A stretch of DNA of 64,000 nt from Bacillota bacterium (GCA_050952125.1 JBMNKK010000003.1:111408-175407), one strand, 5' to 3'. Positions 1-64,000 are shown, numbered from the stretch's first letter. Notes: a model not told the origin generated them from the letters alone. Program-made: numbers and translations.

Positions 1-81
1 GTCGCGGCGAAGGCTGCAGTAATCGAAATCCACTCGGCTGAGAGGCCGGACGCGAACAGGCGCCTCACGTCCTCAAGGTGA
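1..81 (+). CDS. possible 3' end of a gene entering from the left edge (unknown product)
   Basis: Frame 1 is open from base 1 (VAAKAAVIEIHSAERPDANRRLTSSR) to TGA at 79-81; no recognisable motif. Confidence 0.3.
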   Translation, partial: VAAKAAVIEIHSAERPDANRRLTSSR

Positions 82-418
82 GATATCTCCTTCTCGTTGA
101 AAAGAAGTCTTGATTTACCGGAAATGACTGCGTCGATTTGGGGAGAGGCTGACTCGCCGGTCAAGTACGCGATCAGGGCTTGCCCCGCTCGAGAAAGCTC
201 TTCCATGCTCATTCCGGTTTCTTCCGGTACCCCGTACCTCGACCACAGTTCCTCGTAGAGGCCGATATTGATCGCGACCCCGTGGGTTGACAGGAGGACG
301 TTCCCTACCAGAAGGCACAATGTCAAAAGAATCCCCAAGACAGTCGATACGCTGCGAAGACGTCGCGCGCTACCCGTATCCAACCGAATGACCTCCTTCC
401 GGACATTCTACCGCTTTT

Positions 419-447
419 CACAACGCCTTGCAGAAAGACATATTATG
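419..447 (+). promoter_or_regulatory. sigK-like mother-cell promoter
   Basis: CACA-N16-CATATTATG fits the B. subtilis sigK consensus mACm-N16-CATAnnnT, about 60 nt upstream of the 508 start. Confidence 0.55.
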
Positions 448-507
448 CGTCGTGGGTGTAGGGCTCTTAAGCAGTCAAAACACCAGGTAGAGATAGGGGG
501 ATTATCT

Positions 508-1641
508 TTGTTCAAGAGGGGCTATGTGAAGCGGGTCTTTCCCGGCAATAACACGCCGAGGGGGTTCTTCTCTTACTACGACTACATCCTTCCCAAGGAC
601 AGCAGGAGGATTTTCGTCATCAAAGGCGGCCCGGGAGTGGGCAAATCGACTTTCATGACCAGCATAGCCAAGCACATGGTTGAGTTGGGCTATGACGTGG
701 AGATCCACCACTGCTCTTCCGACAACAACTCCATCGACGGAGTGGTTTTCCCGGCCATAGGCGTCGGAATAGTTGACGGAACCTCTCCCCATGTCGTGGA
801 TCCGAAGGTTCCGGGGGCCGTGGATGAGATAATCTGGCTAGGCGAGTTCTGGGATGAAGAGGCCGTGAGGGCGAACAAGAAGGAGATCCTCCAGGCTCAA
901 AAGGGCATCGAATCCGTGTTCAGGAGGGCGTACCGCTATCTGACCGCCGCTCAGGTTGTGTACGAGGATTGGGAGGCGGTCAACATAGAGGCCCTGGACG
1001 CCGGCAAAGCCAACATGCGGGCGCAGGAGATCATTGAGCGCTGCTTCGGAGAGATCCCCATTGCCCCTAAACCCGGCACTGAACGCAAGCTGTTCGCGAG
1101 CGCCATTACTCCTGACGGAATGGTGAACTATCTCAATACCATCGTCGCGCTCTGCAAGACCAGATACGTCATTCAAGGAGACCCGGGCACCGGCAAGTCG
1201 TACCTGCTTGAGAAGGTGAAGAGGGCGGCTCTGGAAAGGGGATTCTTCACCGAGACGTATTACTGTCCCATGCACCCCGAAAAGGTTGAGCATGTAGTAG
1301 TAGGAGAGCTGGGTTTGGCCTTCACCAAATCTATCGAACCCCACACCTATATTCCGGGCCCTGCCGATACCATTGTCGATATGAACGAGTGCAGAGACGA
1401 GGCGGTAGTGACCGATCACCAGGTCTACGCTGACAGGGCTCGCGATGAGTACGAGAGGCTCTTCAACCTTGCAGTGTTCTACATCAGCCAGGCAAAGCAG
1501 TACCATGACGCGATGGAGCGCTGCTATGCACCGAATATGGATTTTGCCGGCATTGATCGCCTGCGTGAGCGCATAACTCAGAAAATCGTCGGGTACGCGC
1601 AAGAAGCTGAAGGCTCCCTGGCAGCTGAAAACGGGCGCTAA
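508..1641 (+). CDS. PRK06851-family double P-loop ATPase (uncharacterised)
   Basis: N-terminal FPGNNTPRGFFSYY, two Walker A motifs (GGPGVGKS, GDPGTGKS), DGTSPH; start moved from 268 to TTG508 after a GGGGGA RBS. Confidence 0.85.
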   Translation: MFKRGYVKRVFPGNNTPRGFFSYYDYILPKDSRRIFVIKGGPGVGKSTFMTSIAKHMVELGYDVEIHHCSSDNNSIDGVVFPAIGVGIVDGTSPHVVDPKVPGAVDEIIWLGEFWDEEAVRANKKEILQAQKGIESVFRRAYRYLTAAQVVYEDWEAVNIEALDAGKANMRAQEIIERCFGEIPIAPKPGTERKLFASAITPDGMVNYLNTIVALCKTRYVIQGDPGTGKSYLLEKVKRAALERGFFTETYYCPMHPEKVEHVVVGELGLAFTKSIEPHTYIPGPADTIVDMNECRDEAVVTDHQVYADRARDEYERLFNLAVFYISQAKQYHDAMERCYAPNMDFAGIDRLRERITQKIVGYAQEAEGSLAAENGR

Positions 1642-1708
1642 GGGGCCTCCGGGCGCCGGTTCAGCGGAGCAAATATCCACGCGTGCCCGCTACCATGTGC
1701 CAGTAGAT

Positions 1709-1740
1709 GAGCGCCGCCTGCAGTGTTGCGGGCGGCGCTC
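1709..1740. terminator. GC-rich hairpin between convergent genes
   Basis: GAGCGCCGCCTGCA-GTGT-TGCGGGCGGCGCTC between the PRK06851 gene and hisC. Confidence 0.65.
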
Positions 1741-1767
1741 TGACATTGGCGCGGTGTTCCTCAGTTC

Positions 1768-2886
1768 TCAGACTTCGGCCAGCGCCTCACGAAGCGCCTC
1801 TATCATGGCTTCGTTTTCCTCGCGCGTACCTACGGTGATCCGCAGCCCGTGAGGCATATTCCAGGCCGTTGTGGGCCGTACAATGACCCCTTTTCGCAGC
1901 ATTGCGCGGAATACTCTCTGGGCGTCTCGCCCCGTGTCAACCATGATGAAGTTGCCCCATGAAGGATAGGTCTTAAGTCCCATCCGTTCGAACTGGCCAT
2001 AGAGGTAACGCTTGCCTTCAGCTACCAGATCAAGACTCTTCTTCACGTGCTCCTCATCTTCTAGAGCCGCGATGGCGGCCGCCTGCGCCAGGGCGTTTTG
2101 ATTGAATGACAGGCGGACTCTGTTCACCAGAGCTGCGGCGTACTGCGGCATCAATCCAAACCCCACTCTCAGCCCGGCCAGGCCGTAGATCTTTGAGAAA
2201 GTGCGCAGTACCGCTACATTGCGGCCTTCCCTCAAGTGGGGGAGTAGATCGCCGTAGTCGGTGTCACCAACATACTCGGCATATGCTTGGTCGGCGACTA
2301 CGAGCACCTGTGGGGGGACCGAGTCGAGGAGGCGCTTTACCTCGTCTAGAGTGTTCATCGTTCCGGTCGGGTTATTTGGATTGCAGAGGAACAAAAGCTT
2401 TGTTTTTGAGGTGACCGCTTCCGCCATAGCCTCAGTATCGAGGAATCCTTTGCGGAGAGGGACTTCAACCGGGATTCCGCCCATGTTTTGCGTCGATGTC
2501 TTGTATATGGGGAAGGTTTGAGAGCCCATGACCACTTCGTCTCCGGGAGCCACGAAAACCTGTCCTAAGAGCATGATTATCTCGTCCGAACCGTTTCCCA
2601 GTACGATCTGCTCCTCCGGAACGCCGAAGACTTCCGAAAGCCGGGCCTTCAGCGCGAAGCCCGCCGCATCAGGGTAGATGTGGGCAGATGCTGCCATCTC
2701 CTTCAGAACCTGAAGAGCCTTGGGCGAAGGCCCCAGAGGGTTCTCGTTGGAAGCGAGTTTCACCACCCTGTCCAGTCCAAACTCTCGCTTTACCTCCTCG
2801 GCCGGTTTTCCCGCAATGTACGGGGAAAGGGTGAGGACTTCTCTCCTGGGGCGGGTTTCATAGGGGGCGCTCACATCTTCCAGCAT
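1768..2886 (-). CDS. hisC: histidinol-phosphate aminotransferase (class II PLP)
   Basis: KLASNENPLGPSP, GNGSDE, CNPNNPTG, DQAYAEY, RTFSKIYGLAGLRVG (PLP lysine); GGAGG RBS. Confidence 0.9.
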   Translation of the reverse strand: MLEDVSAPYETRPRREVLTLSPYIAGKPAEEVKREFGLDRVVKLASNENPLGPSPKALQVLKEMAASAHIYPDAAGFALKARLSEVFGVPEEQIVLGNGSDEIIMLLGQVFVAPGDEVVMGSQTFPIYKTSTQNMGGIPVEVPLRKGFLDTEAMAEAVTSKTKLLFLCNPNNPTGTMNTLDEVKRLLDSVPPQVLVVADQAYAEYVGDTDYGDLLPHLREGRNVAVLRTFSKIYGLAGLRVGFGLMPQYAAALVNRVRLSFNQNALAQAAAIAALEDEEHVKKSLDLVAEGKRYLYGQFERMGLKTYPSWGNFIMVDTGRDAQRVFRAMLRKGVIVRPTTAWNMPHGLRITVGTREENEAMIEALREALAEV

Positions 2887-2949
2887 GTCAAAACCTCCTC
2901 AATTCGAGCTTATTGTGATTAGGAGGAGACCATGACGCTATTCTTCTGC

Positions 2950-2979
2950 GTTTACCGTTTCCCCTTCCGAGGGAACATA
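2950..2979 (+). promoter_or_regulatory. possible forespore (sigF/sigG-like) promoter
   Basis: GTTTA-N15-AGGGAACATA upstream of the 3002 gene and ylyA/yteA. Confidence 0.35.
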
Positions 2980-3001
2980 AGGGGGATGTTTCGCAGAAAG
3001 G

Positions 3002-3331
3002 GTGATCGCGGTGTCCGGGCCGTCCAAGAAGAGGGAGGACGGGGGGCGGAAGCGGACTCTGGAGGACACTCTTGCCAGGGTTTCGGACTCGTTGGAGAGG
3101 GCGAAGATCGCGGAGTACGTGACTCTCATGAGTCGTCCGCGGAGGCTCATCTGGCTGAATATCCTCGCAGGGTTGGCCAGGGGGGCAGGTTTGGCCGTTG
3201 GTTTCACGCTGCTCGGCGCCATGATCATCTATGTTCTGACCAGAAGCTACATCTTGAACCTACCTATTATCGGGAACTTTCTCGGCGAGATCGTGTGGAT
3301 AATCCAACAGTATTTAAAGGGGAAGGGCTAA
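3002..3331 (+). CDS. DUF5665-like small membrane protein
   Basis: Pattern IAEYVxLMxxPRRLIWLNxLAGLARGxGxAVGFTLLGA...LPIIGNFLGEIV; two hydrophobic segments. Confidence 0.75.
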   Translation: MIAVSGPSKKREDGGRKRTLEDTLARVSDSLERAKIAEYVTLMSRPRRLIWLNILAGLARGAGLAVGFTLLGAMIIYVLTRSYILNLPIIGNFLGEIVWIIQQYLKGKG

Positions 3332-3871
3332 ATGGACAGCAACCGCGGTGCACGAAGTCCCAGGAAAGATATTGACCTCTCAGAGTTCGAGACCATGCTG
3401 CTTAGACAGCGGTCGACAGTGAGAGACGCGTTTGAACGTATTAAGAGAAACACATTTTCCAAGGATTTGCGAGACGCGACCGGAGAGATGGCTGCCTACG
3501 ACCAGCATTCTGCAGATTTGGCTACCGAGACCTTTGAGAGAGGAAAGGATCTCGGCCTCAAAGACGGCCTGGAGATCGACAGGGCCAAGATCGATCTAGC
3601 CCTGGACAGGATCCGCAGGGGCACCTACGGCTACTGTCTTTCTTGCGGCGGCCTCATCCCTGAGGGCAGGCTTAGGGCGGCACCTGAAGCAGAACTGTGC
3701 GTGAGGTGCGCCGAATCGCAAGAGGTAGTGCCGGCCAGCCGGAGGCCGGTTGAGGAAGAGGCACAGAGGCATTTCCCTCCGATGGGAGGCTTTGAGACCC
3801 TCACGGACGATATCTACACGCACGGGGAGAATGTGCCGGCGAGCCCTCACCGCCCGAGGCCGAGGAAGTAG
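3332..3871 (+). CDS. TraR/DksA C4 zinc-finger protein (YlyA/YteA family)
   Basis: YDQHSADLATETFERGKD, GTYGYCxxCG...ERLxAxP-like...LCxxC; sits upstream of lspA like B. subtilis ylyA. Confidence 0.85.
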   Translation: MDSNRGARSPRKDIDLSEFETMLLRQRSTVRDAFERIKRNTFSKDLRDATGEMAAYDQHSADLATETFERGKDLGLKDGLEIDRAKIDLALDRIRRGTYGYCLSCGGLIPEGRLRAAPEAELCVRCAESQEVVPASRRPVEEEAQRHFPPMGGFETLTDDIYTHGENVPASPHRPRPRK

Positions 3872-3993
3872 ACTCGTAGGTCCTTCAATGGAGCGCTTCC
3901 GGAACCGGACCCTCGGAGGCGGGCTTGCTTCGCGCCAGCGCAGTCGAGTATTCTAGTTTTGGCGTGAGTAAGGCCGGAATTGGGGGACGCTAT

Positions 3994-4446
3994 GTGATTT
4001 TCTGGGCAGCATTTCTCCTCGTCGCAGCAAGCGATTACTTGAGTAAGAACTGGGTACGGGCAAACCTCGCTTTAGGCGAAACCAGGCAGGTAATCGGGAA
4101 TTTCCTTAGGTTCACTCACTGGTCTAATTCCGGCGCTTCCTTCGGGATCCTCCAAGGAGCGTCTCCTTACTTGGCACTCGTGAGCGTGGGCTGCATCATT
4201 CTATCGATCCTCATCTACCCGAAGGTCAGGGGTTACGGCCCTTCGGCGCTCCTGTCGCTCGGGCTGATATCAGGCGGAGCCTTGGGCAACCTTATCGATC
4301 GCGTTCGTTTCGGAAGCGTCACAGACTTCATCAGCCTCAGGTTTTTCTCGCCTATATTCAACGTCGCGGACTCCGCTATCGTTGTAGGAGCGGTGATCAT
4401 GGTGTTCTTCTTCCTCTTTGCACCTGAAGGAAGTTTTGGAGATTGA
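3994..4446 (+). CDS. lspA: lipoprotein signal peptidase II
   Basis: NSGASFG, GGALGNLIDR, VTDF, IFNVAD motifs; start moved to GTG3994 after GGGGGA. Confidence 0.93.
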   Translation: MIFWAAFLLVAASDYLSKNWVRANLALGETRQVIGNFLRFTHWSNSGASFGILQGASPYLALVSVGCIILSILIYPKVRGYGPSALLSLGLISGGALGNLIDRVRFGSVTDFISLRFFSPIFNVADSAIVVGAVIMVFFFLFAPEGSFGD

Positions 4447-5447
4447 GGAGATCCGCTGAGGCCTCGGGAGAGACACTCAGGTTGACTGTCGGCGAATCAC
4501 TTGCAGGTGAGCGCATAGACCTCTTCGCCTCCAAGGCCGCGGGCGACCGGGACATCTCCCGGTCACGAGTCCAGAGCCTCATCTCGGAAGGCCGTGTACT
4601 CCTGAACGGGCACGTTCCCAAAGCATCCAACAAGGTGAAAGCCGGTGACGTTGTCGAAATAACACTACCACCGCCTAGGAAATGGGATGTGGAGGCGGAG
4701 GACATCCCTATAGATGTCGTCCATGAGGATTCCGACATCCTGGTGATAAACAAAGCCAGGGGGATGGTCGTGCACCCGGCGGCAGGACACTGGGGAGGGA
4801 CGCTGGTCAACGCGATTCTGGCCCGCTGCCCGGACCTTACGGGAATCGGCGGCGAGTTGCGCCCGGGGATCGTGCACCGGCTGGACAAGGATACGACGGG
4901 ACTCTTGGTGGTGGCCAAGAACGAGCAGGCTCTCAAGTCCCTGCAAGGCCAGATCAAGGCCCGGACCGTCAAGCGTTGGTATTTGGCGCTGTTGAGAGGC
5001 CACCTCAAAGGGAACGTAAGCGAATATGCAGGTACCGTGGACGCGCCGATCGGCAGGCACCCTGTGCACCGCAAGAAGATGGCTGTGGTACCTACCGGGA
5101 GGCCCGCGGTGACCGACTATGAAGTGATAGCCCGGTTTGGGATGGATTACACGTTGGTCCTGGCGAAGCTGCGTACCGGGCGCACCCATCAGATAAGGGT
5201 GCACATGGCTCACCTCGGCCACCCTGTAGCAGGCGACCCTGTATATAAGAGGGCGAAGGATTCTCTGGGGCTCGAAGGGCAAGCGCTGCATGCGGGCAGG
5301 CTGGGATTCAATCACCCGGCCGGCGGGGAGTACGTGGAGTTTTCAGCCGGAGTCCCCGACGACTTCCGGAACGCTTTGAGTATGCTCCAAGAAAGATATG
5401 CTCTTACGGGAAGAGACAAGGAGGAATTGCATAAATGGCTCGGATAG
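4443..5447 (+). CDS. rluD: RluA-family 23S rRNA pseudouridine synthase with S4 domain
   Basis: INKARGMVVHP, HRLDKDTTG, TGRTHQIRVH, GDPVY, LHA motifs. Confidence 0.9.
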   Translation: MRRSAEASGETLRLTVGESLAGERIDLFASKAAGDRDISRSRVQSLISEGRVLLNGHVPKASNKVKAGDVVEITLPPPRKWDVEAEDIPIDVVHEDSDILVINKARGMVVHPAAGHWGGTLVNAILARCPDLTGIGGELRPGIVHRLDKDTTGLLVVAKNEQALKSLQGQIKARTVKRWYLALLRGHLKGNVSEYAGTVDAPIGRHPVHRKKMAVVPTGRPAVTDYEVIARFGMDYTLVLAKLRTGRTHQIRVHMAHLGHPVAGDPVYKRAKDSLGLEGQALHAGRLGFNHPAGGEYVEFSAGVPDDFRNALSMLQERYALTGRDKEELHKWLG

Positions 5448-6103
5448 CGGCTGAGGAACGCGCAGAGAAGATGGCACGCACACTCATACAGATAGGTGCC
5501 GTCGGCGCGAGACTCGATGAACCCTTCACCCTAACTTCAGGAACCAAAAGCCCCGTATACATAGACGTGAGACGCCTAATCTCCTTCGTGAACGAGAGGG
5601 AGGAGGCGGTCCACATGCTCGCCGACCTTGTCGAGGAGACCTTGAAGGACCCGGCGGAGGCGGTGGCGGGCGGCGAAACTGCAGGCATACCTTACGCTGC
5701 CTTCCTAAGCGCGAAGATGCGTCTCCCCATGCTATACGTACGCAAGAAGGCCAAGGGTTTTGGGCGAAATGCCCAGGTAGAAGGCTATATTGAGGAAGGC
5801 AAACGGACTATCCTCGTAGAGGACCTCATGTTTGACGGGGGCAGCAAAGTGAACTTCGTGCACGGCCTCCGCAACGCGGGCCTCAAGGTAGGCCACGTGT
5901 TTACCATAGCCTCCTACGGATTGGTCGAGGAGTACGAGAAGACTCTTGGCGCTATAGGCGTCCAAGCCAGGTGGCTTACTGACTGGCCGGCCATAGTTGA
6001 CGCGGGGGAGAAGACGGGCTTCTTCGGAAAAGCTGCGGCGAACCACATACGTGACTTTCTGAAAGACCCTCATGCTTGGTCACAGGCCAGGGGTGGGAAA
6101 TAG
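5435..6103 (+). CDS. pyrE: orotate phosphoribosyltransferase
   Basis: SGTKSPVYID, YVRKKAKGFG, LVEDLMFDGGS (PRPP loop); GGAGG RBS. Confidence 0.9.
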   Translation: MARIAAEERAEKMARTLIQIGAVGARLDEPFTLTSGTKSPVYIDVRRLISFVNEREEAVHMLADLVEETLKDPAEAVAGGETAGIPYAAFLSAKMRLPMLYVRKKAKGFGRNAQVEGYIEEGKRTILVEDLMFDGGSKVNFVHGLRNAGLKVGHVFTIASYGLVEEYEKTLGAIGVQARWLTDWPAIVDAGEKTGFFGKAAANHIRDFLKDPHAWSQARGGK

Positions 6104-6676
6104 AAGGAGTCCACGGTTTGCAGATGCGTAAGACCGAGCTCTCAGTACCCCACGGTCTCTCGCGGCCGCTTACGGAAAGCGACAGCTTGAGCCTGTAATA
6201 TTACGCTACTCGAAATATATGCGCAGCCCACTGCGAAACCCCTGCATGGCGGCGCCTATTGCGTCAAATCGCCTGCTAGAAGGCACGAAATGACCCCGTT
6301 CATCATAGTCCGCGTTACTGTATCAGTAACAGCGACACGCCGTATTCCGGATGCCTAGGGGTCCGCACGGGCCCGGCCGGACCTGCCGGATGCGTTGCGT
6401 TGAAGGCAGTGCGCGTTCCTCGAGCCCCAGGATCGCATAGGACAGATACACAGAACAATGTGTACAGCAGACCTAAGACTTAGCAGCACTCAGTGGCCGC
6501 ATCAGCGCGAACATCACACAACACTCAACTCACGCGCTCAGCTTGCGCTCGATAAGGTTCTAGGAAGGTTCTAGGTCGCGTTGGTGTCAGTTATACGAAG
6601 CACACACCTTGCGATAACGAGTGTAGACACGAGCCCGGACGGCTCCAGACCACCCGCAAGCAGGCGGAAAGATCGT

Positions 6677-6704
6677 AGTTAACATAATAACTATTATAGG
6701 ACGT
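6677..6704 (-). other. dif: dif-like XerC/XerD chromosome dimer resolution site
   Basis: Minus strand reads ACGTCCTATAA-TAGTTA-TTATGTTAACT (11-6-11); compare B. subtilis ACTTCCTAGAA-TATATA-TTATGTAAACT and E. coli XerD arm TTATGTTAAAT; lies in a 1.2-kb gene-free gap. Confidence 0.85.
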
Positions 6705-7298
6705 TAGAGCGATCAAAGCGCGGACCCTCCCGGCACGGCCTTACGCCGCCCATCCTCCCCCGATGACGGGCTGACCGTGAGGCCTCTGCGTGGTCATGCA
6801 GTTCAATGGCCATCCAGTAAGGGTTCGGATTGTATGGAAATGCAATGAAGGATCGTTGTATTGGCTCCAGCGGGGCCCCTCGGGCTTACACGTGCGAGGC
6901 GAGGGTGGCGTAGGTGCTGTGAGCGGCTCCGCGGAGCCTGCTAAAGACTACCTCAAGAAAGGAGTTGCTCATCATCGATGAAGAATAGCTCATTCGGTAG
7001 CTCTACCTGCTGAAAGGCTGAGTAGTAAGGGGGTTCTTCATTAAATTCCGTGTATGCGCAAGGAGGAGATTCTTGCAAAAGCGTAGAATAGTACCGCGTC
7101 TCATCATTGGTGAATCTTGGATATGCGTTGGATTGAGTAGACATTCAGTGGTGGCCTCTCTAGCAACACGGGCGGGGGTGATGGCTCGGACAGGAACAGT
7201 GGAACGAACCGTTTATTAGGCAGCTGACAGAATGATCCCGCTTTGAATGAGAGCACTCTGTCAACCCCCATGAAGATACTATGAAAAGAGGATTGAGG

Positions 7299-9239
7299 AT
7301 GAAGAGATTTTGCACCCTGTTGGTTGCCCTTCTCATGCTTGCGGTTATGGTTGCCGGCTGCGGCGGCGGCGGAGCCGAAGTCGAGGATCTGGGCGAGACC
7401 AGCAATGTGAATGAGAATCAAGTAGTGAAACTTCTATATTCCAGTGAGATCAGTGAGTGGAATTACCTTGTCCCGTCCGCTTCCGGTGACTGGGCGAACT
7501 ACCTCGACCATCTGGTTGAGTACGACTACTACGGCATGGTTCAGCCCTGTCTGGCCGAGAGCTGGACTAGATCGGAAGACGGCCTTAAGTGGACCTTCAA
7601 GATCCGCGAGGGCGTCAAGTGGATGACGTATGATGGGAAGGAATACGGCGAGGATGTGAAGGCCGAAGACTTTGTCACCACCGCCAAGTACATCCTCGAC
7701 TCGAAAAACGCGTGTCGCACGGCGGACCTCATGTTCGTTTTTGAGGGTGCCGAGAAGTTCTATGACGAGACGACTCGTGAAGGCGTCACTCCCGATTGGA
7801 GCAAGGTTGGCATCAAAGCTCTAGACGATTACACCCTAGAGTTCACGCTGACCAAGCCCCTACCCTACTTCCTGTCGATGCTTACCTATAACTGGGGTTA
7901 TCCCACCAACGCCAAGTATTTGGCGGAGATGGGCGACCAGTTCGGAACCGGTCCAACGACGTTCCTGTATTGCGGAGCTTTCCTTTGCTCTGAGTACGAG
8001 CCCGAGTCCTTCCGCATCGATACCCGAAACCCAACCTATTGGGATGCAGAGGACATTTACGTTGAGCGCATAGAGCGCAGGTACAACGCTGAGGCATCCA
8101 CGTTGGCTCCCGAGATGCTTCTTCGCGGCGAGGTTACATATGCTGACATACCTTCGTCGCAGCTCGACGAATGGATGAATGACCCTGAGAAGGCGAAGCT
8201 CATTCGCCCGCAGAGAGGTTCTTCCTACAGCTACTTCTACCTGTTCAACTTCTGGCCCAACTTCCCCGAGCAGTATGACAGGGACAACTGGATGATCGCA
8301 GTCAACAACCTGGCATTCCGCAAATCCCTCTACTACGCGCTCGACAGGATTGCAGGGATTACCTGCTACGACCCGTATACTCCGGAGAACTTCCTGATGC
8401 GCACAATAACGCCCACCGACTTTGTGGCGGCAGGCGGTAAGGACTACACGCAGCTCGGCAATCTGGCGGAGATCAGCAGCACAGACCAGCACAACCTGGA
8501 AAAGGCTCTTGAGTATAAGGCCACTGCCATGAAAGAGCTAAAAGAGGCCGGCGCGACGTTCCCGATTAAGATCTACATGCCTTACAACACCGGCTCGAAC
8601 AACCAGATCCAGCTCGCTCAGGTCACTGAGCAGCAGTTGGAGCGAGATCTGGGAACCGACTATATCGACATCACGATCGAGGGTTACCCGAACACCGACT
8701 TCCTCAACACGACGCGGCGTGCGGGCAACTACTGCTTCATGATGTCCTACTGGGGTCCCGACTATGCCGACCCGGAGACCTACACCGACCCCTTTGCTAT
8801 CGGACAGAAGTACGGGTACTGCTACATGGCCGAGGGCTACGGTGAGCAGACCACTGCCGATGACCCCGCGGGTCGCAAGGGCTTCGACGGCGGTTTCTGG
8901 AAGAACGTTACCTATGACGATATGGTCAACGAGGCGGCTAAAGAGGTTGTGGACCTAGAGAAGCGCTACACCGACCTCGCCAACGCCGAGGCCTGGCTAA
9001 TCGACCAGGCGTTCGTGGTTCCGTTGGGCCGTTTGGGCGCCACGTACTACGTGTCGTCGTACATGAACCCGTTCGAGTCACAGTTTGCCCCCTTCGGCGC
9101 GTCCGGCTCGCGCTATAAGTACCAGAAGGTCATGGCGAAGCCCATGGACACTGAGGAGTTCATGAGGCAGCAGGAAATCTGGGTGACTGAACGTAATGCG
9201 GCTATTGCCAAAGCGCAGGCCGAAGGCAGAGACTACTAG
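7299..9239 (+). CDS. oppA: oligopeptide ABC substrate-binding lipoprotein (AmiA/AliA-like), copy 1
   Basis: Lipobox VAGC; LAESWTRSEDGLKWTFKIR, VGIKALDDYTLEFTL, WGPDYADPETY; alternative start 7281. Confidence 0.9.
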   Translation: MKRFCTLLVALLMLAVMVAGCGGGGAEVEDLGETSNVNENQVVKLLYSSEISEWNYLVPSASGDWANYLDHLVEYDYYGMVQPCLAESWTRSEDGLKWTFKIREGVKWMTYDGKEYGEDVKAEDFVTTAKYILDSKNACRTADLMFVFEGAEKFYDETTREGVTPDWSKVGIKALDDYTLEFTLTKPLPYFLSMLTYNWGYPTNAKYLAEMGDQFGTGPTTFLYCGAFLCSEYEPESFRIDTRNPTYWDAEDIYVERIERRYNAEASTLAPEMLLRGEVTYADIPSSQLDEWMNDPEKAKLIRPQRGSSYSYFYLFNFWPNFPEQYDRDNWMIAVNNLAFRKSLYYALDRIAGITCYDPYTPENFLMRTITPTDFVAAGGKDYTQLGNLAEISSTDQHNLEKALEYKATAMKELKEAGATFPIKIYMPYNTGSNNQIQLAQVTEQQLERDLGTDYIDITIEGYPNTDFLNTTRRAGNYCFMMSYWGPDYADPETYTDPFAIGQKYGYCYMAEGYGEQTTADDPAGRKGFDGGFWKNVTYDDMVNEAAKEVVDLEKRYTDLANAEAWLIDQAFVVPLGRLGATYYVSSYMNPFESQFAPFGASGSRYKYQKVMAKPMDTEEFMRQQEIWVTERNAAIAKAQAEGRDY

Positions 9240-9269
9240 AACCGGCTGTTTTGTTCCGTCGTAGAAAGA

Positions 9270-9301
9270 GGGAACCCCGGCCTTGGCGCCGGGGTTCCCC
9301 C
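9270..9301 (+). terminator. intercistronic hairpin after oppA copy 1
   Basis: GGGAACCCCGGC-CTTGGC-GCCGGGGTTCCC. Confidence 0.6.
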
Positions 9302-9385
9302 CGAAAGTCTGCACTCTTGGCCAGACGCTGATCGGTCGAGGTCGTGCCGTCACTCCAACTCCGATTTCCGTGAGAAGGTGGTTTC

Positions 9386-10330
9386 ATGGCGAAATATGTG
9401 CTCGGGCGTATGGTGCGCGCTCTCATCACCATGGTCATTGTCCTCTCAATTGTATTCCTCCTGATGAGGCTCTTGCCCGTGGAAACGTACTACGGTGGTC
9501 GCTCCGACACCATGAGCGAGGCAGTGAAGGAGCAGATCTTAAGGTCTCTGGGCCTTCTAGACCCGCTGCCTAAGCAACTCCTTAACTTCTGGAAAAACCT
9601 CCTGCGAGGAGACTTGGGCAAGTCCATCATCTATCGTAAGGGCGTTGATAACGTTGACATCATTTTGCCGAAAGCCGTTTATTCTTTCCGGTTCGGTATA
9701 GCATCCCTAGGCATCAGCCTGGTACTTGGCCTTTCCCTGGGTGTCTTGATGGCGACTTATAAAGGAAGACATATTGATAGGCTGGGTAACACTTACATCC
9801 TGCTTATCAACGCTCTACCTGCAGCGGTCTATTACTTGTTCATACAGCTCTTCATTACCAGTCTCTTCAAGATACCGATGCTGTATGACGCAAAAAATCC
9901 GGTAACTTGGATTCTCCCTACCATATCCATGTCCTTAGGCGGCATCGCGTCAAACGCTATGTGGATGAGGCGCTATATGGTCGATCAACTGAACCAAGAT
10001 TATATACGGTTGGCATTGGCCAAGGGTATGAGTAGCAGGCAGGTGGCGTTTCGCCACATTCTGAGGAACGCGTTCATCCCCATGTCCCAGTCGCTGCCCA
10101 CCTCTCTTCTGTTCACCATATCCGGCTCACTTTACATTGAATCCCTGTATTCCATCCCTGGAATGGGCGGCCTTCTGATTACGGCCATCCAGCGCCAGGA
10201 TAACACGTTAGTGCAGGCAATGGTTCTTCTGTATTCTGCTCTCAGCGTCACCGGTATGCTTCTCGGTGACCTCGCGATGATGGTATGCGATCCGCGGATC
10301 AAGTTGGTCAAGGAAGGGGGCGTCCGGTAA
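9386..10330 (+). CDS. oppB: oligopeptide ABC permease, copy 1
   Basis: GDLGKS, DYIRLALAKG (EAA loop), HILRNA, IESLYSIPGMG, DPRI. Confidence 0.9.
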   Translation: MAKYVLGRMVRALITMVIVLSIVFLLMRLLPVETYYGGRSDTMSEAVKEQILRSLGLLDPLPKQLLNFWKNLLRGDLGKSIIYRKGVDNVDIILPKAVYSFRFGIASLGISLVLGLSLGVLMATYKGRHIDRLGNTYILLINALPAAVYYLFIQLFITSLFKIPMLYDAKNPVTWILPTISMSLGGIASNAMWMRRYMVDQLNQDYIRLALAKGMSSRQVAFRHILRNAFIPMSQSLPTSLLFTISGSLYIESLYSIPGMGGLLITAIQRQDNTLVQAMVLLYSALSVTGMLLGDLAMMVCDPRIKLVKEGGVR

Positions 10331-11370
10331 TGGAGCAGTCTAAGCGCCGTAAGAATAAGTTCGAACAGCTTTCCGAAGGCTTCGAGGCTGTTGATATCCG
10401 GAATCAGGACCCCACAGCCCCCTCCCCATCCGATTATGGCGATGATATGTTCGAGCGTGCACATCAAGACAAGAGCGAGGCCGAGAGAACCGGTTACTCC
10501 AACTACTCGTACTGGGGGAGCACGCTCAGGCTGTTCCTCAAGAACAAAGTCTCGGTGTTCCTGCTCATTTTCTTGTTCTCGCTCCTCCTCTTTACTTTCA
10601 TCCAGCCTTTGCTTCCGAACCAACTGGACCCGACCACGATATACCAGAACCCTGAGACTGGCGTTCACTACAGGAATGTTCCGCCTAACGAGAAGTTCTG
10701 GTTTGGCACCAACAACATAGGCCAGGACCTCTGGAGCCGCATATGGAGCGGTACGCGGACATCTCTCTTCATCGGGCTGTGCGTGGCGGTTGTCACGAAC
10801 ATAGTAGGGATCTCGCTGGGATCCATCTGGGGATATGCCCGCAAGTACGATAAGCTGTTCACCGAGATCTACAACCTGTTTGACAATATACCTTACACGG
10901 TGCTGCGCATGCTGATCACGTTCATCATGCGCCCCAGCCTGTTCACCATGGTATTCGTCATGTGTCTCACCGGGTGGATACGCATGGCCAAGTACATCAG
11001 GAACCAGATCCTGATATACCGCGACCGCGAATATAACTTGGCGTCGCGCTGCCTGGGCACTCCAAGCTTGCGTATTGTGGTGAAGAACATACTGCCGCAG
11101 CTGATTTCCGTCATCATGCTTCAGACTGCGCTCTGCATACCTGATGCTATCGGTTCGGAAGTGTTCTTGACCTATATCGGCCTGGGGCTCCCCGTCTCCA
11201 TCCCCTCACTTGGCAACCTTATTAACGAAGGCCGTATGGTCATGCTGGTTCCCGCGCAGCGGTACCAGTTGTACTTCCCGGTCATAGTGGTGTCCATCAT
11301 CACGATTTCATTCTACGCGCTGGGCAATGCTTTCGCAGATGCCTCTGATCCCCGCAATCATCGAAGATAA
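10330..11370 (+). CDS. oppC: oligopeptide ABC permease, copy 1
   Basis: WFGTNNIGQDLWSRIWSGTRTSL, EYNLASRCLG, LGNAFADASDPR; ATG overlaps the oppB stop (TAATG). Confidence 0.9.
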   Translation: MEQSKRRKNKFEQLSEGFEAVDIRNQDPTAPSPSDYGDDMFERAHQDKSEAERTGYSNYSYWGSTLRLFLKNKVSVFLLIFLFSLLLFTFIQPLLPNQLDPTTIYQNPETGVHYRNVPPNEKFWFGTNNIGQDLWSRIWSGTRTSLFIGLCVAVVTNIVGISLGSIWGYARKYDKLFTEIYNLFDNIPYTVLRMLITFIMRPSLFTMVFVMCLTGWIRMAKYIRNQILIYRDREYNLASRCLGTPSLRIVVKNILPQLISVIMLQTALCIPDAIGSEVFLTYIGLGLPVSIPSLGNLINEGRMVMLVPAQRYQLYFPVIVVSIITISFYALGNAFADASDPRNHRR

Positions 11371-11383
11371 GGAGGGTGTACAT

Positions 11384-12439
11384 TTGTCTCAATCCGGAAC
11401 TTCAGACAAGATTCTCAGCGTTGAGAATCTGGTAGTTAAGTTTGGGCTTCGTGGACAAGTGCTTACAGCACTCCGCGGGGTATCTTTGGACCTGAGCGTA
11501 GGCGAAAGCCTGGCTATCGTTGGCGAGTCCGGTGCCGGCAAGAGCGTCTTCACCAAGACCTTTCTCGGCATGCTCGACGCGAACGGATGGGTCGACTCCG
11601 GCTCCATCATGTTCGAGGGCATGGACTTGGCCAAATTCAAGACAGAGGCTGAGTGGCTCAAGATCCGCGGGAAAAAGATCGCGATGGTGTTCCAGGACCC
11701 TATGACGGCTTTGAACCCCTTAAGAACTGCGGGCAGCCAGATACAGGAAGTGCTTACGCTCCACCAAGGGCTTCGAGGCGAGGCCGCCAAGGCAAGAGCG
11801 ATCGAAATACTCGATCAAGTAGGCATAACCGAACCTGCGTTGCGGTACGGGCAGTATCCTCACGAGCTTTCGGGAGGTATGAGGCAGCGCGTTGTCATTG
11901 CCATCGCGGTGGCGTGTAACCCGAGGATCTTGATCTGTGATGAGCCGACGACCGCTTTGGACGTGACTATCCAGGCTCAGATCCTCGCGCTCATCAAGAG
12001 GCTTCAAAAGCAGTTGGGCCTCACGATCATCTACATCACCCACGACTTAGGCGTTGTCGCCAACGTGGCTGACACCGTTGCGGTGATGTACGCCGGAGAT
12101 ATCATCGAGTACGGGACCGCCGAGGAAGTGTTCTATGACCCGCGCCACCCGTACACTTGGGCTCTTTTGTCGTCGCTCCCGCAGCTCGGGAAAAAGGGAG
12201 AGCCTCTGTACTCGATTATGGGTACTCCGCCGAACCTGTTCAAGGAGATCAAGGGCGATGCGTTCGCTCCCCGGAATCCCAACGCGCTGAAGATCGATTT
12301 CGTAGCACGTCCTCCCTATTTCCAGGTGACCCCTACGCACTACGCGCGCACATGGCTATTGGATCCGCGGGCAACGCGCATTGAGCCGCCTGAAGCCATC
12401 AAGGCGATGCGAGCGAAATACGAGAGGTATGCCAAATGA
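11384..12439 (+). CDS. oppD: oligopeptide ABC ATP-binding protein, copy 1
   Basis: [31 protein letters not shown]; TTG11384 after AAGGAGG. Confidence 0.92.
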
Positions 12440-13377
12440 CAACCGACGCGAGAGAAGTACTGATAGACATCGAGAACCTTAGGGTTGAGTTCAAAGTTCG
12501 CGGCAGCAGACCCTTTGTAGCCGTAAGGGACGTTTCGTTCCAGATCTACAAGGGGGAAACGTTCGGCCTGGTCGGCGAGACGGGCTCGGGAAAAACCACC
12601 ATAGGCAGGGCGATCATCAGGATCAATGAGACTGCCGCCGGGACCATCAAGTTCCGCGGTCAGCAGATAAACGGCCTGGTCTCCAAGGAAGTCGACCGTA
12701 TGGTGACCCAGAAAATCCAGATGATCTTCCAAGACCCCATGGCCTCTCTCAACGAGCGCGCCAAAGTGGACTACATCGTTTCCGAGGGCCTGTACAATAC
12801 GAAGAACTACAAGGATGAGGCCGACCGCGTAGCCAAAGTGGAGAAAGCCCTACTGGAAGTGGGCCTGCTCCCCGAGTTCGCGTCGCGTTTCCCCCACGAG
12901 TTCTCAGGCGGACAGAGGCAGCGAATCGGGATAGCGAGAGCGCTCATCATGGAGCCCGAGTTTGTCATAGCCGACGAGCCCATATCGTCGCTGGACGTGT
13001 CCATCAGGGCCCAGGTGCTGAATCTGTTGTCAGCGCTGCAGAAAGAGAAAGGGCTTACCTACCTCTTCATCTCCCACGACCTCTCGGTGGTCCGGTTCAT
13101 CGCCGACCGTGTAGCGGTAATCCACAAGGGCGTTATAGTGGAACTGGCGGAGACTGAAGAGCTGTTCAGGATGCCGCTTCACCCGTACACGCGGGCTCTC
13201 CTATCGGCGATTCCCACGCCTGACCCGAGAATTGAGCGGGAGAAGACGGTGTTGGTGTACGATCCCACGTGTCACGATTACTCGAAAGATAAGCCCAAGT
13301 GGGTGGAGATTCGAGAGGGACACTTCGTTATGGGCAATGACGCGGAACTGGCGCAGTACAGGGCGATGCTCCAATGA
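12436..13377 (+). CDS. oppF: oligopeptide ABC ATP-binding protein, copy 1
   Basis: [31 protein letters not shown]. Confidence 0.92.
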
Positions 13378-13389
13378 CTAACCGTCAAT
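12453..13389 (+). repeat. ~937-bp near-perfect direct repeat, copy A
   Basis: Matches 18644-19580 (offset 6191); the only difference I found by eye is synonymous TTG/CTG at 13027/19218. Confidence 0.9.
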
Positions 13390-13440
13390 AGAGAACGGTA
13401 GATAGTACCGCGAGCTGAAGGCCGGCCCCGGGATGCTTTG
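13390..13440 (-). pseudogene. decayed remnant of the 3' end of the 19576-20001 membrane-protein gene
   Basis: AGAGAACGGTAGatAGTACCGCGAGCTGA-AGGCCGgCC aligns to 19611-19649; 30 bp (19581-19610) are missing at an AAT microhomology. Confidence 0.75.
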
Positions 13441-13722
13441 GGGTCGGCCTTCGATTGTCTCCAATCGTCTTTTGTCACCATCGGAAAGACTCCAATCGTC
13501 CGCCGCCCTACCCTATTTGCCTGTTGCCCGTTGGCCCGATTGCTCATCTTCGATGATGAGTAAGCCTCTTAACTGGTTCGAAAGTGATGAATAACCAGCA
13601 TAAACCCAAAAATCCGATAAGTCCAAAAGGGATTCCTATAGTGTGCGTTGAATAGGCGATCCGATGCGGCGAGAAGCCGCGAGACATCATTTGAAAAGCC
13701 AATATCAACGAGGAGGGTAAGC

Positions 13723-15579
13723 ATGAAGAGACTCATAGCTGCGGTGTTGCTTATGTTCATGGCGGCCAGTTTTGCCGCCTGCGGGCAACAGGCTGAGCCG
13801 CCGCCACCGGTTAGCAAGCTGAGAGAGTCGGAAGACTACAACGCTGTGTATTCCAGCGAGCTTACCGGCATCAACTACTTGGTGACCAGTACCACACTGG
13901 AATTCGGCGTAGCCGCCAACTGCGTCGACGGGCTGGTCGAACACAACCATCTCGGCATCATCCAACCCGCTCTTGCTGAGAGCTGGACCGTCAGCGACGA
14001 CGGCCTTGTCTGGACCTTCAAGATCAGGCCGGGCGTCAAGTGGGTGACATGGGAAGGCGAGGAGTATGCCGAGGTTAAGGCGCAGGACTGGGTCGATGCC
14101 CACAAGTACGGCTTCAACCCGGCCAACGCCTCGAAAAACGCCAATGTGGTCTATGAAGCCGTGAAGAACGGCAAGGCGTATTACGACGGCGAGATCACCG
14201 ATTGGAACGAGGTCGGTATCAAGGCGCTCGACGACTACACCCTGCAGTACACTCTGAACCGCCCCATCCCCTACTTCCTGACGATGCTTACTTACGTTTC
14301 TTTCCTTCCTGTTAACGGCCAGTTCCTGGCCGAAGTGGGAGACAAGTTTGGCACTGATCATAAGAACATACTCTACAACGGGGCATACATCATCTCAGAG
14401 TGGGAGCCTCAGAACTTCCGCACCATGGTAAAGAACGAGAAGTACTGGGATGCGGACAACATCCACATCAAGAGGATGAACTACCGGTACAACAAGGAAG
14501 CCTCCACCTTGGGTCCCGACCTGTTCTTGCAGGGCGAGATCAGCTCTACCGGTATTTCGACCGCCATCTTGAACGACTGGCTGAACGATCCGGTTAGGAA
14601 GGAAATGGTGACGCCTGTCCGTCCCAGCACCTACAGCTACTTCTACGCGTTCAACTTCGACCCGCAGTTCGATGCCGAGTACGAGCCTGAGAACTGGAAG
14701 ATTGTCGTGAACAACAAGAACTTCCGGAAGTCTCTGTTCCACGGCCTCGATCGCATCTCGGCGATGCTCACGGCAGAACCCTTTGTCCCGGAGAACAAGA
14801 TCATCAACACCGTAACCCCGAAGAACTTCGTGGCGTACGGCGGCAAGGACTTTACGCAGTACGGTCCGCTGAAGGACATTGTTGACAGGGACAGCTTTGA
14901 CGAAGAAGAGGCCAAGAGATATCGCGACCTTGCCAAAGCCGAGCTCGAAGGCAAGGCTAAGTTCCCCGTGAAGGTAATGATGCCGTACAACGCTTCCGGC
15001 GCCGAGTGGACAAACCGCTGTGTTGTGGTTGAGCAGCAGCTGGAAGGGCTATTGGGAACGGATTACATCGATATCATCCCCGTTGGATTCCCGGGCACCA
15101 ACTTCCTGGCAAACAGGAGGACAGGCAACTATGCCTTCCTGGAGTGCAACTGGGGCCCCGACTACGCCGACCCCGAGACCTATTCCGATCCGTTCTACCC
15201 GCCGGCCAAGATGAACTACAACTGGCCGGAGAAGGCCGAAGGTTACACCGATGAGAACGGAAAGTGCCGCTATCAGAACCTCGTAGAGGCGGCTAAGGCC
15301 GAGGTTACCGACCTCGCCAAGCGCTTCGAGTTGTTCGCGATTGCAGAGGCATGGCTCATCGAAGAAGCCTTCATCATTCCTTACGGATTGGGCGGCGGCG
15401 GCTATCAAGCCAGCAAGGTTGAGCCTTTCACGGCTCCGTACGCTCCCTTTGGCATGGATAGCCTGAAGTGGAAGGGCCAGATCATCATGGAGAAGCCCAT
15501 GAACATGGAGCAGTACGCAGAGGCGCTTGCCAAGTGGGAAGCGGACCGTGCCGCGGCGCTTGCGGCGCAAGATCAGTAG
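13723..15579 (+). CDS. oppA: oligopeptide ABC substrate-binding lipoprotein (AmiA/AliA-like), copy 2
   Basis: Lipobox FAAC; LAESWTVSDDGLVWTFKIR, VGIKALDDYTLQYTL, WGPDYADPETY; ATG13723 after GAGGAGG. Confidence 0.92.
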   Translation: MKRLIAAVLLMFMAASFAACGQQAEPPPPVSKLRESEDYNAVYSSELTGINYLVTSTTLEFGVAANCVDGLVEHNHLGIIQPALAESWTVSDDGLVWTFKIRPGVKWVTWEGEEYAEVKAQDWVDAHKYGFNPANASKNANVVYEAVKNGKAYYDGEITDWNEVGIKALDDYTLQYTLNRPIPYFLTMLTYVSFLPVNGQFLAEVGDKFGTDHKNILYNGAYIISEWEPQNFRTMVKNEKYWDADNIHIKRMNYRYNKEASTLGPDLFLQGEISSTGISTAILNDWLNDPVRKEMVTPVRPSTYSYFYAFNFDPQFDAEYEPENWKIVVNNKNFRKSLFHGLDRISAMLTAEPFVPENKIINTVTPKNFVAYGGKDFTQYGPLKDIVDRDSFDEEEAKRYRDLAKAELEGKAKFPVKVMMPYNASGAEWTNRCVVVEQQLEGLLGTDYIDIIPVGFPGTNFLANRRTGNYAFLECNWGPDYADPETYSDPFYPPAKMNYNWPEKAEGYTDENGKCRYQNLVEAAKAEVTDLAKRFELFAIAEAWLIEEAFIIPYGLGGGGYQASKVEPFTAPYAPFGMDSLKWKGQIIMEKPMNMEQYAEALAKWEADRAAALAAQDQ

Positions 15580-15599
15580 ACCGAAGATGCGGTAGAGAG

Positions 15600-15632
15600 A
15601 GAGAAGACCGCCCCCGTGGTGGTCTTCTCTTT
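15600..15632 (+). terminator. intercistronic hairpin/partial terminator after oppA copy 2
   Basis: AGAGAAGACCGCC-CCGT-GGTGGTCTTCTCT followed by TT. Confidence 0.65.
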
Positions 15633-15665
15633 CCTGCATAGCAATGCGAGGGGCTGCTTTGGATC

Positions 15666-16610
15666 ATGCTGAGATATACTCTAAGACGTTTATGGCAATC
15701 AGCGGTGACCGTGTTCATCGTGATTACGGTCGTGTTCCTCTTAATGCGCCTTCTTCCCGTTGAAGGGTACTTTGAGGAGAACTATGACAAGCTGGACCCG
15801 GATCAGCGCGAGAACATCCTGCGGAGCTTAGGCCTCCTTGACCCGTGGTACGTTCAGCTTCGCACCTTCTACTCCAGCCTACTAAGGGGGGACCTGGGTA
15901 AATCCATTGTGTACCGCCCCAAAGTGGAGATTACCACCATTCTGGCAAGCAAAGTGCCTTACTCCGTGCGGTTTGGTCTTGCTGCCCTGTGCGTATCGCT
16001 AAGTCTGGGTTTGGCGATGGGAGTCGCCCAGGCACGGAACAAGGGGAAACTGGTGGACCGGTTGTTCACAGGTTACATAGTGTTCATCAACGCGGTACCC
16101 GCAGCAGTCTACCTGATCTTCATCCAGCTCTACGTATCCAGGAATTTGGGCCTGCCCATCCTGTTCAACCGGATATCGCCGATCAGTTGGGTCCTGCCGG
16201 CAGTATCCATGTCGTTGGGCGGCATAGCGGGCAACGCTATGTGGATGCGCCGGTATATGGTGGATGAACTCAACAAGGACTACATCAGGCTGGCGCGGGC
16301 CAAGGGCATGTCCGGCACCGCAATCATGGTTAAGCACGTAATGAGAAACGCCTTCGTGCCTATGGCGCAGTATCTGCCGGCATCCGTGCTGTTCACCATT
16401 TCCGGGTCCATCTACATCGAATCTCTCTACTCTATCCCGGGTATGGGCGGACTCTTGGTTGACGCCATTCAGCGGCAGGACAACACGCTGGTGCAGGCGC
16501 TCGTTCTCATATTCTCATCACTGGGGATAATCGGCCTGTTCCTCGGCGACGTGGCCATGGCTATCTTTGATCCCCGCATCAAACTCGAGAAACGAGGGGG
16601 GTCAAGGTAA
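15666..16610 (+). CDS. oppB: oligopeptide ABC permease, copy 2
   Basis: GDLGKS, DYIRLARAKG, HVMRNA, DPRI. Confidence 0.9.
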   Translation: MLRYTLRRLWQSAVTVFIVITVVFLLMRLLPVEGYFEENYDKLDPDQRENILRSLGLLDPWYVQLRTFYSSLLRGDLGKSIVYRPKVEITTILASKVPYSVRFGLAALCVSLSLGLAMGVAQARNKGKLVDRLFTGYIVFINAVPAAVYLIFIQLYVSRNLGLPILFNRISPISWVLPAVSMSLGGIAGNAMWMRRYMVDELNKDYIRLARAKGMSGTAIMVKHVMRNAFVPMAQYLPASVLFTISGSIYIESLYSIPGMGGLLVDAIQRQDNTLVQALVLIFSSLGIIGLFLGDVAMAIFDPRIKLEKRGGSR

Positions 16611-17575
16611 TGACTGCTAGGGAGCAAAGGACGCTGCAGGGCATCGAAGACTCCCTGTTCGACTTCGCAGAGTTCGATGCAAGTGCCGGCGAGCGCGGCG
16701 GCTACTCGAACTACTCGTACTGGGGCTCAACTCTCCGCATGTTTCTTAAGAACAAGACTGCGGTGATAGCGCTATGCACGATGATCGTACTCTTGGCCTT
16801 CACCTTCATCCAACCGTATTTGCCGAACCAGAAGGATCCGGTCAAAGTCTACCTCGACCCGGAGACGGGGCGGCAGATGATGAATCAGCCCCCGAACTGG
16901 GAGCACTGGTTCGGTACCAATTCCATCGGCCAGGACCTATGGTCTCGCATTTGGAGCGGTACGCGGACATCTCTCTTGATAGCCCTGGTCGTGGGGATAT
17001 GGGAAGTCGGCTTCGGCATAGCTTTCGGGGCGCTTTGGGGCTATGTGAGGCAGCTGGACGTCCTCATAACCGAGATCTACAACGTAATCAACAATATCCC
17101 GACCAGCATCGTCATGACGCTCTTGGCTTACATCATGCGTCCAAGCCTGACAACCATGATCTTGACCATGTGCGCCACAGGCTGGCTTGGGATGGCGCGT
17201 TTTGTTAGGAACCAGATCGTTATCATCCGCGACCGCGAGTACAACCTGGCTTCGCGGTGCCTGGGGACTCCGACGTCGCGCATCATCTCGAGAAACCTCC
17301 TCCCCTACCTTGTTTCCGTCATTGTGCTGCGCATTGCGCTCTCAATCCCCGGAACCATCGGCTGGGAGGTGTTCCTCACGTACATTGGGCTGGGCCTCCC
17401 GATCAACACCCCGTCCTTGGGCAACCTGGTTAACGAGGGCCGGAGGATCATCATGTCGCCCAGCTTAAGATACCAGCTGGTCTTCCCCGCTGTGGTGCTG
17501 TCAATCATAACGATCTCATTTTACGTGATGGGCAACGCTTTCTCAGACGCTGCCGATCCTCGTAATCACTACTAG
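16610..17575 (+). CDS. oppC: oligopeptide ABC permease, copy 2
   Basis: HWFGTNSIGQDLWSRIWSGTRTSL, EYNLASRCLG, DAADPR. Confidence 0.9.
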   Translation: MTAREQRTLQGIEDSLFDFAEFDASAGERGGYSNYSYWGSTLRMFLKNKTAVIALCTMIVLLAFTFIQPYLPNQKDPVKVYLDPETGRQMMNQPPNWEHWFGTNSIGQDLWSRIWSGTRTSLLIALVVGIWEVGFGIAFGALWGYVRQLDVLITEIYNVINNIPTSIVMTLLAYIMRPSLTTMILTMCATGWLGMARFVRNQIVIIRDREYNLASRCLGTPTSRIISRNLLPYLVSVIVLRIALSIPGTIGWEVFLTYIGLGLPINTPSLGNLVNEGRRIIMSPSLRYQLVFPAVVLSIITISFYVMGNAFSDAADPRNHY

Positions 17576-17586
17576 GAGGCGGAGCG

Positions 17587-18627
17587 ATGAGCGAACCTAT
17601 TCTTTCAGCAAGAGACGTGGTAGTGAAGTTCAGCCTCCGGGGCCAGGTGTTAACGGCCATCCGCCAAGCGTCTCTGGACCTCTACGAGGGCCAGACGCTT
17701 GCTATCGTAGGCGAATCCGGTTCCGGCAAGAGCGTCTTCACCAAGACCTTTCTCGGCATGCTCGACGCGAACGGATGGGTCGATTCCGGCTCGATCATGT
17801 TCGAGGGCATGGACCTCGCCAAGTTCAAGACAGAAGCTGAGTGGCTCAAGATCCGCGGGAAAAAGATCGCGATGGTGTTCCAGGACCCTATGACGGCTTT
17901 GAACCCCTTGAGGACCGTCGGCATGCAGATACGCGAGGTCATAGAACTCCACCAGGGGCTCCGGGGCGAGGAGGCCAAAGCCAAGACTCTTGAGATCCTG
18001 GACCAAGTAGGTATAGACAATCCCCCCATGAGATACCGGCAGTATCCTCATGAGTTTTCTGGAGGCATGAGGCAGCGCGTCGTCATCGCCATCGCGGTCG
18101 CGTGCAACCCGAGGATCTTGATCTGCGATGAGCCGACAACCGCTCTGGATGTCACCATTCAGGCCCAGATACTTGAGCTGATCCGCAACCTGCAAAAGCA
18201 GCTCAAACTGACGATTATCTACATCACCCACGACTTGGGCGTTGTGGCCAATGTGGCCGAGCATGTCGCAGTCATGTACGCCGGAGACATAATCGAATAC
18301 GGGACGGTGGAGGAGATTTTCTATGACGCTCGCCACCCGTACACGTGGGCTCTCTTGTCGTCTCTCCCGCAGCTCGGGATAAAGGGAGAGCCGCTGTACT
18401 CCATTACGGGTACTCCGCCGAACTTGTTTATGGAGATCAAGGGCGACGCGTTTGCTCCGCGGAATCCGAAGGCACTGAAGGTGGATCTTGTCCACCGCCC
18501 CCCGTTATTCAAGGTCTCGCCAACCCACTTCGCGCGCACATGGCTCTTGGACCCTCGTGCCCCTAAAGTTGAACCTCCCCAGACCATAAAGGCTCTGAGA
18601 GCCAAGTACGGGAGGGTTGCGACGTGA
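17587..18627 (+). CDS. oppD: oligopeptide ABC ATP-binding protein, copy 2
   Basis: [24 protein letters not shown]; AGGAGG RBS. Confidence 0.92.
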
Positions 18628-19568
18628 CAACGGACGTCAAGAAAGAAGTACTGATAGACATCGAGAACCTTAGGGTTGAGTTCAAAGTTCGCGGCAGCAG
18701 ACCCTTTGTAGCCGTAAGGGACGTTTCGTTCCAGATCTACAAGGGGGAAACGTTCGGCCTGGTCGGCGAGACGGGCTCGGGAAAAACCACCATAGGCAGG
18801 GCGATCATCAGGATCAATGAGACTGCCGCCGGGACCATCAAGTTCCGCGGTCAGCAGATAAACGGCCTGGTCTCCAAGGAAGTCGACCGTATGGTGACCC
18901 AGAAAATCCAGATGATCTTCCAAGACCCCATGGCCTCTCTCAACGAGCGCGCCAAAGTGGACTACATCGTTTCCGAGGGCCTGTACAATACGAAGAACTA
19001 CAAGGATGAGGCCGACCGCGTAGCCAAAGTGGAGAAAGCCCTACTGGAAGTGGGCCTGCTCCCCGAGTTCGCGTCGCGTTTCCCCCACGAGTTCTCAGGC
19101 GGACAGAGGCAGCGAATCGGGATAGCGAGAGCGCTCATCATGGAGCCCGAGTTTGTCATAGCCGACGAGCCCATATCGTCGCTGGACGTGTCCATCAGGG
19201 CCCAGGTGCTGAATCTGCTGTCAGCGCTGCAGAAAGAGAAAGGGCTTACCTACCTCTTCATCTCCCACGACCTCTCGGTGGTCCGGTTCATCGCCGACCG
19301 TGTAGCGGTAATCCACAAGGGCGTTATAGTGGAACTGGCGGAGACTGAAGAGCTGTTCAGGATGCCGCTTCACCCGTACACGCGGGCTCTCCTATCGGCG
19401 ATTCCCACGCCTGACCCGAGAATTGAGCGGGAGAAGACGGTGTTGGTGTACGATCCCACGTGTCACGATTACTCGAAAGATAAGCCCAAGTGGGTGGAGA
19501 TTCGAGAGGGACACTTCGTTATGGGCAATGACGCGGAACTGGCGCAGTACAGGGCGATGCTCCAATGA
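18624..19568 (+). CDS. oppF: oligopeptide ABC ATP-binding protein, copy 2
   Basis: Protein identical to copy 1 apart from the N-terminal 6-7 residues. Confidence 0.92.
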
Positions 19569-19580
19569 CTAACCGTCAAT
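18644..19580 (+). repeat. ~937-bp near-perfect direct repeat, copy B
   Basis: Matches 12453-13389. Confidence 0.9.
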
Positions 19581-20001
19581 GGTACCTTGCGCCGATACCG
19601 AAAGCAGAATAGAGAACGGTAGCGAGTACCGCGAGCTGACAGGCCGACCACAAGAGAGCCGGGATGGGGTTCTTGAGGAGAGTCTCCACCCGGTTGTCTT
19701 GGAGGTCCGGCCTTCTCGGTACAAGACCGTACTTATCCCGGCGGCCGGTGAGTTCAGCTCCGGATACCTTATCTTCAGGGATATCGGTGGCAGCACCGGT
19801 CGTCTCCGGGTTGAACCCTCGAAAGGAGGTTTTCTTAAGGTAGACTAGCCAAGCCAGGAGAACGTAGAAGGCCATAAACACGGGGAGCATTACGGCGAGA
19901 TAGTACATCCTGCCGAACCCCCACAGCGCGACGGCCAAGGACACCGCAGATGCTGCGACCGAAAGGATTAGTCCGTGTGCGAACGATTCGAAGCGCATCA
20001 A
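19576..20001 (-). CDS. hypothetical membrane protein (about 3 TM segments)
   Basis: GGGAGGG RBS; two N-terminal and one C-terminal hydrophobic helices; convergent with oppF copy 2. Confidence 0.75.
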   Translation of the reverse strand: MMRFESFAHGLILSVAASAVSLAVALWGFGRMYYLAVMLPVFMAFYVLLAWLVYLKKTSFRGFNPETTGAATDIPEDKVSGAELTGRRDKYGLVPRRPDLQDNRVETLLKNPIPALLWSACQLAVLATVLYSAFGIGARYH

Positions 20002-20038
20002 AGTCCGATCCCTCCCAGCGTGAATAGTCTACACAATT

Positions 20039-21319
20039 ATGCGCCGAAAAGCGTGCTCTTGTACAGACAGGCAGTATGCGGCCCGCCGCCCAGGCTCTCT
20101 CGCAGGCGCGAGAACAGTTCTGTCGCTGCTCGTTACCCTGATCGTTATCCTGCCTGCGGCCTTAGGAGGATGCGCTCTCTTCGGAAGGCCGGCCGGAGAC
20201 GAGGCCGCTATTGAGGAGCCCTCCGAAAACGCTCCGGCGTTGTCACCCGGCCAGATAAGCATCAAGGTACAGGTGGCTATTGACGCTCATGTCAATTCCG
20301 ATGAGATAGACGACCGCGAGGTAGTGTTTACGGTGCAGGGCACCGTTTCACAAGGTATAGTCACGGTTGAGGGCGAATCGTCGGACGAGTCCCTGAAGCA
20401 GGCGCTTCTCGCGGACCTCCGAGCTATCCCCGGCGTCACTGTCGTTGACAATATTGATATCCTCCCTCCCGCTTCGTTGGGCGATATGACCTACGGCATT
20501 GTCAAGGTTCCGGTGGCTGACCTCGGCGACGGTCCAAAGAGCGCAGGCGGTTCCCATACGGTTACTCAGGCGAGGCTGGGTGACGTGTTGAGGCTCCTCA
20601 AGGAGCAGGACGGATGGTTTCTCGCCCAGATGGAAGACAAGTATCTGGGCTGGATTGGGCCTGAATCGATCCACCGCTGCGGTGAAAGCGAAGTGGATGC
20701 CTATCGAGCCGGCAGGGTAGCCCTCATTGTCAGCAAGACGGCCCCGATGTTGGATGCCCCCGGCGGCGGGCCGCTGTTCAGTCAGGAACTCGTGCAAGGC
20801 AGCATCCTTTCTATCCGCGACAAAGGGCCGGAGTGGGTTCGCCTTCAGGTTCCCGGCGGCACCGACGGATGGGTCGAGGTATCTCACATCGAAGAATACC
20901 CAAGCATTGAAGAGGCATTTGGCGAGGAGAAAGGGGCGGAAGCGGTTATCGCTACGGCCAAGCAATACTTGGGTCTGCCCTATCTTTGGGGAGGCACTAC
21001 CGCCTACGGTTTCGACTGCTCCGGGCTGACGCAGTACGCCATGAAGATGAACGGCTACCGGATCCGCCGCGACTCGGACATGCAATACGAGCAGGGCGAG
21101 ATAGTCGAAACGCGCGCCGATCTGCGTCCGGGCGACCTCGTCTTCTTCCAGACTTACAGAAAAGGTCCCTCCCATGTCGGCATATATATCGGCGACTCTC
21201 GCTACATTCAGTCAGGCGGCAACACCGGGGTGACCATCTGCAGTTTTGATCCGTCTCACCCGGAATACTCTGCGACACTTGACAAGGCCTATCTGGGTGC
21301 CCGCCGCATAATAAAGTAG
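20039..21319 (+). CDS. NlpC/P60 (C40) peptidase lipoprotein with BON-like and SH3b-like domains (YkfC-like)
   Basis: Lipobox LGGC; VTVEGE...IPGVTVVDNI (BON-like); DGW...YLGWI and GWV (SH3b); PYLWGGTTAYGFDCSG and HVGIY catalytic motifs; start uncertain. Confidence 0.85.
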   Translation: MRRKACSCTDRQYAARRPGSLAGARTVLSLLVTLIVILPAALGGCALFGRPAGDEAAIEEPSENAPALSPGQISIKVQVAIDAHVNSDEIDDREVVFTVQGTVSQGIVTVEGESSDESLKQALLADLRAIPGVTVVDNIDILPPASLGDMTYGIVKVPVADLGDGPKSAGGSHTVTQARLGDVLRLLKEQDGWFLAQMEDKYLGWIGPESIHRCGESEVDAYRAGRVALIVSKTAPMLDAPGGGPLFSQELVQGSILSIRDKGPEWVRLQVPGGTDGWVEVSHIEEYPSIEEAFGEEKGAEAVIATAKQYLGLPYLWGGTTAYGFDCSGLTQYAMKMNGYRIRRDSDMQYEQGEIVETRADLRPGDLVFFQTYRKGPSHVGIYIGDSRYIQSGGNTGVTICSFDPSHPEYSATLDKAYLGARRIIK

Positions 21320-21428
21320 CTACACGACGAGTGACCGTCCGAAGAAGCGGGTTTGGCCCGCCGCTGCCGGACGGTCGATCGTGAAGGCTGTTTGGCCCCC
21401 CACTCCCGTTCGATTCTCAGCTCTGTGG

Positions 21429-22295
21429 CTATCCTACCGCGCCTGGCGACGGGATGAAGATAACTTGCCCCTGCGTGAGAGAGTACGGCGGTGATAGCTG
21501 CGGATTGAAGGCCGTGAGTTCAGTCACGTTCATACCGAACTTCCTCGCGATGACCTCGATGGTTTCGCCCTCCATAACCACATATCTTCTGGCCGCTCCG
21601 CTGCCGCCGCCTCCCTGGTGTATGGGACCCATGTGGTGTCCGTCATGGTCGGGCCTCATATGCATTGTAGGGACGTGTACGACCTCGCCTGGGAAGATGA
21701 GCTCGGGGTTCCTGATCTGAGGATTGGCTCTGATGAGCGCGTCCAGAGATACTCCGTGCTTCTGCGCAATAAGGAACATCGTGTCGCCGGGCTGGACTAC
21801 GTAATCCTGCACTCCGGCTACTGGCGGCCGCTCCGGACGTTCAGGCCGCTCCGGCCTGTGGTCAGGATGAGGCCTGATGATGATCGTAATGTTGCACATC
21901 TCCGCAATACGCCGGATAAGGCGAAGTTTCCTGTCCTGGCGTCCGGTTCCCCGGATGATGACTGCGCGCCCGGCTTCATCGCTGATCAACCGGTCTGCCC
22001 TCATCCACCCCATTTCCATAGCCTCGTTTTCACGGGACCAAATGATGGGCAGTAGGTCATGTAAGTCGTCAGAGTGCCGGATCTCACGGAAACTGCCCGG
22101 TATCTCCACACCTACGCACGCTAAGAGCTCGTGGCAATCGTCTACCTGTTTCCTGTGCAGTTCCAAAAGTTCTCGAATAAGATCCAGGCAGTCAAGCGAT
22201 GCACCTATCCGCTCAAGTCTTTCGTACAAAGGGGAAAGCTCCCGGTTGCGCATCCAGACGTAAGTTGTGGCCTGAACGACCTCCTGGTCTGCCAT
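21429..22295 (-). CDS. SafA/ExsA-type LysM spore coat protein with helical N-terminal domain
   Basis: YVVQPGDTMFLIAQKHGVSLDALIRANPQIRNPELIFPGEVVHVP and a second LysM; ATG22295 after GGAGGGG. Confidence 0.8.
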   Translation of the reverse strand: MADQEVVQATTYVWMRNRELSPLYERLERIGASLDCLDLIRELLELHRKQVDDCHELLACVGVEIPGSFREIRHSDDLHDLLPIIWSRENEAMEMGWMRADRLISDEAGRAVIIRGTGRQDRKLRLIRRIAEMCNITIIIRPHPDHRPERPERPERPPVAGVQDYVVQPGDTMFLIAQKHGVSLDALIRANPQIRNPELIFPGEVVHVPTMHMRPDHDGHHMGPIHQGGGGSGAARRYVVMEGETIEVIARKFGMNVTELTAFNPQLSPPYSLTQGQVIFIPSPGAVG

Positions 22296-22335
22296 GAATA
22301 ACCCCCTCCACATCCTCGCTTATCGGTTATCTCTC

Positions 22336-22365
22336 CAATCTATGAGCCGGTAGGCCTTTTGGTGC
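22336..22365 (-). promoter_or_regulatory. sigK-like promoter for the LysM gene
   Basis: Minus strand gCACC-N16-CATAGATTG. Confidence 0.5.
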
Positions 22366-22388
22366 GGAGGCGGCCGGAAGCGCAGGAC

Positions 22389-22419
22389 AAACGAAAAGGC
22401 CCTCTCCGAAGAGAGGGCC
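22389..22419 (-). terminator. intrinsic terminator
   Basis: Minus strand GGCCCTCTC-TTCG-GAGAGGGCC then TTTTCGTTT, downstream of 22476-22778. Confidence 0.8.
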
Positions 22420-22475
22420 GAAACACTCGCGAGACTTAAGTGGATTGGGCTAAGGTCAGCCCATTTTCGCTCCCC

Positions 22476-22778
22476 TTATGAGGGTTCAATGTCTTCAGGC
22501 GGCCTGGGTTCCGATCGCCTTCGCGGAGCCGGTTCAGGCCAAGGCCACATGCCTTGCTCGAGCCAGTAGTCGTCAGGTTCCCGCCAGTACCAGTCGTCCG
22601 GGTCCTGAACGCGGTCTGCATCCTCCTCAGAGCGGGGGGCTTCGAGCTGTTCAGCGAAGTAGGGGTCGAATTCTTCCTCGTAAAAAGGGCTTTCCAGCCT
22701 GTAGTCTCCTCGCCGTGGAGGATTCCTTTCTTTCTCGTCCAAAGGCGGGTTTTCATGCTCGCGTTCGTCTATCATCAT
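22476..22778 (-). CDS. hypothetical acidic, Pro/Trp-rich protein divergent from lexA
   Basis: Strong RBS AAAGGAGGGG before ATG and its own terminator; 31 D/E, 17 P, 5 W in 100 aa. Confidence 0.75.
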   Translation of the reverse strand: MMIDEREHENPPLDEKERNPPRRGDYRLESPFYEEEFDPYFAEQLEAPRSEEDADRVQDPDDWYWREPDDYWLEQGMWPWPEPAPRRRSEPRPPEDIEPS

Positions 22779-22843
22779 GCCCCTCCTTTCAAGGATCGGG
22801 AATAGCGTTCCCGCAGCAAACGAGCGTATGTATCGGCAGATAG

Positions 22844-22891
22844 CAAACTGGCGTTTGCGTTCTTTGGGAATTCATGCTAAACTTTTGTTCG
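22844..22891 (+). promoter_or_regulatory. lexA sigA promoter overlapped by two SOS-box-like sites
   Basis: TTGCGT-N17-TAAACT with TG extension; CAAAC-TGGC-GTTTG (22844-22857) and TAAAC-TTTT-GTTCG (22878-22891) resemble Firmicutes GAAC-N4-GTTC. Confidence 0.75.
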
Positions 22892-22920
22892 GGATCACGA
22901 AAGAAAGAGGAGGGTCCGGC

Positions 22921-23532
22921 ATGGCGAAGCTAACGGAACAGCAGGCCAGAGTCCTTGAGGTGATCAGGGAGAGCATACGTGAGTTCGGTTACCCTCCGTC
23001 AGTCAGAGAACTTGGCGAAAAACTGGGCCTCAAGTCGACCGCTACCGTGCACACGCACCTCAGGAATCTCGAGCGTAAAGGATACCTCAAAAGAACCGCG
23101 CAGAAGTCCAGAGCGTTCAACATTATCGATTCTTTTGAAGTGAGCGAACCGGGCCCGGTAATCATGGTGCCGCTGGTGGGCATGGTCCGCGCCGGCACTC
23201 CCGTGCTCGCGGTAGAGAATATCGAGGATATGGTCCCGTTCCCACGGTCTTTTGTGAAGTCGGAAAACGTGTTTCTCCTCAGGGTCCAAGGCGACAGCAT
23301 GATCGACGCGGGCATATACGACGGCGACTTCGTGCTGGTAAGGCAGCAGGACCACGCCGACAACGGCGACATCGTGGTAGCGCTTTTGGGCGACGAAGCC
23401 ACGGTGAAGTCTTTCTACCGGGAGAAAGATGCCATACGTCTCCAGCCCCGCAATCCCCGCCTCGCTCCTATTGTGTCGCGAGATGTCCGGGTAATTGGCA
23501 AAGTTGTGGGGCTTTACCGCAGCGTCCGCTAA
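22921..23532 (+). CDS. lexA: SOS repressor LexA
   Basis: GYPPSVRE wHTH, Ala-Gly cleavage site (VRAGTP), GDSM Ser and TVK Lys; ATG22921 after GAGGAGG. Confidence 0.96.
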   Translation: MAKLTEQQARVLEVIRESIREFGYPPSVRELGEKLGLKSTATVHTHLRNLERKGYLKRTAQKSRAFNIIDSFEVSEPGPVIMVPLVGMVRAGTPVLAVENIEDMVPFPRSFVKSENVFLLRVQGDSMIDAGIYDGDFVLVRQQDHADNGDIVVALLGDEATVKSFYREKDAIRLQPRNPRLAPIVSRDVRVIGKVVGLYRSVR

Positions 23533-24779
23533 TCGAAAAGGGTTTCGGCCGCTCTCCTTGCGGCGATCATCACGTGTTCCTTAGTGAGCCCGCCTTGCAG
23601 GTATGCCGTGTACGGAGGGATGAACGGGGCGTCGCACGACAACTCGATTGAAGATCCCTGCACAAATGTCCCGGCAGCCATGATAACCCGATGCTCGTAG
23701 CCGGGCATTTCCCAAGGTTCCGGAGCCGCGAACGAGTCTACCGGAGACGATGCTTGAATAGCTTGTGCAAAGGACTTGAGAGCCTCCGGCGTCTTCAGGA
23801 TCACCGACTGAACTATGTCCGCCCGCTCATCGAGGGGTCCGGGGTCAACCTCGAATCCTAGAGCTCCAAGGAACGCCGCGGCGAATGCCGCCCCTTTAAG
23901 CGCCTCACCCACGATTTTCGGCGCCAGGAAGAGGCCCTGGTACAGATCCCTGTACCCCGATGCGTTGCTCCCAACCTCGCCGCCCAACCCCGGCGCGTAC
24001 AGGCTCTCGGCAGTCAGTGACACGCACTCCGGATCACCTACCGCGTAAGCGCCCGTAGACGCAAGTCCGCCGCCCGGGTTTTTGATCAGGGAGCCTACAG
24101 TCAAAGATACCCCGAGTGAAGGGGGCTCCACCGTGCCTGTAAACTCGCAATAGCAGTTATCCACCATGGTGCAAAGATGTGGCCACCCTCTTCTCTTCAC
24201 ATCCATAAACGCTTCCAGAGTTCGCGCGGAGATGCTTTTCCTGGCCGAGTAACCCCTGGAGCGCTGAATGTATATGAGCGATGTGTTCGGGCGTATCTGT
24301 TCTGAGAGCAGGTTCTCGAGCTCGGAGAGGTCAATCCGCCCTTCCTGCAGATCCAAGAGGCAGCAGGTCTCTCGAAAGGACACGCCTTGTCCCTGTAGCC
24401 CTTTTTCGCCCACGACCGGTTTCAGCGTGTCATACGGAGGCCCGGTGACGCACAGGACGTCGTCGCCCGGCCTTGTGAGCGCGAAGAGCGCTGTCTTGAG
24501 CGCGTGAGTTCCCGACGTCCAGTGAGTTCTCACAAGGCCCGCCTCGCCGCCGAACACTCTCGCATAAAGCCTGTCCAGCGTATCGCGGCCGCTGTCTCCG
24601 TACCCGTAACCTGTGCTTCCCACCATGTGCGGCAGGGCCACGCGCGATTCGATGAAGGAGTCAAGGACGCGCTCCTGATTGGCCAGTACGGTCTCTTCTA
24701 TCCGGTCCCAGGCCGGCCGGACTTCCTCGCAGGCTTGCCTGAAACACCGGCTCAGCTTGTCCCTTTGGCTATCTGTCAC
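23529..24779 (-). CDS. ynbB: methionine gamma-lyase-family / aluminium-resistance protein (YnbB-like)
   Basis: STGYGYGDSGRD, SGTHA, IQRSRGY, VDNCY, GSLIKNPGGG, MAAGTFVQGSSIELSCD; follows hflX. Confidence 0.88.
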   Translation of the reverse strand: MTDSQRDKLSRCFRQACEEVRPAWDRIEETVLANQERVLDSFIESRVALPHMVGSTGYGYGDSGRDTLDRLYARVFGGEAGLVRTHWTSGTHALKTALFALTRPGDDVLCVTGPPYDTLKPVVGEKGLQGQGVSFRETCCLLDLQEGRIDLSELENLLSEQIRPNTSLIYIQRSRGYSARKSISARTLEAFMDVKRRGWPHLCTMVDNCYCEFTGTVEPPSLGVSLTVGSLIKNPGGGLASTGAYAVGDPECVSLTAESLYAPGLGGEVGSNASGYRDLYQGLFLAPKIVGEALKGAAFAAAFLGALGFEVDPGPLDERADIVQSVILKTPEALKSFAQAIQASSPVDSFAAPEPWEMPGYEHRVIMAAGTFVQGSSIELSCDAPFIPPYTAYLQGGLTKEHVMIAARRAAETLFD

Positions 24780-26080
24780 GGTTTCCTTATCCCCAATACT
24801 CTAGAGTAGCGTTCGGCGTCTTCGGGACGGAGGTCTATGGTGATGACCGCGCCCTCATCATCGTGAACCTCAGAGCGCAGCGTTCCCGCCCTCTTGAGTT
24901 CGAAGGCTATGTCCCACTTGGCGTAAGGAACCCATAGAGAGACGGTCTCCCTCTTTGTCGCGAGGCCCTCGACTACCGCATCGGCGATCTGCTCCAAACC
25001 TTCCTCAAAAACTGCCGATACAGCAATACTTCCTTTGTGCAGGCGAAGCATTGAGTCCAGTTCCTCCGCCATGACTTTGTCTTTCTTGTTGAAACACACG
25101 ATCTTGGGGCGGTCCCCGACACCCAGATCCGACAAGACCCCGTCGACAGTGGCCATCTGCTGCGGCCAGGCGGGATTTGCGGCATCGACCACGTGAATGA
25201 GGAGGTCGGAATCTACCGATTCTTCGAGGGTGGCTCTAAATGCTGCGATCAGCTCGTGGGGTAGTCCTTGTATGAAGCCTACCGTGTCTACCAGTAGAGT
25301 TGTCTGGCCCGACGGCAGTACCCACTTTCTCGTCCACGGGTCCAGCGTAGCGAAGAGCTTGTCATCGGCATACGCCTCTTCCCCAGTGAGAGCATTGAAC
25401 AAGGTTGATTTCCCGGCATTGGTGTACCCGACAAGCGATATGATGGGTATCCCGGACCTGCGGCGCTGTTTTGTCTGCTCCGCCCTTACCCTCAAGACTT
25501 TCTTTAGTCCCCTGTTGAGGTGGGCTATGCGGCTTCTTAGGGCGCGGCGGTCCATCTCGATCTTTGTTTCGCCGGGCCCCCGTGTCCCGATACCCCCTCC
25601 GGGGTTCGACATCTCTACTCCGAATCCGCTGAGAGAACTCAGAGCGTGTTTTTGGGCGGCGATCTCGACCTGAAGTTTTCCTTCGGCGGTGTTCGCGCGC
25701 GCAGCGAAGATGCGCAGTATCAGTTCGGCCCTGTCCATGACCGGTACGCCGGTAATCCTCTCAAGGTTTCTCGATTGTGTCGGCGTCAGCTTCCCGTCCA
25801 CAATGACGCATGAAGCCTCTTCCCTCTCAACTAGCCGGGCAAGCTCCTGTGTCTTGCCTTTCCCCAGGTAAGTGGCCGGGTCAGGAGCCTCGCGCTCCTG
25901 AGAGACAACGCCTACAACCTCATAGTCCATGGTTTCGGCCAATCGCGAGGTCTCTTTGACAGATTCCTCCCAGGACAGCACCATGCCGGGTGTGGCGGGT
26001 CTGGAGATGTCGTCGCGCACGCCGGCCAGGATTACTCTGATCGGACCCTCACTTCCCGGCTCATAAGGTGTTCTTGGCAC
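24776..26080 (-). CDS. hflX: ribosome-splitting GTPase HflX
   Basis: GGGIGTRGPGETK, GYTNAGKS, LFATLD, DTVGFI, NKKD. Confidence 0.95.
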   Translation of the reverse strand: MPRTPYEPGSEGPIRVILAGVRDDISRPATPGMVLSWEESVKETSRLAETMDYEVVGVVSQEREAPDPATYLGKGKTQELARLVEREEASCVIVDGKLTPTQSRNLERITGVPVMDRAELILRIFAARANTAEGKLQVEIAAQKHALSSLSGFGVEMSNPGGGIGTRGPGETKIEMDRRALRSRIAHLNRGLKKVLRVRAEQTKQRRRSGIPIISLVGYTNAGKSTLFNALTGEEAYADDKLFATLDPWTRKWVLPSGQTTLLVDTVGFIQGLPHELIAAFRATLEESVDSDLLIHVVDAANPAWPQQMATVDGVLSDLGVGDRPKIVCFNKKDKVMAEELDSMLRLHKGSIAVSAVFEEGLEQIADAVVEGLATKRETVSLWVPYAKWDIAFELKRAGTLRSEVHDDEGAVITIDLRPEDAERYSRVLGIRKP

Positions 26081-26167
26081 TTGATCCCTCCGCGGTCCCT
26101 GGCAAGATCGCCCTTTGGAACGCCGGGCGCTGCCTCATAGTGACGTTAGCCTCATAGGCAGGCCTAA

Positions 26168-27085
26168 TTATACTACATCGAGAGAAGCTTCCAGAAGCTC
26201 CCTGGGTGTGAGCATCACCAAGTCTTGCCTGGTAAAGGTTCTATCCTTTATGAGCCGCACAGCCTGCCTGCGGATGGCCTTTTCGATGAGGTTTCTCACC
26301 ATGCGGGCATTCGACGGGACAGGCTCCACGTCCCTCTTTTCGCGGATGATGCGTTCGAGCATCGAGGAGGCTTCCAAAGAGAGCCTGTATTCCCTCTTCC
26401 TCAGCATGACCTCGGCTATCTGCATAAGCTCTTCCGCGCTGTAATCGGGAAACTCCAGGTGGATCGGGAACCGGGAGCGCAGGCCCGGGTTTGACCTCAA
26501 AAACTGCTCCATCTCCATTGGATACCCCGCGAGGATGAACACCGTTTCCTTAGCGTTGTCCTCCATACCCTTCACGATGCAATCGATGCACTCTTTACCG
26601 AAATCCTTCTCGCCTCCCCTGGACAGCGAGTAAGCTTCGTCGATGAACAAGATGCCCCCCTGGGCTTTCTTGATCTGCTCCTTCGTGCGCTGCGCCGTGT
26701 GGCCGATATACTCACCCACCAGATCGGCCCGTTCGACCTCTATAACATGCCCCTTTTCCAGAAGTCCGGCATCAGCCAGAAGCCTCCCCAAGATCCGGGC
26801 AATAGTGGTCTTGCCTGTGCCGGGATTGCCTTTGAACACCATGTGAAGGACAACCTTGTCCGTCACAAGGCCGGCCCGTTCGCGCTTCTTCTGGATCTCA
26901 GCAAAAGCGTAGACCTCATATATCAGATCCTTCACCCGTTCCAGTCCGACCAGCGACCGGAGTTCCTCCAGGGCCCCCTCTTTTGATTGGAAGGGTGCCG
27001 GCAAGAGGTCTATGTCGGACGATCTCACTTGAGGTACTACGCGCAAGTACGGACTCTTGGCGGTTCTAAGCAAGTTCTGGCTCAA
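26168..27085 (-). CDS. spoVK: stage V sporulation AAA ATPase (CbbX/SpoVK family)
   Basis: HMVFKGNPGTGKTT, ERADLVGEYIGHTA, LFIDEAY, NPGLRSRF, NARMVRN; between hfq and hflX. Confidence 0.9.
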   Translation of the reverse strand: MSQNLLRTAKSPYLRVVPQVRSSDIDLLPAPFQSKEGALEELRSLVGLERVKDLIYEVYAFAEIQKKRERAGLVTDKVVLHMVFKGNPGTGKTTIARILGRLLADAGLLEKGHVIEVERADLVGEYIGHTAQRTKEQIKKAQGGILFIDEAYSLSRGGEKDFGKECIDCIVKGMEDNAKETVFILAGYPMEMEQFLRSNPGLRSRFPIHLEFPDYSAEELMQIAEVMLRKREYRLSLEASSMLERIIREKRDVEPVPSNARMVRNLIEKAIRRQAVRLIKDRTFTRQDLVMLTPRELLEASLDVV

Positions 27086-27126
27086 TGGAAACGCTCCCCC
27101 CGGAGAAATGAGATACGCGGCGTCAC

Positions 27127-27153
27127 AATATATGCTCTTCGCGGGGTTTAGGC
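27127..27153 (-). promoter_or_regulatory. sigE-like promoter for spoVK
   Basis: Minus strand GCCTAAA-N12-CATATATT about 40 nt before the start. Confidence 0.55.
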
Positions 27154-27158
27154 GAGGG

Positions 27159-27190
27159 AAAAGGAAAACCGCCCGCTTTCCGGGCGGCTT
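27159..27190 (-). terminator. intrinsic terminator after the YHS gene
   Basis: Minus strand CCGCCCG-GAAAG-CGGGCGG then TTTTCCTTTT. Confidence 0.8.
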
Positions 27191-27216
27191 TCGCGAGGCA
27201 GCGTCTTTGCCTTACG

Positions 27217-27456
27217 CTACCTCGGCCGGTTGTCGTTCCTTCTGTCTCTGTTGTCGCGATTATTGCGCAGGTTGCTGCGGTTGTCGTTCCTGTTCTGGTC
27301 GTTATTGTCACGGGTGAAGTTGTCGGGGTTCCTATCGAACTCCTGGCGGCACCTATCGGAGCAGAAGTAGTAATTCTGGCCTCTATGCTCCGACCTAAGG
27401 TTGTTGTTGCGGTTGTCGTCCCTTACGTTCATCCCGCAGACTGGATCACGAGCCAC
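27217..27456 (-). CDS. YHS/TRASH-domain small protein with N/R/D-rich tail
   Basis: DPVCGM...YYFCSDRC...F.RNP; GTG27456 after GGAGGTG; 79 aa. Confidence 0.85.
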   Translation of the reverse strand: MARDPVCGMNVRDDNRNNNLRSEHRGQNYYFCSDRCRQEFDRNPDNFTRDNNDQNRNDNRSNLRNNRDNRDRRNDNRPR

Positions 27457-27497
27457 GCATCTCACCTCCCGGCAGCCGGAATCACACCAGCATCGGG

Positions 27498-27527
27498 AAG
27501 TTTGCCCAAGCCCTAGCAGTTGCATAC
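27498..27527 (-). promoter_or_regulatory. sigG/sigF-like forespore promoter for the YHS gene
   Basis: Minus strand GTATG-N18-CAAACTT (also reads GTATG-N15-GGGCAAACTT). Confidence 0.55.
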
Positions 27528-27541
27528 TCGAAGGCTAAGAA

Positions 27542-27802
27542 CTAGGAGTCCTTGGTTTCCGCGGGTTTCGGTTCGCTGAAATTGGTGTTCACCGGCTTCG
27601 AGGGGGTGATGGTGGACACGGCGTGCTTGTATATGAGCATCTGCCTTCCGTCGCTATCGAGGACAACGGTGAAATTGTCAAAGCCTTTGACTATGCCTTT
27701 CAGCTGGAATCCGTTGACCAAATACACAGTGGTCAATATGGCTTCTTTGCGAATCTGATTAAGGAATGCGTCTTGCAGGTTAATAGGGGTCTTTGCGCTC
27801 AC
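27542..27802 (-). CDS. hfq: RNA chaperone Hfq
   Basis: [33 protein letters not shown]; GTG27802 after GGAGGG. Confidence 0.96.
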
Positions 27803-27827
27803 TTCTGTTTCCCTCCAGCTCTCTCCA

Positions 27828-28778
27828 CTATCGTGCGGGACTAGTATCAACCTCGAAATGGTTTCTGATAAGGTCGGAGGCTCTTTGCAGGACATCCGCC
27901 CAAGCAATATCCTGACCTCTCTCCAACCATATTATGCCTTCTTCTCTGGAAAACCATGTAAACTGTCTCTTGGCGAACCTCCTGGTATTACGCTTAATGA
28001 GAGCCTTCGTCTCTTCCAGGGTGCAGAGCCCGTCCAGGAAAAGCCCGATCTCTTTGTAACCGAGTCCCTGCATGCTGGCAAGGTCGCTCTTGTAGCCCAT
28101 TTTCCGGAGGTCCATCACTTCTTCTACAAAGCCCTGCCGAAACTGCTCTTCTACCCTATTATCGATTCTCTCGCCCAGATCTTGACGATTCCACGACAAT
28201 CCGAGTTTCAAAGCGTCATACGGGGAGTCCGCTTTTTCCTTTTGCCTCTCGGATATGGGGTGTCCGGTAGAGCGGAAGTACTCGAGGGCTCTTACGACCC
28301 GTTTGTGGTCATTTGGATGAAGGCGGGCCCACGACTCGGGATCGCGATCTTTGAGAAGGGCGTGAACGGCCTGATTCCCTTCCTTCTTGGCGAGGTTACG
28401 CATATCGCGCCTGAACCGAAGGTCGGGTGGGGCGTCTCTCAGCGGGTAATCTCTGAGGAGAGCCCGTACGTAGAGGCCGGTTCCCCCTACCACGCATGGG
28501 ATATGCTTTCTATCCAGGATTTCCCGAATGGCTCTTGAAGCTCTCTCTTTGAACTCCTGGACGCTCCAAGGTTCATCCGGATCCTTGACATCCACCAGGT
28601 GATGTCGGACGAGCGCCATCTCTTCTTGCGTCGGTTTGGCGGTGCCTATGTTCATATATCGGTAGACTTGCATGGAGTCGGCGGAGATGATTTCCAGCGG
28701 GAAGAAGCGAGCCAATTCCATAGCGAGACCGGATTTGCCCGAAGCGGTCGGGCCTGTGATCACCAGAATCCTACTCAA
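27828..28778 (-). CDS. miaA: tRNA dimethylallyltransferase
   Basis: [38 protein letters not shown]; alternative start 28856. Confidence 0.95.
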
Positions 28779-28818
28779 CGGCTGCCTCTCGCCCCCCCGA
28801 CTTTCTGTCCTCAAGACA

Positions 28819-30642
28819 TTATACCCGCGAGGAGGTCGCGTGGGAAGTTCTTCCAAAGAAGTCTCCCATATCTTTCATGGTGAGCTCCCGAACTACCGGC
28901 CTTCCGTGAGGACATGTTCGAGCGCCGGGCTCGGCATGGAGGGCCTGGATAAGCGCGCACGCTTCCTCTCTGGTAAGGGGTTCGCGAGCCCTCACGGAGG
29001 CGTGACAAGCGGCGGTCTCAATGCGAGCCGATTCCAGCAGCCTCTCAGGCGAGACTGAGGAGACGCGGCTGTTGGAGGGGGCTCGGCTTGCCTCTTTTCC
29101 CTCGAGAGACAGCTTCGCCAGGACCTCTTTGAGGGCGCCTGGATGCAGGGCTTTTCCCAAAACCATAGGCACCGAGGTCACCATTACCGTTTGATCTCCT
29201 ACCAACCTGCATCCGAAACCGACGCTCTCCAAGACCTCTTCGAAGTCTTCATAAGCAGCGATCTCTTTGGGGTCGAGGCGTACCATCTCAGCCATAAGAA
29301 GATCCTGGCTGCCGCTCTCTCCGCAGAGCATCGCTCGATAGGTCAGGCTCTCCATGAGCGCGTGCTTGTCGATAATAAGCAGCGAGGAACCGGTGGAAGC
29401 GATGAGGTACGTATCTTCCACTGACCCCAGGTACTGCCATTTCGGCGGCGAATCTGGATAGTCGGCGTCTGCAGTGAGAAGGCCAAGTTCCTCGGGGCGG
29501 GAGGGCCCTATTCCCAGGGAATCTGCAGAAGCGAAAGGAAGCCCGAAGTGGCGATGAGGCCAGTGCGGTTGAACTCTCTCTCTCTCTTCCTTTCCCGGAC
29601 TCGTGTCGCGGACTACTCCCCACTTGCCGCTCTCCACGCTCTCAACAAAGCTGCCCCCAAGGCTTTTCTGAAGCGCCAAGCTTACGGCGCGAGTTACGGC
29701 CCTCTTCACGGCCGTCTCGTTCCTGAACTTCACCTGGGACTTGGTAGGGTGAACGTTCACGTCCACCTCCTCAGGAGGGAGGTCGATGTTGAGTACGGCA
29801 GCCGGATATGTCTTGGGTGGGATAAGCCCGGCATATGCAGTGTCCAGGGCCCAGGCAAGATTCGTGTCTCTCACCGGGCGGCGGTTCACCGCGAACAGCT
29901 CTCTGTCTCTCAGTCTTCTATATACCGATGGAAGCCCGGCGAATCCTGAGATTGTAACGCCTTCTGACGAGCGAAATCCTACCTCAGCCCACGCTTCGTC
30001 CGGGCCAAAGATATCTTGAATCGCGTTCTTGAGCCCTTGTCCCCCGGTGGCGAAGATGGTCTTCCCGCCCGTCCTGAGGGTAAACGACACATCGGGCCAT
30101 GCCAGAGCCAGGCGCATAACGGCGTCGACAATCGCTTGCCGTTCGCTGGCCTTGGATTTCACGAACTTGAGCCGTGCAGGCGTGTTGAAGAACAGGTCGC
30201 GGACTGTCACCGTCGTGCCCTGCGGCAACCCTTTTTCCGCCACTGCCAAGATTACTCCGCCGATAATCCGGACTTCGGTTCCCACCTTAAAGCCCTCTGC
30301 CCTGGTCTCGAGCGTCAGGCGGGAACATGAGGCAATCGAGGGGAGCGCTTCGCCGCGGAATCCCAAGGTCGCTATGCGCGAAAGGTCCTCGGTTGTTGAG
30401 AGTTTTGAGGTAGCGAAGCGTTCCACCGACAAGGGGGCGTCGTCAGGCGTCATTCCGGTACCGTTATCCGAGACCCTCAAGAGCGACAAGCCGCCATCCT
30501 CAAAGTCTATTATGATGCGGGTGGCCTTCGCGTCTAAGGAGTTTTCTATGAGTTCCTTCAATGCGGAAGCCGGGCGCTCGACGACTTCTCCGGCGGCTAT
30601 TTGGCTTGATACAAGGGGGTCAAGTCGAGCAATGTTTGGCAC
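28819..30642 (-). CDS. mutL: DNA mismatch repair protein MutL
   Basis: QIAAGEVVERP, KELIENSLDA, GFRGEAL, DVNVHPTK, CPHGRP. Confidence 0.95.
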   Translation of the reverse strand: MPNIARLDPLVSSQIAAGEVVERPASALKELIENSLDAKATRIIIDFEDGGLSLLRVSDNGTGMTPDDAPLSVERFATSKLSTTEDLSRIATLGFRGEALPSIASCSRLTLETRAEGFKVGTEVRIIGGVILAVAEKGLPQGTTVTVRDLFFNTPARLKFVKSKASERQAIVDAVMRLALAWPDVSFTLRTGGKTIFATGGQGLKNAIQDIFGPDEAWAEVGFRSSEGVTISGFAGLPSVYRRLRDRELFAVNRRPVRDTNLAWALDTAYAGLIPPKTYPAAVLNIDLPPEEVDVNVHPTKSQVKFRNETAVKRAVTRAVSLALQKSLGGSFVESVESGKWGVVRDTSPGKEERERVQPHWPHRHFGLPFASADSLGIGPSRPEELGLLTADADYPDSPPKWQYLGSVEDTYLIASTGSSLLIIDKHALMESLTYRAMLCGESGSQDLLMAEMVRLDPKEIAAYEDFEEVLESVGFGCRLVGDQTVMVTSVPMVLGKALHPGALKEVLAKLSLEGKEASRAPSNSRVSSVSPERLLESARIETAACHASVRAREPLTREEACALIQALHAEPGARTCPHGRPVVRELTMKDMGDFFGRTSHATSSRV

Positions 30643-30646
30643 GGCT

Positions 30647-33406
30647 TTATCTCTCCTCCTGCAGTCGCTTCTTTAGCGCGTACAGCTTCTCAAGTGCCTC
30701 AAGGGGACTCATCCGGTCCACATCCAACGCCTCGAGTTCTTCGACTATCTCGACGGCACCCGGGGATATTGAAGAACCGGCTGCCGCTTCAGAAGGCCCT
30801 CCAAACAAGGTTGCCTGGCCGGGCAGGGCATGGAACTCGACCGGCCCGCTGCTCCTCGATGCGACCTGGCCCAGTATTCCGGTGCGCCACTTTGAGCCCC
30901 GCCGGGCCTCTGCTTCCAAGCCGGCGAGGATTTCCCGCGCTCGCAGGACCACGTCTTCGGGCAGCCCGGCCATTCGCGATACGTCTATGCCGAAACTCCC
31001 TTCCGCCACGCCCTTCCCCACTCGCCTTAAGAACACGATTTCCTCTCCGGCCTTCTTCACAGCAACGCTGTAGTTGTGGATGTTGGGCTTCAGGTCGGAA
31101 AGAAGGGTTAATTCCCGGTAATGCGTGGCTACAAGAGCCCTCGTGCCCTTCCGCCCAGCCTCACCGGCCAAAAACTCAACAACAGCCCAGGCGACTGCCA
31201 GGCCGTCAAACGTGCTCGTGCCTCGCCCGATCTCATCGAGGATCACCAGGCTCTTATCGGTGGCGTTCCGCAGGATGCGAGATACTTCCGACATCTCCAC
31301 CATGAACGTGGATTGGCCCAGGACCAGATCGTCGTACGCTCCGACTCTGGCAAAGACCTTGTCGACGCACCCAATCTTGGCGGATTTGGCAGGAACGTAG
31401 CAGCCCATTTGAGCCATGATCACGCACAGGGCCGCTTGCCGGCAGTAAGTGGACTTGCCGCCCATGTTGGGGCCCGTGATGATGAGGATGCGCTCCTTAT
31501 CGTCTAGCTTTAGGTCGTTCGGCACGAATGAACCCGGCGGAATGACCTGCTCCAGAACGGGGTGCCGCCCATCCTTAACGATAATATCGCCTTCCTGGCT
31601 GACTTTTGGCCGGCAGTAGTTGTTGGCGACAGAGACTTCCGCGAAGGAAGCCAGCACGTCAAGTACCGCAATTGCCTGCGCGGTCGCCTGGATTCGGTGG
31701 GTACGCGACTCAACGAAGTCGCGGACTTCCGAGAATACGCGGTATTCCTCTCTGTTCAGTCTTTCCTCAGCGCCGAGAATGGCCGCCTCTTTCTCCCTGA
31801 GTTCCTGTGTGACGTATCTTTCGGCAGAAACCAGGGTCTGTTTGCGGATGTAGTTTTCGGGCACGCTTGACAGGTTGGCCTTTGTGACTTCTATGTAATA
31901 CCCGAACACCCGGTTGTAACCCACTTTGAGGGATTTCACTCCTGTCCGTTCCCGCTCGCGAGCTTCCAGATCGAGCACCCATCTCTTACCGCCCGCCGCA
32001 AGGTCGCGCAGTTCGTCGATGGACGGGTCATACCCCTTCCGGACCACTCCGCCATCTGTAACCGAGAGCGGCGGGTCATCCACGATAGCCTTCCGGATGA
32101 GGTCTGATGCTTCAGGGACAGGGTCGAGGCTTCCGGCAATCCTCGCGAGGAAAGCACACGGGGAAACCGATGTCGCCTGCTCCAGCGCTCTCGCAAGGTC
32201 AGGGACCGCCTCGAGCGATGAGGCGATCGACACGAGATCCCTGGCGTTACAGGACTTATACGCGATCTTGGTTACGAGCCTCTCAAGATCCTTCACCCTT
32301 GAGAGCCCCTTGCGGATAGTCGCTCTCAGGCCGCTGTCAGAGAACAGCCTGTCCACAACTTGGAGACGCTCGTTTATCCTGTTCGAATCGCTGAGAGGCC
32401 GCTCGATCCAGTGCCTGAGGAGCCTTGAACCCATCGACGTACAAGTGCGGTCAAGCACGCGCATGAGCGAGCCTTCCTTGCCGCCTTGGAGTCTCTCGAG
32501 GAGCTCAAGGTTCCGCTTTGTAGACGGATCGATTTCGAGGTAACCATCCTCCAGGTAGAATACGGGCGCCTTGAGGTGCCCGAGGTCCACCATCTGGGTT
32601 TCCTTGAGATAGGTGAGCAGCATCGAGAGGGCCTTAAGAGCGCACGATCTCCCCCTGGCGGCGAGCTCTGAGGAAAAGTCCTGGCCGTAGATGGAACTTA
32701 TCTCGTCGCCGTACTTCGCACTGCCTGCAAACGAAAAGGCGGAGATGCAGGCTCCGGAGCACCAGCGTGACACCTGATCTACGGTATCCTCCGGCATGTC
32801 CTCCGTGATGACGCACTCTTTGGGCGACAGCCGCCCGAGTTCCTCGAAAAGCTTCGTCCTCCCTGTCGACGCGCTTCCATACCCGCTCCCGGAGAGGCGC
32901 CCCTCGTGCGGACGCTCGGCCGTATCCGAACACCCCTCGAATTCGGCCAGCAGAACTTCTCCTGTGGACAGATCGCAAGCGCAAAAAGCGCTCTTGTCCT
33001 CTCGGCCTTCGCTGCCGAAGGCGATCGCCGCAATGTAGGAGGAACCGGATTCCTCGGAACCCTCCCAGTACGTCCCCGGCGTGATCACTCTCACAACATC
33101 GCGCCGTACAAGGCCTTTTGATAGAGCAGGGTCTTCCAGTTGCTCGCACAGGGCGACTTTGTAGCCTTTCTCGATCAGCACTTTTATGTAGTCGTGGACG
33201 GAATGGTGAGGCACGCCGCACATGGGCGCCCTCTTCCCTTCGCCGGCTCCCCTGCCGGTAAGGGCGATCCCGAGCTCTCTGGAACCGATTTCCGCGTCCT
33301 CGAAGAACATCTCGTAAAAGTCACCCAGCCTGAAGAACAAGAGCGCATCGCTGTATCTCGCCTTCAGGCTCCGGTATTGGGCCATCATCGGAGTTGTCTC
33401 TCTCAT
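30647..33406 (-). CDS. mutS: DNA mismatch repair protein MutS
   Basis: TPMMAQY, GDFYEMF, GPNMGGKST, STFMVEM, DEIGRGTST, ATHY. Confidence 0.97.
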   Translation of the reverse strand: MRETTPMMAQYRSLKARYSDALLFFRLGDFYEMFFEDAEIGSRELGIALTGRGAGEGKRAPMCGVPHHSVHDYIKVLIEKGYKVALCEQLEDPALSKGLVRRDVVRVITPGTYWEGSEESGSSYIAAIAFGSEGREDKSAFCACDLSTGEVLLAEFEGCSDTAERPHEGRLSGSGYGSASTGRTKLFEELGRLSPKECVITEDMPEDTVDQVSRWCSGACISAFSFAGSAKYGDEISSIYGQDFSSELAARGRSCALKALSMLLTYLKETQMVDLGHLKAPVFYLEDGYLEIDPSTKRNLELLERLQGGKEGSLMRVLDRTCTSMGSRLLRHWIERPLSDSNRINERLQVVDRLFSDSGLRATIRKGLSRVKDLERLVTKIAYKSCNARDLVSIASSLEAVPDLARALEQATSVSPCAFLARIAGSLDPVPEASDLIRKAIVDDPPLSVTDGGVVRKGYDPSIDELRDLAAGGKRWVLDLEARERERTGVKSLKVGYNRVFGYYIEVTKANLSSVPENYIRKQTLVSAERYVTQELREKEAAILGAEERLNREEYRVFSEVRDFVESRTHRIQATAQAIAVLDVLASFAEVSVANNYCRPKVSQEGDIIVKDGRHPVLEQVIPPGSFVPNDLKLDDKERILIITGPNMGGKSTYCRQAALCVIMAQMGCYVPAKSAKIGCVDKVFARVGAYDDLVLGQSTFMVEMSEVSRILRNATDKSLVILDEIGRGTSTFDGLAVAWAVVEFLAGEAGRKGTRALVATHYRELTLLSDLKPNIHNYSVAVKKAGEEIVFLRRVGKGVAEGSFGIDVSRMAGLPEDVVLRAREILAGLEAEARRGSKWRTGILGQVASRSSGPVEFHALPGQATLFGGPSEAAAGSSISPGAVEIVEELEALDVDRMSPLEALEKLYALKKRLQEER

Positions 33407-33413
33407 ATCCCGG

Positions 33414-34892
33414 TCATCCCTCGATGGATCCTCTAAGGTACCAAACTCCGGCCTCCTTGACAGTCACTTGCACCAAGGAGCCGGGCTCAGGCAGCGGCGC
33501 CTGGCTTTCGGCCAGCACCATTTTGTTGGTCCGCGTCCTGCCGCGAACGATACGCTTGTCGTCAGCGTCGTGAGACTCTACTAGGACCTGGACGGCCTCA
33601 CCTATCATAGCCAGGTTCCTCTCAAGCGTTATCTTGGATTGGACTTCCACCAAATGCTGCAGCCTTCTTGACTTCTCGTCTTTGGGCACCTGTCCCTTCA
33701 TTTTGGCGGCAGGAGTGCCTTTTCTCGGTGAAAAAACGAATGTGAAAGCGCCGTCGAACTTCACGCGGCGCACGACGTCTAGTGTTTCCTGGAAATCATC
33801 CTCGGTCTCTCCCGGAAAACCCACGATGATGTCTGTAGTTATGGATGCCCCGGGAACGGTTTCCTCGATGTACCGGGCAAGGGACAGGTACTCTTCTTTC
33901 GTATAGCCCCGGTTCATTATCCTGAGGATGCGGTCTGAGCCTGACTGAAGCGGCAGGTGGAAATGCTCGCACACCTTGTCGCACTCGCGGGCGGCGTCCA
34001 CCATTTCCTTGGTGAAATCGCGAGGGTGAGACGTGAAGTAACGGATGCGTTCCAGTCCGGCAACGGTGTTGATCTCCCTAAGGAGCGACGCGAAGTCGTA
34101 GGTAGTCCCGGCCTCATTCGGGGCCGGCTGGGCGAGGTATTTCCTGTCGAGCCCGAACGCATTCACGTTCTGGCCTAACAGCGTGATCTCCTTATACCCC
34201 CTATCCACCAGGCCGCGCACTTCCCTCAGGACGTCTCCGGGAAGCCTGGATATCTGCGGACCCCTGACGTACGGCACGATGCAGTAGGAGCAGAAATTGT
34301 CGCACCCGTACATTATGGTGACGTAAGCGGTCACCCCGGGGATGTTGCTTCTGGGAAGCCCTTCGGGAAGGATCTGTGTGGATTCATCCCTGTTCGCCGC
34401 AGTCCGGCCCGGAGATACCGCCGTGAGGAGCCCCCTTCGCGGACGATCCTCCATACAGGTGCCCGATTGTTCCCGGGCACGGACCGTCACTTGCCTCGCT
34501 TCCTTAACCAGCTCCGGGATCCGGTGGATATTGCCCGGACCTGCGAGGACCTTCACGAACGGCATTCTCTGCCTCACTCTGTCCAGCGTGCTCGGCAGCT
34601 GTGCCATGCAGCCCGCCAAGACGAAAACCGGCTCATCGCCCCGCCTCTCTGCGGCGAGTCTGCCTAGCCGGCTCCAGACCTTCGATTCTGCTGATTCGCG
34701 AACGGCGCACGTGTTGAGGATAATGACATCCGCCTCATTGGGGCTGTCAACCGGCACCATATCGTGGTCTGACAGAAGGGCCGAGATCGTTTCGGAGTCT
34801 CTCTCGTTCATCTGACAACCGAACGTCTCGACATAAAAAGTCGTGTCCGAACCCAAGTGGAACCACCTGTCTTTGGCGTCTATTCCCCGCAA
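33414..34892 (-). CDS. miaB: tRNA ms2i6A37 methylthiotransferase
   Basis: TFGCQMNERDSE, NTCAVRE, GCDNFCSYC radical-SAM motif, HLPLQSGS, C-terminal TRAM. Confidence 0.93.
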   Translation of the reverse strand: MRGIDAKDRWFHLGSDTTFYVETFGCQMNERDSETISALLSDHDMVPVDSPNEADVIILNTCAVRESAESKVWSRLGRLAAERRGDEPVFVLAGCMAQLPSTLDRVRQRMPFVKVLAGPGNIHRIPELVKEARQVTVRAREQSGTCMEDRPRRGLLTAVSPGRTAANRDESTQILPEGLPRSNIPGVTAYVTIMYGCDNFCSYCIVPYVRGPQISRLPGDVLREVRGLVDRGYKEITLLGQNVNAFGLDRKYLAQPAPNEAGTTYDFASLLREINTVAGLERIRYFTSHPRDFTKEMVDAARECDKVCEHFHLPLQSGSDRILRIMNRGYTKEEYLSLARYIEETVPGASITTDIIVGFPGETEDDFQETLDVVRRVKFDGAFTFVFSPRKGTPAAKMKGQVPKDEKSRRLQHLVEVQSKITLERNLAMIGEAVQVLVESHDADDKRIVRGRTRTNKMVLAESQAPLPEPGSLVQVTVKEAGVWYLRGSIEG

Positions 34893-34930
34893 TTATACTT
34901 TGAGGCAGTACGGGCGCACAAATGCGGGTT

Positions 34931-35896
34931 CTAGACCAAATGACAGGCTGCGAAGTGCCCTGGACTTATCTCGCGCCACTCGGGACGAGACTCCCTGCAC
35001 TGAGCCCTCGCCTTTGGGCACCTCGTATGGAAAGTACAGCCCGATGGCGGATTGAGCGGGCTGGGCACGTCGCCTTCCAGGAGGATCCGGGTCTTTCTCA
35101 CGTCGGGATCCGGTACCGGAATGGCAGACAGGAGCGCAGCAGTGTAGGGGTGTCTTGGATTCGAATACAGTTCGTCCCTCGATGCCAGTTCCACCAACCT
35201 TCCCAGGTACATGACTCCTACCCTGTCCGATATATGCTGAACCACCGACAAGTTGTGGGCGATGAACAGGTAAGTAAGCCCGAACTGTTCCTGCAGGTCT
35301 TCGAGAAGGTTCAGGATCTGAGACTGGATCGATACGTCAAGAGCCGAGACAGGCTCGTCACACACGATGAGCTTGGGCTTCAGGGCAAGAGCGCGCGCGA
35401 TGCCTATCCTCTGCCTCTGCCCTCCCGAAAACTCGTGAGGATACCGCTTCGCGTGATAGGGGCTGAGCCCCACCACCTCAAGGAGGTCATTTACCATTTC
35501 GGCGCGTTCCCTGCCCGAAGCGATCCCGTGTACGGTGAAGGCTTCGCCTATGATATCGCCAACGGTCATCCTGGCGTTCAGTGACCCGTAGGGATCCTGG
35601 AAAATGATCTGCATTTCCTTACGGAGGCGCCGCGTCTGGCGACGGTTGAGCCTCAAAATGTCCTGCCCTTGAAAGAGGACTTCGCCTCCTGTGGGCTCCA
35701 GGAGCCTTAGAATGCATCTGCCGGTGGTCGTCTTGCCGCAGCCGCTCTCGCCGACAAGGCCAAGCGTCTCGCCGGGATAGATGCCGAAGGATACGCCGTC
35801 GACGGCCTTGATCCAGGCTCTTACCTGGGAGAAAAAGCCCCCGCGTACCGGGAAGTATTTTTTCAGGTCGCGTACTTCAACTAGGTATTCAGACAT
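34931..35896 (-). CDS. appF: peptide ABC ATP-binding protein (App/Dpp type)
   Basis: [17 protein letters not shown]-terminal Cys motif GCTFHTRCP...C...ACH. Confidence 0.88.
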
Positions 35897-36883
35897 CTAT
35901 ATCACCTGGCCCTTGGCGCTTACTGGATGGAAGCAGCTCACTTTGTGAGTTGACGTGACCCCGGATATCTCGGGTTCGGCCTCCCTGCATTCCTCAGTAA
36001 CGTAGTCGCAGCGGTTGTTGAAGGGACACCCCTTAGGCATGAACATGGGGTTAGGAACGGTACCCTGTATGACGTGAAGCCGTGACTGCACCCTGTCCAT
36101 CCTCGGTATTGAGTTCAAGAGGCCCAGAGTGTACGGGTGGAGCGGGTGGTGGAAGATATCCCTGGCCGTTCCCTCTTCGACGATTTTCCCGAGGTACATA
36201 ACGGCCACGCGGTCGGCCATCTCGGCCACCACGCCCAGGTCGTGGGTGATAAGCATGATTGCGGTTCCGGTTCGCGCCTTCAGGTCCTTCATGAGTTCGA
36301 GTATCTGAGCTTGAATGGTGACGTCCAGAGCCGTTGTTGGCTCATCGGCGATCAGGAGCGTAGGATCGCACGCCAGTGCCATGGCGATCATGACCCGCTG
36401 CCGCATACCGCCTGACATCTCGTGAGGGTACTGCTTAAGTCTCCGCTCGGGTTCCGGGATTCCCACAGAGTGAAGCAGCCGAGCCGCTTTCTCCATCCCT
36501 TGCTCGCGCGTGTATCCCATGTGGTGCTCCAGCACTTCAGAAATCTGGTCACCTATCGTAAACACAGGGTTCAGGCTGGTCATAGGTTCCTGGAAAATCA
36601 TGCTCATCTTCGATCCGCGGATCTTGCGCATCTCGTCAGGCGTCTTTTTCCGGAGATCCTCGCCCTGGAACAGCACTTCGCCCGCCTCTATTCTCCCCGG
36701 CGGATACGGTATGAGGCCCATGACCGAGAAGGCCGTCACGCTTTTCCCACAGCCCGACTCGCCTACAACTCCCAGCGTCTCGCCAGGCATGATATCGAAG
36801 GAGACTCCTCGCACCGCGGGGTTCCTGCCGTCCGACGTGTAGAAGACTGTATGCAGATTCCTTACTGATAAGAGCGGAGTCAT
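35897..36883 (-). CDS. appD: peptide ABC ATP-binding protein (App/Dpp type)
   Basis: [32 protein letters not shown]...C...SC. Confidence 0.88.
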
Positions 36884-36905
36884 CGGACTCGCCTCCTTCT
36901 TGAAC

Positions 36906-37817
36906 TTAGTCCTTCAGCCTCGGGTCAAGGGCGTCTCGCAGCCCGTCGCCCACATAGTTGAAGGCGAGAACGGTGAGGAAAATGAATATCCCCGGGAAGG
37001 TGGTAATCCACGGCGCCTGCAAGAGGTAAGTCCTGCCTGCGCTGAGGATGCTGCCCCAACTGGGGAAAGGTTCCGGAACGCCGAGGCCCAGGAAGCTTAG
37101 GCTCGATTCCGATAAGATGGCTCCGCCGATCCTGATAGTGGTCGATACGATCACCGGCGCCATGGCGTTGGGCAGAATGTGCCGGAAGATTATCCGCGCA
37201 TCTGTCGCGCCGAGAGCCCGCGCCGCTTCCGTGAACTCCTGCTCGCGAAGGGATAAGATCTGCCCTCTAACCATCCTGGCCAAAGACGGCCATGACGTGA
37301 AGCCAATCACCAACATGATATTGAAAATGCTGCGCTCTACTATGGAGACGATCGTGAGCAGCAGAAAGAAGGTTGGAAACGCCATCACGATTTCGGTGAA
37401 CCGCATCAGGATGTCGTCCACACGCCCTCCAAAATACGCCGCAGTCGATCCCACAAGGACTCCCAGGGCTACCGCCACCGCCGCCGCTACGAAGCCCACC
37501 GCGAGGCTTATCCTGCTGCCCCACACAACGCGAGAGAATACGTCCCGGCCTATGTTATCGGTACCCATAAGGTGCTCCCGCGAAGGAGGCAAGAGCTTGT
37601 TTGGCGGATCAACCACCTCGTACGATTGCGTGGCCAAGAAAGGTGCGAAGATCGCCAGGGTATACATGAACACAAGGATATAAAGGCCGGCCATGGCTAG
37701 CTTGTGTTTCTTGAACCGGCGCCAGACCATCTTGCCGTAGGATTCCGGTTCAGGCATCATGGCGTCCCCACCGGAGTTGGCACGGACGCGGTCATTGTCG
37801 GGTGCTGTTTGCGCCAT
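36906..37817 (-). CDS. appC: peptide ABC permease
   Basis: HLMGTDNIGRD, EFTEAARALG, HILPN, GDGLRDALDPR; ATG37817 after GAGGAG. Confidence 0.88.
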   Translation of the reverse strand: MAQTAPDNDRVRANSGGDAMMPEPESYGKMVWRRFKKHKLAMAGLYILVFMYTLAIFAPFLATQSYEVVDPPNKLLPPSREHLMGTDNIGRDVFSRVVWGSRISLAVGFVAAAVAVALGVLVGSTAAYFGGRVDDILMRFTEIVMAFPTFFLLLTIVSIVERSIFNIMLVIGFTSWPSLARMVRGQILSLREQEFTEAARALGATDARIIFRHILPNAMAPVIVSTTIRIGGAILSESSLSFLGLGVPEPFPSWGSILSAGRTYLLQAPWITTFPGIFIFLTVLAFNYVGDGLRDALDPRLKD

Positions 37818-37830
37818 CTCCTCGGCCCCC

Positions 37831-38802
37831 TTAGGAGTATTTGATCCGCGGATCAACCACTACGTAGAGGAGGTCCGCAAGGAAGTTGCCCAACACCATG
37901 AGCGTAGCGCCCATCATGTTGATGGCCATGACTATCTGGTAATCCCGCTGGAATATGGCCCGGATGGAAAGGAGGCCGATGCCCGGCCAGGAGAAAATCG
38001 ATTCTATCACGACCATGCCGCCGAAGAGGAGAGGCAGCTCGGCTCCTAACAGAGTGACGATGGGCAGGAGCGCGTTTCTCATAGCGTGCTTCACTATGAC
38101 GATCTTCTCCGGCAGCCCTTTAGCCCGGGCAGTCCTCACATAGTCCTGCCGGATCACTTCCAGCATGCTTGACCGCATATATCTGGCGACCCCCGTCATG
38201 CTTCCGAACGCGACCACAATGACAGGCATTACCACGTGAGCCGCTCTATCTATTACCGTTGGCCAAAATCCGGCAGTCCTGACGTTGAGTCCTATAGTGC
38301 CGATTCCCGAAATCGGCAGCCAGTCGAGTTTCAGCCCGAAAAAGTAGATGAGTATAAGGCCGATCCAAAACGAAGGCACCGCCTGGCCCAGGAACGCCAT
38401 GCTGGTCATTATGTGGTCAAACTTGGAGTATTGTTTCAGCGCCGAAATGATGCCAACGGGAATGGCCACAATATAGATCACGATCATGATGAGAAAGTTC
38501 AGGTATAAAGTGTACGGCAACCTCTCCAAAATTGACTTCGTCACGGGTTGACCGTCAACGAACGACCGTCCAAAGTCTCCCTTCAAGACGTGCTGCATCC
38601 ACCGGAGGTATTGGACATGGAGAGGGTCGTTGAGACCGTAAAGCTCCTTAATCCTCGCCCTTTCCTCGGCGGTCGCGTTGCGCTCTACCAGAAGGTCAAC
38701 GGGGTCCCCCGGGGCGAGGTGCATGATGGCGAAATTCAGTATGGATATCCCTATGAGAAGCGGGATCATCTGGAGCAGTCTCCGGCCAATATAGTTAAGC
38801 AT
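37831..38802 (-). CDS. appB: peptide ABC permease
   Basis: APGDP, GDFGRS, DYVRTARAKG, FSWPGIG, DPRI. Confidence 0.88.
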   Translation of the reverse strand: MLNYIGRRLLQMIPLLIGISILNFAIMHLAPGDPVDLLVERNATAEERARIKELYGLNDPLHVQYLRWMQHVLKGDFGRSFVDGQPVTKSILERLPYTLYLNFLIMIVIYIVAIPVGIISALKQYSKFDHIMTSMAFLGQAVPSFWIGLILIYFFGLKLDWLPISGIGTIGLNVRTAGFWPTVIDRAAHVVMPVIVVAFGSMTGVARYMRSSMLEVIRQDYVRTARAKGLPEKIVIVKHAMRNALLPIVTLLGAELPLLFGGMVVIESIFSWPGIGLLSIRAIFQRDYQIVMAINMMGATLMVLGNFLADLLYVVVDPRIKYS

Positions 38803-38821
38803 CTCAGCCCTCTCCCTCGGA

Positions 38822-38870
38822 ATCCGGACCGGCCGGGCCTTAAGCCTTCAGACCCGAAACCGGTCCGGAT
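38822..38870 (-). terminator. intercistronic hairpin after appA
   Basis: ATCCGGACCGG...CCGGTCCGGAT inverted repeat; second hairpin AGGCGGA-CA-TCCGCCT at 38885-38900. Confidence 0.55.
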
Positions 38871-38930
38871 CAACGTCTTCTCGCAGGCGGACATCCGCCT
38901 TGCTTGTCTTAAGTCACCAATAAGTAGATC

Positions 38931-40577
38931 TTATTGGCCGCCGCCCTCGATCCACCAGAGTTCGGGGAACATGGCTCCGGCGTAGCCCCAGGTAACGCCC
39001 TTTACCTTCTTATGCATGCAAGCGGGGCTGCTGTTCGCATACAGGAAGATGTACGGGAGCTCTTCGTTCACGATCTTCTGGGCTTCCACGTAGATCTCTT
39101 TGCGCGCGGCCTGATCCATCTCTGTCCGGCCCAGTTCAAGGAGTTCGTCCAGCCTCTCGTTCTTGAACTCCACGTCGTTGAACCCAACCAGCTGGCCGTT
39201 TTCGTCTACGGCGGCGTCAGAGTGGAAGAACAGGTAGAAGTCAGGGTCTACTCCCAGGCTCCACGCCAGAGCGTAGGACTGGAACTTGGCCACATCGAGG
39301 TACTGCTCGCAGAGCACCGCCCACTCGATGTATTCCACAGTTACGTTGACGCCGAGTTCCTTCCAGTTTTGCTGGGTGATGAGCAGCGCTGCCTCAAGGA
39401 TCTTGTTTCCCGTTGAGGTTAGGAGCTTGACGTCCATCTTCTGGCCGTCCTTCTCGCGGATGCCATCGGCTCCAACCTTCCAGCCGGCCTGATCCAGGAG
39501 CTCCTTCGCTTTATCAGGGTTGTACTCATAAGGATTGAGTTGGTCGCCTGCATATGCCCAAGAGATCATCGAAATGTTGCCGTTCATGACCTCGCCATGG
39601 CCCATGAGCACGTCGTCAACGATCTGCCTGCGGTTGGTGCCGTACATGAGGGCCTGCCTTACGAGTTTGTCCTTGAAGATGGGGTCAGTCTGTTTCAGGC
39701 CGATGTAGGTGTATCCGTTCTGGGTGATAGGCTTAAACACGTGCGTATCGGAAAGGGCTTCCTGAATCCTTTCGACATCGTCAGGCGGAATCGCGCCCAT
39801 GTAGTCGATGTCGCCCTTCTCCAAAGCGGCAAGCATAACCTGGTTATCGCCGTAGAACTTCCAGATAACCTTCTGGATGTACGGGCCTTCGCCGAAGTAG
39901 TTCTCGTTGGCTTCCAGCATGAGGTACTGGCCCTTTTCCCACTCGCCGAACTTGTAGGGGCCGGTTCCTATGGGGTCCATATTCGCCGGGTTTTCCTTCA
40001 TCTTACCGATCTCGGTGGTTTCAAAGAGGTGCTTTGGTATGATCCCAATCACCAGTTTTGAGAGGATCGGCGCATAGGGCTTATCCAGGTGAAGCTCGAT
40101 TGTGTAGTCATCGGGAGCTGCTATCTCGGTGATGGGCCTGAAGTCTGTAGCCCTGATGCCCAGGTAATCGGGATGCTTTATGGCATCATAGGTGTACTTG
40201 ACGTCAGCCGACGTAAACTTGGTGCCGTCATGCCAGTAGACGTCATCTCTCAACTTGAACGTCCAGATTAGGCCGTCCTCGGTGACCGTCCATTCTCTGG
40301 CCAGGTCGCCAATGATCTCCATGTTCTCGTTGGCTCTCACGAGAGCGCTGTAGACCCTGGAGTTGATGGCGCCCGACGGGGTGTCAGTCGAGAGAATGGG
40401 GTTGAAGATAACCGGGTCGCCTGTCATCCCGAAAACAATTTGGCCTCCGGCGACAGGTTCATCTGAACCTCCGCCGTTTCCGCCTGTGGGGGGGGCCGGA
40501 GCCTTAGGTCCGCACGCGCCAAGGAGCAGCGTGAGGATCATGATTGAGGCAATGGCCGCAATGAAACTTTTTCGCAT
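38931..40577 (-). CDS. appA: peptide ABC substrate-binding lipoprotein (AppA-like)
   Basis: Lipobox LGAC; FNPILSTD, WHDG...ADVKYT, PIGTGPYKF, VRQAL; ATG40577 after GAGGAGG. Confidence 0.9.
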   Translation of the reverse strand: MRKSFIAAIASIMILTLLLGACGPKAPAPPTGGNGGGSDEPVAGGQIVFGMTGDPVIFNPILSTDTPSGAINSRVYSALVRANENMEIIGDLAREWTVTEDGLIWTFKLRDDVYWHDGTKFTSADVKYTYDAIKHPDYLGIRATDFRPITEIAAPDDYTIELHLDKPYAPILSKLVIGIIPKHLFETTEIGKMKENPANMDPIGTGPYKFGEWEKGQYLMLEANENYFGEGPYIQKVIWKFYGDNQVMLAALEKGDIDYMGAIPPDDVERIQEALSDTHVFKPITQNGYTYIGLKQTDPIFKDKLVRQALMYGTNRRQIVDDVLMGHGEVMNGNISMISWAYAGDQLNPYEYNPDKAKELLDQAGWKVGADGIREKDGQKMDVKLLTSTGNKILEAALLITQQNWKELGVNVTVEYIEWAVLCEQYLDVAKFQSYALAWSLGVDPDFYLFFHSDAAVDENGQLVGFNDVEFKNERLDELLELGRTEMDQAARKEIYVEAQKIVNEELPYIFLYANSSPACMHKKVKGVTWGYAGAMFPELWWIEGGGQ

Positions 40578-40920
40578 TGGGTTCCTCCTCTCAAAATGGT
40601 GCGCAGGGCATTTCAGTGAGTGTAGCACTTTCGCCCGATGATAGAAAGACTCATACAGACGTTTTTTTATTCGGCGGTCGGAGATGCCATTCCTTCTTGT
40701 GGAAAACACATGCAACACAGGATTTGAAGCAGAGGGCTAACAGCAGCGTCAGTTAGCTGATGAGGAGCGGGCTCCCTCCGAACGGGTGGTAGAAGCATAG
40801 TTGATCCCGCAGCATTCAGGAATGTATAAATATGTATCACTGCATGAGGCAAGCTGTCGCTACCTTATGATTTGTCAAAAGGTTCTGAATGACACGGGAA
40901 TAAACTTGCGGAATAGATAG

Positions 40921-40940
40921 GCCCGGGAGTACTCCCGGGC
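40921..40940. terminator. 20-bp perfect palindrome downstream of the MTase-GT4 gene
   Basis: GCCCGGGAGTACTCCCGGGC; on the minus strand followed by CTATCTATTCC. Confidence 0.6.
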
Positions 40941-40970
40941 TTCATCTCTCCTTCGAGTATTGTTTCCGAG

Positions 40971-42662
40971 CTAGGTGAGTGCAGCCTTCCGGCGATCTGA
41001 AGATCGCGCGTGCTCAGTTGCAGAGAACAAGCAGTCTTCGAGCGAGTCCACTGCTCTCCCGATTGTGAAATCCTGAGCTGTTGACAGCCCCGCGGCTGAC
41101 AGCGCCTCGCACGCGCCAGGGTTACTTAGCAGAAATGCGATTCCCTTCGCCAGAGAGTCTGCATCGCCGGGATCGCCCAGCAGCGCGTTTTCTCCCGCGC
41201 GCGCGTATGCCCGAATGCCGCCGCAGTCGGTTGCCACCACAGGCGTGCCGGAGGCCATGGCTTCGAGGGGGGGCATCGCGAAACCTTCGTACCATGATGT
41301 GAAGAGAAAGAGACCGGAGGTGCGGTATATTTCCGCGAGAATATCCTGGCTCGGCTTGACAATGAACTCAAGCGGGTATTCGGTCCCCCCTATTTGGGGC
41401 CGGTTCTGACATACCCATTTGACCCGGAAACGAAACCCTGCCTTCCAAACACGCCATAGCGCGCGCAAGGCCACCTGAAAACCTTTGAATCGTAGCATAG
41501 GGTTGCCGACCAGGAGAATTGTGTCCGGATCGCGGTGTTTTCCGGGGCGGAAAAGCTCGAGATCCACACCATTTGGAACGATCATGGCTTTACGCCCGTA
41601 CCTCGTATTTAGAATATCGGCTATCGTCGCAGAGGCAGCAGCGAGACAGCACGGTTGCGAATAACAGTGTTTGAGGTACTGACGATATGTCATCTCGTCG
41701 TACCTTCCCGTGAGCTCACCGAAAAGCCATTCGTTGCCCTGCTCCCAATAGACCACCGGAGGACGTGCTCGAACCAGATCCGGGAGCTGACCCATCCATC
41801 CGGCCATAACGACGTCGGAATCTTGTACATAGGGAGTAATGTCATCTTTTGCCGGTACCAGTACTTCCTTGTCAACTTTGACATCGTACCAATCGGGGAG
41901 TACGGGTCCCTCCGGCGGCGCTTTTCGTACTGCGACGATCCGGTGCCCGCGAGACTTCAGCTGCTTCATCTGCTCAAGCAGCATCTTGAGTCCGCCCGTT
42001 AGGTTTGTGTGGGGGATGACGTATGAAATCGTAAGGTGCCTTCGTTCGCTCTTATTCCGGACGGCCGCAGCCGCTTTGACGAAGTCATCCTGGCTATATG
42101 AGTGCTCCGGCACATGATCAGGCCATATCGTGATAATCTGTGCCCCGTTGTCTCCAAGGGGCAGTACCTGATAGGAGAAGTCGTGCTCTGCGAAGTCCAT
42201 CGGCCCCCAGCGGCTCCGGTGACACTCATACTCGTTACCGAGATACGCCTCTTGTTCCGAAGGATGCAAAGGTGTGGATATTACAAGGCATTTTCTCGAA
42301 TGAGACTTAAGTTCTCGGATGACGTCTAGCCCTTCCTCTTTTGTGAAGTGCTCTAGAACATCGACGAGAAGGACGACGTCGTAAGACGGGAGACCGTTCA
42401 GGACACCTGGGACTGCCCCGTAATAGACGTTGTCATACGCGTAGTCATGTATTGGATTCCGGTACTCCGGGAATGCCTCTACACCGTCAATTCGCACCGC
42501 CCAGGAGTCTCTCTCGTACCTGCCCAAGGAGATGTCAAGCGATTCCCTGAGCAGCATTCCGTACTTGCCGAAACCGATCCCGATGTCAAGGATAGTCTTG
42601 GGATTCTCTCTGCGGACTCTGCTTACGATCGACGGTATGGCCTCGTACCAACTTGCCGGCAT
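40971..42662 (-). CDS. class I SAM-dependent methyltransferase fused to GT4 glycosyltransferase
   Basis: ILDIGIGFGKYG, DGVE, DVLEH (MTase); PNGVD, KG, EGFAMPPLEAMASG (GT4 EX7E); likely ATG42662 after GGGGGGAG (alternative 42710). Confidence 0.88.
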   Translation of the reverse strand: MPASWYEAIPSIVSRVRRENPKTILDIGIGFGKYGMLLRESLDISLGRYERDSWAVRIDGVEAFPEYRNPIHDYAYDNVYYGAVPGVLNGLPSYDVVLLVDVLEHFTKEEGLDVIRELKSHSRKCLVISTPLHPSEQEAYLGNEYECHRSRWGPMDFAEHDFSYQVLPLGDNGAQIITIWPDHVPEHSYSQDDFVKAAAAVRNKSERRHLTISYVIPHTNLTGGLKMLLEQMKQLKSRGHRIVAVRKAPPEGPVLPDWYDVKVDKEVLVPAKDDITPYVQDSDVVMAGWMGQLPDLVRARPPVVYWEQGNEWLFGELTGRYDEMTYRQYLKHCYSQPCCLAAASATIADILNTRYGRKAMIVPNGVDLELFRPGKHRDPDTILLVGNPMLRFKGFQVALRALWRVWKAGFRFRVKWVCQNRPQIGGTEYPLEFIVKPSQDILAEIYRTSGLFLFTSWYEGFAMPPLEAMASGTPVVATDCGGIRAYARAGENALLGDPGDADSLAKGIAFLLSNPGACEALSAAGLSTAQDFTIGRAVDSLEDCLFSATEHARSSDRRKAALT

Positions 42663-42693
42663 TGTCTTCCATCTCCCCCCTGTTACGCTACCT

Positions 42694-42720
42694 ATATCGG
42701 AATCTCGCATAGGACTTTAA
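42694..42720 (-). promoter_or_regulatory. sigma28 (SigD/FliA) promoter for the MTase-GT4 gene
   Basis: Minus strand TTAA-N15-TCCGATAT, the same hexamers I recall for the B. subtilis hag promoter. Confidence 0.7.
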
Positions 42721-42723
42721 GCC

Positions 42724-42751
42724 TAAACCTGCGTTCTCGCTTTTCCGATAT
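42724..42751 (+). promoter_or_regulatory. sigma28 promoter for the GT2-TPR gene
   Basis: TAAA-N16-TCCGATAT, 36 nt upstream of ATG42788. Confidence 0.65.
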
Positions 42752-42787
42752 CAAGAGCGGCAGGTTGAATCGGGGGGAGTCCTAAGA

Positions 42788-45382
42788 ATGGAGCATACAA
42801 CTTGCGATGGCCACATCGCAGACTACGCTAGATCCGCCGCTTACGAGAAGGCTCTTACGAGTAGCGAGATCATCAAGGCCGTCACGCACTTCAGGCACTT
42901 CAGGGACAAAAAGTATCGCAAGACTTGGCTTTCGCGTGCCCGAGCGTGCGACAAGATCGGTAGAGCGCGCTTGTCAGTGGGGCGAGTTGCAGATGCATAC
43001 TGCGGCCGCCGCATTGTGTTTGTCGGCCCTGAGTTGGCGGGCAATGGACTTGCCGTTCCGGAGGCCGCGGTCTCCTTGGCACGCGATCTCAACGCTCTCG
43101 GGTGCACTGTGGATTTGGTCACGCGCGTCCTCCCCGAGTTTCTTCCTGCCGAGTTATTGGAGGTGGCAGGCGACGTACGGTTCGTTCGTCCGCTTCAGAC
43201 CTACTCGTCGGCCATTGAGGATGATGCTCCAACGGTCATCGCCTTCTGGCTCCCGCTTTCCATACAACTCTGCGGCGCAGGCATCCGGCATGTTTGTATC
43301 TGGGATGCCCGTAGCAGCCGGCTCGTTGACGGCGACGCTGTGAGCGGACTTGACGCGGCTCTCATCGCGCATCTTGCTCCTTTACCTGATGTCGTGCTGG
43401 GAGCATCTAAACTCCCCTCCTCCGGCCGCAAGGTATTCCCGCCGGATGCTGCCACGCTCTCCGACTTGGTTGAAGCAGCATATCCTCCGCCTCCGCACTT
43501 TCCGCAACTTCCAACCGTTTCTGCCTGCATGATCGCCAAAGATGAGGAAGGAATAATCGAGGGCTGCTTTCAATCCCTCGTTTCCTGCGTGGACCAGGTA
43601 GTGCTTAACGACACGGGTTCGACGGACCTCACCTTTGAGATCGCCGAGGCCTACGGGGCTGAAGTTATCCGGACGGAGTGGAAAGATGACTTCTCGGTCG
43701 CGAGGAACGCCAGCCTCGAAATGGCCAAGTGCGACTGGATTCTGGCTATAGATGCCGATGAGCGGATAGCAGAGGGGTCTCAGGTAAAGCTGAGGGAAGC
43801 CGCCTTATCCGAAATGGATGCCCATTTGGTGACTGTTGCTAACAGGGTTGACGCCAGCGTCAAGACGGTTCCTGTCCTCAGGCTGTTCCGAAACCGGCCC
43901 TATCATAGATTTGTAGGAGCGATTCACGAGCAGGTTGCGCCGAGTATAAAAGGGCGCGTAGGAGTCGCTCAAGTGGTTCTGGATCACATCGGATACGGGA
44001 AGGCAGTCAGCCAAGTCAAGTTGAAGAGAGGGCGCAATGTTGCCCTACTGCTGAAAGAACTCGGCCGGGTGAAATCGCCGCAAGATCCGACGTACCCATA
44101 CCTTGCCTATCAAGCGGGCGGCGAGCTGCTTCAGTCCGGGAGTCCGATAGAAGCTCTACCGTTGCTACGCCAAGCGGTTGAACTATCTGCTTCCGATGCG
44201 ATCTACCGGCCTTCGGCACTGCTCTCGCTGTGTCAAGCGCTGATCCGTTTGGGTCGCATTTCTGAAGCTGAGTTGTGTGCGATAAACGCCCTTGAGACGT
44301 ATCCCGGATTTCTAGATATCGCAGAAGTTGTTGCATCGGCCCTCCTAGACCACAATGAGCCGGAGCGTGCGGAAGACATTCTGAACAAAGCGTTGGCATC
44401 ACCCCCAAGTCCGATAGTACGGAAAACCGATGGGGCTGATACGTACCTTCTGAGCACACTGAGAGCTAGGATCTCCCTGGGATTGGGTGATGCCGATTCC
44501 GCACTCACCTACATACAGAACGCGTTGACCCAGAATCCTGACTATGGGGATGCTCAGAGGCTCCTAGCGCTGAATTGGCCCAGCCGAGTCCGAGATTGTC
44601 TCAGAAGCGTTGGAGCCACTACGGTTCTCCCAGCAGCCCAAATACTGATGGTCCGCAATATGATTGAGGCAGCGCACGAGGCTGCCGCCGCGATCGGCGA
44701 CCATAGCACCCTAGGTCTGATTTCGATTGTCATCAAGGATTTTGCTGCGGCTCGGGAACACTACGCAAAGTCGCGCGATCCTCGTGATAAGGACAAGGCG
44801 GCGATCTTGGAGCGGTGTGCTCTGCAGAGCGATTCTAGGGGCGATGCACGCGGCGATACTTACGAAACTCCTATCTCGCCTCTGGCCGCGAAGGTTCTTG
44901 CCGGCCAGCCCGTGAACTCGGGTGAAGTCGACGACTCCCTTCGAGTGCTCGAGTTCTTACTGGATATCGGACAGAAAGGCGTGTTCGCAACCGCCGTAGG
45001 CTGCCTCAGCGGGTTCCAGGCCGGTGAGATCCTTGCCGGGAGCCTTCTCTATCGGAAGGGGCTCATGGACGACGCCAGGGACTTCCTCGAGCGTAGGCAA
45101 TACGACGCCCCTGAGTGCCTGAAGATGTTGGGAGACATCGAGTACCTGACGAAACGGTACGAAAAGGCCGCTTACTACTACAGAGAGCTGTCCGGTCCAC
45201 GGCAACTGAGTCCGACCGAGTCCTTCAGGCTTGCCGACTCCTTATTGCGTCTAGGTGACATCAAAGCAGTAGCTGATGTCGTGCGAGAAGCGAGAACCCT
45301 CTACCCTGAAGACGGCAAACTGGAAAAGCTCGCAGAGATATTGCAGCGGAGCCCTTTGTTCAAGAACATCGCCATCGAGTAG
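42788..45382 (+). CDS. GT2 glycosyltransferase with TPR-like C-terminus (flagellin-glycosylation type) and N-terminal extension
   Basis: SACMIAKDEE, DTGSTD, WKDDFSVARN, IDADE (DxD), GAIHEQ, HIGY, RN; helical TPR-like repeats; GGGGGGAG RBS. Confidence 0.88.
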   Translation: MEHTTCDGHIADYARSAAYEKALTSSEIIKAVTHFRHFRDKKYRKTWLSRARACDKIGRARLSVGRVADAYCGRRIVFVGPELAGNGLAVPEAAVSLARDLNALGCTVDLVTRVLPEFLPAELLEVAGDVRFVRPLQTYSSAIEDDAPTVIAFWLPLSIQLCGAGIRHVCIWDARSSRLVDGDAVSGLDAALIAHLAPLPDVVLGASKLPSSGRKVFPPDAATLSDLVEAAYPPPPHFPQLPTVSACMIAKDEEGIIEGCFQSLVSCVDQVVLNDTGSTDLTFEIAEAYGAEVIRTEWKDDFSVARNASLEMAKCDWILAIDADERIAEGSQVKLREAALSEMDAHLVTVANRVDASVKTVPVLRLFRNRPYHRFVGAIHEQVAPSIKGRVGVAQVVLDHIGYGKAVSQVKLKRGRNVALLLKELGRVKSPQDPTYPYLAYQAGGELLQSGSPIEALPLLRQAVELSASDAIYRPSALLSLCQALIRLGRISEAELCAINALETYPGFLDIAEVVASALLDHNEPERAEDILNKALASPPSPIVRKTDGADTYLLSTLRARISLGLGDADSALTYIQNALTQNPDYGDAQRLLALNWPSRVRDCLRSVGATTVLPAAQILMVRNMIEAAHEAAAAIGDHSTLGLISIVIKDFAAAREHYAKSRDPRDKDKAAILERCALQSDSRGDARGDTYETPISPLAAKVLAGQPVNSGEVDDSLRVLEFLLDIGQKGVFATAVGCLSGFQAGEILAGSLLYRKGLMDDARDFLERRQYDAPECLKMLGDIEYLTKRYEKAAYYYRELSGPRQLSPTESFRLADSLLRLGDIKAVADVVREARTLYPEDGKLEKLAEILQRSPLFKNIAIE

Positions 45383-45438
45383 GCTTAGAGCACCCGGATC
45401 TGCTAAGCAATAGTGGGCCTTGCAGGTAGGCGCAAAGT

Positions 45439-45467
45439 GAGAGAGCCCGGGAAACCCCGGGCTCTCT
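45439..45467. terminator. hairpin between the convergent GT2-TPR and flagellin genes
   Basis: AGAGAGCCCGGG-AAAC-CCCGGGCTCTCT. Confidence 0.75.
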
Positions 45468-45498
45468 ATCATCTGTTGACTATCTGTGCCGATTGCGC

Positions 45499-46632
45499 TT
45501 AGCCTAGCAGCTTCAGAACCGACTGGGTCTGAACGTTGGCCTGGGCGAGCATCGCCGTGCCAGCCTGCTGCAGGATCTGGTGCCTTGTGAAGTTCGCCAT
45601 CTCGAGCGCCATGTCGACGTCTCTGATTCGGGACTCTGCAGCAGTCAAGTTCTCGTGGGCTGTCTGCAGGTTATTGATGGTATGCTCAAGCCTATTCTGA
45701 TAGGCACCGAGCGTGGAGCGCTGAGACGAGACTGTCGAGATAGCCTTGTCTATGGCCGCCAGGTTGGCATCAAATGAAGCGATATCGGTGACATCTACGT
45801 CTTGGATGCCAAGCTTCTCGGAGCTCATGCTCTGGATCCTGAATCCGAGGCTCTGCCCGGCTCCGCTGTTGGCGCCAATCTGGAGCTTGACGTCGCCTTC
45901 AACGACGTCGAACGTGTTGTTGCTCGACAGTCCGGACAAGTCCTTGGTGGTGGTGCCCTCATCCCCATCGTCGGTGACGGCGAAGGTGATACCGAACTTG
46001 TCGAACTCGATGGTGGTCCCTTCGGCCAACGTCAGCGTGGTTCCCACGTCTACCGTCTGGCTCAGGCCGCCTTGCGTCAGAGTTATCGTGGCGTCCGACG
46101 CATTTACAGTAACCGTGTAGTCGGTGCCGACCCAAGCGCCGCTCGTGTCTACTATGCTCAGTAGTGAGGTTGCGGATCCGTCGACGTTGGAATCAGCAGT
46201 GATCGTCGCACCAAGAGTACCGTTCAGGAGTTTCATACCGTTGAACTCGGTACGATCGCTGATACCGTCAATCTCCTTGACTAGCTCGTTGATCTCTTCC
46301 TGGATCTTCATCCGGTCCTCTTCGGTGTTGGTTCCGTTGCCAGCCTGGACCATGAGCTCTCTCATGCGCTGCAGGATCGAGTGGGTCTCGTTGAGAGCGC
46401 CTTCTGCAGTCTGGATAAGAGAAATGCCGTCCTGCGCGTTCCTCGCTGCCTGGTTCAGACCACGGGTCTGCGATCTCATCTTCTCAGAGATTGCGAGACC
46501 TGCGGCATCGTCAGCAGCCTTGTTGATCCGGTAACCTGAAGACAGCTTTTCGAGGGACTTGGACATCAATCCGCCCGTGACCGCGAGGTTCTTCCATGCG
46601 TTAAGGGCGCTGATGTTGGTGTTGATCCTCAC
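45499..46632 (-). CDS. fliC: flagellin
   Basis: MRINTNISAL, KLSSGYRINKAADDAAGLAISEKM, LGAYQNRLEH, AESRIRDVD, QAGTAMLAQAN. Confidence 0.97.
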   Translation of the reverse strand: MRINTNISALNAWKNLAVTGGLMSKSLEKLSSGYRINKAADDAAGLAISEKMRSQTRGLNQAARNAQDGISLIQTAEGALNETHSILQRMRELMVQAGNGTNTEEDRMKIQEEINELVKEIDGISDRTEFNGMKLLNGTLGATITADSNVDGSATSLLSIVDTSGAWVGTDYTVTVNASDATITLTQGGLSQTVDVGTTLTLAEGTTIEFDKFGITFAVTDDGDEGTTTKDLSGLSSNNTFDVVEGDVKLQIGANSGAGQSLGFRIQSMSSEKLGIQDVDVTDIASFDANLAAIDKAISTVSSQRSTLGAYQNRLEHTINNLQTAHENLTAAESRIRDVDMALEMANFTRHQILQQAGTAMLAQANVQTQSVLKLLG

Positions 46633-46639
46633 TTTTGAT

Positions 46640-46754
46640 ATACCTCCCTGTATCTGTCGCCCGCGTCCTTTGCAGGCCTAGTGGAGCTGTTCCTACTGCT
46701 CCGGGGCGCCGTCCGGCTTCTTGGGAACAGCCGTACTTCATCCTTGTTATCGAA
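46640..46754 (-). promoter_or_regulatory. flagellin 5' leader with CsrA-type GGA hairpins and sigma28 -10
   Basis: Minus strand: TTCGATAA (-10; weak -35), GCC-GGAC-GGC, CCTGC-AAAGGAC-GCGGG, ATAC-AGGGAG-GTAT over the RBS. Confidence 0.65.
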
Positions 46755-46794
46755 ACGCGATTGAGACGATACATAGCGGATATCAAAATGAGTC

Positions 46795-47982
46795 TCAAGT
46801 CCTAATGGCTTCGATAGACTCCACGCACTCTTTCACCAGGTCATCAACTGGAAGCGCCTGTTCAGCTTCCATAACCAGGTCTAGTCGCGGTTTGGTTACG
46901 GGATGTTTCGGCACGAACACAGTGCAGCAGTCTTCATACGGGAGGCATGAGACGTCGTAGGTTCCGATGCTTTCGGCGATCTTGACGATTTCGTTCTTAT
47001 CAAAGCATAGAAGCGGGCGAAGTACGGGGAGCCCTGCAACTTCCTCGATGACCGCCATGCTCTCTAGAGTTTGGCTGGCAACCTGGGCCAGGTTTTCGCC
47101 GGTGAAGATGGCCAGAGCGCCCACCTTCTTGCCTAACTCGGTCGCGACTCTCATCATCATTCGCCTCATGATCGTCACCCGGTACTTCTCCGGACAAAGC
47201 TCGATGATGGCTGTCTGGATTTTCGTGAAGTGCGCGATGTAGAGGTTCATCGATGGATTATATTCTCTGAGCATGCGCCAGAGCCGCACAACTTTATCTC
47301 TTGCCTTCTCACCCGTCATGGGGAAACTCCAGAAGTGCAGGGCGTCGAGCGCAACCCCGCGTTTCATTGCCATATACGCCGCCACAGGACTATCGATGCC
47401 TCCCGACAGCAGGACCATTCCTTTTCCCGAGGAACCGAGAGGAAGTCCTCCCATTCCCCTGGTTTCTCCCCAATAGATGTATGTCCCGTCGTGCCGTACC
47501 TCAATGGAAATCGTGAAGGATGGGCTGTGGACATCGACTGAGAGCCCAAGGCCGGCGTCAAGCACCGCGGCGCCCACTTCAACGCATATCTCCGGCGAGG
47601 TTACCGGGAACGACTTGAGCGAGCGGCGAGCCTCGATCTTAAAGGTGGGGGGTGCCGCAGCGTGCCCCACGTGAGCCGTCCTATCGCCAAGAGCCCTCCG
47701 GGCTGCTTCGATAGCACCTTCCTTGATGAGCTCAAGGTCGTTCTCAACCTTAAGGGCTGCGCTGGCGGCCACGACACCGGGTACTTTGGCCATTCGCGCC
47801 ATCAAGTCGCGACTCATCGGCATACCGTAGAGAAACATCCTGCCATAAGACCTCTGGAGTCTCGAGCCCGGGTACTCTCTCATGATGCTGCGTAAGTGGT
47901 CAACCAGGGCCCCTTCAAAGTCAGGGCGGTTCTTTCCCTTAAGGCTGATCTCACCGTATCTGACTAGCAGTACTTCCTCCAT
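46795..47982 (-). CDS. thiI: tRNA 4-thiouridine synthase (THUMP + PP-loop)
   Basis: RYGEISLKGKNR, LSGGIDSPVA, TGENLAQVASQT, PYEDCC. Confidence 0.95.
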   Translation of the reverse strand: MEEVLLVRYGEISLKGKNRPDFEGALVDHLRSIMREYPGSRLQRSYGRMFLYGMPMSRDLMARMAKVPGVVAASAALKVENDLELIKEGAIEAARRALGDRTAHVGHAAAPPTFKIEARRSLKSFPVTSPEICVEVGAAVLDAGLGLSVDVHSPSFTISIEVRHDGTYIYWGETRGMGGLPLGSSGKGMVLLSGGIDSPVAAYMAMKRGVALDALHFWSFPMTGEKARDKVVRLWRMLREYNPSMNLYIAHFTKIQTAIIELCPEKYRVTIMRRMMMRVATELGKKVGALAIFTGENLAQVASQTLESMAVIEEVAGLPVLRPLLCFDKNEIVKIAESIGTYDVSCLPYEDCCTVFVPKHPVTKPRLDLVMEAEQALPVDDLVKECVESIEAIRT

Positions 47983-48006
47983 GGCTCTTCCTCCGAGCGG
48001 TGTTTT

Positions 48007-49188
48007 CTACTTTGCCCTCCAGGCCTTTAGTTCCCGGAGACCTTCCTCGAGTGCTTCCACTGCGCATGATATATCTTCTTGAGTAGTGTATCTCGACATG
48101 GAAAACCTGATGGCCGACAGTGCCTCGTCTTCGCTTCGCCCCAGAGCCATAATGACCGGGCTGGGACGCGTTTTGTGCGATGAGCAGGCTGAACCTGTCG
48201 ATACGAAGACGTTCCTTCCTTCAAGAGCGTGAAGGACGCTTTCACCCTTGAATCCGGGGAACGAGAAGTGGACTATGTACGGCGCGACGTCTACTTCTTC
48301 GGGCCCGTGAAGGACGGCTTCAGGGAAGACTCCGCGTACGCCTTCTATGAGCTGCCGGCGGAGCATGGCGAGACGTGAGAGCACCTCTTCCCTGTCCTTG
48401 GCCCATATATCGCACGCGACGCCGAAGCCTCGTATTCCGGGCACGTTCTCAGTTCCCGAACGGTAGCCGCTTTCCTGTCCGCCTCCGAAAATGAGAGGTC
48501 CGAGGTTGATCCCTTTTCTTATGTAAAGCGCTCCTACACCTTTTGCCCCGTGGATCTTGTGGGCGCTCATGCTCATTAGGTCTACGCCCCAGTCCTTTAC
48601 GTCGATAGGAAGGCGTGCGAATCCCTGAATCGCGTCTACATGAAACTTGGGACGTCTCGAGCCCAGAGAAGCGATCCTCCGGCCGATCTCCCGGCAAGGC
48701 TGAATGCTCCCTATCTCATTCTGGACGAGCATAACCGAAACGAGCGCCGTGTCGGAATCGATGGCGTCCATCACCTCATCGGGGTCTATGAAGCCTTGCT
48801 CGTCAACGCCGATGAGGTCGACTTCGTACCCTTCTTCGTGAAGGTGGTCGAGCATGGCGATTACTGAGGGATGCTCAACCGTTGTCGCGATCAGGCGCGC
48901 TCCCTTGCCCTTGGCCTTTGCTGCTCCCGCTATGGCCCAGTTGTTGGCCTCGGTTCCCCCGGAGGTGAAGTAGATCTCGCCTGCACTGGCACCAATCAGG
49001 CGGGCTACGCTCTCCCGGGCCTCTTCGATGATGCCCTCTGCCCGGGCTCCCAACCGGTGAAGCGATGAGGGGTTGCCAAAATCCTCCTCAAATACTTTGA
49101 CGACGGCCTCGACAACACGCCTGTCAGGTTTCGTGGTTGATGAGTTGTCAAGATAAACGAGGTTTCCAGCTCCATTTGGTTTCAGCAA
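48007..49188 (-). CDS. iscS: cysteine desulfurase (NifS/IscS family, NifZ-like position)
   Basis: YLDNSSTT, GNPSSLH, SGGTEANN, SAHKIHG, RSGTENV, STGSACSS; directly upstream of thiI. Confidence 0.9.
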   Translation of the reverse strand: MLKPNGAGNLVYLDNSSTTKPDRRVVEAVVKVFEEDFGNPSSLHRLGARAEGIIEEARESVARLIGASAGEIYFTSGGTEANNWAIAGAAKAKGKGARLIATTVEHPSVIAMLDHLHEEGYEVDLIGVDEQGFIDPDEVMDAIDSDTALVSVMLVQNEIGSIQPCREIGRRIASLGSRRPKFHVDAIQGFARLPIDVKDWGVDLMSMSAHKIHGAKGVGALYIRKGINLGPLIFGGGQESGYRSGTENVPGIRGFGVACDIWAKDREEVLSRLAMLRRQLIEGVRGVFPEAVLHGPEEVDVAPYIVHFSFPGFKGESVLHALEGRNVFVSTGSACSSHKTRPSPVIMALGRSEDEALSAIRFSMSRYTTQEDISCAVEALEEGLRELKAWRAK

Positions 49189-49256
49189 TGAAACTCCCCC
49201 GCTCGTATTGGTACGGCATCTTTACCATCATAGCATGACGCCGTGCGCTCGGAACG

Positions 49257-50048
49257 ATGTACAATATCAAGGTGCGGAGGTGGCTCGACTTGGCGAGAGA
49301 CCAGGCCTGGTGGCTATACAAGCCTCTTGGGCAGGCGATAAGCGATTACAGCATGATACAGGCTGGCGATACCGTTCTCTTGGGTATCTCGGGAGGAAAA
49401 GACAGCCTCCTTATGGCCTATATGCTTGATAAACTGAGGAGGCGCTCGCCTCAGAAGTTCAGCCTTGCGGCGATCACGATAAACCCTGGGGACCCGTCAG
49501 GCTTCACAGATGATGAATTGGGCACGATCCGCGGCTTCATGGAATCTATGGATATACCGTATCATGTTGTGCCGACGGTCATTGCCAAAATAGTTGAGAA
49601 CTACCCCTCGAAAAAGAATGCTTGCAGCCTATGCTCCAATCTGCGCCGGGGTGCGCTCCACAAAGCGGCAAATGAGCTCGGATACAAGAAGGTGGCGCTC
49701 GCACACCACCTCGACGATGCCATAGAGACACTCTTTCTGAACATGTTTTATCAATCGAGTTTGAGGTGCTTTGCCCCCTCGACTCACCTCACTAGGCGAG
49801 ATGTGTATGCCATAAGGCCGCTCATATACATCTCTGAGAAAGACATAGCGAGGGCAACCCAGAGCCTCGGCTTGCCGGTGATCAAGACCAGATGTCCCGT
49901 TGCGGGAACCACTCGAAGGCAAAAGATGAAGAACCTTGTGACCTCTCTGTCTAGGGACATACCCCAGCTCAGAAATCATGTTAGGAGCGTCCTCGTGAAG
50001 AGCGTTTGGAACCGCGGGCCTCACCTCATCCAGAGAGAAGACGGCTAA
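49257..50048 (+). CDS. ttcA: TtcA-family tRNA 2-thiolation protein
   Basis: SGGKDS PP-loop, CSLC, HHLDD, IRPL, CP. Confidence 0.8.
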   Translation: MYNIKVRRWLDLARDQAWWLYKPLGQAISDYSMIQAGDTVLLGISGGKDSLLMAYMLDKLRRRSPQKFSLAAITINPGDPSGFTDDELGTIRGFMESMDIPYHVVPTVIAKIVENYPSKKNACSLCSNLRRGALHKAANELGYKKVALAHHLDDAIETLFLNMFYQSSLRCFAPSTHLTRRDVYAIRPLIYISEKDIARATQSLGLPVIKTRCPVAGTTRRQKMKNLVTSLSRDIPQLRNHVRSVLVKSVWNRGPHLIQREDG

Positions 50049-50718
50049 TAGCCTTTATCCCCTTCTTCCTGTCCTTTCGAGAAGACGCCAGGAGAAAGGC
50101 GTACCTCAAGTCGCGGACTTCGAGAGTCAGCCTCCGGACCTGCTGCATCAGGTGCAGCACCAACTCGCGCTCTGAGACAGCGCCGGTGGCGATCTCCCTC
50201 CTCAAGTCCAGCAAGATTTCCCGCAGCGTCGCCTCGGATAGGGACGGCAGGGCGTGCGGCGACTCCCTCACGGAGAACGCAGCATGTGCGTGGGATGCGG
50301 CAGGTGTGTACGATGAAGCAGGCTCAGAATCATTAGCCGGCGCTTCTTCATCCGGCTGCACTACCGGAGGCACGCATCTGGCCTCAGCGGTTTCGGTGGC
50401 TTCGGCTGCTGACGAGCGCGCTGTTTCGGCTGCCTGCTGCATGCGGGCGAGGACCTCGTCGGGCCAACCTGCTTCTTCGGTCAACTGTGACACGTTCTCG
50501 CGGATCATGTCGTCGGGTATCCCCTGCTGCCTCACGAACTGCACTCGCTCGAGCACGGGTACCATATCCGGGCTGACGCTAGGATGGGATACGTCCAACC
50601 CCAAGACATCGCTGAAAGTCTTCCTGAAGTCTCTGAGGGCATTCTTATCGAGGCCCAGGCGCTCGCCGATGTCTGCCCACAGGATCTTGTTCGCATCGGT
50701 ATAGGTATTGCCAGACAT
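50026..50718 (-). CDS. hypothetical HTH + coiled-coil protein, RacA-like architecture
   Basis: GGAGGGG RBS; MerR-like N-terminus, Ala/Pro/Ser linker, coiled coil, basic/amphipathic tail RKKGIKAISRLLSG. Confidence 0.65.
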   Translation of the reverse strand: MSGNTYTDANKILWADIGERLGLDKNALRDFRKTFSDVLGLDVSHPSVSPDMVPVLERVQFVRQQGIPDDMIRENVSQLTEEAGWPDEVLARMQQAAETARSSAAEATETAEARCVPPVVQPDEEAPANDSEPASSYTPAASHAHAAFSVRESPHALPSLSEATLREILLDLRREIATGAVSERELVLHLMQQVRRLTLEVRDLRYAFLLASSRKDRKKGIKAISRLLSG

Positions 50719-50751
50719 GGCTGCCCCTCCCAAGAAACCCAGTAATTACAT

Positions 50752-50778
50752 ATTCTCGCCTCTTGGCCGAATTCCTTC
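50752..50778 (-). promoter_or_regulatory. sigH promoter
   Basis: Minus strand gaAGGAatt...GAAT with AGGA-N17-GAAT spacing. Confidence 0.7.
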
Positions 50779-50890
50779 ACGTTCGGGAGTTGTACTACTC
50801 TGTGTTACCACAATTAGTGAATTGTGTTAGACTTACTCCTGGTGATCGTGCTTCGCTCCAAAACACCATAGGAAGGTGCGGACATTACGC

Positions 50891-52993
50891 ATGAGTGACT
50901 TAAGATCGCTGATTCACCCCAAGTCAGTGGCCGTTATCGGCGCCTCTAAGACCCCCGGAAAGATTGGTTACGCGGTAATAGAGAATATTAAGGCTAGCGG
51001 ATTTACCGGAGAGGTCTACCCCATCAACCCCAAGGAGCAGGAGATTGCAGGTTACAAGGCTTACCCCAACGTACGCGAAGTCGGCAAGCCCATCGACGTA
51101 GCGGTATTCTGCGTCCCCGCCGCGGCATCTGTGGCGGTTGCAGAGGACTGCGGAAAGGCCGGAGTAAAGCACCTCATCGTTATCACGGCCGGCTTCAAGG
51201 AAGTTGGAGGAGAAGGCAAGAAACTGGAGCAGGATCTCATCGCCGTAGCTAAGAAGTACGGTATGAGGATCACCGGCCCCAACAACCTTGGAGTAATGGA
51301 TACGCATACGCCCATCAATGCGACATTCGCCAAGGATATGGCCCTTAAGGGCAACATCGCCTTCATATCCCAGTCGGGCGCCCTGTGCGTGGCGATTCTT
51401 GACTGGAGTCTGCAGCGCGGCCTTGGGTTCAGCCAGTTCATAAGCATCGGAAACAAGGCTGACCTCAACGAAGCAGACTTTATCGAAGCAGCTGCCGATG
51501 ACCCCAACACCAAGGTAATCTGTCTCTATCTCGAAGATGTGGTTAACGGTGACAGGTTTATCGAGGCGGCCCGCAAGGCGACCAAGAAGGTTCCAGTAAT
51601 TGTCTTCAAGTCAGGCATCACCGCTGCCGGAGCCAAAGCGGCGTCATCGCACACCGGAGCTCTTGCAGGTTCCAACACTGCTTATGATGCTGCTCTAAGG
51701 CATGCAGGCGTGATTCGCGCCGAGACCATGACAGAGCTCTTTGACCTGGCTATCGCATTTACAACGCAGCCGGTGCCGAAGGGTAAGAACGTTGTCGTGG
51801 TCACGAACTCAGGCGGACCGGGCATTGTAGCTTCCGACTCAGTTGAGACAAACGGCCTCAAGATGGCCAAGCTGAGCGACCACATAGTGAAGGAACTCGG
51901 CGAGAAGCTGCCTCCGGCAGCCAATATCCACAACCCGGTCGACGTGGTTGGTGACGCCAAGTCCGACAGGTACAAGATCGCTCTCGACATAGTTATGAAA
52001 GACCCGGCTGTCGATGCAGTTGTGGTCCTCTTGAGCCCCACCGCGCCCCTCAATATCGTTGAGGCCGCCCAGTACACCATAGATGCGGCGAAGGCCAACC
52101 CCGAGAAGGCAGTGGTTGCATCGTTCATCGGCGGTGCCAAGCTGGAGGCGGGCGTGAAACTACTTAATGAGAACGGCATACCCGTGTATCCCTTCCCCGA
52201 GCCCGCTGTAGCCACCCTTCGCGGCATGATAAGGTTTGGCGAGCTCCGCAGGGAAGTTGAGAAGAGCACCGAGTGGACCTTCTCCGACGTCCAGAAGGAC
52301 AAAGTGGCGGCCATCTTCGAGAAGGTCCGTGCCGACGGCCGCGACCTCCTCCTTGGGCCCGAAGCGGCCGAAGTTGCCGAGCTGTACAAGATTCCCGCTG
52401 CTCCGTCCAGACTTGCAGGCGACGAGAACGCAGCGGCAGCTGCGGCTGAAGCTCTTGGCTTCCCCGTGGTCATGAAGATAGCCTCTCCCGACATCATGCA
52501 CAAGACCGATGTCGGCGGAGTTAAGGTCGGCCTCAAGACGAAGGAAGAAGTCGTCGAGGCTTTCAAGGCCATCATGGAGAGTTCCAAGAAAGCCGTTCCC
52601 GACGCCAAGATCTACGGCGTGGAAGTTCAGAAAATGATGCCCAAGGGCGACGAGCTCATCATAGGTATGGCTATGGACCCGACGTTCGGGCCGATGATCG
52701 CCTTCGGTTCAGGCGGAATCCTGGTGAACCTCTTGCAGGATGCCTCCTTCAGACTGGCCAGAGGGCTGTCCAAGTCGGAGATTGAGGAAATGATAACGGA
52801 GACCAAGGCGTATACTCTCCTTAAGGGATTCCGCGGGGCTGCCCCCGACGATATCCCTGCCCTGGTCGAAGCTATCGGGCGTGTCGCTCAGCTTTGCAGG
52901 GACTTCCCTGAGATATCTGAGCTCGACGTGAACCCCGTCTTTGCTTACGCCAAAGGCCTCTCGGCTCTGGACGTCAAGATCAGGATCAAGTAG
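50891..52993 (+). CDS. acetate/acyl-CoA ligase (ADP-forming), fused alpha-beta
   Basis: PKSVAVIGAS, GPNNLG, SQSGA, SHTGALAG (phospho-His), NPVD, HKTDVGGV, ELDVNP; no GNAT domain; alternative start 50876. Confidence 0.9.
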   Translation: MSDLRSLIHPKSVAVIGASKTPGKIGYAVIENIKASGFTGEVYPINPKEQEIAGYKAYPNVREVGKPIDVAVFCVPAAASVAVAEDCGKAGVKHLIVITAGFKEVGGEGKKLEQDLIAVAKKYGMRITGPNNLGVMDTHTPINATFAKDMALKGNIAFISQSGALCVAILDWSLQRGLGFSQFISIGNKADLNEADFIEAAADDPNTKVICLYLEDVVNGDRFIEAARKATKKVPVIVFKSGITAAGAKAASSHTGALAGSNTAYDAALRHAGVIRAETMTELFDLAIAFTTQPVPKGKNVVVVTNSGGPGIVASDSVETNGLKMAKLSDHIVKELGEKLPPAANIHNPVDVVGDAKSDRYKIALDIVMKDPAVDAVVVLLSPTAPLNIVEAAQYTIDAAKANPEKAVVASFIGGAKLEAGVKLLNENGIPVYPFPEPAVATLRGMIRFGELRREVEKSTEWTFSDVQKDKVAAIFEKVRADGRDLLLGPEAAEVAELYKIPAAPSRLAGDENAAAAAAEALGFPVVMKIASPDIMHKTDVGGVKVGLKTKEEVVEAFKAIMESSKKAVPDAKIYGVEVQKMMPKGDELIIGMAMDPTFGPMIAFGSGGILVNLLQDASFRLARGLSKSEIEEMITETKAYTLLKGFRGAAPDDIPALVEAIGRVAQLCRDFPEISELDVNPVFAYAKGLSALDVKIRIK

Positions 52994-53096
52994 GGCCGCG
53001 GCCGACGGTTCAGCAATCGGTTGTAGCTCCAATGGACGGCTGCCTGCACTTTAGGCAGCCGTCCCTGCAACGACAGCGAAGGGGGCCTTTTGAGGC

Positions 53097-53297
53097 ATGT
53101 TCAGGTATGAGGAAGACGCTGAAGAGGTCATCCGCGGCGAGCGCGAAGTCAAGGCGAGTCGCGCCGGGAGGAAAACGACTTTGCGGAAGGCAAAGGCTAG
53201 AACTGCGAGAACGGCTAAACCGAAAAACCCTCTCGGCACCGATGCCAAGAACTACAACGATGAGATACCGGACCCTGACCTCTTTATCCCCGAGTAA
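53097..53297 (+). CDS. small hypothetical protein with K/R/A/T-rich middle
   Basis: Fills the gap between acd and PHP; GAGG just upstream; acidic-basic-acidic layout. Confidence 0.5.
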   Translation: MFRYEEDAEEVIRGEREVKASRAGRKTTLRKAKARTARTAKPKNPLGTDAKNYNDEIPDPDLFIPE

Positions 53298-53343
53298 GCT
53301 CCGCGGCGAATTCCAGCTGGACTAAAACGGCTGCCTCGCCTCA

Positions 53344-54210
53344 CTAGCGGCCGGCAGCGGATCTCAGCTGAGATACCACCTCGTAAGGCACGACAACACT
53401 TCCCAGGTCTGCTCCTTCGCTGGCGGCGAGGCCGTGGAAGTCGGAGCCGCCAGTGACTATGAGATCGTGTTCTTCTGCCATGGCCAAGCATCTCTGCCTC
53501 ATCTTGGGTCCGTGTTCGGGGTGATAAGCTTCAATGCCCATGAGGCCGTTCTCGACCAGCACGGAGATCTGCCCAAGGGCTCTAGAGGTGCCCGGATGCG
53601 CCCAGACCGGTACTCCTCCCGCCTCGCGAAGCGTCCTTACCGATTGAACGGGCTCGAGGTGGAACCGCTCCACGTAGCCGGGTCTGCCTATCCCTAGGAA
53701 GCGGTCGAAAGCGTCTTTGACGGACGTGGCGTAACCTTGTTCAATCATTGCCTGAGCGATATGCGGCCGGCCCACGGACTCTCCCGAAGAGAATTCGAAG
53801 ACCCTCTTTTCGTCCAGCGGCATTCCGATGGAGTTCAGTTTCTCAATGGTACGCGATACCCGCTCTTTACGCGAGTCTCTCAGCCGTGCCAGGAGGTCTT
53901 CCAGCGGGCTCGGGCCTAGGGGGATGAAGTACCCCAGGATGTGGAGTTCTCTCCCCTTCCATTCGCTGTTGATCTCTACCGCGGGCACAATCTCTACGCC
54001 TTCTATCACGTCAATGCCGCTAGGCGTCTTCTGCAAAGAGCGTACTCCCGCTGTGGTGTCGTGGTCGGCTATCGCAATGGCTCTGAGACCCCTGTCACGC
54101 GCAAGCGCGACAAGCTCCCAGGGTGATAATGACCCATCTGAGGCTGTGGAGTGGGTGTGAAGGTCACATGAGTCCCTTGTCTGTATGTTGCTGCTAATCT
54201 CTGGGGCCAA
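53344..54210 (-). CDS. PHP-domain phosphoesterase (TrpH/YciV-like)
   Basis: DLHTHSTASDG, IADHD, HILGY, GRPHIA, AHP, TGGSDFHG. Confidence 0.9.
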   Translation of the reverse strand: MAPEISSNIQTRDSCDLHTHSTASDGSLSPWELVALARDRGLRAIAIADHDTTAGVRSLQKTPSGIDVIEGVEIVPAVEINSEWKGRELHILGYFIPLGPSPLEDLLARLRDSRKERVSRTIEKLNSIGMPLDEKRVFEFSSGESVGRPHIAQAMIEQGYATSVKDAFDRFLGIGRPGYVERFHLEPVQSVRTLREAGGVPVWAHPGTSRALGQISVLVENGLMGIEAYHPEHGPKMRQRCLAMAEEHDLIVTGGSDFHGLAASEGADLGSVVVPYEVVSQLRSAAGR

Positions 54211-54496
54211 CGATGAGCTTTATCGCCGTGCGTTCCTGGCCGTCAATTAAGATGTCGGTAAAGGCGGGAACACAGACCAAGTCGGTGCCACTGGGAGCTA
54301 CAAAACCGCGCGCAATAGCCACTGCCTTTATGGCTTGGTTCACTGCGCCCGCGCCTATCCCTTGTATCTCCGCATAGCCTCGCTCTCTTATGACTCCCGC
54401 AAGAGCGCCCGCGACCGCATTGGGATTGGACCTAGACGAGACCTTGAGCACTTCGACCGCTGGTATTTCGTTACGGTCTACGTTGCTTACTCCCAC
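54194..54496 (-). CDS. spoVS: stage V sporulation protein S
   Basis: EVLKVSSRSNPNAVAGALAG...GAGAVNQAIKAVAIARGFVAPSG; likely GTG54496. Confidence 0.95.
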   Translation of the reverse strand: MGVSNVDRNEIPAVEVLKVSSRSNPNAVAGALAGVIRERGYAEIQGIGAGAVNQAIKAVAIARGFVAPSGTDLVCVPAFTDILIDGQERTAIKLIVGPRD

Positions 54497-54565
54497 GTTA
54501 ATCCCCCCACATGGCTTCGTGACAGAAGTTGTATGAGACATCAGTTTATTGGCAGTTCATCCTCA

Positions 54566-54594
54566 ATTCTAAAGGCGGCTGTTCTATTTGGCAA
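54566..54594 (-). promoter_or_regulatory. sigA-like promoter for spoVS
   Basis: Minus strand TTGCCA-N17-TAGAAT. Confidence 0.55.
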
Positions 54595-54629
54595 GGGGAA
54601 TATTGTATTGCGAGCACAATGACGGTTTC

Positions 54630-55409
54630 CTACTCCTTGATCATAATACGCTCTATCGACTGGGCCGCGCCGCGGTTGTCTATCGCACAGAACACGCCGT
54701 TAAGCTGGCGCTTTCCCTTTGCCGGCTCATGCCGCACAGGCAGCTGCGTGAGAAAGTGCTTCAGGATGATTTCCTTCTTCACGCCTATCACGCCCTCACG
54801 GCTTCCGGTCATTCCGGCATCGGTGATGTAGGCGGTTCCGCCCGGAAGGATGGTCTCGTCGGCCGTCTGAACGTGAGTGTGCGTGCCGAAGAGCGCGCTC
54901 ACGCGCCCGTCAACGTAGAATCCCGCGGAGATCTTTTCTGAAGTCGCCTCTGCGTGAAAATCTACGATCACGATGGGAGTGGTCATCTTGAGCTGGGCAA
55001 TCTCGGAATCCAACGCCTTGAAGGGGCAGTCGAGATTCTGCGGTGAAAAAACCCGCCCGCAAACGCTGATGACGCCTACGAGCTGGCCGTTCTTCGCCTG
55101 AAAAACTCCGGAGCCTCTGCCGGGCACGCCAGCCGGGTAGTTCGACGGCCTGAGAACCCGCTTTTCCGAATCAAGGTAGGGGTAGATCTCCTTCTTGTCC
55201 CAGATATGATTTCCTGACGTCATGGCATCGACGCCTAAGCCGAACATCTCCTCAGCCACATCCGGAGTAAGCCCCGCCCCGCCTGCGGCGTTTTCGCAGT
55301 TGACCAAAACGAAATCGGCACTGTACTTCTCGATAATGCCGGGCAGGCAGAGAGCTAAGAACTCCCTGCCCGGCGATCCGAATACGTCTCCTATGAAAAC
55401 AAGGTTCAC
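54630..55409 (-). CDS. ymdB: YmdB-family metallophosphoesterase
   Basis: FIGDVFG, NCENAAGG, TSGNHIWD, DFHAEATSEK, GTHTHVQTAD, TDAGMTG. Confidence 0.93.
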   Translation of the reverse strand: MNLVFIGDVFGSPGREFLALCLPGIIEKYSADFVLVNCENAAGGAGLTPDVAEEMFGLGVDAMTSGNHIWDKKEIYPYLDSEKRVLRPSNYPAGVPGRGSGVFQAKNGQLVGVISVCGRVFSPQNLDCPFKALDSEIAQLKMTTPIVIVDFHAEATSEKISAGFYVDGRVSALFGTHTHVQTADETILPGGTAYITDAGMTGSREGVIGVKKEIILKHFLTQLPVRHEPAKGKRQLNGVFCAIDNRGAAQSIERIMIKE

Positions 55410-55422
55410 TGCACGATCAGCC

Positions 55423-55977
55423 TCACTTGTCGAAAACCAAGACCCTTTCCCCTTCTCGAAGAGCCACGAGTTTGCGGGTGCTCTCCAGGTTCCGGACTTG
55501 GTTTATCATGTCCTGAAGGAAGACGCGAGCCGACATTCCCAGTTCTTCTGCAGCATCCGGGAACTCAGCGTCTTCGGATGCGTATATAACTTCCACTTTG
55601 TCCTCAATGAGCTCAACTGTCAGATTGAGTTCGCCGGGGGTCAGCGATGCCACATCGCGTTCGGCCACGAAGCTGTAGAAGTCATCCATCTTCTCCCACG
55701 AGCACTCCTTCACCGATGCCCTGTTACCGACGATATCGTGGTAGACGCTCAGGGACTCCAGGTACGATTTGCATATGCTGTCTCGTGCCCGTTTCCCGAT
55801 GGGTCCCCGGCATAAGAAAGCCATGTTCAAAGCCTTCTTCTTCGGATCGAAAGTCACCCTGGAGATCTGAGGGTAAGCTACCAGGAGAGTAGCCAGAATC
55901 TCCACATCCTTGTGAGACGGCTTTATCATTCTTCCAGGGGGCTTTCCCCCATTTCCTGCGGGTGCTCTTTTGGCCAA
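55423..55977 (-). CDS. conserved-looking hypothetical protein between rny and ymdB
   Basis: AAGGAG RBS, tight spacing in the operon, globular composition ending LVALREGERVLVFDK. Confidence 0.75.
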   Translation of the reverse strand: MAKRAPAGNGGKPPGRMIKPSHKDVEILATLLVAYPQISRVTFDPKKKALNMAFLCRGPIGKRARDSICKSYLESLSVYHDIVGNRASVKECSWEKMDDFYSFVAERDVASLTPGELNLTVELIEDKVEVIYASEDAEFPDAAEELGMSARVFLQDMINQVRNLESTRKLVALREGERVLVFDK

Positions 55978-56004
55978 TCGGTATCTCTCCTTGTCTTTCC
56001 TCGG

Positions 56005-57534
56005 TTACTTGGCGTAACCAACCGCCCTTGTCTCTCTAACGACGATCACCTTTATCTGTCCGGGGTACTCGATGTCCTTCTCTATCTTCTTTACGATGTC
56101 CCTGGCGAGGCGCACGGCCCCAAGGTCGTCGATTTTCTCGGGCTTCACCATAATCCTAATCTCGCGGCCGGCTTGGATCGCGAAAGACTTGTCGACGCCC
56201 TCAAACGAGTTGGCGATCTCTTCTAGTTTCTCCAAGCGCTTCAGGTACATCTCCAGAGTCTCTCGGCGCGCGCCGGGCCTTGCGGCCGAAATGGCGTCTG
56301 CGGCCGCCACCAGGAATGCTTCGATTGACTGCGCTTCCACGTCGCCGTGGTGTGCCTCAACGGCCCTTATGATGTCGTGAGACTCGCGGTATCTCCTGAG
56401 CAGATTGACGCCGATGGCGACGTGCGATCCTTCTACCTCGTGATCGACAGCTTTGCCGATGTCGTGTAGAAGTCCCGCTCTCTTCGCTATCGCTACGTCG
56501 GAACCCAGTTCACTAGCCATGCTGGCAGCCAAGTGGGCTACTTCAATCGAGTGTTTCAGCACATTCTGGCCGTAGCTGGTTCTGAACTTGAGGCGGCCTA
56601 TGAGTTTCACCAACTCAGGATGCAAGCCGTGCACGCCAAGGTTCAGAGCTGCCTGCTCGCCCTCCTGTTTGATGAGATTGTCCACGTCCTTCTGGGCCTT
56701 CTCCACCATTTCCTCAATGCGTGCCGGATGGATACGGCCGTCTGACACCAGGCGCTCCAGCGCCAGCCTCGCCACCTCGCGGCGGATGGGGTCGAACCCC
56801 GACAGGATGACCGCTTCGGGCGTATCGTCGATAATGAGGTCAATTCCCGTCAGTGTCTCAAGAGCCCTGATGTTCCTGCCCTCGCGCCCTATGATGCGTC
56901 CCTTCATCTCATCGTTAGGAAGCTCGACGACCGACACCGTATTCTCGGCCACGTGGTCTGCCGCGCATCTCTGGATGGCCAGGCTCACGATGCTTCTCGC
57001 CTTGCTGTCGGCTTCCTCTCTTGCCTGAGATTCGGCGTCGCGCACCATCCTCGCCGTTTCTTCCTTGAGCGCGTCTCTGACCTCTCCCAAGATGCGTTCC
57101 CTAGCTTCTTCCCTTGGGAGCCCGGAGATCCGCTCCAGCTCCTTCATGGCCTCTTCGCGCAAGGCATCCAAGGCTTTGGTCTTTTCGGACAGAGCCTTCT
57201 CTTGCCTTGAGAGGTTTTCTTCTTTCTGGCTGAACAGCTCTTGGCGCCTGTCCAGAGACTCTTCTTTGTTTATGAGGCGCCTCTCGGTGCGCTGCAGTTC
57301 CTGCCTGCGTTCTCGAACCTCGCGCTCCAGCTCGTCCCTCAGCCTCCCTGCTTCGTCTCTAGCCTCAAGCAGGATTTCACGCTTCTTCGTGTCAGCGGAC
57401 TTGACTGCTTCCGCGACTATTCTTCTGGCCTCTTCTTCAGCCGACTTGATCTTTGCTTCTCCAACAGCCCTGCGGATAAGGTATCCGATCGCGAAACCTA
57501 CCAGCAAAGCTGCTACAGGTGCTATCCACTGCAT
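56005..57534 (-). CDS. rny: ribonuclease Y
   Basis: N-terminal TM, coiled coil, KH ([13 protein letters not shown]), HD (LLHDIGKA), [13 protein letters not shown]. Confidence 0.97.
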
Positions 57535-57856
57535 CAAGGTCACCTCCTCCAAGAAACGCGAAAAGCCAGATAGCCACCGGCGTATCTGGCCGCGGACGCT
57601 TATCTTCAGCCGAAATTGGACGCGAAACCGCGAGTTTCTTCCCTTGTGTTATGTCCTCATGTCAACAGTAAACCAAACCACAGGTCGGGCCGCCTTAGGA
57701 AGTGCGGCCTCAGCGAAGAATCTCGCAACGCTCCAATCGAAACGCCACTCGGCAACCCCTGGAGGTTGCCTATAGCGCGCACTGTTCTGGTTTCCAAAAA
57801 CCAAGTTAGTTCGGTCATAGAAGGTATTCGTCTCTTATGCCAGAATGTCCGGCCGG

Positions 57857-58342
57857 CTATTCCCGGTCGCCCCATCTGTAGTTTCGAAGCACCGAGTATA
57901 TGGACTCGGTTCCGAAACCTCTCCTCTGAAGCCACCGGTAGAGCCGCTCGCGTTCTTTTTCTCTTACGGGTCCGCTGCTCTTCCCGTTCAGATACTTCCT
58001 GGCGGCCAGAGAAGCCATTTCGGCTTCACTGGCGCTCTCAAACGTTTCGTTAACCACAGACTCGACTAGGTCTCTATCAAAGAGCCTCTTGGAGAGCTCG
58101 TACCGGGCCCTCCTTCTGCCGAGAGGACACTCCGCAATCATTGAGCGGAGTATATCTCTAGCATAACCTCGGTCATCAAGATATCCCCACTCGGTAAGCT
58201 TTTGGAGCACGTTCTCGACCTCATCCTCCGGGTAGCCCTTTCGGCGCATCGAGTCACGCATTTGACCCGTCGACACGCGCCGCCTTGACAGGACCCCCAG
58301 AGCGTAGCCTAAAGGACTACGCTTTTCGCCCTTGTCCGGCAT
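57857..58342 (-). CDS. recX: regulatory protein RecX
   Basis: GYLDD...YA, G..R.RYEL, LQRRGF; start overlaps the recA stop. Confidence 0.88.
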   Translation of the reverse strand: MPDKGEKRSPLGYALGVLSRRRVSTGQMRDSMRRKGYPEDEVENVLQKLTEWGYLDDRGYARDILRSMIAECPLGRRRARYELSKRLFDRDLVESVVNETFESASEAEMASLAARKYLNGKSSGPVREKERERLYRWLQRRGFGTESIYSVLRNYRWGDRE

Positions 58343-59379
58343 TAGGCGTTATCCGCTTCCACCTGATCTGAAGCGCCTTCTGCTCTCAGCGCTCCGGCTC
58401 TTAGCGATTCACGGATCTTCTTCTCAGCTTCAGCAGCCACGTCGGAATGCTCCTTAAGGAACGTCCGAGCGGCTTCCTTTCCCTGCCCCAGCCTGGTATC
58501 ACCGTACGAATACCATGTGCCGGTCTTCGTTATTACGTTGTGGGCGACACCCACATCGAGGAGACAGCCCTCTCGGGAAATCCCCTCGCCGAAGATGATG
58601 TCAAATTCGGCTTGCTTAAAGGGCGGAGCCAGCTTGTTTTTCACTACCCTCACGCGGGTCCTGGCTCCGATAGTGTCTTGACCTTGCTTGATGTTCTCAA
58701 CTCTCCGGACGTCAAGTCGCACGGATGAATAGAACTTCAAGGCTCTCCCTCCAGGAGTGACTTCGGGGTTGCCGAACATGATCCCGACCTTCTCGCGGAG
58801 TTGGTTGATGAACACGGCCGTCGAATTTGACTTGGAAATGACTGCGGTGAGCTTCCTCAGCGCTTGCGACATGAGGCGTGCCTGAAGACCTACGTGGGCG
58901 TCTCCCATCTCGCCCTCGATCTCAGCTCTTGGCGCAAGTGCGGCGACCGAATCAACGACGATGCAGTCGACCGCGCCAGACCTCACAAGCGCATCGACTA
59001 TCTCCAGAGCCTGCTCTCCGGTATCCGGTTGAGAGATGAGGAGGTTGTCGACGTCAACGCCTATGCGGCGCGCGTAGACCGGGTCCAGCGCGTGTTCGGC
59101 GTCAACGTATGCGGAAATACCCCCGGCCTTCTGCGATTCAGCGATAATGTGCAGCGCAACGGTGGTTTTTCCCGACCCTTCGGGGCCGTATATCTCTATG
59201 ACTCTGCCCCTAGGAATGCCTCCTACACCTAAGGCGATATCCAGTGCCAGGGCGCCGGTGGGTATCACTTCGACGGCCATCTTGTGGGCCGCCTCGCCCC
59301 ACCTCATAATGGATCCCTTACCAAACTGCTTTTCTATCTGCGCGACTGCAAGCTCGAGTGCCTTTTCCTTTTCGAGCAT
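58342..59379 (-). CDS. recA: recombinase RecA
   Basis: [49 protein letters not shown]. Confidence 0.98.
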
Positions 59380-59429
59380 CTATTTAACCTCCTGATGTCG
59401 CCACGTCCCTGGCAGCACCTTCCTACTAG

Positions 59430-59480
59430 AGTATAGCACCACGCCCTCGCACCCACAATCAAATAGGGTACGCGTGTTCG
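59430..59480 (-). promoter_or_regulatory. recA sigA promoter with upstream SOS box
   Basis: Minus strand CGAAC-ACGC-GTACC (59467-59480), then TTGTGG-N17-TATACT with TG extension. Confidence 0.7.
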
Positions 59481-59500
59481 CCATCTTTCTTAGGAGCGAG

Positions 59501-60118
59501 CTATTCTCTCAGTTCCACACGAGCTACCGGAGTGTACGCGGGTCCTTGCCGGTGGAGCACGCTCTCCATAAGCAGGACTTCACGCACTTCCCACTCGACC
59601 TGCCCTCTACTCACTTCGAGGAAGTGCATGTAAGAATCCTCCCATGAAGAACGGATATTCGTGGTGTTCTGGCCTCGCCCGGAAAAACCCTGCCTATTGC
59701 GGGCCCTGCCGAGAGTGACGTGGGGTACGAAGGGTTTCGGATCGGAGTATCCCAATGAACGGAAGTTTCTCCGGACTCTGTCTGCCAATGCGCGCAGGCT
59801 CTCTGCTCCCTGGGTTACCGCTATGTGCAGGATTCGGGGCGCTCCCCTTTCGGGGAATCCGCCGGCCCTCCGGCACCCCAAGCGAAAAGGGGGTACACCG
59901 CGGGCAGCGGAAGACACTGCTTCTTTGAGGGACGGCAACAAACTCCTAGGCACATCTCCAAGGAACTGCAGTGTTATGTGGAGGTTCTCGGACGCACCGA
60001 AGCGGTAATCCGGGAAAAGGTCTCCGGCGTGCGCAATGAAGGAATCTAGAAGGGCCTTGACCTCATCGGAAACCGGCACCGCTGCAAAGCACCGGAAGGT
60101 GTCGTCGAAAGCGTCCAT
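59501..60118 (-). CDS. thpR: RNA 2',3'-cyclic phosphodiesterase (2H family)
   Basis: RCFAAV, LHITLQFLG and FVPHVTLGR (two HxT motifs), LMES...Y. Confidence 0.9.
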   Translation of the reverse strand: MDAFDDTFRCFAAVPVSDEVKALLDSFIAHAGDLFPDYRFGASENLHITLQFLGDVPRSLLPSLKEAVSSAARGVPPFRLGCRRAGGFPERGAPRILHIAVTQGAESLRALADRVRRNFRSLGYSDPKPFVPHVTLGRARNRQGFSGRGQNTTNIRSSWEDSYMHFLEVSRGQVEWEVREVLLMESVLHRQGPAYTPVARVELRE

Positions 60119-61374
60119 TACCGTTCACCTAAGCTGCTGAGATATCTCCAGAGCGTGGCGAGTGCTCTCGCTGCCCCGTACTCCTTGACAGCTGTCCGGG
60201 AACCGCCGTACACGACCCGGTCAACTGAGGAACCGCCCTCGTACGCCACTGCAGTGTAGACAGTCCCTACGGGTTCGCGTTCGGTGCCTCCTGTAGGCCC
60301 GGCAAATCCGGTTGTCGCGACGCCGATCTTGGCTCCTGCAAGTTCCCTTACTCCCTGCGCCATCGCTACCGCCGCGTCCGCATTGACGGCTTCCTCCTCC
60401 AGGACCGCCTCTCTTGGGACTCCGAGGCAGGTTGCCTTGATAGCAGGGTGGTATGCCACTACGCCCATCTTGAAGTAGCGTGAGCTGCCGGCAACCGACG
60501 TTATCCTGTGCGCGAGCAGGCCGCCAGTGACCGACTCGGCTACCGCCAGAGTAAGGCCTCTCCGGGCCAAGAGCTGTCCGCACACGGATTCCAGTGTGTC
60601 GGAGTCGGCGCCGTAGATGTGATGGCCCAGGCGGCGCTTGACTTCAGTCTCGACTGAAGAAACCATACGCCTCGCTTCAGCAGGATCGGTGCTTCGGGCC
60701 GCGATCCTGAGCCGTATCTCCCCGCCGCCGGCGTACGGCGCGAGGGTTGGATTGGGACTATCCATGAGATCCTTGACGGCCTCCCCCACTTTCGATTCGG
60801 GAAGCCCGACCATCTTAAGGTTCTTAATGTGCAACGGAATGAGGTCGCCGAACGTGCGGCGGATGAGCGGCAGAAGGCTTTCTTCGAGCATCGGGCGCAT
60901 TTCACGGGGCGGCCCGGGAAGTACCGCTGCCATCTTGCCGTCCAAGACGATAGCCTGACCCGGCGCGGTGCCGTTGCGGTTTATGAGAGGCACTCCGCCG
61001 CGGATGATCATGGCTTGCTTCTTGTCTGACTCCGAAGGCTGCCTGCCCCTTCGCTCGAACCACTCGAGCATGCTCTGCCAGGCGCCCTCGTGGAACTCGA
61101 GAGGAAGGCCTAGGGCTGCGCCTAAGCACTCGGCGGTTATGTCGTCCGTCGTCGGGCCTAAGCCCCCTGTTGCGATCACGAGAGAGGCGCGGCCGAGGGC
61201 TTCCTTGAATGCAGCCGTAAGCCGCGCCGGATTATCTCCTAATGTGACTCTTCTATATACGAATACCCCTGTTTCTTTGAGACGGGCCGATATCTCTTGA
61301 GCGTTGGTATCGGTGATCTCACCAAGCAGGAGTTCAGTACCCACCGACAGGATCTCTGCCTGCACGGGCATCAC
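60118..61374 (-). CDS. cinA: competence/damage-inducible protein A (MoCF-like + PncC domain)
   Basis: VGTELLLGEITDTNA, GGLGPTTDD, NGTAPG, LPGPPREM, AESVTGG, TGFAGP. Confidence 0.93.
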   Translation of the reverse strand: MMPVQAEILSVGTELLLGEITDTNAQEISARLKETGVFVYRRVTLGDNPARLTAAFKEALGRASLVIATGGLGPTTDDITAECLGAALGLPLEFHEGAWQSMLEWFERRGRQPSESDKKQAMIIRGGVPLINRNGTAPGQAIVLDGKMAAVLPGPPREMRPMLEESLLPLIRRTFGDLIPLHIKNLKMVGLPESKVGEAVKDLMDSPNPTLAPYAGGGEIRLRIAARSTDPAEARRMVSSVETEVKRRLGHHIYGADSDTLESVCGQLLARRGLTLAVAESVTGGLLAHRITSVAGSSRYFKMGVVAYHPAIKATCLGVPREAVLEEEAVNADAAVAMAQGVRELAGAKIGVATTGFAGPTGGTEREPVGTVYTAVAYEGGSSVDRVVYGGSRTAVKEYGAARALATLWRYLSSLGER

Positions 61375-62927
61375 CCCCGCGCCGTAGTTTCTATCCTCGC
61401 CTTCAGTTTTCCTCTGTAAGAAGGCAGTTTACGCCATTTCCACGGGCGCGCTGCCGACTTCTCAACCAGCCTGCGGAGTTCATCTCCGGGCATGCTTTCG
61501 CTGTCCACGAGCACGTCTGCAACCCTCTCGATTTGCGCCCTATTCCTCTGAAGGATGGACGCTACCCGGTCCTGGCACCTCTGCAAGATCTCCCTCGTTG
61601 TCTTGGCAAGTGCCTCCGGGCTGGCAGTATCGCGGTCGACGACTCCCAGAGGCGACATCCCGTAAGAGACAATCCTCTTGGCGAGGTCGAGAGCTCTCTC
61701 GAAGTCGTTTGAGGCACCGGTGCTCCTTGAGCCCAGCACCGTATCTTCCGCCCCGGCGCCGGCTACGAGGATGCATATTTCCTCCTCCAGGGTCTCTCGC
61801 GGATAGATGTAGGTGTCGTCTTTGGGCGCGTGCCTCACGTATCCAAGCGCGTTCCCTCTGGGCGACACGGTCACCTGCGCGACCGAACCCGGCCGCAGGA
61901 CTTCCGATACTATAGCGTGGCCGGCTTCGTGCACCGCGACTCTCCGGAGTTCATGCGGCGAAGGCCTCCTGTCGAGTTTTTCTCCCATAAGCACCTTGTC
62001 AAGGGCTTCACTCAGGTCGGATTTGGTGATGGCGTCCGCGCCCTTCCTGAGCGCCAGGATGGCCGCCTCATTACACAGGCTCTCCAGGTGCGCGCCTGAC
62101 AGGCCGAAAGTCTCCTTCGCTATGCTCTCGATGTCCAGATCGGGCGCCACCGGCTTGTTTTTCATGTGCAGCTTGAGGATCTCCAGGCGCCCTTCCTTAT
62201 CGGGAAGGTCTACGCGGACCATCCTATCGAAGCGGCCCGGACGCTGGATCGCAGAGTCAAGGAGATCCGGCCTGTTCGTAGCGCCGATCACCAAGATGCG
62301 TATGTCGTCATCCACCCTTAGGCCGTCCATCTCGACCAAGAGCTGGTTGAGCGTCTGGTCGTATTCGAGATGCCCTACCTGGGCGCCTCGCTTTCCGGCC
62401 AGGACCTCGATCTCGTCCACAAATATGATCGCTGCCGACTTCTTCTGTTCACGCGCCAGTTTCCTGGCTTTTTCGAACAGAGAGCGCACCCTTTGGGCGC
62501 CAAGTCCCGCATAGACTTCTATGAACTCGGAGCCGGAGGTTGCTATGAAGGCCGAGTCCGTGTAGTTCGCCGCTGCCTTTGCCAGGAGGGTCTTCCCCGT
62601 ACCCGGAGGTCCCGACAGCAGAATCCCTTTGAGCGGCCTTATCCCGAGCCGCTTGGCATCGTCGTAGTTCTTGAGGAACTGCAGGGCCTCTCTGAGCTCG
62701 CGCTTCGCCACTTCCTGGCCGCCTACGTCGCCGAAAGTGATCTCGGGCCTCTGTCCCACTACCGCTCCGATTTTCTTGCGGCCGATATCGCCCAAGTGTC
62801 CCCTGGACGCGACCAAGAAGTACGTCAAGCCGCCGAGAAGGATCCAGGGCCAGACGTTAACTCCTCTAAACGTAAGGAAAGCCAGAACGCCGATACAGGA
62901 GCCGGCGATTATCTCGATGTGTTTCAA
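61371..62927 (-). CDS. short FtsH-like AAA+ zinc metalloprotease (M41)
   Basis: Two N-terminal TMs with no extracellular loop, GPPGTGKT, FVDEIE, ATNRPDLLD, RPGRFDR, HEAGH, GASND. Confidence 0.88.
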   Translation of the reverse strand: MKHIEIIAGSCIGVLAFLTFRGVNVWPWILLGGLTYFLVASRGHLGDIGRKKIGAVVGQRPEITFGDVGGQEVAKRELREALQFLKNYDDAKRLGIRPLKGILLSGPPGTGKTLLAKAAANYTDSAFIATSGSEFIEVYAGLGAQRVRSLFEKARKLAREQKKSAAIIFVDEIEVLAGKRGAQVGHLEYDQTLNQLLVEMDGLRVDDDIRILVIGATNRPDLLDSAIQRPGRFDRMVRVDLPDKEGRLEILKLHMKNKPVAPDLDIESIAKETFGLSGAHLESLCNEAAILALRKGADAITKSDLSEALDKVLMGEKLDRRPSPHELRRVAVHEAGHAIVSEVLRPGSVAQVTVSPRGNALGYVRHAPKDDTYIYPRETLEEEICILVAGAGAEDTVLGSRSTGASNDFERALDLAKRIVSYGMSPLGVVDRDTASPEALAKTTREILQRCQDRVASILQRNRAQIERVADVLVDSESMPGDELRRLVEKSAARPWKWRKLPSYRGKLKARIETTARG

Positions 62928-63460
62928 GCCCCTAGCCCTCCTTCCGTGAGCACGCGCTCAATCACTTCGTACAAGTAGCCTCCTGAGTTCGCTATCCGGA
63001 CGTAGATCCGGTCCTTATCCACAGACAGCTTGTACTCGGAGAAGCCGGCCTCACGCAGGATGTTGGATGACTCTTCGATCATTGCTCCAAAAGTGCCCCT
63101 AACAGAGGCTTCCTCAACGTAGAAGTGGATAGCGTGATAAGCTTCCTCGAGTTCGGGGGTCCTTGAATCCCTAATCTCCATACGGAACGGAGAGTTGCCA
63201 ATGTGTTGTCTCACGATTTCCTCAGCAGCACGGTAGCTCACTGCGAGATCAGGAACGCTTTTCATAGCGATCTCGACCACTGTAAGCGGACCATCCCGGC
63301 GCACGTCCACAGATTCAATGTCGCTGCTGACCAAGAGAGCTTTTGACAGAGGCTTTTTCACACCCAAATTTTCGTAGGAAGAGTAAGACAAGCTCAGCAC
63401 AGCCAGAGTAACGGCCGCTGCCAGTGCTACCCATACCCATCTGAACCCTTTGATTGGCAC
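62924..63460 (-). CDS. hypothetical protein with N-terminal membrane anchor
   Basis: GGAGGG RBS before GTG63460; single TM (WVWVALAAAVTLAVLSL); stop overlaps the FtsH-like start. Confidence 0.75.
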   Translation of the reverse strand: MPIKGFRWVWVALAAAVTLAVLSLSYSSYENLGVKKPLSKALLVSSDIESVDVRRDGPLTVVEIAMKSVPDLAVSYRAAEEIVRQHIGNSPFRMEIRDSRTPELEEAYHAIHFYVEEASVRGTFGAMIEESSNILREAGFSEYKLSVDKDRIYVRIANSGGYLYEVIERVLTEGGLGA

Positions 63461-63529
63461 TCCGTTGCCCTCCCCTTCCGCGTATTGGCGGGCATAGTGT
63501 CGCCCGGTAATAGACAAATAGTTGACATA

Positions 63530-63558
63530 ATTATACCAAGCGTCGCCGCGGAGTCCTA
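63530..63558 (-). promoter_or_regulatory. sigA promoter with extended -10
   Basis: Minus strand TAGGAC-N17-TATAAT with TGg preceding TATAAT. Confidence 0.55.
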
Positions 63559-63581
63559 TGGGAAGGTGTGGCAGATGCCCG

Positions 63582-64000
63582 CTAAAGTGCCTGGTAGACA
63601 GAGGTTTCGTGTGCGAACAGCGTCAGGACGGATGACCTGGTAACGCGAGCGCGTACGAGGCTACGCTTCGATGGAGTCGAGTCGGGCGCTACCCGGACAT
63701 AGGTTATGCCATCCACTTCGGGCGCCTGGTGAGGCCCGCGCCCGATCCAGTATCCTGGTCGCAGCGACGGCCTCTCCAACAGAACTTCTATTTCAGAGCC
63801 GACCATGGCTGCCCCGCTTTCTGCAGCGAGGCGGAGTCCGTGCCGCCTGATCCTCTCGGCCCTTTCGCGAGCTACTTCAGAGGGGATGATATCGGGCAGG
63901 TTGTACGCCGGAGTCCCTTCTTCGCGCGAGAAAGGAAACGCCCCCACTCTGTGGGCTCGGATCTCGCTCAGCAGGCTCAATGTCAGTTCAACGTCGTGAT
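63582..64000 (-). CDS. rimO: C-terminal part of ribosomal protein S12 methylthiotransferase (5' truncated by the window edge)
   Basis: VGAFPFSREEGTPA, GR...QAPEVDG, TRAM-like end; upstream of cinA-recA. Confidence 0.85.
   Translation of the reverse strand, partial: HDVELTLSLLSEIRAHRVGAFPFSREEGTPAYNLPDIIPSEVARERAERIRRHGLRLAAESGAAMVGSEIEVLLERPSLRPGYWIGRGPHQAPEVDGITYVRVAPDSTPSKRSLVRARVTRSSVLTLFAHETSVYQAL

Follow-up and report, generated by a model that had tools for sequence, protein, structure and literature searches.

We propose that three genes at positions 40971-46754 of a 64,000-nt stretch of Bacillota bacterium DNA (GCA_050952125.1, contig JBMNKK010000003.1:111408-175407; hereafter the window) join the sole flagellin gene of the genome, in its usual chromosomal place, to what the sequences suggest is a cytoplasmic O-glycosylation module of two enzymes. 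The locus is best read as serving flagellin glycosylation, and we put the probability of this arrangement at roughly 0.55. Pfam searches bore out the gene content and orientation given by the first-pass annotation: a flagellin gene on the minus strand; a GT2-TPR gene on the plus strand, convergent with it; and, divergent from the GT2-TPR gene, a minus-strand gene for a methyltransferase-GT4 fusion (MTase-GT4). The divergent gap between the two enzyme genes is 125 bp long and contains two back-to-back sigma-28-type boxes. As had also been noted, no other flagellar or nucleotide-sugar families occur among the 40 scanned of the window's 55 ORFs of at least 110 aa. Two further descriptions fell away: the supposed orphan flagellin is the only flagellin of the genome, and the supposed stand-alone island is the conserved hag locus, syntenic through the genus and family.

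The flagellin gene (hag/fliC type; 45499-46632, minus strand) has a GTG start and encodes 377 aa matching Flagellin_N (5.5e-50), Flagellin_C (5.2e-30), and the NCBIfam flagellin Hag model (3.5e-103); the second Flagellin_N match of the genome is FlgL, adjoining FlgK. Its variable region is indeed rich in Thr, Ser and Asp (15.3%, 10.7% and 11.3% of residues 141-290). FliA and FlhA are encoded at 270-274 kb of contig C3, away from the flagellin locus, and a flgM-flgN-flgK-flgL-fliW-csrA-fliD-fliS-fliT cluster lies on contig C4. Through the genus and family the hag locus has the order opp - GT2-TPR - hag - thiI - iscS. This order is unchanged in the same-genus genome G318, with flanking proteins 67-90% identical; in same-genus G401 the fetched stretch starts at GT2-TPR and follows the same order onward, an opp match being absent from the stretch; and in G405 and G412 the GT2-TPR/flagellin pair sits beside thiI. 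GT2-TPR homologues occur in 12 of 20 relatives, including all five same-genus genomes, and lie within ~1 kb of flagellin in the 10 relatives with both coordinates given; a full flagellin match is absent from G403, and in G176 flagellin is ~2 kb from GT2-TPR. We conclude that GT2-TPR belongs to the hag locus in the present lineage, and that among the three genes only MTase-GT4 is an add-on. The central domain of the flagellin needs neither enzyme, because four relatives (G406, G407, G292 and G417) carry flagellins 52-71% identical over full length and have no GT2-TPR or MTase-GT4 match, a point that counts against the module.

Sequence elements around the flagellin gene are shared within the family. 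Its leader (46643-46676, minus strand) comprises a GGGAGG Shine-Dalgarno sequence (46643-46648) and a hairpin with GGA in the loop (46660-46676), of the form CGCAA(A)GGAUGCG, found 5' of flagellin in all seven family loci compared; by analogy with the B. subtilis hag leader this arrangement is CsrA-site-like, and fliW and csrA are both encoded in the genome. Further upstream is a probable sigma-28-type -10 box, TTCGATAA (46747-46754, minus strand), with a poor -35 (TGTA); a CGAT(A/T) box occupies the corresponding position in seven of seven family loci (the window and L059-L064). About 30 nt upstream of this -10 lies the element AGGACTTGAGACTCATTTT (46785-46803, minus strand), present in six of the seven family flagellin upstream regions and not seen in L063. 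The genome holds no further copies of this type of element; the string AGGACTTTAAGCCTAAAC (42711-42728, plus strand), which bears both -35 boxes of the divergent gap, resembles it. In the interval where the GT2-TPR and flagellin genes converge, a GC-rich 12-bp hairpin (45440-45467, both strands) folds with z-scores of -4.23 (plus) and -3.30 (minus), equalled by 0 of 200 shuffles. It is likely a bidirectional terminator, unflagged by the consensus terminator scan because it has no T tail.

The GT2-TPR protein (42788-45382, plus strand; 864 aa) matches Glycos_transf_2 (5.1e-14) and several TPR families. In phmmer searches against the PDB, its GT2 (GT-A) catalytic domain (residues 239-426; 43502-44065, plus strand) proved GmaR-like, matching GmaR chain 22ao_A at E 2.4e-29 with the full protein and 1.5e-30 with the domain alone, in an alignment that spans residues 5-191 and conserves DTGSTD and AIDADE (the DxD region). 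GmaR is reported to transfer GlcNAc onto flagellin (PMC9638930), and the earlier idea that GT2-TPR primes flagellin fits this homology of the catalytic domain. The peptide S-glycosyltransferases SunS and ThuS also have a GmaR-related GT2 domain followed by helical repeats, but the similarity of GT2-TPR to them is much weaker: chains of this type (7msn, 7msk) match at ~1e-15 with the full protein and 1e-11 to 1e-13 with the domain alone, and the NCBIfam SunS model at 6.3e-19, far under its cut-off of 350. SunS and ThuS act on bacteriocin precursor peptides, whereas the window locus has no precursor or lantibiotic-type genes.

Like Listeria monocytogenes GmaR, GT2-TPR is the product of a flagellin-serving gene, with TPR repeats after a homologous GT-A domain. 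Its C-terminal region (residues ~440-864 plus stop; 44105-45382, plus strand) matches TPR_2 (2.9e-15), TPR_14 (2.1e-14), TPR_16 (1.1e-13) and TPR_19 (1e-8). GmaR is also the anti-repressor of MogR, and the homologous GT domain with its long, ~430-aa helical-repeat C-terminus would be compatible with GT2-TPR doubling as a regulator, giving the locus a control role beyond glycosylation. We consider this extremely improbable, as only the 204-residue GT-domain chain of GmaR was matched, the PDB chains of GmaR residues 141-637 (the TPR/antirepressor part) giving no match at E<=0.01, and mogR is described only from Listeria and the B. cereus group (PMC7793685). GT2-TPR differs from GmaR not only in having no detectable similarity to its TPR/linker/antirepressor part, but also in length, GmaR being 637 aa (PMC9638930), in its extra 235-aa N-terminal domain with no family assignment, and in having a second, extending enzyme as partner. 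This domain (residues 1-235; 42788-43492, plus strand) has no Pfam match, is kept in six relatives at 22-33% identity, and aligns mostly with GT4 proteins among Atlas structures at a TM by query of 0.53-0.66, below the bar for naming a family; it is possibly a single Rossmann half akin to a GT4 N-terminal domain, which we offer as a lead only.

The MTase-GT4 protein (40971-42662, minus strand; 563 aa) starts at an ATG at 42662 preceded by the Shine-Dalgarno sequence GGGGGGAG. We rejected an alternative start at 42710, as the alignments of six homologues (L013, L014, L015, L024, L026 and L027) all begin at residue 1 of the protein started at 42662, and the longer frame would also enclose the predicted -10 box. 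The GT4 domain, of GT-B fold and retaining type (residues ~215-563 plus stop; 40971-42020, minus strand), matches Glyco_trans_1_4 (PF13692, 4.6e-23) and Glycos_transf_1 (PF00534, 5.7e-22), finds GT4 enzymes in the PDB by sequence (for example MshA-like 7qsg, 1e-13), and has an EX7E-type pair, E459 and E467, unchanged among 17 aligned homologues. The N-terminal domain (residues 1 to ~185; 42108-42662, minus strand) is predicted to adopt a class I SAM-methyltransferase fold: its AlphaFold model has a pLDDT of 78.6, and the PDB matches listed by Foldseek are all SAM methyltransferases (probability 1.00, TM by query ~0.5). In its motif LD[IV]G.G.GK.G, residues D26, G28, G30 and G32 are unchanged throughout both sets of sequences compared, of 8 and 17 members. 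Methyltransf_23 matches six of eight family members at E<=0.01, the window protein scoring 6e-4, under the curated cut-off. With SAM motif I, the class I fold and EX7E, both domains look active. A terminator-like GC-rich hairpin (40921-40940, minus strand; 8-pair stem, 7 G-C) stands 3' of the stop codon, before the opp operon.

A class I fold carries no substrate information, and the methyltransferase domain might act on the flagellin polypeptide, at Lys or at Ser/Thr-linked groups, instead of on sugar; FliB-type flagellin methylation exists in other bacteria (PMC13317340), and N-methyl-threonine is reported from C. difficile type A (PMC8861647). Fusion to a glycosyltransferase favours a sugar acceptor, however; the GT/methyltransferase fusion of C. 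difficile type B is proposed to methylate rhamnose (PMC5207246), and the fold matches include a sugar O-methyltransferase, EvdMO1, if only at rank 50. We therefore judge methylation of the polypeptide very unlikely.

Reading MTase-GT4 as a flagellin-glycan enzyme draws on its neighbours in other genomes. We compared 24 full-length homologue loci, of which genomes supplied 8 and metagenomes 16. The fetched stretch includes a GmaR-like GT2 domain in 14 and flagellin in 9, the latter counting 6 of the 8 loci taken from genomes; gene order varies among Moorella, Fonticella, Limnochordaceae and other lineages. In a relative of the same family (G409), MTase-GT4 is divergent from the flagellin gene itself. 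The 15 loci whose fetched DNA is without flagellin include many short contigs. Homologues tied to spore-surface loci, which the first-pass annotation had named as grounds for abandoning its idea, were not seen; the association with flagellin nonetheless reached only the minority of loci just given, and at least four, with between 2.4 and 8 kb of flanking DNA on one side or both, have unrelated neighbours: a lipoate ligase, a radical SAM protein and 5-FTHF cyclo-ligase (L080), a 1269-aa Big_4/CBM96 protein (L083), a BspA-LRR protein (L076), and a GT2_3 + MshEN protein (L078).

These unrelated or surface-protein neighbours are what would be expected if GT2-TPR alone modified flagellin, with a single, Listeria-like O-GlcNAc, and MTase-GT4 served another acceptor (a wall polymer, exopolysaccharide or other surface protein) while parked, and perhaps co-regulated, at a recombination-prone locus. 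In the same direction, MTase-GT4 is found in none of the five same-genus genomes, though all keep the flagellin-GT2-TPR pair, and the methyltransferase domain belongs to a large family (2589 representatives at E<=0.001) made up mostly of stand-alone proteins, ~160-280 aa long and variously placed, with such stand-alone relatives in a Wzy/Wzx polysaccharide cluster (L090). Yet the GmaR-like and flagellin neighbours recur in lineages that are distant from one another and differ in gene order, the fusion directly adjoins flagellin in G409, and the fusion genes of both G409 and the window bear a sigma-28-type -10 box. We regard a separate acceptor for MTase-GT4 as rather unlikely, and favour its action on flagellin together with GT2-TPR.

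The promoter-like strings reported earlier in the divergent gap are exact, real sequence features, set back to back. The site for MTase-GT4 (42694-42719, minus strand) is TAAAGTCCTATGCGAGATTCCGATAT, which parses as TAAA-N14 or TTAA-N15 followed by TCCGATAT; that for GT2-TPR (42724-42751, plus strand) is TAAACCTGCGTTCTCGCTTTTCCGATAT, or TAAA-N16-TCCGATAT. The -35 boxes are separated by 3-4 bp, and the -10 boxes end 31 nt (MTase-GT4, ATG 42662) and 36 nt (GT2-TPR) upstream of Shine-Dalgarno-preceded ATGs. In the 2,371,714-bp genome, TAAA-N14-17-CCGATA[AT] has two matches on both strands together, both within the gap and correctly oriented; the N14-16 form is expected by chance 0.05 times per 64-kb window. 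The promoter argument rests on position, not enrichment, because the genome-wide count of two is about the chance expectation. The genome encodes FliA/SigD (TIGR02479, 272 bits, above cut-off; C3:270360-271034) and its anti-sigma factor FlgM (PF04316, 1.4e-16), and xxCGATAx boxes precede flgM, two of four mcp genes, and flagellin.

That strict matches are no more frequent than chance, that neither gap site has the canonical N15 spacing (TAAA-N14 and TAAA-N16), and that the gap has imperfect palindromic symmetry (ATATCGGAA/TTCCGATAT and CTCCCCCC/GGGGGGAG), with the two -10 boxes as inverted-repeat partners, would all suit unused strings: the symmetry would be a relic of inverted duplication, and the genes would be read from housekeeping promoters or by low constitutive transcription. 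We think this unlikely. A consensus scan found no sigma-70-like site in the gap. Both spacings fall inside published ranges, the B. subtilis sigma-28 consensus being TAAA-N13-16-GCCGATAW and the C. difficile spacing from TAAA to CG 15-18 (PMC3865298), and the GT2-TPR spacing is that of the site upstream of flgM in this genome, TAAA-N16-GACGATGA. The -10 box type also recurs 5' of non-orthologous glycosyltransferase genes: among 17 regions taken from related loci, which are kin and hence non-independent, 7 have a CGATA[AT] box within 200 nt upstream of such a gene, where 1.41 would be expected, and in the two same-genus genomes whose loci were fetched the box stands at -31 from the GT2-TPR ATG. 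In C. difficile, moreover, experiments have shown that flagellin glycosylation genes depend on SigD, as reported for strain 630 (type A) (PMC3865298).

That precedent also bears on the first-pass view of the locus as the window's best candidate for an undescribed system, which we do not uphold. GT2-TPR flagellin transferases are already known (GmaR; C. difficile CD0240/GT1), and a primer transferase working with a bifunctional GT/methyltransferase is reported from the type B flagellin system of C. difficile (PMC5207246). There, in the order fliC - GT1 - GT2 - GT3 (CDR20291_0241-0243), the first transferase adds GlcNAc and the bifunctional enzyme extends it and is proposed to methylate (PMC5207246). 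The window follows the same logic, primer plus bifunctional extender, but with non-homologous parts. The C. difficile extender (CDR20291_0242) is described as a GT2-family PF00535 domain with a PF08241 methyltransferase domain that adds rhamnose, whereas the window fusion has a GT4 (GT-B) domain with an N-terminal Methyltransf_23-like domain; we accordingly rejected its membership of the CDR20291_0242 type. Regulation differs likewise: the C. difficile genes are apparently read through from the fliC promoter, whereas a separate sigma-28-type site precedes each of the two enzyme genes here, which are not co-directional with flagellin. Searches of the 96.6%-complete genome detected neither RmlC nor NeuB (PF03102), an outcome that fits the use of common sugars and counts against both a rhamnose-adding CDR20291_0242 scheme and nonulosonic-acid glycosylation of the Maf kind. 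In the Firmicute Paenibacillus alvei, work by Janesch et al. in 2016 reportedly found flagellin O-glycosylated via glycosyltransferase genes beside hag, with motility needing the modification. The motility requirement is also given in PMC5109656. The transferase families of P. alvei bear on the newness of the MTase-GT4 partner.

We suggest that the GmaR-like GT-A domain of GT2-TPR would start the glycan by attaching one sugar to Ser/Thr residues in the flagellin central domain, the surface-exposed presumptive acceptor; this sugar is most likely GlcNAc, drawn from housekeeping UDP-GlcNAc. The TPR region would hold unfolded flagellin ahead of export. Judging from domain content and linkage, the GT4 domain of MTase-GT4 would then extend this sugar with a common nucleotide sugar, and the SAM-methyltransferase domain would O-methylate the glycan. 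If the back-to-back SigD/sigma-28-type promoters drive both enzyme genes, the enzymes would be expressed alongside late flagellar genes such as flagellin, flgM and the mcp genes, after hook-basal body completion and FlgM export. Flagellin glycosylation of this logic is known; what appears new is the second, extending partner, an uncharacterised MTase-GT4 fusion beside a GmaR-like enzyme. Present in 4 of 400 sampled genomes of the phylum and 1 of 20 close relatives, the fusion is a sporadic extension module that probably arrived by horizontal transfer.

The three genes between 40971 and 46754 encode a flagellin (45499-46632, minus strand; 377 aa from a GTG start; Flagellin_N 5.5e-50, Flagellin_C 5.2e-30), a convergent GT2-TPR protein whose GT2 domain is accompanied by many TPR matches (42788-45382, plus strand; 864 aa) and, divergent from the latter, the MTase-GT4 fusion (40971-42662, minus strand; PF13692 4.6e-23, PF00534 5.7e-22 and a weak methyltransferase match). 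Pfam domains and strands thus bear out the layout proposed in the first-pass annotation. The mechanical reading frame of the fusion begins at 42710; because six homologues start in alignment exactly at the ATG at 42662, which is preceded by the ribosome site GGGGGGAG, we take the fusion to be 563 aa long, which leaves 125 bp between it and GT2-TPR. A 12-bp GC hairpin (45440-45467) separates the convergent genes, a terminator-like hairpin (40921-40940) lies downstream of the fusion gene, and serine and threonine make up 26% of the flagellin central domain. As first proposed, no other flagellar or sugar-nucleotide gene was found among the 40 scanned of 55 ORFs of at least 110 aa in the window; those scanned are housekeeping genes (mutS, mutL, miaA, a miaB-like gene, hflX, three opp-type transporters, thiI, iscS, rny, recA, recX, cinA, lexA and others).

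The same annotation had called the flagellin an orphan in a stand-alone island, and here we disagree. It is the sole flagellin of the genome, the other Flagellin_N match being FlgL, beside FlgK; the rest of the flagellar apparatus is encoded elsewhere, FlhA and FliA on this contig at a distance of about 113 kb and flgM to fliT on contig 4. This is the native hag locus, syntenic in relatives: the same-genus genome G318 has the window's order of opp, GT2-TPR, flagellin, thiI, iscS, PP-loop and acetyl-CoA synthetase-like genes, with flanking proteins 67-90% identical, and same-genus G401 keeps it from GT2-TPR onward, where the fetched stretch starts, with no opp match in that stretch. Three genomes outside the genus but within the family or order (G405, G412, G409) also have flagellin and GT2-TPR as a pair, next to thiI or in its vicinity. 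Of 20 relatives, 12 have a GT2-TPR homologue, among them all five same-genus genomes; it lies at most about 1 kb from flagellin in the 10 relatives with both coordinates printed, while a full flagellin match is missing from G403 and about 2 kb separate the two genes in G176.

Within this frame the contents vary. The window GT2-TPR is only 35-38% identical to those of relatives, and the flagellin central domain cannot be aligned with same-genus flagellins. We therefore read the hag locus, with its conserved flanks against a divergent GT2-TPR and a swapped flagellin centre, as a cassette-exchange hot spot in a conserved frame. The window flagellin is 52-71% identical over its full length to those of G406, G407, G292 and G417, relatives that have neither a GT2-TPR nor an MTase-GT4 match. 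Across the family, the flanking genes are 59-90% identical and the central domain is swapped; comparison of window positions 38931-46794 with four relatives' loci (L059, L060, L062, L063) also shows GT2-TPR inverted in some genomes and missing in others. Joint transfer of GT2-TPR with MTase-GT4 finds no support, identity to the GT2-TPR proteins beside other fusions (34-36%) being not above the same-genus 35-38%.

Residues 239-426 of GT2-TPR match the solved glycosyltransferase domain of GmaR, the Listeria flagellin O-GlcNAc transferase (22ao; E 2.4e-29), and both DTGSTD and AIDADE are conserved; the next matches, at about 1e-15, are to SunS and ThuS chains. GmaR puts GlcNAc on flagellin, and recognition of this substrate has been proposed for its TPR (PMC9638930). 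The C-terminal 430 aa of GT2-TPR are likewise TPR-like, with no match to PDB chains of the GmaR TPR/antirepressor part. The first 235 aa (42788-43492, plus strand) match no Pfam family and are conserved in relatives, which share 22-33% identity with the window protein; structural comparison offers a lead that they may correspond to one Rossmann half of a GT4 enzyme on its own, with TM scores by query of 0.53-0.66 against Atlas structures, under the bar for naming a family. This reading is made plausible by a metagenome protein (L092:5663-7741) that joins GT4, GT2 and TPR in a single chain; it adjoins a stand-alone methyltransferase of the same family as the fusion's.

The N-terminal 185 aa of MTase-GT4 carry, in aligned homologues, an invariant LD[IV]G.G.GK.G motif and further invariant residues. 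Methyltransf_23 matches six of eight fusion members at E<=0.01, and the listed Foldseek matches of the domain model (pLDDT 78.6) are SAM methyltransferases only. In the GT4 domain that makes up the C-terminal part, the EX7E pair is invariant. Full-length homologues span 535-617 aa at 44-59% identity and are common in Firmicutes; those listed come from Moorella, Neobacillus, Paenibacillus bovis, Cytobacillus, Gracilibacillus, Veillonellaceae and Limnochordaceae, and the named sources among the 120 listed also include Atribacteria/Caldatribacterium. At L027:9130-10763 (G321:C7:75129-76762) the two parts occupy overlapping frames, residues 1-256 and 238-549, either by a frameshift or as a naturally split form. 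The methyltransferase domain also occurs by itself: 64 of 80 metagenome loci carry it alone, in frames of 175-254 aa from the match start (63 loci not cut by a contig end), and among 1.84 billion representatives searched, 2589 matched at E<=0.001; the best 150 are mostly 160-280 aa long, with nine of at least 500 aa. These stand-alone proteins (L087-L150; P0129-P0271) form a large unannotated family 37-48% identical to the fusion's N-terminal domain; among five loci viewed, neighbours were glycan-related in two (L090, with Wzy/Wzx, and L092) and unrelated in three.

We compared 24 full-length homologue loci besides the window, eight from genomes (L013, L014, L015, L016, L024, L026, L027, L061) and 16 from metagenomes (L071-L086), leaving out L025 and L065-L070 as duplicates. 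A GmaR-like GT2 domain occurs in the fetched DNA of 14 (genomes 8/8, metagenomes 6/16) and a flagellin in nine (genomes 6/8, metagenomes 3/16), several flagellin-negative loci being contigs of only 1.6-8 kb. Four loci are better flanked, L080 by a full 8 kb and L076, L078 and L083 by 2.4-6 kb on one or both sides (for L083 on both, with about 4-5 kb each), and their neighbours are unrelated: housekeeping, BspA-LRR, GT2_3/MshEN and Big_4/CBM96. The link between fusion and flagellin is thus strong but not exclusive. The refuting condition set in the first-pass annotation, that such homologues be tied to spore-surface loci, has a mixed outcome: no spore-coat or sigK-type context was seen among annotated neighbours of the fusions or stand-alone methyltransferases, but a flagellin was present in the fetched DNA at only nine of 24 loci.

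Both promoter strings quoted in the first-pass annotation are exact. One sigma-28-type site precedes MTase-GT4 (42694-42719, minus strand; TAAA-N14-TCCGATAT) and one precedes GT2-TPR (42724-42751, plus strand; TAAA-N16-TCCGATAT); their -35 boxes lie 3-4 bp apart, and the two sides of the gap mirror each other as inverted repeats (ATATCGGAA/TTCCGATAT and CTCCCCCC/GGGGGGAG). A search of both strands of the 2.37-Mb genome for TAAA-N14-17-CCGATA[AT] gave two matches, both in this gap. A total of two is about the chance expectation (0.05 per 64 kb); the non-chance feature is that both sites share one gap, face outward and stand 31-36 nt before start codons with a strong ribosome site. Their spacings fall within ranges quoted in PMC3865298. 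The genome encodes FliA/SigD (272 bits) and FlgM, and has TAAA-N16-GACGATGA upstream of flgM and GTCGATAT and GACGATAA 51 nt before the first in-frame start codon of two of four mcp genes; the upstream regions of the other two and of motA have no such box. The flgM site lies in an 84-bp gap downstream of a gene for a 137-aa protein with weak zinc-ribbon Pfam matches, directly upstream of flgM (L012:4740-5153 = G000:C4:582739-583152). The flagellin has a -10-type box, TTCGATAA (46747-46754, minus strand), with a poor -35.

Similar boxes recur in relatives. CGATA[AT] occurs within 200 nt upstream of glycosyltransferase genes in 7 of 17 regions of related loci, where the background of the individual loci predicts 1.41; the count of seven overstates independence because the loci are kin. 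In two same-genus genomes GTCGATAT and GCCGATAT are placed at -31 relative to the GT2-TPR ATG, GCCGATAT precedes the Moorella GT2 gene, GCCGATAA precedes the fusion gene of L013 and GT2-TPR of L015, and CCCGATAT precedes the fusion gene of G409, with the flagellin's own box 86 nt away on the opposite strand. RNA contigs over 40500-47200, from a single sample sequenced in two metatranscriptome runs (X19, X20) in which DNA carry-over is possible, are few, short and of low depth, cover parts of GT2-TPR and flagellin and none of MTase-GT4, and cannot show starts or levels; run X18, labelled RNA-Seq, is probably DNA. Seventeen runs (X1-X17; labelled bioreactor, anaerobic digester, sludge or plain metagenome) contain 96-99% of sampled words of 40900-46850. 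The organism seems common in such reactors; all 20 rows with at least part of the stretch span 13 studies, and 15 rows may be the assembly's source.

The window (46785-46803, minus strand) and five of six family relatives (L059, L060, L061, L062, L064) share an element, AGGACTT-N4-CTCATTTT, some 30 nt upstream of the flagellin -10; the genome has no further copy of it elsewhere. A similar string at 42711-42728 (plus strand) contains both -35 boxes of the divergent gap, and in G409 the element sits between the divergent flagellin and MTase-GT4 boxes. Its assignment as a sigma-70 promoter proved inconsistent across relatives; it may be a regulator site or a UP-like element. The flagellin leader (46643-46676, minus strand) has a GGA-loop hairpin and a Shine-Dalgarno containing GGA, kept in all seven family loci, and fliW and csrA are on contig 4. 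B. subtilis has a FliW-CsrA-flagellin partner switch, and by analogy the leader looks like part of such a system.

Judged from sequence, the three genes are best read as a system in which the Ser/Thr-rich flagellin central domain is O-glycosylated in the cytoplasm in two steps. GT2-TPR would prime the flagellin, probably with GlcNAc; the fusion would then extend this first sugar and methylate the glycan; and both enzymes would be produced together with late flagellar genes. The original proposal, that GT2 primes, GT4 extends and the methyltransferase caps, is thus partly supported, the primer role fitting the GmaR homology. RmlC and NeuB were not found in the 96.6%-complete genome, so common nucleotide sugars would have to serve. 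FliD (613 aa; L012:9063-10904 = G000:C4:587062-588903) has an F5/8 type C domain inserted at residues 389-520 (7e-12), a discoidin of carbohydrate-binding type. Such a sugar-binding module is a curious feature of a filament cap when the filament itself is probably glycosylated.

The system had also been put forward as the window's best candidate for something undescribed, but the route proposed for C. difficile type B flagellin follows the same plan, and we see no new class. According to PMC5207246, GT1 adds GlcNAc there and a GT2-family/methyltransferase fusion adds rhamnoses, whose methylation by that fusion is proposed. The proposed logic, a primer followed by a bifunctional glycosyltransferase/methyltransferase, is alike, but the extenders are not homologous (GT-B fold here, GT-A in C. 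difficile) and the methyltransferase families differ. The wiring differs too: each enzyme gene here stands behind its own divergent promoter-like site, whereas the C. difficile genes appear to be read through from fliC. In C. difficile strain 630, flagellin glycosylation genes were shown to depend on SigD (PMC3865298). The literature searched, exclusive of supplements and the P. alvei study, holds no description of an MTase-GT4 fusion in flagellin glycosylation.

We put at roughly three in ten a wider, tentative reading: that MTase-GT4 is a self-contained, horizontally moving glycan-extension cassette with its own sigma-28-type promoter, able to join GmaR-type flagellin loci across widely differing Firmicutes. 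It is suggested because the full-length fusion is sporadic, present in one of 20 close relatives (G409, of the same family) and four of 400 sampled phylum genomes; because it occupies different hag-locus positions in the window and G409 with a CCGATAT box upstream each time; and because the G409 copy (51% identical) is no closer than the Moorella copy (53%). Two more relatives have the GT4 part inside a different 711-aa frame.

The hag region illustrates rebuilding by cassette exchange. Gram-positive flagellin glycosylation is known in few organisms, and the enzymes extending the first sugar are poorly defined. A compact three-gene set using common nucleotide sugars only would be easy to reconstitute for flagellin glyco-engineering. 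If the fusion is a flagellin-glycan extender and methylase, this would name a family annotated, in the named sources among the 120 listed, only as 'glycosyltransferase', and its 2589 stand-alone relatives would also gain a name. Were the cassette reading true, a one-sugar flagellin coat would become a longer, methyl-capped glycan in a single step, through a new bifunctional flagellin-glycan enzyme family in which a widespread, unannotated stand-alone methyltransferase is fused to GT4.
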